Below are positions 1 to 64,000 of a stretch of 64,000 bases of DNA, one piece after another. Origin of the DNA: Bispira polyomma (taxonomy: Eukaryota); contig OZ287748.1 in NCBI GenBank assembly GCA_965649765.1, forward strand, positions 52,266,001 through 52,330,000. Reading direction: 5' to 3'. How positions within the stretch are numbered: the first letter of the stretch is position 1; every line of letters begins with the position of its first letter. The notes under the pieces are model-generated. The model saw only the letters and a program-made list of their open reading frames with translations, did no database searches and was not told the origin of the DNA. Both the position numbers and the translations under genes were made by a program.

Positions 1-445
1 TCACACATAGTACAACCTCCACATAGAGTACAACCTCCACACATAGTACAACCTCCACATATAGTACAACCTTCACACATAGTACAACCTCCACATAGAG
101 TACAACCTCCACACATAGTACAACCTCCACATAGAGTACAACCTCCACAGATAGTACAACCTCCACAGATAGTACAACCTCCACAGATAGTACAACCTTC
201 ACACATAGTACAACCTCCACAGATAGTACAACCTCCACAGATAGTACAACCTTCACACATAGTACAACCTCCACAGATAGTACAACCTCCACATATAGTA
301 CAACCTTCACACATAGTACAATCTCCACATAGAGTACAACCTCCACACATAGTACAACCTCCACACATAATACAACCTCCACACATAGTACAACCTCCAC
401 ACATACAGTACAACCTCCACATACAGTACAACCTCCACACAACCT
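1..445. repeat. 18-bp minisatellite (AGTACAACCTCCACACAT)n, runs off the window start
   Basis: TACAACCTCC recurs every 18 bp (positions 11, 29, ...); about 24 copies. Confidence 0.97.
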
Positions 446-1596
446 AAGACACCTGTATCAAAATACTACTCCACATACATACACTCTCACATACACATAT
501 GCATTAAAAAATTTATTGTGATTTAAAAATAAGTTGGTTTCTGCCCCCTCTGTTTCTACCAATCTGCAATATCATGAATATTTTGATGTGGGTTGGAAAT
601 GACGAATACTTTTTAAAACTTATTTAATTTGTTTTTAAATATATGTAGGTGTGACTGTTTAATGTTTTCCTTCTTTAGACAATAAATTACTGACATTCAG
701 GTCCTTTGTTTTAGTAGCATCCTTTAAAACCTCTCGCCCTTAAATAGAGTCTGTATTGATAACTAACTACATGGTTGACCCTAGAGTGAGAGAATGTAAA
801 TACCATTATGACAGTTCATGGACTAGGAACAGAACAGGTCAGACATGACCTTGGACTTCTCTGACGTGGTTAAATATATTGTGGACACTAATAGTCTCTT
901 GTAGGAAGAATAGATTTGTCCTTCGATGACAATGTGTTTTACATCGTGGAAATCTAGGAATCATTTGAGCAGATCATATGAAATGTATATGGCTAAAATA
1001 AAGGCTTCTTATAACTAAGATATCAAATTTTGTTTAAAAATTCCCCCTGTATTACAATGAATAATATAATCTCTTGGTCTGAGATCATCTGATTTACTCC
1101 TGCAGCTTAGAGGATGTGGTGCTCTAGGGCTACCACTCTCACCTCAACCTCTCTAGTTAGAGGATCAAATCTTAGCCTCAGCATGCGTGTGAGCAAGTTG
1201 GCAATAGAATTGTTAAAGATCATCCTATCGCCTGTCACTGCCACAAAGTTGAGGCATGTTCAAATAAAACTTTGGAGAACGTGCCGCAAAAGTGACACGT
1301 ATCTCCAGTAAGACCCACTATTGAGAAACAAAGACATAACGAACAATAACGAATACCCTCTACTGACACTCCAATCATAACAAAAGCTCACTAACTGCTG
1401 CCAATTGACACTAAGACAAAACAAGTCATCACGACCTGCTACTGACAAGAAATGCTCCAAAGTAATCAAGACGTATATCCCTGCATCCCCTCGCATCACA
1501 ACCCTCACGTCCTTGAAGCTTAGAACATTTCAAAACTTTTGTGATGGTGTGGCTAATGCTCACGGATATCAACAAACATTACAGAAGTAGTCCTAA

Positions 1597-2015
1597 AGTG
1601 GTGACTCAACATTCAAGTTTGATTGGTAAAATGGGCCTGATTTTAAAATCGAGAATGTTGAGGCAAACAAATCAATAAAATCCATTTTTGCGCAGGAAAA
1701 TTTAAAATGTAGGGCGACCTTCCTGATTGAACTGATTGGACCCCGTTTTTACGGGACACTGACCCTGATCTTACTTGAACCAGGTTAGGATCGAACTTAC
1801 AGGTGATAGGATCTGACTTTTCGCCCTAGGATCGAATGTATCGCCAGGGGGATCAAACTTATTCGGCGAAGATGACCTTCCCGTTTTTAGAGGTCCGGGA
1901 CGTAAGTCAGGGGACTTTTACAAACAAACATGTTTGATATTCTTCCTGATGTTCCCGACCACCTCGTTTGAGCCCCCCGATAATCCTGACCAAATCCTGA
2001 TAGTGGTACCACTCT
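1597..2015 (-). mobile_element. Internally deleted, diverged copy of the Harbinger-type MITE at 3277-4079, in opposite orientation
   Basis: 1597-1850 is the reverse complement of ~3840-4079 (TCAAGTTTGATTGGTAAAATGGGCCTG vs GGACCCATTTTGCCGATCAAACTTGGA); 1935-1980 matches the reverse complement of ~3340-3390; flanked by TAA/TTA. Confidence 0.85.
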
Positions 2016-2083
2016 TTTATGTAGGAGTATGTGAAACAAAGTTGAAAAGTACTTTGATCCATGTCAACGAGACCTAGGTATTA

Positions 2084-2195
2084 GACTGTAGAAATCCTGA
2101 CCAAGTGCTTTCTTTTGCGATCCTCCACTAATAATCTACCCATCAGAATATATACTTAGTTGTTTAAAGCGACGTGAAACTAAATCTAAGTCTGA
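2084..2195 (+). mobile_element. Degenerate 3' part of a tRNA-derived SINE (same group as 23831 and 33228)
   Basis: CCTGACCAA...TCCTCCACTAATAATCTACCC...AAAGCGACGTGAAA aligns with the 3' halves of the other two copies. Confidence 0.55.
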
Positions 2196-3276
2196 ATTGA
2201 TCCGCTTAAATGTGTGTTAATCTCTAACAATAATTACTCCACATGTGATCATCCAGGGAAAACTAGGTAAGATTTAATATTAAGGGGAGGCCTTCTCACT
2301 GCAGACTTCTCCCAGTCCAGAGGGATCTCCCCTCCGTTTCATGGCTCACTAATTAGATCAGCTTCTAGTGATACCAATGTGGAATTGGTTCAGGAAGAAA
2401 CTTCCACTCATGAAACATCAACCACAAAAGGCTCTTGTTTTGGTAATCGACCTTTTCCATATCAATGCATTCAATGACTTATTGCTTTATAGCATGATAT
2501 AGGCACTGCAAATTTACATAATTTTCCTTACAGATTTACATAACAGGTCATAAAGTTTTTGATGCACTGAAAATACTCGATTGTCTGATCAGCTTTTTTC
2601 CTTAATGGGAATAAATAGCTAGTAAAACAAAGACTTTTTAATTAAGTCTACAGTATGGTGATTAAATAAGTTATAGTATAACTATATCACTTAATATCAA
2701 TTGAAATTATTTACTACATAGATACATACATACATACGGACTACATACAATAAGTTAGAATGTAACAGATGAAAAAACATAACCATTGTGGTTTTTTTGT
2801 AGAATCCTATAGAACTGTGCCCAATTTGTATTAAATGACTAGTTCTCAGTTTCATATTTACTGTGATCTCTTTAATTTCTCTCAGTGGTGAGAAGAAATA
2901 TGACAGAGAGTTACCTATCCCTGTATATATTTTACTACGTCACTAGAAATATCACAGTAATCAATCATAGACCGTCACTTGTAACCTTGGCAATTCTATG
3001 TTTCAGTCCGTACCCTGTTTAGTCAGTTAGATGTGTAATTACAATATTCATATGTCGTAACAAGACGACCTCAGACGTCGGGGATTTCAGCACATTGACC
3101 TTTGTCCACCTTATTCCTATTTTAATAAAGATATCTTCAAGTATTGCGACTATTTTGTCGCATATTGCCTGTTTGTTTTCGTTCAATGCAGGTCTACTCC
3201 AATGTCATTTCAGACAAGGTCTCTTAAATGTCAGAGGTGCTGGAATGTGGTGCTGTCTGTAGACTAATACAACTTA

Positions 3277-4079
3277 AGTGGGGGTTCCAGGATTTGCTCC
3301 CTGACCTTCCCGATTTTGAGGTCGGGGACACATACGGGGAGGTCGGGGAGCAAAAACGGGGTGGTTGGGAAGGTCGGGAAGAATATCAAAAAAGTTAGAT
3401 ATTTGAAAATGGTCTCAGACCTCAAAGTCGGGACCATCAATACGTTCGATCCTATTGGCGATACGTTCTGTCAGATAAGTCGGGGTGCACTGCCGGCCTG
3501 TCCTAACGCTGGCCCGTCGAAACGTATAGGTCGGGGGGTGAAAACGGGGTGGTCTGGAAGGTCAGGAAGAATAATGACACATATTTTAAACCTAGTTTGT
3601 CATTTTGTTAGTTTTCATAACGGAAATCAGTTTAAAAGTTTACCTTACCTTTGCGACATCAAACCCACTTCTTGTACGCGAACAATGAATTTATTTGCTG
3701 TTATTTACAACAAACTTCCATCAAAAATGAGGTCAAAACAGGTAATATTTCTTTTATTTCATTAAATACACCTCATTTGTCATCTATATTTATATACAAT
3801 AACAGTCCCGACTTTATGGTCGGGGGATCTAAATCTGTGAGATCCTATTGGCGATACGTTCAATCCTAGGGCGATACGTCAGATCCTATCACTAGTAAGT
3901 TCGATCCTATCCTGGTTCAAAAAAGATCGGGGTCAGCGTCCAGGTTCGATCAGGAAGGCTGCCCCACACATGTATTTTCCCATCCAAAAATGGATTTTAT
4001 TGATTTTTTTCGCTCCGACCTTCCCTACTTTAAAATCGGACCCATTTTGCCGATCAAACTTGGATGTGGAACCCCCCCT
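3277..4079 (+). mobile_element. Non-autonomous PIF/Harbinger-type DNA transposon (MITE), 803 bp
   Basis: 13-bp TIRs AGTGGGGGTTCCA / TGGAACCCCCCCT (12/13), TTA on both sides, subterminal GGTCGGG motifs, second copy at 1597. Confidence 0.85.
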
Positions 4080-4108
4080 TTACATCCTGGTTAGTAGACA
4101 TAATTGTA

Positions 4109-6660
4109 GACTGGTACATGTGAACTGTAGTCTGTCCTATATACCAGACTGATACCTATGCATTGTAGTCTGTCCTGTACACCAGAATGGTATTTGTATA
4201 CTGTAGTCTGTCTTATATATCAGACTGGTACCTGTATACTGTAGTCTGTCCTATATACTCTAGGTACCTATATACTGTAGTCCGTCCTATATATCAGACT
4301 GGTACCTGTATACTGTAGTCTGTCTTATATATCAGACTGGTACCTATATACTGTAGTCTGTCCTATATACCAGACTGGTACCTGTATACTGTAGTCTGTC
4401 CTATATATCAGACTAGTACCTGTATACTGTAGTGTGTCCTATATACCAGACTGGTACCTGTATACTGTAGTCTGTCCTATATATCATACTGGTACCTGTA
4501 TACTGTAGTCTGTCCTATATACCAGACTGGTACCTGTATACTGTAGTCTGTCTTATATATCAGACTGGTACCTGTATACCGTAGTCTGTCATTTATACCA
4601 GACTGATACCTGTATACTGTAGTCTGTCCTATATACTCTAGGTACCTATATACTGTAGTCTGTCCTATATATCAGACTGGTACCTGTATACTGTAGTCTG
4701 TCCTATATATCAGACTGGTACCTGTATACTGTAGTCTGTCCTATATATCAGACTGGTACCTGTATACTGTAGTCTGTCATATATATATCATACTGGTACC
4801 TGTATACTGTAGTCTGTCCTATATATCAGACTGGTACCTGTATACTGTAGTCTGTCCTATATATCATACTGGTACCTGTATACTGTAGTCTGTCCTATAT
4901 ACCAGACTGGTACCTGTATACTGTAGTCTGTCTTATATATCAGACTGGTACCTGTATACCGTAGTCTGTCATTTATACCAGACTGATAACTGTATACTGT
5001 AGTCTGTCCTATATACTCTAGGTACCTATATACTGTAGTCTGTCCTATATATCAGACTGGTACCTGTATACTGTAGTCTGTCTTATATATCAGACTGGTA
5101 CCTATATACTGTAGTCTGTCCTATATATTAGACTGGTACCTGTATACTGTAGTCTGTCATATATATATCAGACTGGTACCTGTATACTGTAGTCTGTCCT
5201 ATATACCAGACTGGTTCCTGTATACTGTAGTCTGTCCTATATATCAGACTGGTTCCTGTATACTGTAGTATGTGTTATATATCAGACTGGTACCTGTATA
5301 CTGTAGTCTGTCTTATATATCAGACTGGTATCTGTATACTGCAGTATGTCTTATATATCAGACTGGTACCTGTATACTGTAGTCTGTCCTATATATCAGA
5401 CTGGTACCTGTATACTGTAGTCTGTCCTATATATCAGACTGGTACCTGTATACTGTAGTCTGTCCTATATACCAGACTAGTACCTGTATACTGTAGTCTG
5501 TCCTATATATCAGACTGGTACCTGTATACTGTAGTCTGTCCTATATATCAGACTGGTACCTGTATACTGTAGTCTGTCCTATATATCAGACTGGTACCTG
5601 TATACTGTAGTCTGTCCTATATACCAGACTGGTACCTGTATACTGTAGTCTGTCTTATATATCAGACTGGTACCTGTATACTGTAGTGTGTCCTATATAT
5701 CAGACTGGTATCTGTATACTGTAGTCTGTCTTATATATCAGACTGGTACCTGTATAATGTAGTCTGTCCTATATATCAGACTGGTACCTGTATACTGTAG
5801 TCTGTCCTATATACCAGACTGGTACCTGTATACTGTAGTCTGTCCTATATATCAGACTGGTACCTGTATACTGTAGTCTGTCCTATATACCAGACTGGTA
5901 CCTGTATACTGTAGTCTGTCCTATATATCATACTGGTACCTGTATACTGTAGTCTGTCCTATATACCAGACTGGTACCTGTATACTGTAGTCTGTCTTAT
6001 ATATCAGACTGGTACCTGTATACCGTAGTCTGTCATTTATACCAGACTGGTACCTGTATACTGTAGTCTGTCCTATATACTCTAGGTACCTATATACTGT
6101 AGTCCGTCCTATATATCAGACTGGTACCTGTATACTGTAGTCTGTCCTATATACCAGACTAGTACCTGTATACTGTAGTCTGTCCTATATATCAGACTGG
6201 TACCTGTATACTGTAGTCTGTCCTATATATCAGACTGGTACCTGTATACTGTAGTCTGTCCTATATATCAGACTGGTACCTGTATACTGTAGTCTGTCCT
6301 ATATACCAGACTAGTACCTGTATACTGTAGTCTGTCCTATATATCAGACTGGTACCTGTATACTGTAGTCTGTCCTATATATCAGACTGGTACCTGTATA
6401 CTGTAGTCTGTCCTATATATCAGACTAGTACCTGTATACTGTAGTCTGTCCTATATACCAGACTGGTACCTGTATACTGTAGTCTGTCCTATATATCAGA
6501 CTGGTACCTGTATACTGTAGTGTGTCCTATATATCAGACTGGTATCTGTATACTGTAGTCTGTCTTATATATCAGACTGGTACCTGTATAATGTAGTCTG
6601 TCCTATATATCAGACTGGTACCTGTATACTGTAGTCTGTCCTATATACCCTAGGTACCTG
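4109..6660. repeat. 38-bp minisatellite (GACTGGTACCTGTATACTGTAGTCTGTCCTATATATCA)n, about 67 copies
   Basis: 38-bp period (TACCTG at 4681, 4719, ...), highly homogeneous, with recurring variant blocks. Confidence 0.98.
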
Positions 6661-7666
6661 CATGTTCTCATGTCTCCACAACTTTCCCTGTTACATGTTC
6701 CACCCACCAGGTGTTGATGAGCTCGCAATACTCTTGACCTTTTATCCCCAGTTCTTTTATCCGAGGAACAGAGTTAGTTTCCCGAGCAACTCGGCCAAAT
6801 CTAATTGTGAGTCTTAATGAAAGGCTGACAGTTGCTTAGAAAAAACTCGCCTCAAGTTAGTTGACTGTCCCAGCATCCAAATTAGCCTCTGTAGTGTGGG
6901 ACAGATAATGCTCCCAGTAAAGGTAGCCAAGACAGATTTACTTGATAATGTGGAGAAGGGAAATAGCATTATAGACTCCAAAGGAAGTGAAATCAAGAGT
7001 GGCTCCCTATTTAATGTATATTAGGGAATTTGATTTGAGTAAGCTCAATCAGGTTTGCAGGTCCTGTTAAGTTTGAGTTGTTACAAGGATACATCAAGGG
7101 TTTTCACTGTTTACGCTACAGGCAAAAACATTGTGAGCATGAAGGTTTATCAGCTATAGACCACTTTACTGACTTAATTCATGGCACAAAGAAATGTGAC
7201 AATGAAATACATACTACATCTCTGTATTCTCTTAATTATACAACTGGATACTGTAATATATATGGGTTATGAAATTAGAAATGTCTATGCAAATTTTCCA
7301 TGTTTTACAATGGGTTGGTATTTTGTAATTTTTGTAACCATTTCAGTTCCTATTTCTATAACTACTAGAGAACACGTAGTTAAGCCTGTCTACAAGCAGT
7401 TAGACACGATAAGACAGCCCAGTCTATCAGACAGATCTTGGTCCAGCAGAGAGCCGTCACGTGATACACACCCAGTATCGTGGCTTAGTGTCATTAAGCA
7501 TCTCTAACTTGATAGATTGCTTTGCATATTCTAAAGATTAAATAGTGGCCATGAATCAGGGGGTTGTGAGAAGTGTCCGCCGTGTAATTAATAGGCTGGA
7601 GGCCTCTTTCTTCATGTATACGTGTTATCCAGGGACTATTGGTCCCCACTATACCACTACTTGACG

Positions 7667-7824
7667 AGACATGCTGAGACACACAGTGGTCTTGCTGACA
7701 CTAGTAGACATGCTGAGACACTATAGTGGACATGCTGAGACATTAGTAGACATGCTGAGACACTATAGTGGACATGCTGAGACATTAGTAGACATGCTGA
7801 GACACTATAGTGGACATGCTGAGA
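7667..7824. repeat. 42-bp tandem repeat made of two GACATGCTGAGACA-containing subunits
   Basis: GACATGCTGAGACA recurs about every 20-22 bp; 14-aa periodicity in the overlapping ORFs. Confidence 0.92.
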
Positions 7825-8683
7825 GAGAGGTGTGTCCAGGTAGAGGTGGAAGATACAGCTCGAGATACAATATAGCACTGCTATGCTCATCTAAATCGAA
7901 AACAAGTTCCCCAGCAAATAAAACTGTCAATAATGTCATATTTTACATTAGTTAAATCACTGTAAAAATGAGGTATTCATAGCTAAACAAGGGCTTTTGT
8001 TGGGCCCGATATTGGAAGTGTTACTCCCACAGAGTGCCAGTGTCCGAAATTTTTATATTATACAACACAATTGTCGGGCAGAATAAGAATTTTCACAATG
8101 TGCAATATCATCAGCGAAAATCAGGCAGATTACAAAAAATGTATGCTGAACATTTTGGGGACTAAGAAGCAGGTAAAACATGTTTACATTTTTATCAAAG
8201 TTCGACAATCTACATGTCATAATAGCATTATGTGTGGATAATCATTTAAAAGAGGTTTTTACTTTATATCAATACTATGTGGACCTTTTCTGAGTGTCCA
8301 CAATAACTGAGTTTGTCTACCACTGTTTTGGGAGTAGAACAAGCTCTGTTTGATTGTGATTGATATTTCTACAAAGAAAACAAACTGGCCGTGCCATCTG
8401 ACTGTGAGGAGCAGTGAGACAGGCCGGACTTGGGGTTAAAGGCTGTTTGCTGAGTGGAAGCCTCCAGTATTTGTAGTCTGCTCCACACAGTAACAAGGAG
8501 CTTTCAATCATTTCTCAAGCAGATCGCTTGATCCAGTAATAAAAAGAAAATCAATAGTCATCTTCCTGGACATTTATCAGTTGTCACCTCAATAGTTCTA
8601 TACACAAAGAGCATGATTGTCCGAGTCTGGAGGTTACTTGCAAAGTAATATACACTGGCAAGAAAACTCAATAAAGAGCACTC

Positions 8684-10140
8684 CATGTACTGTACAAGAT
8701 AATATACTGTGATGTACTGTACAACACAGTCCTACAATAACACAGTGTCCATGTACTGTACAACAGTTTCCTACAATAACATAGTGTGATGTACTGTACA
8801 ACAGTGTCCTACAATAATATAGTGTGATGTACTGTACAACAGTGTCCTACAATAATATAGTGTGATGTACTGTACAACAGTGTCCTACAATAACATAGTG
8901 TGATGTACTGTACAACAGAGTCCTACAATACCATAGTGTGATGTACTGTACAACACAGTCCTACAATAACATAGTGTGATGTACTGTACAAGACCGTCCT
9001 ACAATAACAGCGTGTGATGTACTGTACAACAAAGTCCTACAATAACATAGTGTGATGTACTGTACAACAGAGTCCTACAATAACATAGTGTGATGTACTG
9101 TACAACACAGTCCTACAATAACATAGTGTGATGTACTGTACAACAGAGTCCTACAATAACATAGTGTGATGTACTGTACAACACAGTCCTACAATAATAT
9201 AGTGTGATGTACTGTACAACAGTGTCCTACAATAATATAGTGTGATGTACTGTACAACACAGTCCTACAATAACATAGTGTGATGTACTGTACAACACAG
9301 TCCTACAATAACATAGTGTGGTGTACTGTACAACAGAGTCCTACAATAACATAGTGTGATGTACTGTACAACACAGTCCTACAATAACATAGTGTGATGT
9401 ACTGTACAACAGTGTCATACAATAATATAGTGTGATGTACTCTACAACAGTGTCATATAATAAGAGAGTGTGATGTACTGTACAACAGAGTCCTACAATA
9501 ATATAGTGTCATGTACTGTACAACAGAGTCCTACAATAACATAGTGTCATGTACTGTACAACACAGTCATACAATAACATAGTGTCATGTACTGTACAAC
9601 AGAGTCCTACAATAATATAGTGTCATGTACTGTACAACAGAGTCCTACAATAACATAGTGTTATGTACTGTACAACAGAGTCCTACAATAACATAGTGTG
9701 ATGTACTGTACAACACAGTCCTACAATAATATAGTGTGATGTACTGTACAACAGAGTCCTACAATAACATAGTGTGATGTACTGTACAACAGTGTCCTAC
9801 AATAACATAGTGTCGTGTACTGTACAACAGAGTCATACAGTAATATAGTGTCCATGTATTGTACAACATTGTCCTACAATAATATAGTGTCATGTAGTGT
9901 ACAGCAGAGTCATACAATAATATAGTGTCCATGTATTGTACAACAGTGTCCTACAATAATATAGTGTCATGTACTGTACAACAGAGTCATACAATAATAT
10001 AGTGTCATGTACTGTACAACAGTGTCCTACAATAATATAGTGTCAATAGCACAGTGTCATGTACTTTTCAACATAGTCTCATACAAACATAGTGTCCATT
10101 TAATGTACTACAGTCTTACATAAACATAGTGTCCATGTAT
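8684..10140. repeat. 38-bp minisatellite (ATAGTGTGATGTACTGTACAACAGTGTCCTACAATAAC)n, about 38 copies
   Basis: ATAGTGTGAT at 8781, 8819, ...; degenerate at both edges. Confidence 0.97.
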
Positions 10141-13100
10141 ATATATATATATAACTATCTTATATAAGAGCTGGGAATTCTCGAGACTCTACTTGCCTAC
10201 TATGAGAAATGCTGACCCTTACACCACACAGTATAGAAGAAGTAGTAGTGTTGTAGATATCTCCCTTAAAGAACTCTTTACCACAATTGCCAATCCACTT
10301 CATGTTAGCCTCAACTATGCTATATAGCTAGACTTTAATGGATGACTATAAAAGCGATATTTACCCTCTGGACCCTTTATGTACTGTCCACAACCAATGT
10401 TAAAGTTGCCAGATTTATGAAGTGCTTTACTCGGGGACAGACCCCTGACTGGTGTCCGTCTTGAGCTGCTGGACTCCAGATATGTTTTAGTCATAACCAT
10501 TTGAGGAATTATCAGCGGCTACCAAACTGTTGTTGAAAGTCTGGTACTCAATAAAACACGTTATCCCTAAAATATTTTTGTATTATACATTAAAGTGAAA
10601 TACAAAATGCATTTTCAATCAAAGTAATATTGTGCCAGTCATGCAATATTAGAGTACTACTTAATATGTCACTTTTAAACATATACTAGTATTTATTTGT
10701 CATTTACCATCCTTATCTCACCTCTGAGGATGACAACAATTGTAGATTTCATATAAGTTTTTTCTCTCTGAAAACAAGCTCTTATGTGTGAGCAAAATGA
10801 GTGCTATCTTCAGTCTGAGGCCCCAGCAAGTTGCTATCAGCTCATACGTGGTTTCTGGGGGACATGTACCCAGACTGCAGACTTGTAGTCAGTGGATTAG
10901 AGCCAGAATGCCCTAGTAAGAGTTGGTGAGGGACTTCTGGATACATCCACCTGGACCCATCAAGACTCCAGCTCTGTAGTGATAGTGATCGGCTCCCCTG
11001 GCCTTTTAGTCCCTGCTCACTCACACTTGTCTCATCACTGATCCTACAGATACATATTAGACCAGATCTTAGACACGATGAGCAAATCCATGGGAGACCA
11101 GGATTACAAGAAGACTTTCTAAATGGCCATTATCTAGAATTGTTTTATCCTCACTTTATATCACTATATATAAATGACGATGTTTTTATTCTTAATGCAA
11201 TAATGGTGTTTTGCTCACTTAGTTGGAACTCTGTAAAATACATTTTAAAACTTAATTTTTGATTAACTTTTACTTAATATGGACATTGTGGGTTTTGTGA
11301 CTGTGTAACTGGTAGTTTTAAGCAATGATATTCTACAAATAGGATTTAAATATATGAGGAGATAGGAGAGTTAAAACCCCCACTGGGAGACTTGTCTCCT
11401 ACTTCACCATCTCAAGGTATGTAGGACTTCATATGTCTAAAAGACACCTGTTATTTTAATAATAACTGTAACATCACTTAATACTGATTGAATGTTATGT
11501 ATTGTATTTATAATTTTTTATACACAAATTGTTATTATACACTTTTTAAATAAGAGATTGTTATTTTAGGATCTTTCAAACTTAAATTTGCTATAATGGA
11601 TTTCTACTGTGATTATTACTGTGAGTATTAAGATGGTTTTTCATGTTGATTTCCTTTTTGCACAGTACATAGATGTTGAGTAGTTTTAATTCAGTGTAAA
11701 CCTATGGATGCTGTAACAAGTTGTGTGACTTCTCCCCAAACACTATCTCCTTTTAATGCTCTTCCCACAGCCCAACAGCCGACTGTGTAACCCATTGTCG
11801 TCCCAACATTATAGATGCTGGCCACGTTTCTTAGTGAAGTCATATTGTGTAAGACATTACTCATCTTTCTCAGGACTTCGGCTTTAAAACATTTTATCCT
11901 CAACCTAAGTGCTGTGCTGAAGTCATTTTATTTTATGCATTGTCTGATTGATGAAAAATAGGCACATAGCTAACTAACCGATAGCTGAAGTAAAAGGTAC
12001 AGATATTGTTTGTGTGTTATAAAATTATGTAAAGTTTCAGTTTACAAAAACAGTATCAACCAAAAATGATTAAGAGTTTTGAATATAGTGGGTAATTTGG
12101 AATGTTAGCTATGCACATGCCTAATATTCCCATTTATGGATGGCTATCAGTTTAACCCTATAGAATAACCATATTAATACCTTCAGAGTAGAAACCCACT
12201 AAAGGCCTACTGGTCTCTAAGACAGTAAGAAAGGTTTCAGCAAGCTGTAGAACTCAGGGAAGCCACTAGTTAGGTGTCCTCTTCTATTACAGGAAGGCGG
12301 ATTAGAAGGATTACTTGAGATGTGATATTAGCTTGAGTGTCTGAGGAGTCAGAAATGGAACCCTTAATGCAAATCTACCGACGTTTAGTAATTTGTTCAG
12401 TTGTTGTGCTTTATTGAAGCAGTAATGCTTCCACCTCTTACCAAGGATGCTCAAATAAAAGGCAATGATAAAGGAGCACAGTAACTTGTTCCTCAAGGAG
12501 TGTCCACCTCTTACCAAGGATGCTGAAATAAAACAGTGATTTTCAATGTATTTACCAGACTTCTGCAATGATCTGACATAGATCAGATATGGGATACACA
12601 CCTCCGTAACTCTTCACAGTCATTTATAACCAGAAATAACTGGCAAAAGATGTGCCGAGGAAGATTATGAAGCAGTTACTATGGAAACTGTCCCATAGTT
12701 CAAGTAAAAAGTGTGACATTGTTTTACCTTTGAATGGTTCTTCTTGTGATAAAGTTCTTAGATGCTGCTCCTCTAATAAACTTCATTACAAAAAGCACTC
12801 AAGGTTTGAGTGTGCCACAATCAGCAATTTATCTGGCAGACTGGCTTTGAACATTGACACAAATGCGACCTGTGCATGTTGGCTGGACATTTGTTTTAAT
12901 TGTTGCTCTAATCTGTCACGAACATGTGGGACTGCTGTAACAAAGTGATCTCTTATCTCTCCTCAAACTTAAAGCCATTCTTCTGCGCTATACAAAACTT
13001 TTGTACATATCACAGTATTGGAATGTCTAGCAACTATATAGAAAAGCCAATAGCTAAAAGTCTACCAATTTAGGACATATAGTTGTCAAATACTGTGCAG

Positions 13101-13356
13101 TCTTGGTTTTTACTGTGAACCAATTACAAACATAGGGCTTAATTAGATAATATTAATACATCTGCAAGAACCTACACAAAGCACATGTCTGTAATTTACT
13201 CACATCTTAGTTCCGTGTAGTATTACAGATATATGAGTACTAAAAGCTAATAAAAGCGCCTACAAACATTATATCATTTAGAAAGTCTTTGTGGCAACTC
13301 TTTCAAGGCAATAAAATAGTAAGACTACCCGAGTGGAGTATAGTAAAAATAGAATA

Positions 13357-13908
13357 GGTACAGATACTCACAGACAAGGGGTCTGTATACCTGTGAGTGG
13401 TAATAGAGTAAGGACAGATACTCACAGACAAGGGGTCTGTATACATGTAAGTGGTAACAGAGTAAGACAGATACTCACAGACAAGGGGTCTGTATACATG
13501 TGAGTGATAACAGAGTAAGGACAGATACTCACAAACAAGGAGTCTGTATACATGTGAGTGGTAACAGAGTAAGGACATATTCTCACAGACAAGGAGTCTG
13601 TATACATGTGAGTGGTAACAGAGTAAGGACAGATACTCACAAACAAGGGGTATGTATACCTGTAAGTGGTAACAGAGTAAGGACAGATACTCACAGACAA
13701 GGGGTATGTATACATGTGAGTGGTAACAGAGTAAGGACAGATACTCACTGACAAGGAGTCTGTATACATGTGAGTGGTAACAGAGTAAGGACAGATACTG
13801 ACAAAAAAGGGGTATGTATACATGTAAGTGGTAACAGAGTAAGGACAGATACTCACAGACAAGGAGTCTGTACACATGTGAGTGATAACAGAGTAAGGAC
13901 AGATACTA
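13357..13908. repeat. 54-bp minisatellite (GAGTGGTAACAGAGTAAGGACAGATACTCACAGACAAGGGGTCTGTATACATGT)n, about 10 copies
   Basis: Direct inspection; 18-aa periodicity of overlapping ORFs. Confidence 0.97.
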
Positions 13909-15130
13909 TAATTACAGCTGTACAGAAATTTTTACTACTCTTCGCCTTCATGTTACTACGCCTCTAATCATGGTAAAATTACTGTATATCATGCTTTGTC
14001 AGGTTTATCCTTTAAATATTGATATATATTAATGTATGTATGCGGCCTATGTACATAATTGATGAACATAATGTTTCTTTCATCCATGATGAGTATATGC
14101 TCTTCACTTATAAATATTTCCTCTCTTAATACAGGTGATTTTAAAGCATTCTTGCATTATTTAGGGGTTATAATCAAATTCTGCCCAAGCAGTAAAATTT
14201 GTCAAAGATGTCATCTAATTTATATGTATTAAATTCAGCCAAAAATGACGTTGTTAGTAAGTGGAGTGTGTGGTGGATAGCATTGAAAGCTAAGACATAT
14301 AGCTTGTTAATGTCAAGGGGAACTGAATACAGTGTGGTTTTATATAGAGTATGATGACGGTAATTATGTTAGACAGGGACTGTGTACTCTTACACTCAGC
14401 TCCATCCTCTTAAAGTGACTACAACATACATCAAGTAAAGGCTGAATTAGTGCCAAGTACATCTAATGTTACATTGTTATTGTACTATAACAATCTCTAT
14501 AAAATAAAGGCTAAATCCTGTTATCTTAGTGCCAAGTACATCTAATAGTATTGTAATGAACCTAAGCACCATTTGAATGGGACAGAACTTAAGTTGTAGA
14601 ATTATTGCCACAATAGTGCAGTCCCGACAGAGTGTTTGTGGTGATTACATTTTGTATGTTTCGAGTGTGTTAATTATAAATGCCAGGGTCATATTATGGC
14701 AAACCTTTGTGAAAATCAAGATTCGGGGGTTTTTTTTCAATTTGATGAAATATGTCCTTAATTTAGATATCATTGGAAAGACATTGGACTTCCACAATGG
14801 ACTCAATTTGGAAATAAGTAGGCAATGGGCGAATTTCTTTGTTGCATTTTATATTATTACTGAAGGATTTATAAAGCGTCAACTGCAGACTAAAAGTCCT
14901 CTGAGGTGCTGAGTCTCCCAAATGGGGAAGTCCAGTAACCATGACAAGGGTCCTACCAAGAGAAGCATCCGGTCAGAAAAACAGTCTATGGAGGACGATA
15001 GGTTGGTCGAAAGAGAAAGATTATAAATTTACTTCTTAAGTTCATGCGATTTATCAGATTCGAGAGGCCGCATTTCAAGCTTAGTTTTGAGTGGAAGGTA
15101 AAGACATTGTTTGGTCCCATGAGTTAGATA

Positions 15131-15388
15131 GCTAGATCTTACCAGAGTGGAAAGGTATGTGTTGGTTCTAAATCTCACCAGAGTGAAGAGGTATGTTGTT
15201 GGTTCTAAATCTTAACAGAGTGGAAAGGTATGTGGTTGGTTCTAAATCTTAATAAAGTGAAGAGGTGTGTGGTTGGTTCTAGATCTCACAAGAGTGAAAA
15301 GGTATGTGGTTGGTTCTAGATCTCACCACAGTGGAGAGGTGTGTGTTTGTTTCGAGATTTCACAACAGTGGAGGGGTATGTGGTAGGT
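15131..15388. repeat. Diverged 37-bp minisatellite (TCTARATCTYACCAGAGTGRAGAGGTATGTGGTTGGT)n, about 7 copies
   Basis: TCTA unit starts at 15204, 15241, 15278, 15315. Confidence 0.92.
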
Positions 15389-16289
15389 TGATTTAGGTGC
15401 TATAAATATAAGAAGATTGTTCTGAAAAAGTATGCTGTGTTTATCTGGTAAACAATGCAATTTCTCAAAGAAAGGACTGACACAGGTTTCGCGATTTACC
15501 AAACAATCAGTGCAATTAAGGGAAAATTCATCTTGCTCTGATACTGTAAAGCAGTGGGTTGTAGTTGTCTAGCCAGCTACTTACCAAGGCATTAAAAATA
15601 AGCATTAAACAAGGAAAATAACTAAGCTTACAGGTGAAGTATATGGGGTGAAGATGAGAACTCCTAAAACTGAAGCTTGTGGGACTCGAAAGTTTGATTC
15701 CTGTTATTTGCAAAATAGGAAAACTGGTTGACTCTGAAAAGAGCTTTAACAATTTTGCTGAAGCTTTTTTAAACCATTCTGTCTTGCCAAAGAACTGCAC
15801 CAGCTGGAGAGCTGCAGTTGTCTTCCAGGTACAATCTCTGTGCCTTGGCTTCTCTAGTTGTTCAGTTCAATCTGGTCTACATCTTTCAGATCTACCCAAC
15901 CCCCCTTCAGGCCCCCAGAAATAATTAAAGGACCCATGTTATTCATCTATGGTAGCATGATTTACTGCTAGCTATGTTGTTCTGGTGATCTACAGAGTGC
16001 AGAATGCCAATACAATGGCTTTCACATATCCTAAATATTGTATGGTGGTTAACATACATCAAAATTTGTTGGCCCTTTACCACTGTGTTTCTAGTCCAAA
16101 ACAGTCTCTGTATAACACCTCCTGTCTGTATCCATCCGGTGTCAGCCAGAAAAGGGATTCTATTGGCCATTTTCTCAGGGCAAAGGCATCATCCGCTACA
16201 ATTATGGTGTAGAGGAATCAGCACAAATCATTGTAGTTTGGGGTATAAGGTAAATACCCATTAAAGTACACAGCAAGTATGCAGTACTC

Positions 16290-16444
16290 ACTCAGCTTTA
16301 TCTGGATCTGCACAAAAATGGCATGATTTATTTCCAATGCCAAAAAGTTTGGTCAAAATCGGTTGAGTGTTTTTTGTGTAATCCTGTGAACAAAGAAACC
16401 AATGGACAAGGGTGTGAACATAACCTTCTTGGTAATGGTACTAA
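16290..16444 (-). mobile_element. Remnant resembling a Helentron-associated non-autonomous element end
   Basis: AAGTTTGGTCAAAATCGG...TTTTGTGTAATCCTG...AACATAACCTTCTTGGTAATGGTA resembles the AACATAACCTCCTTGGCGGAGGTA terminus I recall from such elements; not verified by search. Confidence 0.45.
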
Positions 16445-18358
16445 GGTACTAGAAACCTGGACAAACACTCCCCGATTAATAGATCATTGCAATTTAATTT
16501 GTTTGCAACTTTGTACATCAATGTTTATTTAGTTCAGGTTGTTCTGTTTCCAATCCTGTATTATCATAGCTTTTCTTGGACTAAACTACACCCATTAGTT
16601 GGATGTGGAATAATTACTATTCATTTTTAAGGTTACTGTTGGAATGTCAACAGGCACTTACATGCTGTGCCTTTTACAAGTCACTCCTGGGACTCCATAA
16701 ATGTTGCAGTTAATTTTGCACAAAGTGCAAAAATTGCAGTGTAAAAGATGAGGCACAAGTTGAGAGCTAAAGTATCACCACGGTATAAATGATGGGATTC
16801 TCTCCAAACATTGCCAGGTTACTCCAAATAATTTTAGAAAAAATAATAGTCAATACCTTTTCATTGGCTATGAGAACTTTTTTTTCTAAAAAGAACTATT
16901 TTCCCTATCAATACGTGTCTGCTCGACTCATCTGTCTGTAACTTGATACAGATTGGAGCTATTTAAGACGTCTACAATAGGTTATTTATGGTGTGGCATG
17001 TCATCACTACAACAGTTACCAATCACAGTGCAGGTATATTTACAGTGTGAGTCAATCAATGAAGCGCCAAAGAGTATTAACCTCAATAAATATATCTTTA
17101 TTATAAACATTATATCGCATTATAAATGAGGGTCTTTTATAAACATGCAATCTTAACCTATAAAACCCTAGCCGTATGCATTGCCATTGAAGTGTCACTA
17201 CATTATTTTATAATAATGTAGCATTAGACAATAATGTAGTTGTAGTTTTTTGTACCATTTAATCAAGTAAACACTTAAAGTAATTTTAATTTTTATTTAA
17301 AAATGGTGTTTTATTTGGGTTTTATAATAGACAAACACCTCGTGACATTTATATTGTGTAAACTTAATGGAGTACGAGGGCCTTTATGTCCACTTGGTGT
17401 TTATAGTATCCCTCTCTCCCAGGTCTACACTGCCGAGATACTGTCTAAAGAAAATAGGAACATGTGAATAGGAACTCTTTCAGGTGGTCTAGTGTGTAAT
17501 AGGTTGTGGAAAATAATAATGGGCAGATATTGAAACAAAAATACAGTAGTAGAATTTACTATTTATTAACTACTTTTGTGGCAACAATACCTTTCATAAT
17601 TACTCTTTTTATGAACTGTCAATTATTTAGATTTTACAAGACTGATGTAATAATGCCCACTTTGGACTTCATGTCGATTTTGTGGTCCATATAAACTGCC
17701 TACTGTTCTAGTATTGTACACACGCCACTATTACATTCACTTCTTACACACTTAAACACTAAAATGCTTTTAAGTGTTAGCGTCTTAAAACATCAAAAAC
17801 CTGATAATTTCAGAATTTTAAGATATATTGGATTCTAAAACAAAGAATTGTGCACATTTAAATAAAGTGTAGATAGGGTATAGATGGACCACTTGGTGTG
17901 TTCTATACGGTGTAGTAACGCCACCTAGGGAGTGCTGAGTGTTGATTTGATATGACATGACTGGGGGCTATTTTTCTACAGCTAAATGTCAGTGCTGATT
18001 AGAGTGTAGCCGCCTTAACACTTTTTACAAATCACCAACTTAACTAGAACTCCAGTCAGATAATGACAAGAACAGACTTACAGTCGCTTTCATTACTCTA
18101 AACCCCATAGCTTTAGTCTCCACAGAAACTAGAGATTCAGAAGAAAACACAGTTACATATCTCGACTTATGGCCTAACCCACAAGGATGTATTTTATGAG
18201 GGAACGTGTTTGATGTCTTGCCATAGCTTGCAGAGTATTAGTTACCTAGCTTATTCCTTATGTCTTTAAAACCTGGAAGTCAAATGATATGACTAAGATA
18301 CCTAATATTTTACTGACTGGAAGTCAATGCTTTTGAAACAGATATATTGAACCTGAAA

Positions 18359-18538
18359 GCACCTATTGACCAGTGATCTGGTAGTGCCTTTTCTTCAGTC
18401 TACTGGTGTCACCTTATTACAAGTCACTTGACGAAGTCGAATCACCAGTAAAATGTGAGCACCTTTTAACTAGTGATTTGTCGCACTTTTTCTGCAGTTC
18501 ACTGATAGCACCTTATTACAAGTCACCTAGATGGCAGT
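18359..18538. repeat. Old ~100-bp tandem duplication (2 copies)
   Basis: GCACCT...AGTGAT...CACCTTATTACAAGTCAC present twice, about 100 bp apart. Confidence 0.8.
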
Positions 18539-18816
18539 ATATAAGATTACCATATGGATGATATAAGAAGTATGAGATATTTGTACTTTATTTTTTTATG
18601 TGATATAATAATAGTATTTTTTTTGTACCAATAGTACTTATTCTAAGTGATAGACACAGAAGAATAGAACAAACATATCAACAGAATAACATATAATTAT
18701 AAATAAAATATATACACTTATAGTTATTATTTCTGTGTCAGTTACATCAATTGGCACACAAAAATATATAATTTCAATAATTTCTTCCTTCATAAAATAT
18801 GAACATAACATAAAAC

Positions 18817-20626
18817 ACTGAGTAGTAATAGTAGGTAGTCTACTGAGTAGTAAGAGTGGGTAGTCTACTGAGTAGTAAGAGTGGGTAGTCTACTGTGTAG
18901 TAAGAGTGGGTAGTCCACTGTGTAGTAAGAGTGGGTAGTCTACTGTTTAGTAAGAGTGGGTAGTCCACTGAGTAGTAAGATTGGGTAGTCCACTGTGTAG
19001 TAAGATTGGGTAGTCGACTGTGTAGTAAGATTGGGTAGTCGACTGTGTAGTAAGAGTGGGTAGTCCACTGAGTAGTAAGAGTGGGTAGTCCACTGTGTAG
19101 TAAGAATGGGTAGTCCACTGAGTAGTAAGAGTGGGTAGTCTACTGAGTGGTAAGATTGGGTAGTCCACTGTGTAGTAAGAATGGGTAGTCCACTGAGTAG
19201 TAAGAGTGGGTAGTCCACTGAGTGGTAAGATTGGGTAGTCCACTGTGTAGTAAGATTGGGTAGTCCACTGAGTGGTAAGAGTAGGTAGTCCACTGAGTAG
19301 TAAGAGTGGGTAGTCCACTAAGTAGTAAGAGTGGGTAGTCCACTGTGTAGTAAGAGTGGGTAGTCCACTGTGTAGTAAGAGTGGGTAGTCCACTGAGTGG
19401 TAAGAGTGGGTAGTCCACTGTGTAGTAAGATTGGGTAGTCCACTGAGTAGTAAGAGTGGGTAGTCCAATGTGTAGTAAGAGTTGGTAGTCCACTGTGTAG
19501 TAAGATTGGGTAGTCCACTGAGTAGTAAGAGTGGGTAGTCTACTGAGTGGTAAGATTGGGTAGTCCACTGTGTAGTAAGAATGGGTAGTCCACTGTGTAG
19601 TAAGAGTGGGTAGTCCACTGAGTGGTAAGATTGGGTAGTCCACTGTGTAGTAAGATTGGGTAGACCACTGTGTAGTAAGATTGGGTAGTCGACTGTGTAG
19701 TAAGATTGGGTAGTCCACTGAGACTGAGTAGTAAGAGTGGGTAGTCCACTAAGTAGTAAGAGTGGGTAGTCCACTGAGTGGTAAGAGTGGGTAGCCCACT
19801 GACTGGTAAGAGTGTGTAGTCCACTGAGTGGTAAGAGTGTGTAGTCCACTGAGTAGTAAGATTGGGTAGTCCACTGTGTAGTAAGATTGGGTAGTCCACT
19901 GTGAAGTAAGATTGGGTAATCTACTGAGTAGTAAGAGTGGGTAGTCCACTGTGTGGTAAGAGTGGGTAGTCCACTGAGTAGTAAGAGTGGGTAGTCCACT
20001 GAGTGGTAAGAGTGGGTAGTCCACTGAGTAGTAAGAGTGGGTAGTCCACTGAGTGGTAAGAGTGGGTAGTCCACTGAGTAGTAAGATTGGGTAGTCCACT
20101 GTGTAGTAAGATTGGGTAGTCCACTGAGTAGTAAGATTGGGTAGTCCACTGTGTAGTAAGATTGGGTAGTCCACTGAGTAGTAAGAGTAGGTAGTCCACT
20201 GAGTAGTAAGATTGGGTAGTCCACTGAGTAGTAAGAGTGGGTAATCCACTGAGTGGTAAGAGTGGGTAGTCCACTGTGTAGTAAGATTGGGTAGTCCACT
20301 GTGTAGTAAGATTGGGTAGTCCACTGTGTAGTAAGATTGGGTAGTCGACTGTGTAGTAAGATTGGGTAGTCCACGAGTGGTAAGAGTGGGTAGTCCACTG
20401 TGTAGTAAGAGTGGGTAGTCTACTGAGTGGTAAGAGTGGGTAGCCCACTGACTGGTAAGAGTGTGTAGTCCACTGAGTAGTAAGATTGGGTAGTCCACTG
20501 TGTAGTAAGATTGGGTAGTCCACTGAGTGGTAAGAGTGGGTAGTCCACTGTGTAGTAAGAGTGGGTAGTCCACTGAGTGGTAAGAGTGGGTAGTCCACTG
20601 AGTGGTAAGAGTAGGTAGTCTACTGC
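18817..20626. repeat. 25-bp minisatellite (AGTAGTAAGAGTGGGTAGTCCACTG)n, about 72 copies
   Basis: Clear 25-bp period with three recurrent biallelic positions. Confidence 0.98.
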
Positions 20627-23600
20627 TACTGTTAGAAAGAAATGGCTCAAAGTAAACATTCTCTCAACTAAAGATAATCAATGTGAAAGTCTTTTTGTAT
20701 ACAGGACAGGTTTTCTTGGATTTCACAAGGGAGATGTCACACCAAATGATTAACTGTGTGCAAACAATGAAATTTTCATAAAGAAAATAAGTTGGGAGCA
20801 TTATTGAGAAGTTTGTGTAGGAATAGCCTTTGTGCTGAACTAGGCAGGGACAGCATACAGTTAACGTTGTCAAATTCATAAGAATGACATTTCATTGAAA
20901 AAAGACTGCACATTTTAGTTTTTAAACTGGTTAATGACATCAGAGATAGAATACTTTAGAATGTAGACCAATAAGGACTTATGACATGGACGAATTCGCC
21001 TGGATATACCAATGTGTTAAGAATGAACACTGTTGTATTTGGTACAAAGAGCTGTTGTGGTAGACATATTGAGTGTTATGTATTATTTTTAAAACATAAT
21101 CAAATTTAGTACTTGAAGTGTTGTTGTGTATATTGTAAACATCCCTGCAGCATTATCTCACCTACGTGATGTACACAGGTGTACTACATGTTACAGCCAG
21201 GCTAAAGCCTAGAAATGAGCTGATAAACTCTAATTCTCAGGGGAGTCAGTACACACGCATGAGAGGTGTAATAAGGTGGAAGACGTCTGTCTAAACAAAG
21301 CTGTGACATCTAGTTGCTGAATTAACTACCAGCACCCCAGACGGCAAAAATATCAGCCATGAATTATGCATCGTCAGCAAACAATACCCAGTTTATATAC
21401 TACCAGATTCTAGTGGGCACAGTCCCTGCTGGAATGTGGAGAGGGACCGAACTGGGTCATTGTATATGGACACGCGTAAATGATATGAGGACTAGAATCT
21501 GACCATCAATCACAATGAGCTCACATTAAAACAGACTGCTGTGACACGCCAATAACTGGCCTCTCATTTATAAGGGCAGACACGAAAACAAGAACACCGA
21601 GTTACTTCACACTTGTAGAGAGAAATATAAATCACTGATCTATGCATATTTCAGGACTTTTAGATTTATGCAATTAACAAGTATTTGAAACTCAAATAAG
21701 GCATTTTTAAACCAGAAACCTCCATCAAATGACAGCTAATTCAAGGTAAATAATTTGTGGTGCCTTGCTTAATTGCTTGCCCTGGTAAATGGTGACAAAT
21801 ACTTGACTGTAAAAACAGCCATTTGAGCAGAATAAAATATATTTAATGCGTGTGAACCCCAGCGAGTCTTAGGAAATTATATATAAGCCATAGATGAGTG
21901 AGAATTGTTCATGTCTGCATATTCCTGGTGTACCTTGTTGGCAGTTTAATTTGTTCAGGTGTAAAAGCACTATTCTAACATGGAGGTTGAATATTGTTTG
22001 AACATTATTCTTGGGAAATGGACGTGTGGTCTTTATATCGAGATGGTCTCTCTATAGAGGTTGTCTCTCGAGCAGATTTTACTGTGTATTAAAATTAATT
22101 TTCTATCCATTTCTTTTAAATGTTGGCATCACTCAGTAGAGTTCCCTTTTAGTTTGCAAGAAAAATAACTTGACCAACAGCTAAATGCATCTAATACAAC
22201 TGTAATTTGTGATCATAAGGCAAAATAAAAATATCTGAATTGAACATTTAATTGAATCGGACGACTTTGCCATTGAAAATGGTAGCCTCTGTTTACAAGG
22301 AAAGTACACTTATTGATATAATTAAAAAGAATAATTAAACAATGGGTTATGCGACATGTATACACGTATTGACTCTAACCTATACCAGCCCAACTATATA
22401 CCATCATATACACTCCCTTGTTCAGACTTCATCACTTCAATTCAAATATAGTCTAGGACCAAGTGCTTGAATAGCCTTGAGGCGTGTTGTAAGGCACAGC
22501 TAAGGAGGACCTTTTAGTGTCAGTGTTACCCATGTGATGGTATACACTACGTCAGGTAATGACGTCACTCAAAGAAGTAGTATCCAGAAAACCTCTGTGT
22601 CCTAGAGATCAGAAGTATACCATAAGGAAGGCTGACCACTAACTTAGACATCGCCATGTCTATTAACAAGATATTATTGACTGAGACATTCGTTCTGCAG
22701 AGAAACTTGGCATCAAACTTTTAATTTCAGAAAAATCTAACATCACCCAAAACATTAACAAAAAATAAAGAATATCATTACAGTACTCTTGTATCTTGGA
22801 ATAAACCTTATACAATTTAATAATTTAAATTACCAGTATATTGTCAGTTCATGTGTGCCACTAACATTACTGCTGTTGTGTTCACTTGGATACATTGAGC
22901 GATGGTCATTTTGATTTCCCTGGATAACTGGATTGGAATCAAATGTCTGTCAAATTCTTGAGCCAATTTGGTGTAAGTAATGACAGTTGCCTCTTCCAAT
23001 TACTCCATAATTTCCTCCAATTGTCAGTAATGGTTGGTATCCTGCTTTACACCACAACTTTCCCCCATCAGCAGAAACTCCGACCATCACAACTGGTGGA
23101 TGTGGTATTGGAAAGTCAACCTATCAGCAGTGAACTGGTGGTTAAAACAGTTGATTAGACATATTCATATAGTAATATTAGTCGTTTTTACAATATTCAA
23201 ACATTTGAAATAATAGTCCACAGAATATAATTCACTTACCCAACAAAGAGCTATAACCATACACAAAGTAACACACATCATCAAGACCATCATACTCCAG
23301 CAGTTAAAACCAAAGAAAGTGTTTAGTTGTATTACATGTTGAAGTTTAATTCCGACATCCAAGCTCTAAACGTCAATCTTAATTTTTTTACAAAATTGAA
23401 CAAATACAATGTTACATCTATTAGTAGTTCAATATACACATCCTACTGTAAAAGTAAAGGCCAAAGAAAAGGTTGAGTTACAACATGTGTAAAATACCCA
23501 AAGGTCAACCTTAAAGTCGAAATTTTATCACAACACTCAATGTCAAAATAGTTGTGTCATCGACCAAGTAAGTGCTACTATGGCATTAAGGAGTTTGTGT

Positions 23601-23830
23601 TACACTTGAAAAATGTTCAGGCTGGGACATAAAATTTAAATCTATTAACTTTGAACTTTTGAACACTTTGTATATCATAAAGTTAAATTAATTTAAACAA
23701 AATGTTACATCAGTCCCATCACACCCAGTCCGAAGACACAAAAACAGATGAATGCAGATACTTGTATTTATTTTATACTAGGTCCATTTCCATATTGTAC
23801 TACTATAATATATGTACATATGCAACTGCT

Positions 23831-24088
23831 GGGCCGCGGTGGCCTAGTGGTTAGCAAGCATTGCGCTTCACAATCACTGGTCTCTCACCTCTGGGCGGCG
23901 TGAGTTCAAATCCCGTCGATGCCTATGTGGGAAAGGTGGTAGTTCCTTACTGTGGGCCGCTGGTTTCTCTGCAGAACCTTGACCGACTGTATGCAGTGTT
24001 TCCTCCAGCGTTTCCAACTACCCGTCCCAATATAACCTACTAAAAGGTACTAGAGTGGACGTTAAATATCCAAATTCAAATTCAAATT
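23831..24088 (+). mobile_element. Full-length tRNA-derived SINE with 14-bp target-site duplication
   Basis: Pol III A box TGGCCTAGTGGTT, B box GAGTTCAAATCCC, 3' end GTGGACGTTAAA plus (CAAATT)n tail, TSD CATATGCAACTGCT at 23817-23830 and 24089-24102. Confidence 0.93.
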
Positions 24089-24926
24089 CATATGCAACTG
24101 CTATACATTGTTACGGCCATGTTACAAAAAGTTAATCACTATGTTAATTAAACAGTAAGGTGACCTTACCTAAAGGTAAGTACAATAATTTCCGTCTGAA
24201 ATTCTGGGTACACACAAGCTGAAACATGTCCAGTTTCTACAGACACACACAGGTTCAGTTGAGGCTCAGCTATGGTCTATAAAATCCAAACGTTAACTTC
24301 ATCTAAACTTTCTTTCATGTAATTATCAGAATGTATTCACTTGAGACTTGGAATCTCAATTTAGTATACAGTGCACAGATGCACACCCAAGCTAATATGT
24401 ATTGATATATCAAATATAACAGACATAATATGACATTAAGATGTAAAACACGTTCACTTTGTGTTACTTGTCACTCGTGGTGTTTAGGCTTGGGAGTCAG
24501 TCCTGCCACACCCTTAAAAAGTAACCTGACTAATTTTAACAGGTAAAAAGCCATGTGACGTCACGAGAGTTTCCAGCTATTGTCAGGGGTTCAAATGTTT
24601 ATTTTAAATTCTCATTGGTTGAGAACTTGGGGTTTAACTTCCCCCAGTCTTTATTTACATTTAGTTTAAAACTTAAGACTGAACAGCACACAAGTGCTAG
24701 AACATTTCCCACCCACCCCCATCCCATGTAGGCTAATACTAAGCAACTAATGGCTCGCAAAACTTGTGATTTAGGCTCACACACTATGGGGATAACCTGA
24801 AAGCTCAACTTATGTCAGACTGTGACCGTGGTTTTACAACTTTTAATAATGTTTTAGTTTTTAAATTTTATACATATGGGGAGAGGTTTTTTATATTGAG
24901 GGTTTTTTTATGTTATCCGGGAATTA

Positions 24927-24992
24927 AATTTATTTATTTAAATTTATAGTAGTACTAGAATTTATTTATTTAAATTTATAGTAGTACTAGAA
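24927..24992. repeat. Perfect 32-bp tandem duplication
   Basis: TTTATTTATTTAAATTTATAGTAGTACTAGAA twice. Confidence 0.9.
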
Positions 24993-25566
24993 GTTGTATA
25001 TATAATAAAAAAGTAAACCCATGGGTGTTTTTAATCATCTTTTGATACTGGTGGGGATTGTTCTAATTCCAAGTGCACCCCATAACCACCACCAAGTCTA
25101 TCCTTTAATTTAAAATATTTTAATATTTTTTTGTACAAATTTCAACTCCCAGTAAATGTCATATGTGTTGGTGTGCCAATATGAACTACTTGCTCCATTA
25201 TAGGCAAAATATTAAGTTTGTTTTTCATGGACGGACACACCAAAACAGTGTCGACACTTCCTCAAAGAAAGATACAAAAATCTCCCCTACCATAACCAGG
25301 TCAAATGATCAAGGTAATATGTACTGCTTATCAACATTCGCACAAAGAGCCTTTTTACATTACATTGAGTAGGGATATCTGCGTTGGGTTTTATGGGAAA
25401 GTCGCTACACTAAAAAGTATAAATATAATCACCCACGAGGTGCCGTTGTAGACATTGTTAAATGTATCTTGGCATTTAGAAAGAATCATCCTAAACTAGA
25501 GTTAGTGGTGGTGTTATCACACTGCTGTACTATAAAGTGTTCTTGTGACAAAATTACGTCAGTGAC

Positions 25567-26302
25567 AGCTGTGATCTGATCCAGTTGTGTTTATATAGTT
25601 TGTGTAGTTCTATCACTGTATAGATAGTGGTACAAGAAGAGCTGTTGTGATCTGACCCTGTTGTGTTGATATAGTTTATTTAGTTATATCACTGTATAGA
25701 TAGTGGTACAAGTAGAGCTGTGATCTGATCCTGTTGTGTTTATATAGTTTATTTAGTTATATCACTGTATAGATAGTGGTACAAGAAGAGCTGTGATCTG
25801 ATCCAGTTGTGTTTATATAGTTTGTGTAGTTCTATCACTGTATAGATAGTTGTACAAGTAGAGCCGTGATCTGATCCAGTTGTGTTTATATAGTTTATTT
25901 AGTTATATCACTGTATAGATAGTGGTACAAGTAGAGCTGTGATCTGATCCTGTTGTGTTTATATAGTTTATTTAGTTATATCACTGTATAGATAGTGGTA
26001 CAAGAAGAGCTGTGATCTGATCCAGTTGTGTTTATATAGTTTGTGTAGTTCTATCACTGTATAGATAGTTGTACAAGTAGAGCCGTGATCTGATCCAGTT
26101 GTGTTTATATAGTTTATTTAGTTATATCACTGTATAGATAGTGGTACAAGTAGAGCTGTGATCTGATCCTGTTGTGTTTATATAGTTTATTTAGTTATAT
26201 CACTGTATAGATAGTGGTACAAGAAGAGCTGTGATCTGATCCAGTTGTGTTTATATAGTTTTTGTAGTTGTATCACTGTATAGATAGTGGTACAAGTAGA
26301 GA
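25567..26302. repeat. 73-bp minisatellite, about 10 copies, with 219-bp (3-unit) higher-order period
   Basis: AGAGCTG at 25714, 25787, ...; variant TTGTACAAGTAGAGCCG at 25850 and 26069. Confidence 0.97.
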
Positions 26303-29180
26303 TATTACTTTAGTTAGAAGCTCTAGTTCCTTTCACTTAGTTCTACAGCAGATGGAGTTAGCCTAATTTGAGTGTTGTCAGAATGCTGCCTTTGTTAGGG
26401 TATGCTTTGTTACTTTTTGTGAATTACCAAGCCTGGGCTTTCTGACTAGCCTTTGATGGTGTTGAGTCACGTGATACTACTGTGTCACTTTTTATCGGTT
26501 CAGTTTCGGGCTTTTTTCTGCATATATGTGTAAATCTGTTTGTTGTGAAAAGCAGGGGCTGCATTGACAAAATGAAGTTAGGCCTCCCTCACTGTGAGAT
26601 GGGTTTGCTTTTCTGATTCAATTACGCAGTTTCAGCAATTAAATCATGTCATAGCTAAACTGAATTAATGTTGGTGAATGGTCATAAGCTATCAATAGAG
26701 ATGTGCTGGAGCAGAAAACTTGTGTACAGTTTATCTGGACTGTATTAGCTAGCCCTTTTCCTTGAGGACTGGACTCCATGGAGTTATCTCCCGTGATGAA
26801 TTGACTGTAGTAGGCTTAATAAAAAATACACCAATGGGAAAGGCTAGACCACCAGGAGCCAGAGACAGTTCTTTAGGAGTCCTAGGTATAGAATGGATTT
26901 ATATTCCATGAAGTGATATGCCAGGAGAGAAGACTTGATCGAGATATTTACACAGGGCGACACACCACATGTCCCCGTTGTGACCAGATGGGTAGGTGGA
27001 GCTGCTACTAGATCAACACAACAGTTGGTTGCACCTCTTTGTGCTTCATGCTCTGTAAAATGGAATCTTGCGAGCCGTATCTAGGCCCCTGTCACTGTGT
27101 GTGTGTGGGGGTGGTGTTTGAGTGGCCTGGTCAATGATGTATGGCCTGTACAGAACTACTCCCAGTAATGTACTAATGGAGCCACGTGTCATCTCGCCGA
27201 TATTTAGCATGGAGATTTACAAACTCGATTTAGACCCTGCTTCTTCTTTTCTGATTTCTCCGCACTGATTATTTCTGCCTCTCTCCTTTCCCTTTTTTGT
27301 TACAAACGGAAGAAGCCTCCATCGGGGAATTAATTAAATTAATGGTTGTTGCTGAAAGACATGAGAAAGTTGCCACTGCTATAGTAGCAGGTCAAGAGAA
27401 CTCCTTGCAATATCTTGAGTGGAAGTAGCAATTAGGAGTGCAGGTAATGGAGTTGTAGTGACCTTTAGAAAGCAAGAAAATTACAGCCAGCTAATGCTGT
27501 CAATTCGCCTGTCAGAAAGTAGAGTTTTGTCACCACATACAACTCTAGGGATTACAATAAATAACAGGTATTTAGGCGTCTATCACCAGGTTTACACAGA
27601 ACTCCCCCTTTTCCTATTCACGTGGGAAGTACGTTTTAAAATTTTCACTTTGGCTCTAAACACCGCACATTACATCTTAAAACATTTCATTTTGGAATTG
27701 TGATAAAGGATTCTTTACAAAAAAAAAAAAAAAAAAAAAAAATCCACACAAGTAAAATAGGGGTTTTGATTCCTTTTGTGTAAATATGTAAAACAAAGCA
27801 GAGAACAAACTTCTTGTGATATCTTCAGAAGATGTATTTTGTTAAAACAAAATGTAAGAAGAAAACTAAAATGTAAAGAAGCATACAATGGTTTCCCATT
27901 GGAATTGGGTAGATCTTCCCTAAATTTGTACCATTATCCATATTAGTTGCCTGGGAACCCTTGCTTAGGTTCTGTCCAGAAAGTAAATGAAAGGAAATTG
28001 GGATTGATGGAAAGCTGGGAGAGCGAGTGTAATTCATTACATTCACCTTCCTCCATCATATAATCCTTAGCATTAATACCCGTCACACTTGCCCCAAAAG
28101 AGGGGCTTTAGAGTTGAGGCTGGCTTTGACAGACTAATCCCTGGCTGCTACGTGTGGTGTCCTCCAAGCCAGTATCTCCCTGTATACCCCCTCACCACAG
28201 ACCCCTACACCTCTATACACACTCTAAGCACTACCCAATCTCACCAGCCTCTAAACCAAGACTCATGGCAACACTAAAAACTAAGAGCATGTTTTTGGTC
28301 CTTTTTTGTATTAAGTTCAAGTTAAACTTTGTGGTACAGTAAGACTGCAATAAAACCTCCAACACAACAAGCTTGTATGGCTGAGTAGTAAAAGATGATG
28401 GATGAATAATCCCGCCTGCCACAACGTACTGGCTCTCAAAGAGGGTGTGTGTGTGTGTGCCCAGGACAAATACAGTCAGACATACTCCTAAAACCCTCTA
28501 CAACACTCATACATCATGTACAGCTTTAAACAAGCAAGGCGACATGACTGGGGTTATAGCATCCAATGGGCCACTGTGTCTTCTGGTGAATCATACCAAA
28601 GATGTATTGTGTGACAGGACAAGGCTTATCTATTATCTCAAGGGAGAACATTGTTTTAAAGAAACAGAGTCTTCATGTTAATGTAAAAATGTATTCCAGC
28701 CCTGTTTGTCCCAAATCTCTGTGTTAGGCAAGTTTATGTAGGTGAAGAGCTTTAGGGGTGATCATTCGTTTGACTACAGAACCCTTGTGTCAGGTCCTGA
28801 ATACAGGAGTCTACTGTGGTATTTATTTAACAGGTTTCAAAGTCAGCACATACATTTAATAAACACTATATTTGTGTGTAACTGTTTTGCACAATTATGG
28901 TAAATATAAAGGCTTCTCTCTGTATATTAGTGTTCCTGCTTTGGTCTCTGTCAGCTTGTATAATTTGCATCGTCTGGAGTTATCTGTCAGTTGATCCAGC
29001 GATAACAGTTGCAAATGCATTGCTCAGTAGTTGTTAGGACTGTTGTAATTCATTATTGTGCCTGCCGGCAAAATGTTAAAAAGTTGTAATGTGTATCAAA
29101 TATCTTTGCTTATATAGTTACTGGTGCTTCCAGATTAAGAACGATTCTGTTATTCCCCTACCTGTGTATGAATACATATA

Positions 29181-29579
29181 CTTCCGTGTAGGAATTCATA
29201 TATCATAGATATGTAGGTTGTCAGGTTGACAGGCTGACGGGTCGCCAGGTTGAGGTGTAAAAATAAAATTAAAAGTTACCTATAAATTAATAGATATTTG
29301 ATAAAATATATTTCCTCAATATTATCTATGTACATAGGTTGTCATATAATTGAATTTAAAAAAATTAATGACCTATAACTTTATAGATATTTTATAACAT
29401 ATAGATAGTTCCTCTACATATATATTTTTTTCACATATAGGTTGTCATGTAAACTAAAAAAAATAATGACTCTATATTATCTTTATATATAGGTTGTCAT
29501 GGAAAAAATATTTTATTGTTAATGACCTGTCGACTCGTCGACCTATTGGTATATATTATATGTAAATATTTGACGGAAC
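29181..29579. mobile_element. TA-flanked MITE-like element with diverged ~55-bp TIRs and internal ATAGGTTGTCAT / ATGACCTAT motifs
   Basis: Left TTCCGT...TAGGTTGTCAGGTTGACAGG aligns with reverse complement of right end TTCCGT...TAGGTCGACGAGTCGACAGG; TA on both sides. Confidence 0.6.
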
Positions 29580-29759
29580 TATTTGATTTGGTACTACTTT
29601 TTAAAATGGTGGCAAGGTAGGGAAATTTCAGAATTTAGCCCTATATTCTCACATAGTCTAGTAAACAACATGCTATTTTCTAAATGATTGTCTTGGTTTA
29701 CAAATACATCTCCATGGTGCTGACCCATGCTTGTCTAACGGAAATGCAAATTGAATAAG

Positions 29760-29833
29760 GATACTGTCTTGCACCTTAGAATCCCCTAAGTAGGAGAGAT
29801 TAAGCGCTATAAAAGTTAGATTAGATTAGATTA
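29760..29833 (+). mobile_element. L2-type LINE/SINE 3' tail
   Basis: GCACCTTAGAATCCC...GGAGAGATTAAGCGCTATAAAAG followed by (TTAGA)n, the typical L2-clade stem-loop plus short-repeat tail. Confidence 0.55.
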
Positions 29834-29859
29834 TGTACAGTTTAACCAAACTATTTAGT

Positions 29860-30076
29860 AATTATCTATCTTGTTACACGTCTGAGGCTAGAACTAGACG
29901 AACTGATCCTGATAAAGTATACTGAGATGTTCCATGTTATGTAGTTTCTGTACCTAGATCCGTGGTTCACTTTGAAAGTAGTAATGATGCACCATAGCTG
30001 TGGAATAACCTTCCTTACGATATATATACAGCTTGTACCATAGCAGGCTTTAAAGGTATATTTAAACTGATTTGTT
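29860..30076 (+). pseudogene. Decayed L2/CR1-group LINE ORF2 C-terminal fragment
   Basis: Translates as AP*LWNNLPYDIYTACTIAGFK, matching the APxLWNxLPxxIR...FK motif at the end of L2/CR1 ORF2. Confidence 0.65.
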
Positions 30077-30831
30077 TGGCCAAACCTTTCCACCGTAGGT
30101 TTTCGCTTCCAATCACTGGCTGTCTTCTTGGGGTTGATAATTTTTCTGGCTTAGCATGTCGAAATGTGGTTTCTCACATAAAAGGTGCTCCTTAAAATCG
30201 GTTAGCACGGAGATCAAGCACTTTCCTGATTTATTGATTGACAATGACTAGTTTATTTCAAACGTTTTCACTTGACCAAATTTCAGACAATATAAAAGAG
30301 TCTGTATACTGTTTTCAACTAAAACAACCTAAATATAAGACCTGTAAGGTTTCTACCTGGCATTGATTGATTCAGTAACTTGTGTATATTGACCAGTTAG
30401 TGACCTTGGTATTGATTTCTTTATCAGAAGTGCAATCTGTACTTGTGGCTGACAATGGGTTATAGGGATTTTGAACCAAGCACTTGATACTTTATACTGA
30501 CTGCGGCCTGCATGCATGTATTGACGATAAATTGGCACATTTTTATTTTGCGAAAATTTCTGGTCTAATTAAGTACATAGTAAACTATGGATCGATTTAC
30601 CACAAAGTACTAAAACAAATCCCAAAGTAGAACATATTTTTAGCAGTAAATTTAAAATGGTGAGAGCCACCCAATATGATTTGTCGGTAAGAAATTTCAT
30701 TTTTTCAGCATGCAGAACATCCTACACTAATGATACATCAGGGATGCGTGTAAAATGTCTTTCTAGGACGCCATAGCTGAGATTGTGTCTCGATAATCTG
30801 GTAAACACCAGATTCACTTTTAAAAGGGCTG

Positions 30832-32003
30832 TTGACTCTGGTATTTCAGCATTTTCAACAAGAATATTCAGAGGAGAAGAAGGTAGAAAATTTTATTGTT
30901 AGGTATTTTGACACTACACTACAACGGAAACAGAAAAGACCATTTTGGAGTAGGTCTTGGTTATTGAGATGGCCTGATTATGTACAATGTAATAGATTAT
31001 TGGTAAAACTGCAGCAGGAACATATTGGTGATTACAAAAATTGAACCTGACCTCTTCCAATAGCTTGTGTGACAGGTAGGACCTCGGATGTAGAGAAACC
31101 ACACCTTCTGAGGTCTGCACATCCTGGGAGCCCTGGATGATGAGCATGTAGCCAGCCATAAGATGTTCAACTGGACAGGGATTCCTGTACTACACTTACA
31201 AAGGCTTTCATTCTATTGTTTTGTTTATTCTTGTGGATGCGAGGTACATCTGCTGGACTACCTGCTGATAAACCATTACCCTGTGCGGATCAGTGCAGTG
31301 TGGTTGATGGCACATTTACTCTATGTACATGGCTCATGAAACCCTACTCCCAAAGGTTCCAGTTCAATGAAATGAGGATATTTAACTACAAACTGTCGAG
31401 AGTAAAAAGGGTGGTTGTGAATTCATTCGGGATCTTGGCTCAGAAGTGTAAAAAGCAAATATTAATTACTTTTTGTAGAGTTGCCATTAACTCAAAAGTA
31501 GTGCTAGTATAGTTTTGTGAGGATTATTTGCAAATACAAATGAACCTTTAATGTATTGATATGATTGGTAGCCTATCTCAAGAATTACTACAGTTTACAT
31601 ACAGTGTTGTAATTTATATTGTTTTTCTAATTTCTGTGAACCTATTTAAATTGTGTCTTAAACTGAACTAATCACTGCCAGGTTCAGGTGCATGTTGATC
31701 ATAATGCAATAGCACCTAGATGTGGTGGAATCTGTTGTGATGACCTGCTGTGTCCTCCACAACATCTCGATTCAAAGTAAGTCAATGCAAGGGTTCCTCA
31801 ATGCTGATCACCAGAACCCAGAAACCCATGACCTTATTCCAAGAAATTGGAATAATAGAGAAATATTAAGAGGCATTATTGCTCCCGGTATGAATACATG
31901 TCTGATGGGCGCTAAAATAGGGACTAACTACTGCGTCTCAACGGTTAGCGATCCATGGCAAGACAGGATGATTTCAGGAATGGTTAATTTCCCATCACCC
32001 TAA
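30832..32003 (+). pseudogene. Decayed PIF/Harbinger DDE transposase (HARBI1-like) with one intron (31446-31681)
   Basis: Collinear motifs FWSRSWLLR, YYTYKGFHSIVLFILVDARY (31188-31247), WLMKPYS...RIFNYKLSRVKRVVVNSFGILAQK|FRCML, VVMTCCVLHN; stops, frameshifts and internal deletions. Confidence 0.92.
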
Positions 32004-32009
32004 TCATAA

Positions 32010-32145
32010 TTCCGTGGTCACACTAGGCTCACGTTTCAATTACGCACAAACAAAATGGCTAACATAAGGTGAAACGTAAACATTGGCGTAGTGTACTTAA
32101 GTAAACGTAAACATGTGTCAGTAAGACGGTCCCTTAATAACTCTT
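32010..32145 (+). mobile_element. 5' fragment of the Harbinger-type MITE family seen at 37679
   Basis: CCGTGGTCACACT...AAAATGGCTAA...TAAGACGGTCCCTTAATA aligns with 37681-37817. Confidence 0.8.
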
Positions 32146-32191
32146 TGTAATGGAATATTCCTACGTTATGCAGTAAATAGCTAGCTACTTA

Positions 32192-32780
32192 TGCCTCAGT
32201 CCCACCGGCCTTCATGTACGCAGACGTTTAAAAAAATCAATTTCCATAGGGTTTGCGTAGTGTTTGCAGGAGCTGATGATATATGCATAAACATACATAA
32301 CCAGACGTAAGAGATGACACACAAGAAATTTATAATTTCAAACCGTTTAAAATTTGGACACCTAAGATTGATGATAAGATTAATACACGTAATACGGTGT
32401 AAGAATACAAAGAAATTGATGTAGTATTACCTATATGAATGTAAAAAGCATAGCCTTACGAAAGATTACGTAGAAGAACGTACATATAATGTAATAAATG
32501 ACGTGGTTTAACGTAATATTACGGCTTTTAACGTGTCAATATACATCATTCTGTGTGTACTTGGGTGTCTGTCAAATGCGCACAAATGCGCGGGAGTCTG
32601 AACCGGTATTGACGTACAAATACGTTGATCTCTGCCTAAGTTAACGTCTTTGACGTAATAAAAAATTTAAATCGACTTCTGCATGGGGTTTCCCACTTGT
32701 ACGAGGATTTTTGCATCATATATTTGCGACAGCCTTGCATGGTTAACATAGACTAACGTAAATCTGGTGGGACTGGGGCA
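32192..32780 (+). mobile_element. Harbinger-type MITE, 589 bp
   Basis: 17-bp TIRs TGCCTCAGTCCCACCGG / CTGGTGGGACTGGGGCA (15/17), TTA on both sides, homologous copy at 55441. Confidence 0.9.
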
Positions 32781-33227
32781 TTAGATAAGTGTCCAACTTT
32801 CTCAGCTAAATAATTATCTGTTACACAAATAAAATTTGTCTGACAAAATTAGACAGTGGGTTCCATTCGCAAAACTTTACGAATCTTACACACTATTTTC
32901 TATAGGTATATACAATATTTAAAATTTAAAAAAAATTGATGTTGATATTTGTGTGGATAATGCTTAGATGTGGGTCATAAGTTGTAAAATTGTGTATGGC
33001 TTTTATATTAATCATTACAACCACAAACTAAATAAAAAAACTGTTCTTCTTGTATGTTATATGTGCCGGGTGAGATTTGTGATGTTTTGCTTGGTGACTG
33101 CTATTTTACCGATGGCGAAAAAACACTGCAGAAATAATCGATTTAGGCCAAAGATATGAATGTCCGAAATATGCTTTTCATGGGGGAAGTATTACAAGTC
33201 GTATAATATATTCGTCTACATGTTTAT

Positions 33228-33430
33228 TGGCAATTGAGGCATAGTGGTTAACACACTCGCCTCCCACCTCTGAAGTCACGGCTTTATGTGAGAAAGTTGG
33301 CATGCCGATGATTTACAGTGTAAAATCTTGACAAACTGGTATGCACTGATTTTTCCCACCAGTAAAACTGTCCGTCGTGATATGACCTATACAATAGAAA
33401 GCGACGTGAAATCGTATTCAATCAATGAAT
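33228..33430 (+). mobile_element. Degenerate tRNA-derived SINE
   Basis: A-box GGCATAGTGGTT, CACCTCTG, TATGTGAGAAAG, CTTGAC..CTGGTATGCA, GCGACGTGAAA all collinear with the 23831 copy; B box region deleted. Confidence 0.8.
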
Positions 33431-36400
33431 ATATACAATTAAGAAGACATAGATTGTCATACTGTTTGGACAAAAATTGATATTTGAACATATTTACCTG
33501 TATTTACAGATATGACACTACAAAGAAGCATATGGACAGTACATATTAAGTGTAGAATAAGCCAGAGACAGGTATTTAACATCCATGTGTATAGACTTTG
33601 GGTCACCAAGTGGCTATAGTTCTAGTGGGTACATCTTGGTCACACTCAAATCCCCCCTCTTTTGGTTCACACCTCGGGTGTGCTGTATGTGTTTATAATC
33701 ACATGATTACAGATCATGATAGAAATGGGAACCCCCAGAATAGCTACTTCTGATTTATAGCTTCTTTAATGTGTTTTTGTGGCTAGCATCACTTGGCCTC
33801 ATAGCTACACTAGAAGTCAGCCACTCTCAAGGCCCAGATTTATGGTACTAGTTGCACGGTAGTGGTATAAATCTGAGCCAGTAGCACTAAATGAGCAGTG
33901 ATTATGGCTGGCCCAGTCCATCAGACTGACATCAGACTTCGGAGATGGCTGTGGTTTGTGGAGTGCTTCCTTCCACCCTGTCCCATCAATCACAAACTGC
34001 ACTACGTGGCCAGTTGTCACTACAGAGAACTACTTTCCTACCCTAATGATGCTGTGAGGGGGTGGGGCAGTGTACTGTGGGATGTGTGACTCACCCTGGA
34101 GTCTGTCACTCCTTCACGACTGTCGTCACGCACCAAATATGTCTGCCACACTCGCAGAGACTACTACTATAACAAAGAGACACGAGGCTGGCTGCAGCTC
34201 ATTTGAATACCGTTTTTCAGGGTTCACGTGTTATTCAGAAGACAGCAATTGTATGAATCTTGTGAGAATGCTCACCAAGGTCCATTTAATAGTTTGTATT
34301 GAGTGTGGCATTATTGTACTGTACACAGTACACACTATTACTATATATAATTTTCAGCTTTGCCAGAAAAAATAACAAACTTATACATTTATATTCATAA
34401 AGTATTCGTATCTTTAATTAGGTAAACGTTTTTAGTAATTCTAAATTTAATATCCCAAACTAGGTACATATTTTCATTTTCTGTAGCTAGAATTTTTTTG
34501 ATAAACGCTACTCAAAATCAAAAAGAAAGTTAAGATTAAAGCAAGAATTGTTATTACCCTCTAAATACCATCTGTGTGTTTACAACATGACTTGTTCCAA
34601 CATTAATAAATGGACCGTATTCACAACCATCTTTCTGATAGTTTGTGGTACACTAGACCTTTCACCAGCCCAATATACTAAAAGCTAAATTTTTGTAACG
34701 TTTCATTGTGAACTCTTTGTACCTACAAATGTGTTTGAAGTTGCTGCAGATTAAGTATTAAATCTTAACCACAGGATGGCCCTTTTAAAAGAAAACTTGT
34801 GAGGTTTGCATGTGGAGTATTGATTTTTGAAAATACCGGATAAAGTTGCAGTCTTTCCACAGAGACATCTGGCGGCCACTTGAAGCATTTGGTCCCAGGA
34901 GGACAACAATAGGCATTTGAGGGACAAAATCAAGTTAGCACACACGCCTCAGACACAGTGGTATGGGGGTGGGGGTGGGTGGGGCGCAGGCACCCCCTGG
35001 GGCTGTTGATAAGAGTCTATTCCTCTGACAACACTCCCACCAGCCATTTAGTCAATGAGGCGTAATGTAATGAAGCATTGTCACACACTAGTCATAGGGA
35101 AGTGAGCCATACTTTGGCCTGATTGATGTGAGAAACAAGACATGCTCACTGCCTGAACAGTATGTGAGCTTCAACAAGCCAATTCTCATACCTCTACTGC
35201 TGTTAGACTCCAGTCGTGGACGAGAGCTAGAAATTATAGGTCACTTCAACATATATACCGGAGACATGTGACCGGTAAACACCTTGTTTTTTTGTGGGTA
35301 AATTTTTGTGTTTAAATGCTAAGGTACTACACTAAGTACTACACTTTTAACATAAAAAATAAAGGACAATTACATCATGTTTTCAAAATGATAAATGTGC
35401 TCACTTATTCAATAGTAGGTACCCAATATTTTGACTTTGCTGTAATGCCCACCTCCCCCCCCCCCTAAATTGGGGGGCCATTTTTAAATAGCCATAGTGC
35501 AGAAACAGGGTGTAACTGAGACAGTTTCCTGTTAGAAATGTTCACTTTTAACTGTCTATTTACCTGTTAACTGTCTATTTCCTTTTGTCTTCCAAACGTT
35601 GATCAGGGCAGTTATCTGCATTCTTCAAATTCATTTTAATACAGCTTTGTACATTTTCTAAGAGGGACCACAAATTCAGTTCATCAATAATCTCAACTAT
35701 AAATGACAACCAAACCATAATAATACAACAAACTACAACATACACTTGTCAAGTTAAAAAAGGCATTCGATGGCTTGGTTCATAGAGTTTACAATGCACC
35801 ATTCTATTTAATTGTCTAGCCACATCAGACACATATGTGTGGTGCAGTTAAATAGACCAATTTAACTGTAATAAGTAAATTGAAACCTTATTGATTAATA
35901 TACAGTTAATGAAAATCGAATGTGTTTCATTAAACTAGGTCGACATTACCTACATGGTATAGTAGAACCAAATTTTGCAATTTCTCTCCAATTTCCATTT
36001 GAAGCTAAGCTCAGTCACCGTTGTAAAGAATAAAATCTGTGTTAAAACATCTATTTCTAACAAAGAATCTACAAGCTTTGTATACAGTGTAGTCAATTAC
36101 CCAATAGCTTTCTGTCCAAATTGACTTGTATGTTACCAAAATAATCATTTATAAGCAAAAAATACCAAGACTTAGTTCGGGGATTTTAAGGAGCAAGCAA
36201 TATTGGCAATATTGACGGATTTAATGTCCACTTAAACCCTGAAGAGATATCCTTACAACACAAGTCACACAGCCGCAAACAACATGGAAATCTATGGTTC
36301 ATTGAAAAGTCAATGGGTTGATTATTATTGTTTGTCCGTTCTAAGATCCAAAGCGAAAAATGTCAATGATTAACCTGAAAATATATCTCAGTAAGCCCAT

Positions 36401-37678
36401 TTATGCCCTGGACTCAGCAAGTCTACATTTATTTATGTTAATCATGCAAGTGTACGGGAGCTAAAAACCTAAAGCCATAAGACTAGTGAACAAGGCATAT
36501 CAGTGTCGTAGTGGTTGACAGCATTGTCATACTTGGCTAGCCTTGCTTAATGCTCAACTGGTCCAAAAGTCTTATTTGTGGTTTGGGAGATATGCTGACA
36601 TTTAGAATCTATTTTTTTTTTTTTTTTTGTATTGGTTTCCGGGTAATGCTAGTAACATCCTACTAACCACTTGTTAATTAAAATAGGAGCCCTGAGGACT
36701 GAATAGTCCTTCGGATGTTTATGCGTTTAGCCTTTACATGATAACACAGCCTAGGGTAGATTTGTTAACATGACAAGAATAAGTTGAAGTCTATTCATCA
36801 TGTGGTTTCAGCTTATGAGTGAGAAAGGAAACCCCTCTATAAATCCCGTGAAACTCTTTTAAAATGTCAGAATCATCTCCCATTTATTTGAACGCTTCAT
36901 ATGAAAAAGAGAAGAAGACAAATGGGTGGCAGTCCAAGCAGGCATTGCTGGCCAGAAGTTATTGTTATCACTTGGCCACTCTTCAATCCTCTTATAAAGG
37001 CTCACATGGGGCCTGTAATGGTTAGTAAAGTAGCAACTGCATAAATATTCTGGTTATTTGAGTCATGGCAGCAGTGCATCAATGTGTTTTTTTACAGTGC
37101 TCATTCCTTGCTTACACTTGGGATTTAAAACCCTATTCTGCCCTATATCAGCCATAGGTTATCAGCCAACTAAATACAACATAGGATATAAGTCAAATAT
37201 ATAGTATTAGCCAACTTATTACCAACATAAGATATCACAAATCAGACTGGTACATATGGATAGCTTGATAAATCATTGTGTAACCACCTAAAACTAAGAA
37301 AACTTTAAGGATGGGGGTTAACCACCACTAATAGTTTAATCCTTCTTACATAACATGATTCTACGTATAAAGGGGAATAGAATGGCAAATATCCTCATTT
37401 AGGTTTCGACAGGCTTTCTTTTATGTCTGACTTTTATGTCTGATAGTATTTTGGCAGGCTCCAATCATCCTTCAAATAAAACAATACTGCTGGCTTTGTT
37501 TCAGTACTTAAATATTTCTAAAAGCCAAATATTTTTTTCTGATGACAATTATATGAGCCATTGTTAAGAAGCTGTTGTTTGAAAACTATGCAGTTTCTGT
37601 TAAATGTGACAAGCCCTATAAGGTTTGGTTGAGCAGGAAATCATCCAAAGTTTCTCTTTTAAATGTTTCAAACCCTAA

Positions 37679-37982
37679 TGCCGTGGTCACACTGAGCTCA
37701 TGTTTCGCTTATGCACGAAAAATGGCTAATGTAAGGTAAAACGTAAGTAAACGTAAGCCAAACGTAGTGTGTGTAAGAAAACGTAAGCATGCGAGGATAA
37801 GATGGTCCCTTAATATCCCGTTTTTGAAAAACGTCTTAATTTTGGGACTGTTTGAAAAATTTTACATTTTTAGTAGTTTGCTACAAATTTTCTGGAAACG
37901 GATGGTGCATTCGCGGCAAACGGTTTTTCAGTTTGTTTTCTCCCATTTACGAAAAAACCGTAACGCGAACGTACTCATGGCA
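37679..37982 (+). mobile_element. Harbinger-type MITE, about 304 bp
   Basis: Termini TGCCGTGG / TCATGGCA, TAA on both sides, ACGTAA-rich subterminal motifs, partial copy at 32010. Confidence 0.75.
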
Positions 37983-39749
37983 TAAGGTTTGGTTGAACAG
38001 GAAATCAATCAGCTGTAGACTTGTCTCCAGACACTGGACGTCACTGTGACACTTGTTGTCTGTACAACTAGCGACCTTGAAGCCAGCCTGATGGAGCTTC
38101 TTTCAAGTCTATTCAAAGTGACAGACATCTCTGGTAATAAAGGTCAGAGAAGATTAAATGGGACTGAGTCTTTGGTGAGGGTCCAGTCACGGACATATAT
38201 ATCTAACCCTGTGTGAGAGTTTGGTGGGGAGTCTCCCAGGATCCATCTGTCATCTCTAAGGTAAGTCTGGTCACTCAGCCTCCCTCCCCACTCACATTGA
38301 TCAGCCCACACCACAAGTTTCACCACACCAAATTGACTTTTGATTTATACCACTCGGGGTTTGCATGAAAACCTATCTAAAAACAGGCAGACTCAGTTAT
38401 GGAAGGCTCAAAAAGGAGATTGGAAGCAGCTTTAAATACGCTCGTTAAGGGGTGTTGATGGGATAGGTTCAAGACATGGGCCAAATAACTAAAGGAATTG
38501 GTCTGCTTTTATGGCTATAAACAGCTTACTTGGGAATCAAACTCCAGTTTTGTCTTAGACTTTTTTTTGTAATTTGGACACAAATCCGGAATGTTTTATT
38601 GTTGAACCTTCTCAACCAAAACATTATACATCGAAAAGAACCCATCCCTGTTTTCATATCAGAAACAGCAGCTAAACTGCAACTTTGTGGATCCAAATTA
38701 GGCTGATATTTGTTATAAATGAGAGGAGTTGGTTCCAGGAGTCGTCAAAATATCCATTGCTAAAAACATTGCTTTCAGAATCACGCCAAACTTCACACAC
38801 AACAATATATTGCCCCAATAAACCTACCGTAGCTGATGCTGGATGTACCTAGATTTTATATAAACATTTAGTCATAGACTTGAATATCGCTTATTTTGTT
38901 TTTATCTTATGTTGATAACTGAGTATGTAGTGGTATAACTAAACACTAAATGAAATCTGTGACTGATGGTCGTCAGTAAAGCTAGGAATTTTTGATATAT
39001 TGGAGGTTTAGTGATCAGAAAGAAATGATTTCAGTTCCTCCTGGTAAACCGGTTGTGTAAGACAATGACTGTCTTGGGTGACAGGGGCAGATACAGGAAA
39101 TGAGACCGAATGGGTCATTCTTTGACTGTTAACTTAAGCTGATTTGTGCATAAAGACTGGTTCTTTGTTAACCGCAGACTCCTACTGGGTGTTGTACTTA
39201 AGGCCAGTTCCCATTACTGCCGTCTTTCTCGGTATACTCAGTGTACTTAAGGCCAGCTCACATTACTGCCGTCTCTGTATACCCTATAAACATTCCCTCG
39301 TACACCCTTTGTTCACACAAAGGCATGCAGTGACACTCAATTATCTACACGATGCATTGCCCATCTTTTCCCCAGCAATTTGTCTTTGAGTTCCTGATCA
39401 ATACGTGCAGTGCCCCTTAACAGCTCTCTATGGTCATTTAGGGGCCGTTTTAAAGCTCCACCAATGTAGATTTCTATGCACGATTCTATTTAAGATCCAC
39501 TCCTAATAATACAGCCCAATTTCTGTGTTCTAGATAATGCTCCAATCGGTTTGGAAATCGTGGTCTTGCCTTGCTGGGTGAGCAATTAACTAGCTAATCC
39601 AGGGAATAGAAGTAATCAACATGTGATTGGCCTTCCTGCCTGACACTCAGATCAACAAGCTAGCTTTGAAGACTGCGTATGCTCATCAGCCAAAGAGGGT
39701 ATTCATCATAATGCGGGGTGAGGAATGCTGTAAAGACAATTGTGGTCGG

Positions 39750-40000
39750 AGTGTGTGTGGTTGTGTCTGTCTGGGTAGTTCTGTGTCTGTCTGTCTGTGT
39801 ATGTATCTGTCTGCATGTGTGGTTGTGTGTCTGTCTACCTGTGTATGTATCTGTCTATGTCTGTCTGTCTACTTGTCTATGTCCCTCTGTCTTTCTGTCT
39901 ACCTGTGTATGTATATGTCTATGTCCCTCTGTCTTTCTGTCTACCTGTGTATGTATATGTCTATGTCCCTCTGTCTTTCTGTGTACTTGTGTATGCTATA
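39750..40000. repeat. TG/TGTC low-complexity tract including three 42-bp units
   Basis: TCTATGTCCCTCTGTCTTTCTGT three times at 42-bp spacing. Confidence 0.9.
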
Positions 40001-40965
40001 TTAACAACACAAGAGGTCTACACAATTCACATAGGGACATCTACCTATTTGGAGGATGATACTTAATTTTCATGGTAAACTTACCTGTTTCCCATGCATA
40101 TGTTGATGAACTATGTGTGTATTTTTGACAACATGAGCCGTAAACACAAGTGGAAATCTTTTAGTTTGTGCGAGGACCCTGATGTTCTTTGGAGACCTGC
40201 CTATTTACAAATGTGCTCATGGGTTACATCACAAGGATTTATCCACACTGCCTCAGTTCTACGTCAGAGAAAAAATACTATTAGCTGTGGCACCTTAAGA
40301 CAACTTTTATTTTTTTCCCTACTCACTACTCACTATCTGGTGATAATCTATGAGCTGCCAACATCCCTGTTGTTTTATAAAATGTATAGTTTAAATATAA
40401 CAAGTACTGGTATGTATGGCATATATAATATCCTTTCATAATTACACAAAAAGATTAACATGGCCGCATACCAGAAGAGGGTAACTTTAAACTAATAAAT
40501 CAATAAAAACTGGGACTTTTAACGAATGTTTATTGTCAGTACCAGTGTTATTTATATAAATATTATCTCTAAGACCATATGTCTAAACTCCTATATTTCC
40601 TCCACTAATCACTACTTAACTAGTTAATCGCAAACTTATGGATAACCTCTGATACATTTTATCATATCAATCGGTTTGTGTACATTTATCTGGCAGGGTA
40701 ATTAATACGTAACTACACAATAAAGTTTAAAAAAACTACTAAATATTGGAGCTACCCCTTCAAATTGTGATTTAAGTTTTGACATAGTTGGATTTTGTTT
40801 TATAAAAACATAATTCAGTATTATTTCATATGAATGCTATAGAGGAATTGTATTCAGAAAACTGTAAAACACACAACGCAAAAAATAGCTTTTTTTATTC
40901 TCCAAACCAGAGAAACAGTTTATTCATGTGACAAGTTTGTGTTTCGACGCTTGGTATTCTATGTA

Positions 40966-41458
40966 CGGGGCCGTTTCGACACCCTCGCCTTCTTGAATCG
41001 GCATGGGGGGAGGGGGGCCATTTTGACACCCTCATATATTTGCATTGGTGCTTATTACTTGGCTTGGCCGTTTTAACACCCAAACAATAAATGTTTAAGG
41101 TTTATTTTAATATTATCAGCATTTCTTGCTTGATTATAACAAATAAGGTATCATTTTAAAGCTTAAAACACAGATATTTCAATATTATATAATTATAGCT
41201 GGTTTATTAAGTAAATCTCCATTAAACTGATTTTAATAATCAGCTATTTATTTTTTTTTAAATTTAAATTTCATTAAATTTATTTTAATTGAGATTTTCT
41301 GTGTATTTGTTCGGTCCATCAGTTGTACCTATGCCGGATTTCAGTTCCTTATGTTGTACACTTCAAAATGATACCTTATTGGTTAAAATCAAGCAACAAA
41401 TAGTGATTTTATCAGAATAAATCTTAAACATTTATTATTTGGGTGTCAAAACGACCAC
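40966..41458. mobile_element. Foldback/MITE-like element with ~97-bp inverted arms (41065-41161 and 41362-41457)
   Basis: TGGCCGTTTTAACACCCAAACAATAAATGTTTAAGG...ATAAGGTATCATTTTAAAG matches the reverse complement of the right arm; GGCCRTTTYRACACCC repeated three times on the left. Confidence 0.75.
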
Positions 41459-42592
41459 GCTAACAATGTAAGGTTCCCTTTTTAATTAAAGTGCATTATG
41501 AAATATTTTCTGTGTACTATACCTTTGTAAAAAAACTTATTTTGTTCCAAACAGCCTGGGTAAATCTTATATTATTTTAATCATTAAAAGGTGCAGGAAA
41601 GCAACAGGCTTTTGTAGAATTCTGCTTTAAAGACGACAAAACAGAATTTAATAGAGTATGTAAGAGTAATGTAATAGATTGATATGCACATAGGACGTTT
41701 GTAAACTGTGTCCATGTATCAGTAGTGGTGCGTTAATTATGTGCAATGGTATACTTCTGTTTGATCTATCAACAAATATGATTAGTGTTAATACGAGTCA
41801 TATATATTTTAAGAAAAACCACCAGTGGTCATCATTTTAAAGGTTGGTACAATTCACTTTTAGATAAAAACTTCACGTTAACAAACCTGGACATTTGTTA
41901 CGTATCTGTGAACGAAAACAAACAGGACATTTCTACATTTTTATGAGAACTCTTTTTACTATAATGTGCCACAATATTTGTATGTGTTTAATAAGTAACA
42001 CAAAAATGCTACCAGTTTTTTAACCCACAGATTTTCAAGTATTTTTTACGTAAGAAAGGTCAAGTAATTGGCATCCAATAATTCCTAAAAAAAAATTGGA
42101 ATTTCAAATAGTTTATTTAAAATTCTTATTATATGTATTTAGAGTTCCAAAAATAGTATTAAGAATTCCAAATATGGTATTTAGAATTTTCCAAATACAA
42201 ATTTAGAATTACAAGTATGGCATTTGGAATAAATATTTGGGAGCTGTAATTGAGATGGTATTTGGGAGCTGTAATTGAGATGGATTTGGAAAGATGTCTT
42301 GTTTTCTTGATATTTTATTTTTAGTTAATTCAGTTTAATCCTGTTCACTTGGGGCCTTGGATTTTAGAGCCAGTATCGTGAATGTTGTGTTCACTTGAGC
42401 CAAATTCAATTTACTCTCCTGTGACGTGATGTCAGTGTGTTAATAGAATGAATGTAAAGTGTAATTTACCGTGTGGATTTGATGTGTTCTTACAATGCAC
42501 CCATATACACTAATACAACTTGGTTCATTGTCAATAGTATTAGAGATTTGCCCACGACAACGTCCGCATACAGAGTCTGTGTTACACATACA

Positions 42593-42861
42593 GGGCCCGT
42601 ATTCACTAAACTTCTTAAACTTAGAATAAAAAAATTTGGCAATTCTTATATTTGGAATTTTTTCTTATTCTTAGAAAATTTTCTAAGAATGAGCTTTGAT
42701 TTTAAGAATGGTAAAGGCCGTATGTAAGTTAAGAACAATACATGGCATTCCTATGTATTTCTATTCACAATTATTAGCTAAGAAAATTCTTACACTAGAA
42801 ATTTTTTAAAATATAAGACTGATTCTTATTCTAAGTATAAGAACTTTAGTGAATACGGCCC
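42593..42861. mobile_element. MITE with long TIRs (Harbinger-like termini)
   Basis: GGCCCGTATTCACTAAACTTCTTAAACTTAGAATAA vs reverse complement GGGCCGTATTCACTAAAGTTCTTATACTTAGAATAA; internal TAAGAA/TTCTTA motifs. Confidence 0.85.
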
Positions 42862-44116
42862 TCCCATTACTGTAGAGTTAACATTGGTCTAGTGTTAGCC
42901 ACTCCACAGTTTGAGCACACCCTGATAGTTGTGTGGATCTCACCATGTGTACTATAGACGTATGCTAGATGTGACACCAGTGTACACCAGTACACTTCGT
43001 CCAGCCATGCCTCCCAAACTTGTTCTTCTAAAATCTTCCTATTGGCACATCCTGCAGAAGGGGTAGGAAATGGTAGAAAATACAAAAGCGTATTTATGAC
43101 ATGCCAGAATAAAATATGGCAGAAAACATTTGCCCAGGTAAAATAAACAAAAGTTTTATTTCATTTTGCCCGGACAAACTTAAATTTAACTTTTATTTTG
43201 CTTGGACAAATTATTTTTAACATTTTTCTTTACTGTGTCCTGAATACGCTTCCGTAGTATTTCCATGCCACCATGCAACCGTTTACATGATAAAGTTTGG
43301 GAGTTTGTATAATTCTGTGAATTTTAACTGTAGAATTATAAGAAAATGTCAGATCAAATCGTTTATTTATTCTTTTTATTTCATAAAGTATTTGACACAA
43401 ACTATTATTCTTCATTACTTTGTGACATAACATCTAAGTATAATATCCATTTAGCTCTATTTTTATGGCGGACAATTTATATTTTACAAGACAACCTACA
43501 ATGCAATAATTCATATTTCCACAGCGGGCTGTCCTCATCTAGACAAGGACTAGAGGCCTAATAAAGTCATTAAATAAAGGCCTCACACCCCTCTGTCTCT
43601 TTAATTGACTTCGGGGCTGTAATTTATGGCGAACCACACATGTTTTATTTTCATTTTAAACCCCTGTTCTATCCTGGGAACCGTCTGTGAGCTGGGTAAC
43701 CGTAAGATGGCGCTTGTACAAGCCTCAGGTACAACTTGTCCTTGTGTGGACATAATGTACCCATATAGTAGTCCAGGCTCCTTGAGATATGGCCCTTCAC
43801 ACGTACTGGTGTTCTAACCGCTAAGGCCCGCCTACAGTAATTAAGGTACACCACCCACTGTTTGTCTGGTAATCAATCTTTAAAGCTTGCTTTCTAATAT
43901 GTTATCGATATACTGGTCTATTTAATGCGTCATTTTGTTGTCAATATCACAATATTTATGTTAAAATTTCAGGGTGGACTTGAGTTTTCACAAAGTATGG
44001 GACAAACTAAAGAATATTGACCAAAACCCAGTTGTACTAATGTCTACCATATGTGACATGTACTAGAATGAGAGGGTTTTGTATTGAGTGGGTACCAGAT
44101 TCAAACTGACCTGGTT

Positions 44117-44743
44117 CACAGTCAGACATTACATCATTAACCACATTGTACACATCAAACAAACTCTGTACAGGGTCATCACAGTCAAACATTACACCAA
44201 TAACCACATTGTACACATAAAACAAACCCTGTACAGGGTCAATACAGTCAGACATTACACCAATAACCACACTGTACACATAAAACAAACCTTGTACAGG
44301 GTCATCACAGTCAGACATTACACCAATAACCACACTGTACACACAAAACAAACCCTGTACAGAGTCATCACAGTCAAACATTACACAAATAACCACACTG
44401 TACACACAAAACAAACCCTGTACAGGGTCAATACAGTCAGACATTACACCAATAACCACACTGTACACATAAAACAAACCCTGTACAGGGTCATCACAGT
44501 CAGACATTACACCAATAACCACACTGTACACGTCAAACAAACTCTGTAGAGGGTCATCACAGTCAAACGTTACACCAATAACCACATTGTACACACAAAA
44601 CAAACCCTGTACAGAGTCAATACAGTCAGACATTACACCAATAACCACACTGTACACACAAAACAAACTCTGTACAGGGTCATCAGTCAGACATTACACC
44701 AATAACCACATTGTACACATAAAACAAACCCTGTACAGGGTCA
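44117..44743. repeat. 63-bp minisatellite, about 10 copies
   Basis: CACAGTCAGACATTACACCAATAACCACACTGTACACATAAAACAAACCCTGTACAGGGTCAT repeated; 21-aa periodicity in ORFs. Confidence 0.97.
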
Positions 44744-46080
44744 CTACATCCTTAACAGTCCCAAATATTAAGTTCATCTTACAAACCATTATTAATGAAT
44801 TAGGCAAACATTATCGTTTTTTATCCTGTGACATTACCTAAAGGCTCATGTACACTATCAGGTTTACATAATGTAGTGCCACTGGTGCTTATCTATATAA
44901 TATTAAATCCATTAAAGGTCTTGTAATCCCTGTGGCAAATCACACTCGTGGGGACACAAACCACAAATATGTATCGCAAATGGTACGATCGTACATAGCC
45001 AGATGGTAGTTGTGGAGACGTCCACCTAAATGTGTCATCAAAATACCTAGAGGAGCGTGGAGTAACGCCAGGTGTCGTCTTTGGAGTGTTTCTGCTTGAC
45101 AAGACCAAGTCATGGTCAAGGTTTACATTCACAGTCAGAACGAGTCACCTCCAAGAATTGTTAAACTAATATCAAAACATCTAAGAGGCTAGAGAAAAGC
45201 CGTCGGTGTGGGGGGTTCCATGTTGAATGTTTTCCACTGGACTCTTCACAGTTGTAAGGGTGACTATACAGGTCAATGATTTGATGTATGATCAGAACAC
45301 CTTTAGAAATGGAGACACTCTTAGATAACCTTTGGAGATTTTATATTTAGCTAGTACATTCTATAACAGAATACATGTGTAAGCAAGCCTGGTGTGTACT
45401 GTGAACATTGGTATTACTGTAGAACAAAGCAAGTGCATCCACTCATTACAACATCTGTACAGAACGGTCTTAGATAGCAATCTTAACAATATCTAATTTT
45501 ACAGCCACTTTTTGACTGATAAGGTTGATATTGCTGTGGTTAATAAAACTGTCAGAGGGGGAGTTTGTGTAGTTAATTACAGAGCCATGGTAGATGAAAG
45601 TAGAGCAGATGTGGATGTAAACAGTAACCTGGTGTTACGTCTTAACCTGTTATTACAGTCCTACTGGACAGTAAAATGTCGACCTGTAACTACTGGCCCG
45701 GATTGCTACCTCTACACTTTCTTACAATAATAAACAAATGTTGTTTGTACATTATAGCAGTGCTTTTTAGCTGTTTAATGCTAACTAGCAGTTTGTAGAG
45801 ACCAAATGGAACCCGTCTCTCGACATATGTTGGGCTTTGTTCAGGGAGATTTCTCCCGATTGTTGTACAGTTTTATAGTTGATTGTTTACACTTTATTGT
45901 TCACATCTGTGTTGTCGTGTTCTAGATAGTTGAGATACCAGGGAGAGACTTGTACCACTTAGTCTGTACATACCAAAGAGCCATCAGTTTAGTGTCAGCT
46001 AATCTCAGTCAGGTTATGACACTTCTACCAGGTCAGGTATTGTCATTACATAGTAAATCCTGTTCTATCTGTTATTACAG

Positions 46081-46236
46081 GAAATCACTTCACTTCAGCA
46101 GGACATCAATGGATTAAAACTGTAGTCTAGTTACAGTCAGTGTGGGATAGAGCTAAACCAAGACAAGAGGGATTACCACTCCTACATGGATTATTGAGGT
46201 GTTTAACCTTCATGGATGGTAATGACAAAGTCACGG
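46081..46236 (+). other. Candidate non-coding (5' UTR) exon
   Basis: Acceptor CCTGTTCTATCTGTTATTACAG|, donor CGG|GTGAGT; same strand as and upstream of the protocadherin; no transcript evidence. Confidence 0.35.
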
Positions 46237-46942
46237 GTGAGTACACATAAGTCGCACTAATCCCCTGTTAGTTACAAGCCTAAACTCATGTGTGTGTGAA
46301 GAGTTACTAACTCATTGTAATGTGATTTCGTAGTCAGAATAGCGTAACTTAGAATGTCCACATCTGACCACAGTTTTACACCCACGTCAAACTGTCCACA
46401 ACATTGATATGTGTGAGTCCTCACCAGACAGCCATGAGGAGGGGGGTTTTGAGGGTTTTGATGTGAGAAGCTTGCACTCCAGAAATCATTTATTTGACAT
46501 ATTTCCGAAAGTTAGTCTTGGTATTTACGCATATAAGCATTTTTATTGAAAAAAAAGCTGTCTTATAATGTACATATTTATAAGGTCAGGTTCTCTCCCT
46601 CAAAACCGTGTCTTAGAATGAATTAATACTCCCCTTAGATAACTGCTAAGGACTTATTAATACTCCCCTTAGATAACTCCTATAAGGACTTATAGCTCCT
46701 TTTAAAAGAGATCAAACATTAATTGCACTTCCTAAGTTGCACTATATAAAGTATATAAGGGTAATCTCATTAGCATTTAATTCAGTGTTTATAGATTTAC
46801 ATAGTATTACAAGAAGGAAATTATAAAAAAACACTAGAGGTGGTCAAAAAAGGTGCTATGATAGATACATGTATACTAAAAAGGTTTCAAGAAAGTCCTA
46901 CATTACTTGGGAATGTTCTCAAAGAAGAGGACGTAATTTTAC

Positions 46943-47081
46943 GGGTACATTACCCACAGACATTTTTATGGTTATTATTTATTATTTTATTATTATCGTG
47001 GGCAAAGTTCCTCCCCTGTAAAAATTGTTGTGGGCAAAGTTCCTTGTGGGCAAGGGTTCTGTGAGCAAAGTTCCGTACACC
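46943..47081. mobile_element. Small MITE-like remnant with GTGGGCAAAGTTCC subterminal repeats
   Basis: Four GTGRGCAARGKTYC-like motifs on the right and an inverted-like ACATTACCCACA on the left. Confidence 0.45.
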
Positions 47082-48730
47082 TCTTAGAATAGGGGAGAAC
47101 TTCAGTGAAAGTTGAACTCATTTTCCTTTGTTGTTTCAGAAGACGAGTTTGAACTCCTTGTCCGTTACATGAGCACATAATGAGGGGGTTTGTCAGCAGA
47201 CACAAACTTTAGTAAACCAAGGAAATCCTATTGCTGCACTATTTAAATTTAAAGGCTTAGGCAATTCTAGCATTTTGGGGGATTGCTTATTGATTATATT
47301 GGTCACCTTTATCAAACCCCTGCTGTAAGCTGACAGAAATCACGTGTCGAGTGAAAATGGGATTTTGTCCGCACATAATTGTCGATGCTAAACTTTAAGG
47401 ATTGCCTGCTGAGTATTTTGGTGTCAGCACATCTGTTCATGTCTACCTCGGCTCTAGAACCATATAAACTAGGCAGTGAATGATTCTGGGGTTTTTTTTT
47501 TTTGTTAATAAATAAAAATCGTTCCATTGTATTAACACTGGGAAACATTAAATAAACAACTTTGACAACTAACGCCGATGGTATCAGATAACTGACCATT
47601 AATGCAGATGTAATCAGGCCTTAAACAATGCCGACACTATCAGTAACTTTGTACACACCTGCGTAATGAGTGTACATTGGTGTATCTGTCGCAAGTGGTG
47701 TAAGGAGTCGTTCTAAACACCAATTAAAATCGAGGTTTTCCTAATATGTCATTGAGTGGTTTTTTTTATCTGTTGCCACTGTTTCCATTGTCTTTGTACA
47801 AAAAGTGAGGTGGGAGACCCAGCCCATTTATCTTGGTGGTGTGTGATTGGAATCCTTTTCTATCTTGATCAGAATCTGGGCAAAAGAGTGCTCTTCCCTT
47901 TCAAGTGCCCAGCTGGGGAATATTATGTAATGACATTATAACATCTATTGGAAATTGCAATTCACTCTGTAGCTCGGGGTGACCTTCCCCGAGGGTGGGA
48001 CCACTTGAGGAGGGCTTTAACTTCCCCACTGTCGCTAAAAATACCCCTGTGTGGGTTGTGTACAGTTAGTGTAAGTATTCTACCACACACTCCCCTCAAC
48101 CCCGCCCATAGACGAGAAGTTCAGCCGGTTTTAACTGAGCTGACACATGGGTCTTCTAATGGAATAACAGTGTGGACACCTTGTTAGTATGGGCGCAAAT
48201 CACCAGTATTTAGACAGGGCAATGTGTGCATATCAAGTGGAGTTTTAATTGGATGTTGATTCTGTACATTAGTCAGCTTGTGAATTGTGTGTGGTTGATG
48301 TGGGTTCTCGATTCTAGGCACAAAGGTCTCCCCACGTGAAGCTTGAGAAGAGGCAGAGTGTGAGAGGGACTATATTTTAGAACCACTACTTTGTGTGTAC
48401 AAAGGCTGTCCAAACATTTGTCTGTGGAAACATCACACAGCCTTCTGTACACACCAAGAGAAAGTTAGCTTCTGAGGTAAGGGACATGATTGTATTTTAA
48501 CAATATCAGAGAGTTCTATCTGTGGAGAGTGATTGGTAATTATAATATGAGAAATATATGTAAAATAATCAAACATGTGAAGCTTGAAGTCTAGCAATGG
48601 CACCAGGAGATACTGTACTTTGTGGAGAATGTCTGGTCACGAGGAATATTCCACTGCAGTAATACAGGAGTATAGGGTCTGCATCTGACAAATACATCCA
48701 TATCTGTGTAGAAGTTTGTTCAGTTCGGTA

Positions 48731-49000
48731 CTACTACCCTGTGCATTATGGGCACAGGGCAGCAATATGGACATACTCAAAATTATGTCTGATTTTGTTT
48801 ATTTTTCCGGATGAATGTTTCTATTAATTAATTGTATTATTTACAACAAATATAATATTATGCCACTGAACACCAACCCATTACTGACAAAATTACGTTA
48901 TTCTTGAAAAATGTTAGTATGCCTATATTGCAGCGTTACTCCCATATTGCGACCCTATGCCTATATTGCGGCCCTATGCCCATAATGTCCAGGGTAGCAG
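48731..49000. mobile_element. TA-flanked MITE (Tc1/mariner-type TSD), 270 bp
   Basis: ~45-bp TIRs CTACTACCCTGTGCATTATGGGCACAGGGCAGCAATAT vs reverse complement CTGCTACCCTGGACATTATGGGCATAGGGCCGCAATAT; TA on both sides. Confidence 0.88.
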
Positions 49001-49082
49001 TAGTACATTCATAATGGATCACCATTAAAAAGGGAAAAATAACTTAAAGAAAACCAGAGTAATCAATGAACTAGTAAGTGTA

Positions 49083-49319
49083 CTGGTGCTGTAACGGTTA
49101 AGACCCACGATCAGTTAAGGCCCACCCTGAATTTAATTGTTAATATCTCCGAGAAGCATTGATATTTTTACACAAATAATGTTGTATTGAAAATAAAACA
49201 CCACAGTAAATGGACAGGTGTATTAAAAATATGTTAAAAAGTAATATTTAAAGATTTATCTCCACTAAAACAATGGGTAGGCCTTAACTGATCGCGAACT
49301 TTAACTTTTACAGCACCAG
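49083..49319. mobile_element. TA-flanked Tc1/mariner-type MITE, 237 bp
   Basis: ~45-bp TIRs CTGGTGCTGTAA...GATCAGTTAAGGCCYACCC; TA on both sides. Confidence 0.88.
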
Positions 49320-51742
49320 TAGTTTATTTGAGGTAGGGTGTTTTCTTATTCTTATTTTAAAAGGATATAAGAGGAATTCAAATGATTTTGTAAAACAATT
49401 GGATTTGGAAAGAATTCCAATCCTTTTGTTTTTACCCCAAACCATTTAAATCATCCAATTCCTTTTCTGTCTTGTGTATTTTTGTAGTTACATTTTGTAT
49501 AAATTTATTATTTTAGACAACTGATCATGCAGTATTATTTTGGACAAATGGTGTAATTTTTTAGTTATAAATAAATTCAAGGAGTGATTCAATATTTTTC
49601 ATAAATACCATCATACTGAATTAGTTTCAAGTACTTTTAAGAAGATAATAAGAACATCCGTAAAAGGTTAAGTATTACCGTTTACTTGCTTTGATCATTT
49701 AAGGGGTTTGTAATTTCTTTAGGAAAAAAAGGATGTGGCTTTCGATTTATATTATTTTACAACTGGAAGTATTTAATTTGGATTTAAAAACTTTAAAAGG
49801 ATTTTGATTTAAATGCTTTCAAAACGACTTGAGCCTTTATTTGGCTGTACACATACCTTTCTGTGAAAAACGTACACATTTTATGGCTATTCTATACCTG
49901 ATGACAATTATATGACTGTACATATATATAAATATAATAGAATATGTGTGACTCGCATCTACGCCAGTTTAACTTTTCACATACACAGACACTGACGGAT
50001 GACTATACCACATTCTGATATGTGAACATGTACAAGTGTATCTATACAATTCAATTTCTATGATGTACATAAAACACTCTCACTTTCAACATACACAGAC
50101 TGTGCGATATCGCACAAGTCTATTTCACCCCTTTACAGTAATTTGTCCAGTTTGTATTATGAAGTGTATTGTTGTGCCAAAGTCTCATTGAATAGCAGAT
50201 TATTTCTCTTCCTGATTTATGATGGATTCCCTTTTATGACGTTTAAAGTTAACTTGAAGTTCAAATAACACACTTTTGGAAAAGTTGAAGACTTACATAT
50301 ACATGTATTATACATTGATTTTACTCCTGATATCCACATTGTTAAGACTGATGTAGGCCTCAAGTACTAGAGAAAAAAAACTCGGGTCTTTTCTCCACAG
50401 AAACAAATTGAGGACTTTTTCCAAGAAGGCTTCTCTCTCCATAGCGCTTTTCTCCTGCACCCCTTTAAACCAAGGCAAACAGATGAGTGTACATCTTAGT
50501 CTGCTTGGGGACTGTCTCATCCAACTTCCCATTAATTTTGGTTTATGAACCATAGTTAAAGAGTGATGAAACCAGTAGAGTCGGTGAACTGTAATAAGAG
50601 GACAATCCTTGTTTTAACAGAATGAATTACTGGTAACATTCATCACTGTGACAGATTAGGCTTAGTTTTATTGTTTTATCCCTAAATAACTAGAAGTAAA
50701 AAGTTTAGTGATCTACCACTATCTGTAGCCAGCTTTATCAGTCTGCCAGATCCTGTGTTGTGGGTCAGTGGTGAATACTGAATGCTCTGGGAGATGGAGT
50801 TTGTTAACAAATTGACTTTTCTCCTTCAGACGACCCAATAAAAACTACTGGAGCCATTTGACAAATTATTTTCAGGGAGGATTCTAAAAAGTGGATCACC
50901 AACTTATCAACATTTGTGATCAGTTAAGCAGGCTTAAATAATTTAATAAATCTCCTATTTCTTTAACTAGAGGACAGACCTGGTTATTGATCAGAGCTTG
51001 CTTTGAACCACTTCATTGGTATTCACTCTACCTGTCTCACTCTGTAACAGAAAAAAAAAAGTTCAAGTGACTTCCTTGGAGACTTTAAACAGTTATGTGT
51101 TCAAGGTTTCCTGATTGGTAACAAGTCCAGGATGGCAGTTTGAAGGAGTTTGAGTCAAAGTTAAAGCTGGCCACATGTAGAGTTTGTCAGTGTGTTGGAG
51201 CTCAATACCTTGCCTCTCAATAGAATGGCGTGCAAAGATCGGGCAGAAGAAAGTACCTTCCATCAAGATATTAAGTGCTTTTAGACATAACTTGTGAAAA
51301 ATTGCAAAAATGCCTGAAAAAGGAGTATTAGCTCTGTTCATCGATAATGTTAATCGTGGCTGCAGCTTTAGCAGAGTGAAGTGGACAAATAGGAAGACCT
51401 TTGTGCTTTTTTGAATTTACATGCAGTGTTGTTATTCACTACCATTTAACTGTAATCTGAAAATATTGACAGTCACAAATGACAGGTTCTGCAGCCCTCC
51501 TGGTAAAGGGGGTGTTTTGTCTCAAGTAACACGGCCACCCTTCAGGATTTCAGAGCCAATTGTTAATCACTGTAAAAATGGTCCAGATCTATGGAGAGTG
51601 GTGCATCAGGAATTCATACAAATAAACTATATGACATTGAAGACGAGTTAATACTTTGACGCTAATTTGAACATGGATTTTTTGCACACTTTATTTGTGA
51701 AAAGCTAAATAAAACCTACATAATAAAATCATCTCTTTTCAG

Positions 51743-51880
51743 GATATCTACATAGCAGAACTTAAAGAGTTCTGCCAAACTGAAGTCATACATGTGGGAG
51801 CACTTTTGAGTGAACATTTGTGCTATTTGGTGGTTAATGTGTTGGTGAATTTAGACGTCTGAAGATTTAAACTGTGGCAG
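51743..51880 (+). other. Probable 5' UTR exon of the protocadherin
   Basis: Acceptor ATCTCTTTTCAG|G and donor CAG|GTATGA; the coding exon starts at an acceptor (52603), so an upstream exon is required. Confidence 0.6.
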
Positions 51881-52617
51881 GTATGAGTTTACTTTTATCA
51901 TAACGTGTAACTGTTGCGAGCAGTTGAACCATTTTAGTCCCTGTCTGCAGTCTATGCAGAGATGAATTTTGCTCCTAATATGATCTTTTATTCAAATTTT
52001 CCGTGTAATATGGGAATCTTGTTAAAGTAGAGGTATTTCTTTTACTGTTTGAGATTTGACTTAAACTAGTTCAGCTGTAATTGATTGTCCTAATTAATTA
52101 AAAACAATCCAATCTTCCCTAAATAACCTTTCACTATAATACACCTACACAAGAGAATTACTCTATAGAATTGCTTTTTGTTTTGTGTTATTTTGTTCCC
52201 TTTTTCTCCTACACTATGCTTACTTTGTAGAACTCGATGAACTGGCCAGAACTCTTTCTGCCAATATTGTAGAGGTTTCTGTAAGTGTGGGCCATGTTTG
52301 TCACAGGACTTAAGATAACAAAACCAGTGTCATATTTTCAGACCGTCTGAGAGTCTTTGTAAGTGATAGTGTTTACAGAAAACTAATCAAGTGAGAATAC
52401 AAAGGCGGACCATAGCTTTGTCCGATCACTTTGATCAAGAGCAAATACTGAACGGTTTCCCCTTATTACTTATACATACATGCCGTGGAGATATTTGTCT
52501 TCAAATAATTTTCACATTTACATGTATATCAAATATTTTGAGGAGTTTTTTGTGACATTTGATGTGTTTAGTGCAATATAAGTGTGAGAAATGTGTTTTT
52601 CAGACAGTGTTGGTATC

Positions 52618-55116
52618 ATGGGCTGGAGTTTGAGCTGGCTGGCTTACCTGGGGTTTATAGCCTGGCTAGAGTTGACTGTATCTGAATCCACTCCCCCACT
52701 CACACTCACTTACAGCATCACAGAGGAAGTCACACCTGGAACAATGATTGCAAATATCATGCACGATGCTGGCATTCAACAAAAGTTTACAGTGGACGTT
52801 CTCAACGAAATTCGCTTCAGGTTTTTGTCACAACCACCAATTGATTTTGATCTAGAAATGACCACGGGGAGTTTGTTTACATCTAGTCGGTTCAACAGAG
52901 AAGAGTTTTGCCCTGCTGAGGAGTCTTGTGTTGTGAAACTTGATATAGCCTTACAGCCTGTGCAGTTCTTTCAAATTATCAAAGTGGAAATAGTGGTGGA
53001 AGACCTGAATGATAATGTGCCTGAATTCTATCCAAGAAGTGTGTCCCATCAGCTTATAGAATCTGTATCACCAGGGGCTGCTATCACTCTTCCAACAGCA
53101 GTGGATTTAGACAGTCCTGCATTTAGCATTGTGAACTATGAACTTGTGGATATTAGTGACTCGTTTGGACTAGAAGTGATTAAAAATTTGGATAATTCTA
53201 TCGAAGTGAAGCTTATATTACAAAAGGCACTGGATAGAGAGGTTCAGCAGCAATATCACCTCCAGTTGGTGGCTGAAGATGGTGGGGGTCTAACAGGAAC
53301 TGCAGATATAGCTGTACAAGTACTGGATGCTAATGACAACAACCCAGTCTTCTCAAATCTTACCTATGAAATAAGTATGCTGGAAAATATAGCCTTGGAC
53401 ACCTCAATCCTACAGGTGCATGCAGTTGACCATGATGAAGGAGAAAATAGAGAGGTCAGGTACAGTTTTACTGAACGAACATCCCAGAAAGTGGGTAGTA
53501 TGTTTAGTATTGATGAGGTGATGGGGGATATAAGAGTTATTGGTAACATAGACCATGAAGAGCAAGGAGTAATTCACCTAGGAGTTATTGCCAGAGACAT
53601 GGGGCAAGGTACACTGCCAGCTGAAACCATGGTAGTGGTACATGTGTTAGATGTTAATGATAACCCACCCCAGATAACTGTGAATACCCTCACCACTTCA
53701 GTGAATGCTGCTGTATCAGAGGAAGCTCCAGTCGGTACATTTGTAGCTCACGTTATAGTTGAGGATAAGGATAGTGGGACCAATGCAAACTTTGACTGTC
53801 ACCTCGTGCATAATAAATTGGGTCTGATGAAAATTTATGCCAATGAATATCAGGTTGTAACAAAGGACGTACTTGACAGGGAATCCTCCTCATACTACGA
53901 CATAACAGTTACATGTGTTGATCATGGCGTTCCAAATTTAGAAAGTTCAAAAAGTGTGAGGGTACTTGTTAATGACTTTAATGACAACCCACCTCAATTC
54001 AGTTCAACCAGTTATCATGCTTCTGTGCTTGAGAATGCTTCTCCAGGACTTGTGGTGATCCACATCAATGCAACAGATGATGATATTGGCAGAAACAGTG
54101 AAATTGAGTATAGTTTGCCATACACAGATTCGCATTTATTCACCATTGATTCAGTTAGTGGACAAGTGAAAACCACTTTTAGTTTTGACAGAGAACAGTA
54201 TGATCAAGTTGAGTTCCATGTTATTGCCACAGACAAGGGAACGCCAGCCCTTTCTGATTCAGTTTTAATTCAACTAAACATTTTAGATGTAAATGATGAG
54301 GATCCAGAATTTATCCAAAAAGGATATTCTTTTGGGGTCCTTGAAAATGAGTATCCCAACATAGAAGTGGGCCAGGTGGCAGCTATTGACAAAGACAGCT
54401 TTCCTAATAATGAGTTCTATTTTTCATTTTTTCCTTTTAACTCGGATATCGACAGGACAGAGACATTCAGAATTGATTCACAGTCTGGAGTTATAACGAC
54501 AATGATAACCCTAGACAGAGAAGCCAAAGCTTCCTATGATTTTATTATCTCTGCCATAGATCAAGGGACACCACCTCGCAGTAGCACCACCAGCGTCACT
54601 GTGTATGTAGCAGACAAAAACGACAACAAACCTTCTGTCCAGTTCCCAACTCCATTTAACAACACTGTTAAAATCCCAGTAAATGCTCATAAAGGTTATG
54701 TTGTCACTAGACTGATGGCTAGTGATAATGATTTGGGCGAGAATTCTAGACTGAGTTACAAAATCTTAAATGATAGCTACAACAGTTTATTTTTGATTGA
54801 TCCAAATTATGGAGTCGTCACACTAACAGAGAATGTGAGTAAAAGCAAATCGAGATTCTTTAGTTTCCTGATCATGATTTCTGACAGTGGAACACCCAGA
54901 CAGAGTGTAAGAACTACTTTAAACATTTATGTGGACACGGCCATGCTCCTCCCTGAAGTAATCACAAAGCATGAGGACACGGCAGAAAGTAGCTTCCTGG
55001 AGAGTAACAATTTCATCATTGTGCTGGCTCTGGCAATAGCCTCTGCAGTAGTTACCATTATTTTAGTGCTGGCTATTATTTTGATACACAGACACAATCG
55101 GATAAAGAAAGAAAAG
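52618..55116 (+). CDS. Protocadherin (delta/non-clustered-like), large first coding exon: signal peptide, 7 cadherin repeats, TM helix
   Basis: Acceptor TGTTTTTCAG| at 52603; ATG 52618 begins hydrophobic signal peptide MGWSLSWLAYLGFIAWLELTVS; EC1 C-X5-C (CPAEESC); six DxND(N/E) linkers plus a seventh EC; LDRE and AxDxG motifs; TM FIIVLALAIASAVVTIILVLAIILI; phase-0 donor AAG|GTGGGT. Confidence 0.96.
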
Positions 55117-55440
55117 GTGGGTGTTTCTGTTGTAGGCCCCTTAAGAATTGAAAAAAAAGGTGTTTGGTATTGTCATGGTGTGGCTCTATAATTTGTTGTT
55201 TCAATATAAATAAAATGTATTTGTATCTATCAAATATAAACTTAGTTCTTTTAGATTCATGTAATCTTGACTGAGGCCTTTTCTGACTAGTTGTCAAATA
55301 CTTTATCTCATGTACTCAAGGATCATCAATTTTTAAATCTACTGCTTGCAGACACATCTGGTATGTGGAGGTACATATATATTATACATGAACCCACAAA
55401 TGATTGATTTGATGTTGGAATCTTACCACAGTTAAGATAA

Positions 55441-56014
55441 TGTCCTCGGCCATCATGTTAGGAGTTGTTTGAAAATTAATTAGCGTAGGTTTTACATTGT
55501 ATTTGTGGGAGCTGACGTCATAAACATACATAACCTGGCGCGAGAGATGACATGCAAGAAATTTATAATTTTAAACCGTTTGAAATTTGAAATGTCAACT
55601 ACAACGTCCCCTTGCGGGTCATTACTTCATATAACGTGTCCCAACGTACATCGACGTACACAGACGACTTGCAACATCATAGTTGACGGGAGATTAACTA
55701 GAATTATGTAGATATAAGGTAATAAACGACATGGTTTAACGTAACGCCCTTGACGTAATTAAACATAAAAAATGACGGCCTTTAACCTGTATTGGCGTAC
55801 TCAAATACCTGTCATACCGGGGTTCAAATACGTACTTTGATGTGCAATTAAGCATCCCCTGCGAGACCTTACATGTTTTAAATACATACAAATACGTAAA
55901 TTTCACTTGAAGAAAGGCAATAATTGGGGTTTTGCATTTACTTTTTGCATCAACTATTTACACGGCCCTTGCGTGACTTGCATAAACTAACGTACATCCG
56001 ATAAAACCAGGGCA
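55441..56014 (+). mobile_element. Intronic copy of the Harbinger-type MITE at 32192
   Basis: GGAGCTGA...CATAAACATACATAACC...AAGAAATTTATAATT and the 3' ACTAACGTA...GGGCA are shared; TAA flanks. Confidence 0.82.
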
Positions 56015-56984
56015 TAAACCCGATTTCAGTGGATTATTCTGCAGAAAGTTAACAAGTTTTTCTGTGTAATATTCATTCATATTGTCAACTGCTATTATGC
56101 TTTCCGAAATTTTTCTGTGATTCCATTCTGTCTTTTACAATGATATTAACAGCAGCATGTGACACGCAACAATTCCATGTTTTCATTTTTTGGCTTTTAT
56201 TGACTTGGATTTATATTTAAATGCTAGTAAGTTACTGCGATACAAGTTTTACCATACAGCTGTAAAAAGATATTCTTGTGCAAGTGTGAAATGTGCTGGT
56301 GCCACACTTTACTAGTCCATGTCTCCCAGGATTGATAGTTCTTGTTTCTTACTGCACAAGTGGAATGTCGTGAAAATTGATTCCAGTGAATTTTCTTAGA
56401 AATGTCAGTGAAATTTTATTTCGGTTCAAATTTCCACTTGTACAGTATTTTTCATTTGCTGTATGAAACTCGGTCTGGCCTTGTTTTTAAAATGTGATCT
56501 AGACTGAGGAACAAATTATCTACTGAAGATCATCTCTGAAAATGTTTTCAGACTAAATAGATTGACATACATTTAGTATCGTATCTTAATACAAAAATGA
56601 AAGGTCATTAATTTTAGCCAAATTTGAAAAAATGGATTTACCTGGTATTTACCAAATAATTACTATATAAACAACCATCAAATTTGTGCAAAATGACTAC
56701 AGGTATTGTAATTGAATTTAAAATAGATTAATGTCCATGCAATGCAAGGGATTGGTTTGGACCACATTATGAAGAATAAATGGCTGTCACAACAAGGTGA
56801 TATGAACTCTAAATGACTAGATATTATCTTCCAATTTAGTTAACCATATTTAAGCCTAACTTAAAAGGACAGGACTCGTGTGTTTTAATTATCAACCTTG
56901 ATTAATATTTCATCTGCAGCACCAACTTATTTCAATCCTAGCATACATATAGAGTAGGCTTGATATTTTACCTTTGACTCTTAT

Positions 56985-57540
56985 GTCTCTCGCGGAAAAA
57001 TACAGCAACTTTTCAGGGATTTTCTCAAACGACAGAAAATAGTTACTTCAAACTTATTTTCGACCCACAGGGTGTATTGCATGGTTTACGGCAACTTTCC
57101 AGAAATTTTTCGATATTGGTGGCCATCTTTAATTTCTGCATCTTTATGGAATTCATCTGTTATCTCTAAAACGATGCGAGATAAAGCAATTTTGAGCAAT
57201 TTTCCGATTTTGGTGGCCACCTTAAATTTCTTTATCTTTTTGTAAAATGTCCGTTATCTTCAAAGTGATGCGAGATTTTTACCCATGTTCCATATTCCCA
57301 TATGGTCTGTTTCACGGTATAGTACAACTTCTCAGAAATATTCCTATTTTGGCGGCCATCTTGAATTTCTACATCTCTTTTGGAAATGTCTGTTGTCCCC
57401 CAAAAGGTGTGAGATAGAGCAACTTTGTGCTCATTTTCAACCCACAGGGTGTTTTGCACACAGTATATGGTATCTTTTTAGAAATTTTCCCATTTTGGTG
57501 GCCATGTTAGATTTCATTATCGTTTTTGGAAAACGGCCAA
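56985..57540. repeat. Degenerate internally repetitive element related to the core of 61797-62712
   Basis: Repeated GCAACTTT...TTGGTGGCCATCTT...GAGATARAGC and ACCCACAG motifs shared with 62140-62510. Confidence 0.7.
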
Positions 57541-57720
57541 GCGAGTAATTAGTGTATATTACTTAATATGTAACTAATGAATAATCATGTTATACCTCAT
57601 AAATAATAGAAGTTGACGTTTTTGGTAAATCAGTTGTGCATCTTCTTTTTGATGTGGTACAACTTTTTGTATTTCTACAAAAATATTGCCCACCCACATA
57701 CTCTATTTTTCTTCTGTTAA

Positions 57721-59350
57721 TTGTATCCACCACCGAAGTAATCTTCGGTGGATACTATGGATTAGTTATTGTTACGCTGCTGACGCCGCCGCGTCAGTGT
57801 GTGTAGAGATTTTACCGTTACCGCTCTCCTGGAAAAACTTTTATACCTAGGCTCCTGAAATTTACAGGAAATGTTCTTCATTACAAAACTTGCCTGGGAA
57901 TAACTTTGGCCTCATTTTGACAAACAAGATGGCCGCCACAGGGATTTCTTTGAAAATAATCAGGCTTTTAACTGTGTCTATTTCTCAGCTGTAGAAGGTT
58001 GAATCTCTTTACGGATGATATGTTTAATGGATATAAATGTCCTTTATAAGCATGCAGACATTTGACCTTGAATCTCCTCATTCAAGATCATCAACAGAGT
58101 GCCAAAGTACCCCAACTGACCGATTTTGGCCAAACTTTCTCTAGGGCCTATATCTCGCTTAATATTGGTCCTAGAGGTTTGGGATCTCAAACAAACCTTT
58201 AGGAAATCATGGGCTGGAAATCTTTTCATGGGGTCCGATTTGACCTTGGGCCCCTCGTTCAAGGTCAAATGCGGATAGATAAACTTAAACATGCCTATAT
58301 CTCGCTTAATATTGGTCCTAGAGGGTTGGGTTCTGAAATAAAACTATAGGAAATCATGGGCTGGGAATCTTTTTATGTGGTCCAATTTGACCTTGAGCCC
58401 CTCGTTCAAAGTCAAATGAGGATGGCCAAACTTTAAAGTACCTATATCTTGCTTAATATTGGCACTACAGGTTTTGGATGTGAAACCAAGCTATAGGAAA
58501 TCATGGGTTGGGAATCTTTTTATGTGGTCCGATTTGACCTTTGGCCCCTTGTTCAAGGTCAAATGCGGATGGTCAAACTTAAAAGTCCCTATGTCTCACT
58601 TATTATTGGTCCCAGAGGTTTGGAGTGCAAAACCAATCTATAGAAAATCATGGGCTGGGAATCTTTACATGTACTCTGATTTGACCTTGGGCCCCTCGTT
58701 CAAGGTCAAATGCAGATGGCTAAACTTTAAAGTGTCTATATTTCGCTTATTATTGGTCGTACAGGTTTCAAATGTGAAACCAATCTGTATGAAATCAAGG
58801 CCTGGGAATCTTTTGATGTGGTCCGATTTGACCTTTGGCCCCTAGTTCAAGGTCAGTCTTGGTCAAACTTAAAAGTGCCTATATCTCGCTTATTATTGGT
58901 TGTACAGGTTTGGGATGTGAAACCAACCTATACCAATCTGTATGAAATGAAGGCCTGGGAATCTTTTGATGTGGTCCGATTTGACCTTTGGCCCCTAGTT
59001 CAAGGTCAGTCTTGGTCAAACTTAAAAGTGCCTATATCTCGCTTATTATTGGTTGTACAGGTTTGGGATGTGAAACCAACCTATAGGAAAACATGGGCTG
59101 CTAATCTTTTGCTGTGGTCATATTTGACCTTGGATCCCTCGTGCAAGGTCAAACGGGTAGGCCAAACTTTAAAGTGCCTATCTCCCACATGTTTGCAATG
59201 TGAAACCCACTTGTGTGATTTAAGGATTTAGCATAAATGCCCTATAGGAAACCGTAGGCTCCTAGCTTGGGTGCTAGCTAGGGTGTTTTCAGGGTGTCTT
59301 TCAGCTGGATACAAATATGCATCGGTTCTCCGATGCACTAGGTCTAGTTT
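57721..59350 (+). mobile_element. Complete Helentron-associated non-autonomous element (HINE/DINE-1-like) carrying a ~147-bp tandem array
   Basis: 5' subTIR TTGTATCCA plus hairpin CCACCGAAG-TAAT-CTTCGGTGG and inverted GGATAC; short microsatellite-like tract; 3' subTIR TGGATACAA (59306-59314), hairpin TGCATCGG-TTCT-CCGATGCA, terminal CTAGTTT. Confidence 0.88.
58130..59190. repeat. ~147-bp tandem repeat, about 7 copies, inside the Helentron-type element
   Basis: (G)CCTATATCTC unit marks at 58146, 58293, 58440, 58587, 58734, 58877, 59030, 59176. Confidence 0.95.
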
Positions 59351-59453
59351 GTAGGTGTTTTTTTCGGGGGACACACCTTGTTGGTTTTTTAATCCAATAT
59401 AAAATTCATTATCATGTCTTTTATTGTTTCGTGATGTTTCTTTTTCTTCCTAA

Positions 59454-59987
59454 TGGCCTGGTCACACCTACACGGAAAATCGTACCCTGAAGTCTATATT
59501 CACATTTGAAAGTAGCACGCAGTATCATAGTGAAAACGTGTGTAATATGACCTAATTTTCAATGTTAGGCCTCGTTAAGGGCTGTTCAGTAATGTGTAAT
59601 GTGTAGCAATGTCCAGAGTTATGTCCAGGAACGTCCAGGAACATCCAGTAACGTTAGTAAGTTACATTTCAGAGTGAATTTGAATTGTACAGCCACTTAG
59701 TAGTAGAAATAATTAAGGTTTATTGTACGTTTGATGTTTTAGTGATGAATCTGCCACCAGATCAAAATACAAGAAAAAGAGCTACTTTATCACTACCTGC
59801 TATTAGGTGTAGCTACTTATTGCTACTTACTGCTACTGTGAAACGTTTTGTGACAATTACAGAAACAGAGAGCTCTGTCACGATTATTTAAAATAGTTTG
59901 AATTAATCTTGGCAGAGGACAAAAGGTAGATACGTTTTCAAATGTTGTACAGTTGTACCTCTTCAATGGAGAGGTGTGACCTGTGCA
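59454..59987. mobile_element. Harbinger-type MITE, about 534 bp
   Basis: TIRs TGGCCTGGTCACACCT / AGGTGTGACCTGTGCA; TAA/TTA flanks. Confidence 0.7.
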
Positions 59988-60096
59988 TTAACTGGTAATT
60001 TATAAAAAATAAATGTTCAGATGTTAGCATGTCAAAAAATATTACTTAGCGTATCTGTGCACTTTAAATTATGAACAACTGGAACTTTTTTTCTAG

Positions 60097-60363
60097 AAAT
60101 ATGGTCGCTACAATTGTCGCAAAGAAGCACTACGGATCTTTCCAAACATGAGCCAGGCATCTGATGAACGCACTCTCACATTCAGTGGTAATGCAAGTAC
60201 ATTGGGGGATGCGAGCATGTTGAAACAGAAAAAAGAAGTGAGTTTCTGTCTGGATGGCAGTGACTCCACCAATGACTGTAACATGTCAGAAGTGGTGCGA
60301 GGTGCAAAGAGGCCCGAGTCTCGACAAAGTCTACCTTCAACCATTGACCAGCAGGTTCTGCAG
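60097..60363 (+). CDS. Protocadherin cytoplasmic exon (89 codons, KYGRYNCRKEALRIF...DQQVLQ)
   Basis: Acceptor CTTTTTTTCTAG|, phase 0 matches the 55116 donor, open frame, YNCR juxtamembrane motif typical of protocadherins, donor CAG|GTTTGT. Confidence 0.88.
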
Positions 60364-60951
60364 GTTTGTGTATACACTATCACCCCACACCATCTACTTT
60401 TTTTGTTACCGAGTAGCTTCACGAATAAAATGAAACACAATCGTGGTATCTCAACCTTAAAAGGTTTCTCCTCTGGACACTATAAAATATTTCTGTTCAG
60501 TGGATAATTTTTTTATGTAACTTTGTACTCTGCCTACAGAAAAACCTTGAAAGTTTTCACAAATGTTGTACAAATATATGTTCTTCAGTTGTTTAGGTGT
60601 TGATCATGGCTTCATTGGATGTAAGGATTTTTCTTTGAATTAGGATGTAAGATTTCTCTTTAAAATTTTTTGTTTATCCTTTCTTCGGTAACTATTTTGG
60701 GATATAAAGAAGCTCCAGTGCCGCGGTATATGTTTTATATCACAAAACAAGTCCTGTTTCTCTCTCTGTGTGGGATGTTGATATGCTAGGTGCCCGGAAA
60801 AAAGGCCTGGTGGCAAAAAGGTATGGTCTGTTTTGAAAAAAGGCATGGTCATTTGTAAACAGCTGAGGATGATTGTAAAAGTCACTGATGCTTTTGATCC
60901 TTTAACGTATGGCTAGCTTCTGGAAGTCCTTTTATTGTGTCTTATCCACAG

Positions 60952-60978
60952 GAATCACGCCCAAAGTACTTTGAATAG
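60952..60978 (+). CDS. Candidate short terminal exon of the protocadherin (ESRPKYFE*)
   Basis: Strong acceptor CCTTTTATTGTGTCTTATCCACAG|G; phase 0 gives 8 codons then TAG. Confidence 0.4.
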   Translation, partial: ESRPKYFE

Positions 60979-61796
60979 TGACCACAAGTGTAAAGATATT
61001 TTGGAGCCTATGACCTCGTAAATATTAAAATCAGGTTTTATTAGAACTTGTTGTTTAAAAAGTCTTAATCCTTGAAGTTCTTTTACAGTATATCAGAACA
61101 CAAAGAAAACGGTTTCAGGGTTATTGAATTGTTTGATGGTCTTTCTTTGATATGTATTCTAGTTGTTTCTATATTCTCTTTTGGGTTTAGTATTACTCTG
61201 ATGAGCTTCTAAACCTGAACACCATTCATAGAAGACCCCATTTTACATTAAAGGGTAAATAACATGTTTTCTGCTAAAAGCTCAAATTACCTCTTGGTAT
61301 GAAATCAACTTCTCAATTGGAAATATCAGAAGTAAAAATGATTGATGGTAATGAGCCTTATCTTTGTATGGTTGAATAGAAACTGTGAAGTTGTTAATAG
61401 ACCTATTATTTTGGTGTGTGACAATGTATGATCGGATAACTTGTACACAACTGTTTGTGTGCGTTAACCAGTAAGTTCAATCAGAACTCAGAGAGTAGAT
61501 TACAACTGTAGAACTTTTAGTTATTGTTATAAAATGTTAGCTAATGTACAGTGTCATCAGCCTTAATTATTATTGCAGTATAAAAATTGTTTAACACATT
61601 CTATTACAGTACATTACATGTACCGGTACTTTATTTTTGGTTTAGTCATGTAATTATAAAAGCTTATAGCAAAGAGGGAAAAAACATTATTTAAAATAGT
61701 CTTGTCAGAAAATGTGCTATTTACTAAAATTAAAGAAAGTTTTGAAGTGATTATGCTGTATTATGAAATGTTATTTAAATATATTAGGTAACATAA

Positions 61797-62712
61797 TTAA
61801 GCATTCCTTAAAAAGGGTGCTTAATTTGTTTTCACCCCTAATTTCCTTGCCGTCGTTGCATGGTCTTTCTTAAATATCTCCTATACATGTAATAATATCT
61901 GGATCAAAATTATTTTGCTAGTTATCTAAACCAGCAGTAGAAACATTTTTTCATATACTTGGATTTGAAGTTTGATCTGCTCTAAAGGTCACACGACACT
62001 GGATCTAAAAGTGCTTGTTATTGGATTTTCTCAACATATTTCTCATAGCTCAACAAAATTTGACATAAACATTGCTGAGAGAAATGTCCGGACTCGACAC
62101 GCTGTTTCAACCACATTTTTTACCGACAATGCATATTGTGCCAAGTATCTGGCTATTTTTCAAAATGTTCAGATTTTGGTGGCCATCTAGAAATTCTACG
62201 TCTTTCTCCAAACATTGGAGATATATCAATTTTGAGCTGATTTGAGACCTACAGGACATATTTTGCAAAACACATCGCAACTTTTCAAAAAAAATTTGAT
62301 TGTGGGGCTATCTTTAATTTTCAGTTCATTTTCAACCCACAGAGCACAATGACTTGAGTATATGGCAACTTTTCAAAAATTAAAAAAAATATTGTCTTCC
62401 TCTAAACGTTGGAGATAGAGCGATATTGAGCTCATGTTCGACCAACATGCATTGTCATGCAATAGTGTGCTTATTATATGGCAACTTTTGACAAATTTTC
62501 CGATCTTGTTTGTTTTCATGTCTAGTTTGCTTGCCACCACTGACGCCGCATGGTTGTCTCTTTAATATCTCCTTTAATATTATTTTAATTAAAATTATTT
62601 TGGTAGTTATCTTAACCAACAGTGGGAAAAATTTTCATAATTGTCATGAATTCAAACTTTAATTTAACTTCAGGGACGCTTCGTTTTTGTTTTCAAAAAA
62701 CGTTTTTTTGTT
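61797..62712 (+). mobile_element. Second, diverged Helentron-type non-autonomous element
   Basis: 5' inverted pair TTAAGCATTCC...GGGTGCTTAA; 3' subTIR-like GGGACGCTT then hairpin CGTTTTTG...AAAAAACG and T-run; internal duplication 61850-61955 / 62545-62640. Confidence 0.6.
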
Positions 62713-62839
62713 ACATTTGTCTACTTGAACAAAGATTTTTAATCTGACCAGTAATTGTAGGTGTGTAATATTCATAAAAATTCTGATACACATGATATAC
62801 ATGTCGTGTATACAAGATCATATATACTCTTGTATCACC

Positions 62840-63813
62840 TCAGTACCCCAGGTACACAGCTTACATTAATATGTATTGTATCAGTACCCCAGGTACACAG
62901 CTTACATTGCTATGTATTGTATCAGTACCCCCAGGTACACAGCTTACATTACTATGTATTGTATCAGTACCCCAGGTACACAGCTAACATTACTATGTAT
63001 TGTATCAATACCCCAAGTACACAGCTTGCATTACTATGTATTTTATCAGTACCCCAGGTACACAGCTTACATTACTATGTATTGTATCAGTACCCCAGGT
63101 ACACAGCTTACATTGCTATGTATTGTATCAGTACCCCAGGTACACAGCTAACATTACTATGTATTGTATCAGTACCCCAGGTAGACAGCTTACATTGCTA
63201 TGTATTGTATCAGTACCCCAGGTACACAGCTAACATTACTATGTATTGTATCAGTACCCCAGGTACACAGCTTACATGGCCATGTATTGTATCAGTACCC
63301 CAGGTACACAGCTTACATTGTTATGTATTGTATCAGTACCCCCAGACACACAGCTTACATTACTATGTATTGTATCAGTGCCCCAGGTACACAGCTTACA
63401 TTGCTATGTATTGTATCAGTACCCCCAGGTACACAGCTTACATTGCTATTTATTGTATCAGTACCCAAGGCACACAGCTTACATTGGTATGTATTGTATC
63501 AGTACCCCCAGGCACACAGCTTACATTGCTATGTATTGTATCAGTACCCCCAGGTACACAGCTTACATTGTTATGTATTGTATCAGTACCCAAGGCACAC
63601 AGCTTTCATTACTGTGAATTGTATCAGTACCCAAGGCACAGTGCTTACATTGCTATGTATTGTATCAGTACCGCCAGACACACAACTTACATTACTTTGT
63701 ATTGTAGCAGTACCCTCAGGCACACAGCTTACATTGTTATGTATTGTGTCAGTACCCCCAGACACACAGCTTACATTACTATATATTGTATCAGTACCCC
63801 CAGGCACACAGCT
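62840..63813. repeat. 41/42-bp minisatellite (GGTACACAGCTTACATTACTATGTATTGTATCAGTACCCC[C]A)n, about 23 copies
   Basis: Direct inspection; C4/C5 length variants. Confidence 0.98.
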
Positions 63814-63935
63814 CTTCCCTCAGTGTACAAGTAACAAGCACCACCTCCTTGGCAGCATGTCAACAACAAACGGCCCTGGCCACCAGCACAGTCTTGGGAG
63901 TAATACATGAACACGAAGAACACAGACAGTTAGAG
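63795..63935 (+). CDS. Candidate further protocadherin cytoplasmic exon (YPQAHSSSLSVQVTSTTSLAACQQQTALATSTVLGVIHEHEEHRQLE)
   Basis: Open phase 0-0 frame ending at donor GAG|GTACGT (63935/63936); in-frame acceptors ATCAG| (63794) and CCCAG| (63803) lie inside the last minisatellite unit; no homology evidence. Confidence 0.5.
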
Positions 63936-64000
63936 GTACGTATTTACACTTTGGAAAGGCAAGTCTGCCCTTATGAACTTGTCAGAAGGAACATTTGCTC

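What the first reader, a model, noticed from the sequence alone, without database searches (positions are those of the whole stretch)
62840..63935. Intronic minisatellite that looks like a tandemly amplified 3' splice site of a protocadherin exon
Seen: the 41/42-bp array runs directly into a GC-richer open frame ending at a good donor (GAG|GTACGT). The only acceptors phase-compatible with the 60363 donor (63794, 63803) lie inside repeat units. Each unit carries a branch-point-like CTTAC/CTAAC, a T-rich stretch and, in most units, two CAG trinucleotides. The last units are 42 bp: acceptors at 63752 and 63710 would add 14 or 28 in-frame residues (YPQTHSLHYYILYQ, YPQAHSLHCYVLCQ), while the next unit upstream has an in-frame TAG. 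Inference: the intron/exon junction itself was amplified about 23-fold. This would give a ladder of alternative acceptors that could vary tail length or produce truncated/NMD isoforms, with VNTR alleles altering the ladder. That would be a route to protocadherin diversity distinct from clustered variable exons.
Basis: partly seen in the sequence, partly recalled or inferred. Interest (0 to 1): 0.8.

Follow-up and report, generated by a model that had tools for sequence, protein, structure and literature searches.

The report
Splice-junction minisatellite in annelid protocadherin
A 41/42-base repeat array in an annelid protocadherin gene is made of about 23 copies of the true intron-exon junction of a conserved exon, a type of repeat known from amphioxus as a "mirage"; nothing here shows that the extra copies are used to make protein variants.

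Summary
A 41/42-bp array (62840-63813, 23.5 copies) runs 10 nt into a real coding exon of a five-exon protocadherin gene.

A related annelid has the same exon (41 of 43 residues identical). 21 of 23 differing codons are synonymous, three of them upstream of the AG at 63823. That strong-looking non-repeat acceptor therefore lies inside coding sequence. The true acceptor is 63803 and/or 63794, in the last repeat unit.

The relative carries about 31 nt of the unit once, across the same junction, with no array beside it.

The proposed function, a ladder of acceptors that diversifies the protein, has no support:
- RNA data could not be reached.
- The same gene has a second junction array (49 bp x 14.8 on the exon 4 donor) whose extra copies would all give premature stops.
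- The relative has a third array, on the exon 4 acceptor.
- Earlier notes of this scan report many such arrays in this genome.
- In the published precedents (amphioxus "mirages", human F7 IVS7 VNTR) the extra sites are silent.

Verdict: a new member of a known kind, useful as a natural test case for how 3' splice sites are chosen.

The parts
52591..55116 (+). Exon 1 of the protocadherin gene: signal peptide, cadherin repeats and transmembrane segment. The donor AAG|GTGGGT is phase 0.
   Evidence: Pfam gives six Cadherin stretches (E 1.6e-98) plus Cadherin_2. It is 77% identical to P0001 of a related annelid and about 41% to Platynereis Pcd11x.
60097..60363 (+). Exon 2 (89 codons, phase 0 to 0). 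It encodes ...YNCRKEAL...KKEVSF...STIDQQVLQ and ends at the donor CAG|GTTTGT.
   Evidence: It is 89% identical at protein level to L005:15488-15754, and the DNA match stops at the donor. Many annelid homologs have an intron at the same position after STID..TL(E/Q).
62840..63813 (+). Junction minisatellite of 23 full units and one 23-nt unit. Each unit is the last 31-32 nt of intron 2 (with two AGs) plus the first 10 nt of exon 3 (GCACACAGCT).
   Evidence: TRF; unit table. Mean pairwise identity is 0.90 overall, 0.94 in units 1-12 and 0.88 in units 13-23. The unit is unique in the genome.
63791..63813 (+). The last unit, TCAGTACCCCCAG|GCACACAGCT, which is the authentic junction copy. It holds the two in-frame AGs at 63793-63794 and 63802-63803, 9 nt apart.
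   Evidence: It aligns to the relative's single-copy junction GTAGTACCCGCAG|GCACACAGCT at L025:243-265, and both AGs are conserved.
63804..63935 (+). Exon 3 (44 codons, or 47 if it starts at 63795; phase 0 to 0). It encodes AHSSSLSVQV...EHEEHRQLE and ends at the donor GAG|GTACGT.
   Evidence: The relative's L025:256-384 has 41 of 43 residues identical. 21 codon differences are synonymous and 2 are not; 21 of 23 base differences are at third codon positions. The exon joins in phase to exon 4 at L009:7565, and the junction ...HRQLE|VERLMEML resembles Platynereis QRELEVHQLLQML.
63822..63823 (+). The AG of CTCTTCCCTCAG. It lies inside coding sequence and is not the acceptor. Used with the phase-0 donor, it would give a 28-residue tail ending at TGA 63908-63910.
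   Evidence: Codons 4-6 of exon 3 (63813-63821) differ from the relative only synonymously: TCT/TCC, TCC/TCT, CTC/CTG.
63705..63707 (+). In-frame TAG that limits any productive upstream acceptor to the last two and a half units.

Best explanation
This is a 'mirage'-type junction minisatellite. A segment of about 42 bp spanning the 3' splice site of exon 3 of a delta-protocadherin-like gene was duplicated in tandem. The segment holds the last ~32 nt of intron 2, with two AGs 9 nt apart, plus the first 10 nt of the exon. Slippage or unequal exchange then expanded it to 23.5 copies, mostly through a derived 41-bp variant that fills the half of the array away from the exon. The copy next to the exon is the authentic acceptor (63803 and/or 63794), because only it is followed by the rest of the exon and by its donor 132 nt downstream. 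The 22-23 upstream copies are near-identical decoy modules, each with a branch-point-like site, a pyrimidine tract and AGs. They are most likely silent or used only at trace level. Sites in the last two and a half units would add 14-32 in-frame residues; sites further upstream would give a premature stop. Shown here: the array, the unit spanning the junction, the exon being real and under purifying selection, the position of the acceptor, the near-single-copy state in a relative, and other junction arrays in the same gene and its ortholog. Inferred: the way the array expanded and the silence of the decoys.
For: Array and units. Exon 3 is conserved with 21 synonymous against 2 non-synonymous codon changes, including synonymous changes upstream of the 63823 AG. 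Phase logic and the seven open in-frame AGs. The relative's junction carries about 31 nt of the unit once (local score 22, reached by 0 of 2000 shuffles), and TRF finds no array in the 255 nt visible upstream. Units are 88-94% alike, whereas about half of the third codon positions differ between the species and the introns do not align, so the expansion or homogenisation is much younger than the species split. A second junction array in the same gene (49 bp x 14.8, L009:7671-8394) has a first unit made of the last 45 nt of exon 4 plus GTAA, and the relative is single-copy there. A third array in the relative (94 bp x 10.3, L025:9047-10011) spans the exon 4 acceptor and is single-copy in this genome. 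Rough enrichment estimate: about 0.16 junction-spanning arrays are expected from the unit sizes of all arrays with at least 5 copies listed, and 3 are observed (Poisson P about 6e-4; about 0.01 without the index case; my own arithmetic). Precedents with normal splicing: PMC3087553, PMC3902484, PMC1557585. Earlier notes of this scan list many junction arrays in this genome (unchecked leads).
Against: No transcript evidence of any kind was obtained, so the silence of the decoys rests on analogy. Decoy copies such as unit 17 are identical to the authentic site from -13 to +10, so sequence alone cannot rank them. The three units next to the exon are all 42 nt (14 codons) and keep the frame open, which could reflect selection for in-frame use, although 42 nt is also the likely ancestral unit length. 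Only one outgroup was available, with 255 nt of its intron. It carries a second, diverged unit-like stretch at L025:149-180 (score 17, 0 of 2000 shuffles), so collapse of an older array in the relative is not excluded.
Confidence: 0.72

Rival explanations
1. One reading: the amplified acceptors are really used, giving a ladder of cytoplasmic-tail lengths (+3, +14/17, +28/31/32 residues) and NMD-targeted isoforms. Array-length alleles would change the ladder, making it a selected way to diversify or tune this protocadherin.
For: Seven in-frame AGs are open to the donor. The three units nearest the exon are all 42 nt. The -10 AG and the TACCC(C/G)CAG between the two AGs are conserved in the relative, and the one difference is synonymous in the exon frame. 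The decoys have the same immediate context as the authentic site.
Against: There are no transcript data. The inserted peptides (for example YPQTHSLHYYILYQ) are simply translated intron and repeat sequence. The same gene's exon 4 donor array can only give premature stops. The ortholog lacks this array and has a different one. Junction arrays are reported in many unrelated genes of this genome. Published cases of such arrays splice normally.
Confidence: 0.12
2. Recursive-splicing array. 14 of the 23 units read CAG|GT (the acceptor AG directly followed by GTACAC/GTAGAC). An upstream decoy could be spliced to exon 2 and recreate a 5' splice site that is spliced again, so that use of the decoys leaves no trace in the mRNA.
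For: The AG|GT configuration is found in units 1-4, 6-12, 14, 15 and 18. Exon 2 ends in CAG.
Against: GTACAC is a weak donor, lacking the consensus A at +4 and G at +5. The intron is only 3.4 kb, whereas known recursive sites serve very long introns (general knowledge). The ancestral-type units next to the exon read AG|GC or AG|AC, so the GT is a derived variant that spread within the array. There are no RNA data.
Confidence: 0.05
3. An ordinary intronic minisatellite that merely abuts the exon, with the real acceptor at the non-repeat CTCTTCCCTCAG (63823) and the repeat playing no part in the junction.
For: The site at 63823 has the best pyrimidine tract of the candidates (11 of 15).
Against: It is out of frame with the phase-0 donor and would end the protein at TGA 63908, removing the conserved exons 4 and 5. 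The codons upstream of 63823 show purely synonymous change against the relative.
Confidence: 0.03

Closest known systems
'Mirage' minisatellites of amphioxus (Adh3, troponin C, globins BflGb6 and BflGb9, PGBD5), as described in PMC3087553 and PMC3902484
   Same: Both are tandem, minisatellite-sized duplications whose unit spans an intron-exon boundary and carries the splice signal. BflGb6 duplicates the 3' end of an intron plus the 5' part of the exon, exactly as here. Arrays occur at both 5' and 3' boundaries and in several genes per genome. The edge units are less homogenised than the inner ones.
   Different: The host is an annelid rather than a cephalochordate. The copy number here (23.5) is higher than the 3-6 reported for BflGb6, and the unit is shorter (41/42 bp against 150-160 bp, though within the 10-72 bp of Adh3). 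Normal splicing and length instability were shown for the amphioxus cases and could not be tested here.
Human F7 intron 7 37-bp VNTR, whose first element spans the exon 7 donor (PMC1557585)
   Same: The authentic splice site is one end copy of an array of identical pseudo-sites. It serves as a natural model for how the spliceosome chooses among identical sites. The exon 4 donor array of this same gene (L009:7671-8394) is the direct counterpart.
   Different: The F7 array duplicates a 5' splice site and lies downstream of the exon. The array studied here duplicates a 3' splice site, with branch-point-like and pyrimidine elements, and lies upstream of the exon. The F7 pseudo-sites were shown by experiment to be functional but silent; here this is only inferred.
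Short-distance tandem acceptors
   Same: Two in-frame AGs 9 nt apart (63794 and 63803) are conserved in both species. They could give isoforms with or without the three residues YPQ.
   Different: The spacing is 9 nt, not 3. Use of either site is unknown.
Vertebrate clustered protocadherins (variable first exons spliced to constant exons; general knowledge)
   Same: Both have a large first exon encoding the ectodomain and transmembrane segment, followed by small cytoplasmic exons.
   Different: The 64-kb window holds a single large cadherin exon. No paralogous copy of exon 2 or exon 3 exists in the genome. There is no evidence for promoter-choice diversity. The closest named relative is the non-clustered Platynereis Pcd11x.

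Membership tests
Mirage-type junction minisatellite | Head-to-tail array with a minisatellite-sized unit | tested here: met
   Period 41, 23.5 copies, 89% matches; units listed.
Mirage-type junction minisatellite | The unit spans a true exon-intron boundary and includes the splice signal | tested here: met
   The exon is validated by 21 synonymous against 2 non-synonymous changes relative to the ortholog. The array ends 10 nt inside the exon. The unit aligns across the relative's junction.
Mirage-type junction minisatellite | The end copy is the authentic junction, continuous with the rest of the exon | tested here: met
   The last unit, 63791-63813, runs into 63814-63935. Coding constraint begins at or before 63813, and only 63794 or 63803 (or upstream copies) fit the phase.
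Mirage-type junction minisatellite | Regular splicing is not disturbed (shown by RT-PCR in amphioxus) | not testable with these tools
No spliced protein containing exon 3 exists in the libraries searched.
Mirage-type junction minisatellite | Length instability or polymorphism | not tested
   Only one copy of the locus is present in the assembly, and no read data were available.
Mirage-type junction minisatellite | Recurrence at other boundaries or genes of the same genome | tested here: met
   The exon 4 donor array in this gene and the exon 4 acceptor array in the ortholog. Many further cases appear in earlier notes and were not checked by me.
Protocadherin (non-clustered, delta-like, Pcd11x-like) | Several extracellular cadherin repeats, one transmembrane segment and a cytoplasmic tail without the classical catenin-binding domain | tested here: met
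   Six Cadherin stretches plus Cadherin_2 and a hydrophobic segment before HRHNRIKKEK. The tail exons match the Platynereis Pcd11x tail, with E 3.8e-06 for exon 4 and 3.2e-07 for the end of exon 5. No other Pfam family was found in exons 2 and 3.
Protocadherin (non-clustered, delta-like, Pcd11x-like) | Full-length gene model is comparable to a cDNA-derived relative | tested here: met
   Five exons in compatible phases give 1242 codons to the stop at ext 89113-89115, against 1241 residues in Platynereis Pcd11x. The exons were joined only inside a script, to check phase and length; no search used a joined model.
   No RNA data could be reached.

The most novel reading that the evidence does not exclude
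Junction-seeded minisatellites are a genome-wide feature of this annelid lineage, as in amphioxus, and arise through a process tied to splice junctions themselves, such as repair or template switching involving partly spliced transcripts. In this gene the array of 23 near-identical 3' splice-site modules would be partly used, giving tail-length isoforms or recursive intermediates whose proportions depend on array length.
Probability: 0.12. Interest if true: 0.8.

Novelty: new member of a known kind. Interest (0 to 1): 0.42.

Why it matters
This locus is a clean, outgroup-supported example of a 3' splice site amplified about 23-fold directly in front of the exon it serves. It is the mirror image of the human F7 array that was used to work out how 5' splice sites are chosen. 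It could therefore serve as a natural or minigene model for choosing among identical branch-point, pyrimidine-tract and AG modules. Two further junction arrays in this gene and its ortholog, together with the many unchecked notes from this genome, suggest that amphioxus "mirages" are not a cephalochordate oddity. They raise the open question of why minisatellites form at exon-intron boundaries. The locus does not, on present evidence, reveal a new way of diversifying protocadherins.

Tried and rejected
- Spliced proteins containing exon 3. An exhaustive HMMER search with the 44 residues gave only two weak, low-complexity hits. A search with the last exon found only the relative's genomic ORF and one distant 273-residue fragment covering the last exon alone.
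- Paralogs as extra outgroups. Exons 2 and 3 match only themselves in the genome.
- Transposon origin of the unit. The unit is unique to this locus. The only dispersed repeat nearby ends about 180 nt before the array. The 5' flank of the array shows no significant unit-like sequence (705 of 2000 shuffles).
- Exon 3 in the first ortholog locus. It is absent from L005, within 6.8 kb after exon 2, and was found only after fetching L025 through the exon 4 ORF. About 7.4 kb of the relative's intron between L005 and L025 was never seen.
- The reading with the acceptor at 63823 and a terminal exon ending at TGA 63908 was my own first guess. The synonymous-change pattern rejected it.
- Pfam on exons 2 and 3 gave nothing. 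Rfam on the downstream loci gave nothing.
- No search was made with a joined (spliced) protein model. Exons were searched one at a time by reference.

Full report

Yes. Tandem Repeats Finder reports one array at 62840-63813 with period 41, 23.5 copies and 89% matches. Cutting it at the recurring TCAGTACC motif gives 23 full units and a final 23-nt unit, TCAGTACCCCCAGGCACACAGCT. Fifteen units are 41 nt and eight are 42 nt.

- 21 of 23 units contain CTTAC or CTAAC, and 22 of 23 contain at least two CAG.
- The array runs straight into a stretch with GC 0.51. The array itself has GC 0.41 and the next kilobase 0.29. The stretch ends at GAG|GTACGT after 63935.
- The unit is not a dispersed element. 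A DNA search and a 28-nt pattern search with up to 3 mismatches over the 1.03-Gb assembly hit only this array.
- A dispersed repeat of about 135 nt lies at about 62505-62640 and ends about 180 nt before the array.

**2. What gene is this?**

The ORF at 52591-55191 has six Pfam Cadherin stretches plus an N-terminal Cadherin_2 domain. Its best database relatives are annelid protocadherins, including Platynereis Pcd11x at about 41% identity. One unnamed protein, P0001, from an ENA assembly of a related annelid, is 77% identical.

I fetched 70 kb downstream of the window and two loci of the relative (L005, L025). These give a five-exon model. Coordinates past 64000 continue the window numbering ("ext").

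| Exon | Coordinates | Locus reference | Boundary and phase |
|---|---|---|---|
| 1 | 52591-55116 | window | donor AAG\|GTGGGT, phase 0 |
| 2 | 60097-60363 | window | phase 0 to 0 |
| 3 | 63804 (or 63795)-63935 | window | phase 0 to 0 |
| 4 | ext 81565-81715 | L009:7565-7715 | ends in phase 1 |
| 5 | ext 88463-89115 | L007:4463-5115 | starts in phase 1 |

- Exon 2 is 89% identical at protein level in the relative, and the DNA similarity stops exactly at the donor.
- Exons 4 and 5 match the Platynereis Pcd11x tail...GRGPSEEG... and ...SYVVDPQALCNEIDALFF.
- The phases fit, and the model gives 1242 codons against 1241 residues for Platynereis Pcd11x.
- The exons were joined only inside a script, to check phase and length. 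No search used a joined model.

**3. Is the open frame after the array an exon, and where does it start?**

The relative has the same exon at L025:256-384, with 41 of 43 aligned residues identical and one codon missing. Of the 23 codons that differ, 21 are synonymous, and 21 of 23 base differences are at third positions. In the other frame the two species are only 43% identical.

Codons 4-6 (63813-63821; TCT TCC CTC against TCC TCT CTG) differ only synonymously, and they lie upstream of the AG at 63823. That attractive non-repeat acceptor, CTCTTCCCTCAG, is therefore inside coding sequence. Used with the phase-0 donor of exon 2, it would also end the protein at TGA 63908-63910, before the conserved exons 4 and 5.

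The acceptor must be an in-frame AG at or upstream of 63803. Candidates are 63803 (CCCCCAG|GCA), 63794 (TATCAG|TAC) or copies further upstream. Both of the first two lie in the last repeat unit, and both are conserved in the relative (GTAG|TACCCGCAG|GCA). I could not decide between them; use of both would give isoforms with or without YPQ.

Seven AGs are in frame and open to 63935, and the in-frame TAG at 63705-63707 closes it.

**4. Was the junction itself amplified?**

The relative's junction reads ...GCATTGTATTGTAGTACCCGCAG|GCACACAGCTCC.... This aligns with 31 nt of the 42-nt unit ending at 63813 (local score 22, reached by 0 of 2000 shuffles). TRF finds no tandem array in the 255 nt of intron visible upstream. 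The unit is thus the last 31-32 nt of the intron plus the first 10 nt of the exon, and a relative carries it essentially once at the homologous place.

- Units are 88-94% identical to each other.
- About half of the third codon positions differ between the species, and their introns do not align.
- The expansion, or at least the homogenisation, is therefore far younger than the species split.
- Units near the exon are the 42-nt CCCCCAG-GCACAC/ACACAC type, like the relative's junction. The more homogeneous 41-nt CCCCAG-GTACAC type fills units 1-12. This fits growth mainly at the end away from the exon.

Caveats: there is only one outgroup and only 255 nt of its intron. It has a second, diverged unit-like stretch at L025:149-180 (score 17, 0 of 2000 shuffles). 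An older two-copy state, or a collapsed array in the relative, cannot be excluded.

**5. This is not special to this junction.**

- Exon 4 of the same gene is followed by a 49-bp array of 14.8 copies with 94% matches (L009:7671-8394). Its first unit is the last 45 nt of exon 4 plus GTAA, so the donor CAAG|GTAA recurs in 13 further units.
- Reading exon 4 through into the next unit meets a stop (…FSQGKSTPHF*). Those copies cannot give productive mRNA.
- The relative is single-copy at that donor. Instead it has a 94-bp array of 10.3 copies (L025:9047-10011) whose unit is the exon 4 acceptor plus the first ~23 nt of exon 4. That site is single-copy in this genome.
- Taking all arrays with at least 5 copies in the two gene regions, a seed unit placed at random would span one of the eight internal boundaries about 0.16 times. 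Three are seen (Poisson P about 6e-4, or about 0.01 leaving out the index case; my own rough arithmetic).
- Earlier notes of this scan list many "junction minisatellites" or "decoy donor" arrays in other genes of this genome, and one follow-up calls them mirages. I treat these as unchecked leads that agree with what I found independently.

**6. Comparison with what is known.**

- Ebner et al. [quoted passage not shown] Both kinds of boundary are affected, and RT-PCR shows that regular splicing is not disturbed.
- PMC3902484 says the same for amphioxus Adh, TnC and PGBD5.
- In human F7, a 37-bp VNTR whose first element spans the exon 7 donor provides identical pseudo-donors. These are functional but normally silent (PMC1557585).

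The present array meets the structural criteria of a mirage: a tandem array, a unit spanning a validated junction, and an end copy that is the authentic site. Splicing behaviour and length instability could not be tested.

**7. How it most likely works.**

The exon-proximal copy is the working acceptor. It alone is followed by the exon body and by a donor 132 nt away, which matters under the exon-definition model of splice-site recognition (established knowledge). The upstream copies are decoys.

- Decoys within the last two and a half units would add 14-32 in-frame residues. Decoys further upstream would give premature stops.
- By analogy with amphioxus and F7, they are probably silent or rare. 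This step is inferred, not shown.
- So does a recursive-splicing reading of the 14 units that read CAG|GT (about 0.05).

**8. What could not be done.**

There is therefore no RNA or read evidence. No spliced protein containing exon 3 exists in the protein libraries. About 7.4 kb of the relative's intron between L005 and L025 was not seen.

**9. Verdict.**

The structural inference, that the junction was amplified, is supported. The functional inference, protocadherin diversity, is not supported. This is a new, well-documented member of a known but obscure class of repeat, found in a new phylum. It has value as a model for 3' splice-site choice and as one data point in what appears to be a genome-wide pattern.

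Noticed in passing
L009:7671-8394 (window numbering continued: 81671-82394, outside the window): A second junction minisatellite in the same gene: 49 bp x 14.8 copies, 94% matches. The first unit is the last 45 nt of exon 4 plus GTAA, so 13 further CAAG|GTAA decoy donors follow the authentic one. Reading through meets a stop in the next unit.
   Followed up: partly
L025:9047-10011 (related annelid, ENA ERZ22147071 ctg30628l): In the ortholog, a 94-bp x 10.3-copy array (94% matches) amplifies the exon 4 acceptor plus the first ~23 nt of exon 4. The same site is single-copy in this genome.
   Followed up: partly
L009:6169-6374 and L007:1841-2149 (ext 80169-80374 and 85841-86149): Two intronic blocks are conserved with the relative (76% and 74% over 200-320 nt; L025:6874-7079 and 15038-15355) although the introns otherwise do not align. 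All frames carry stops and there is no Rfam match. They may be regulatory or splicing elements.
   Followed up: partly
window 62505-62640: A dispersed repeat of about 135 nt. The first look found 1693 candidates in the genome, and the copies scored were 73-84% identical. It looks SINE- or MITE-like and ends about 180 nt before the array.
   Followed up: no
window 61183-61568 and L005:20081-20472: A stretch 80% identical to the relative's intron 2, in the opposite orientation, next to a 648-residue ORF (L005:21184 onward) with a cysteine-rich N-terminus. It is probably a shared transposable element.
   Followed up: no
window 58146-59181, and ext 71161-71876, 74546-75254, 84935-85248, 87404-88218: The introns of this gene are unusually rich in minisatellites (147 bp x 7, 31 bp x 24, 62 bp x 11, 24 bp x 13, 108 bp x 7.5). 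I did not check whether any of them derive from exon ends.
   Followed up: no
L025:149-180: The relative has a second, diverged copy of the unit (ACTTTATTATATTGTGTACTTCAGTACTCCCA) about 75-105 nt upstream of its exon 3 acceptor. This hints at an old duplication of the junction before the array expanded.
   Followed up: partly
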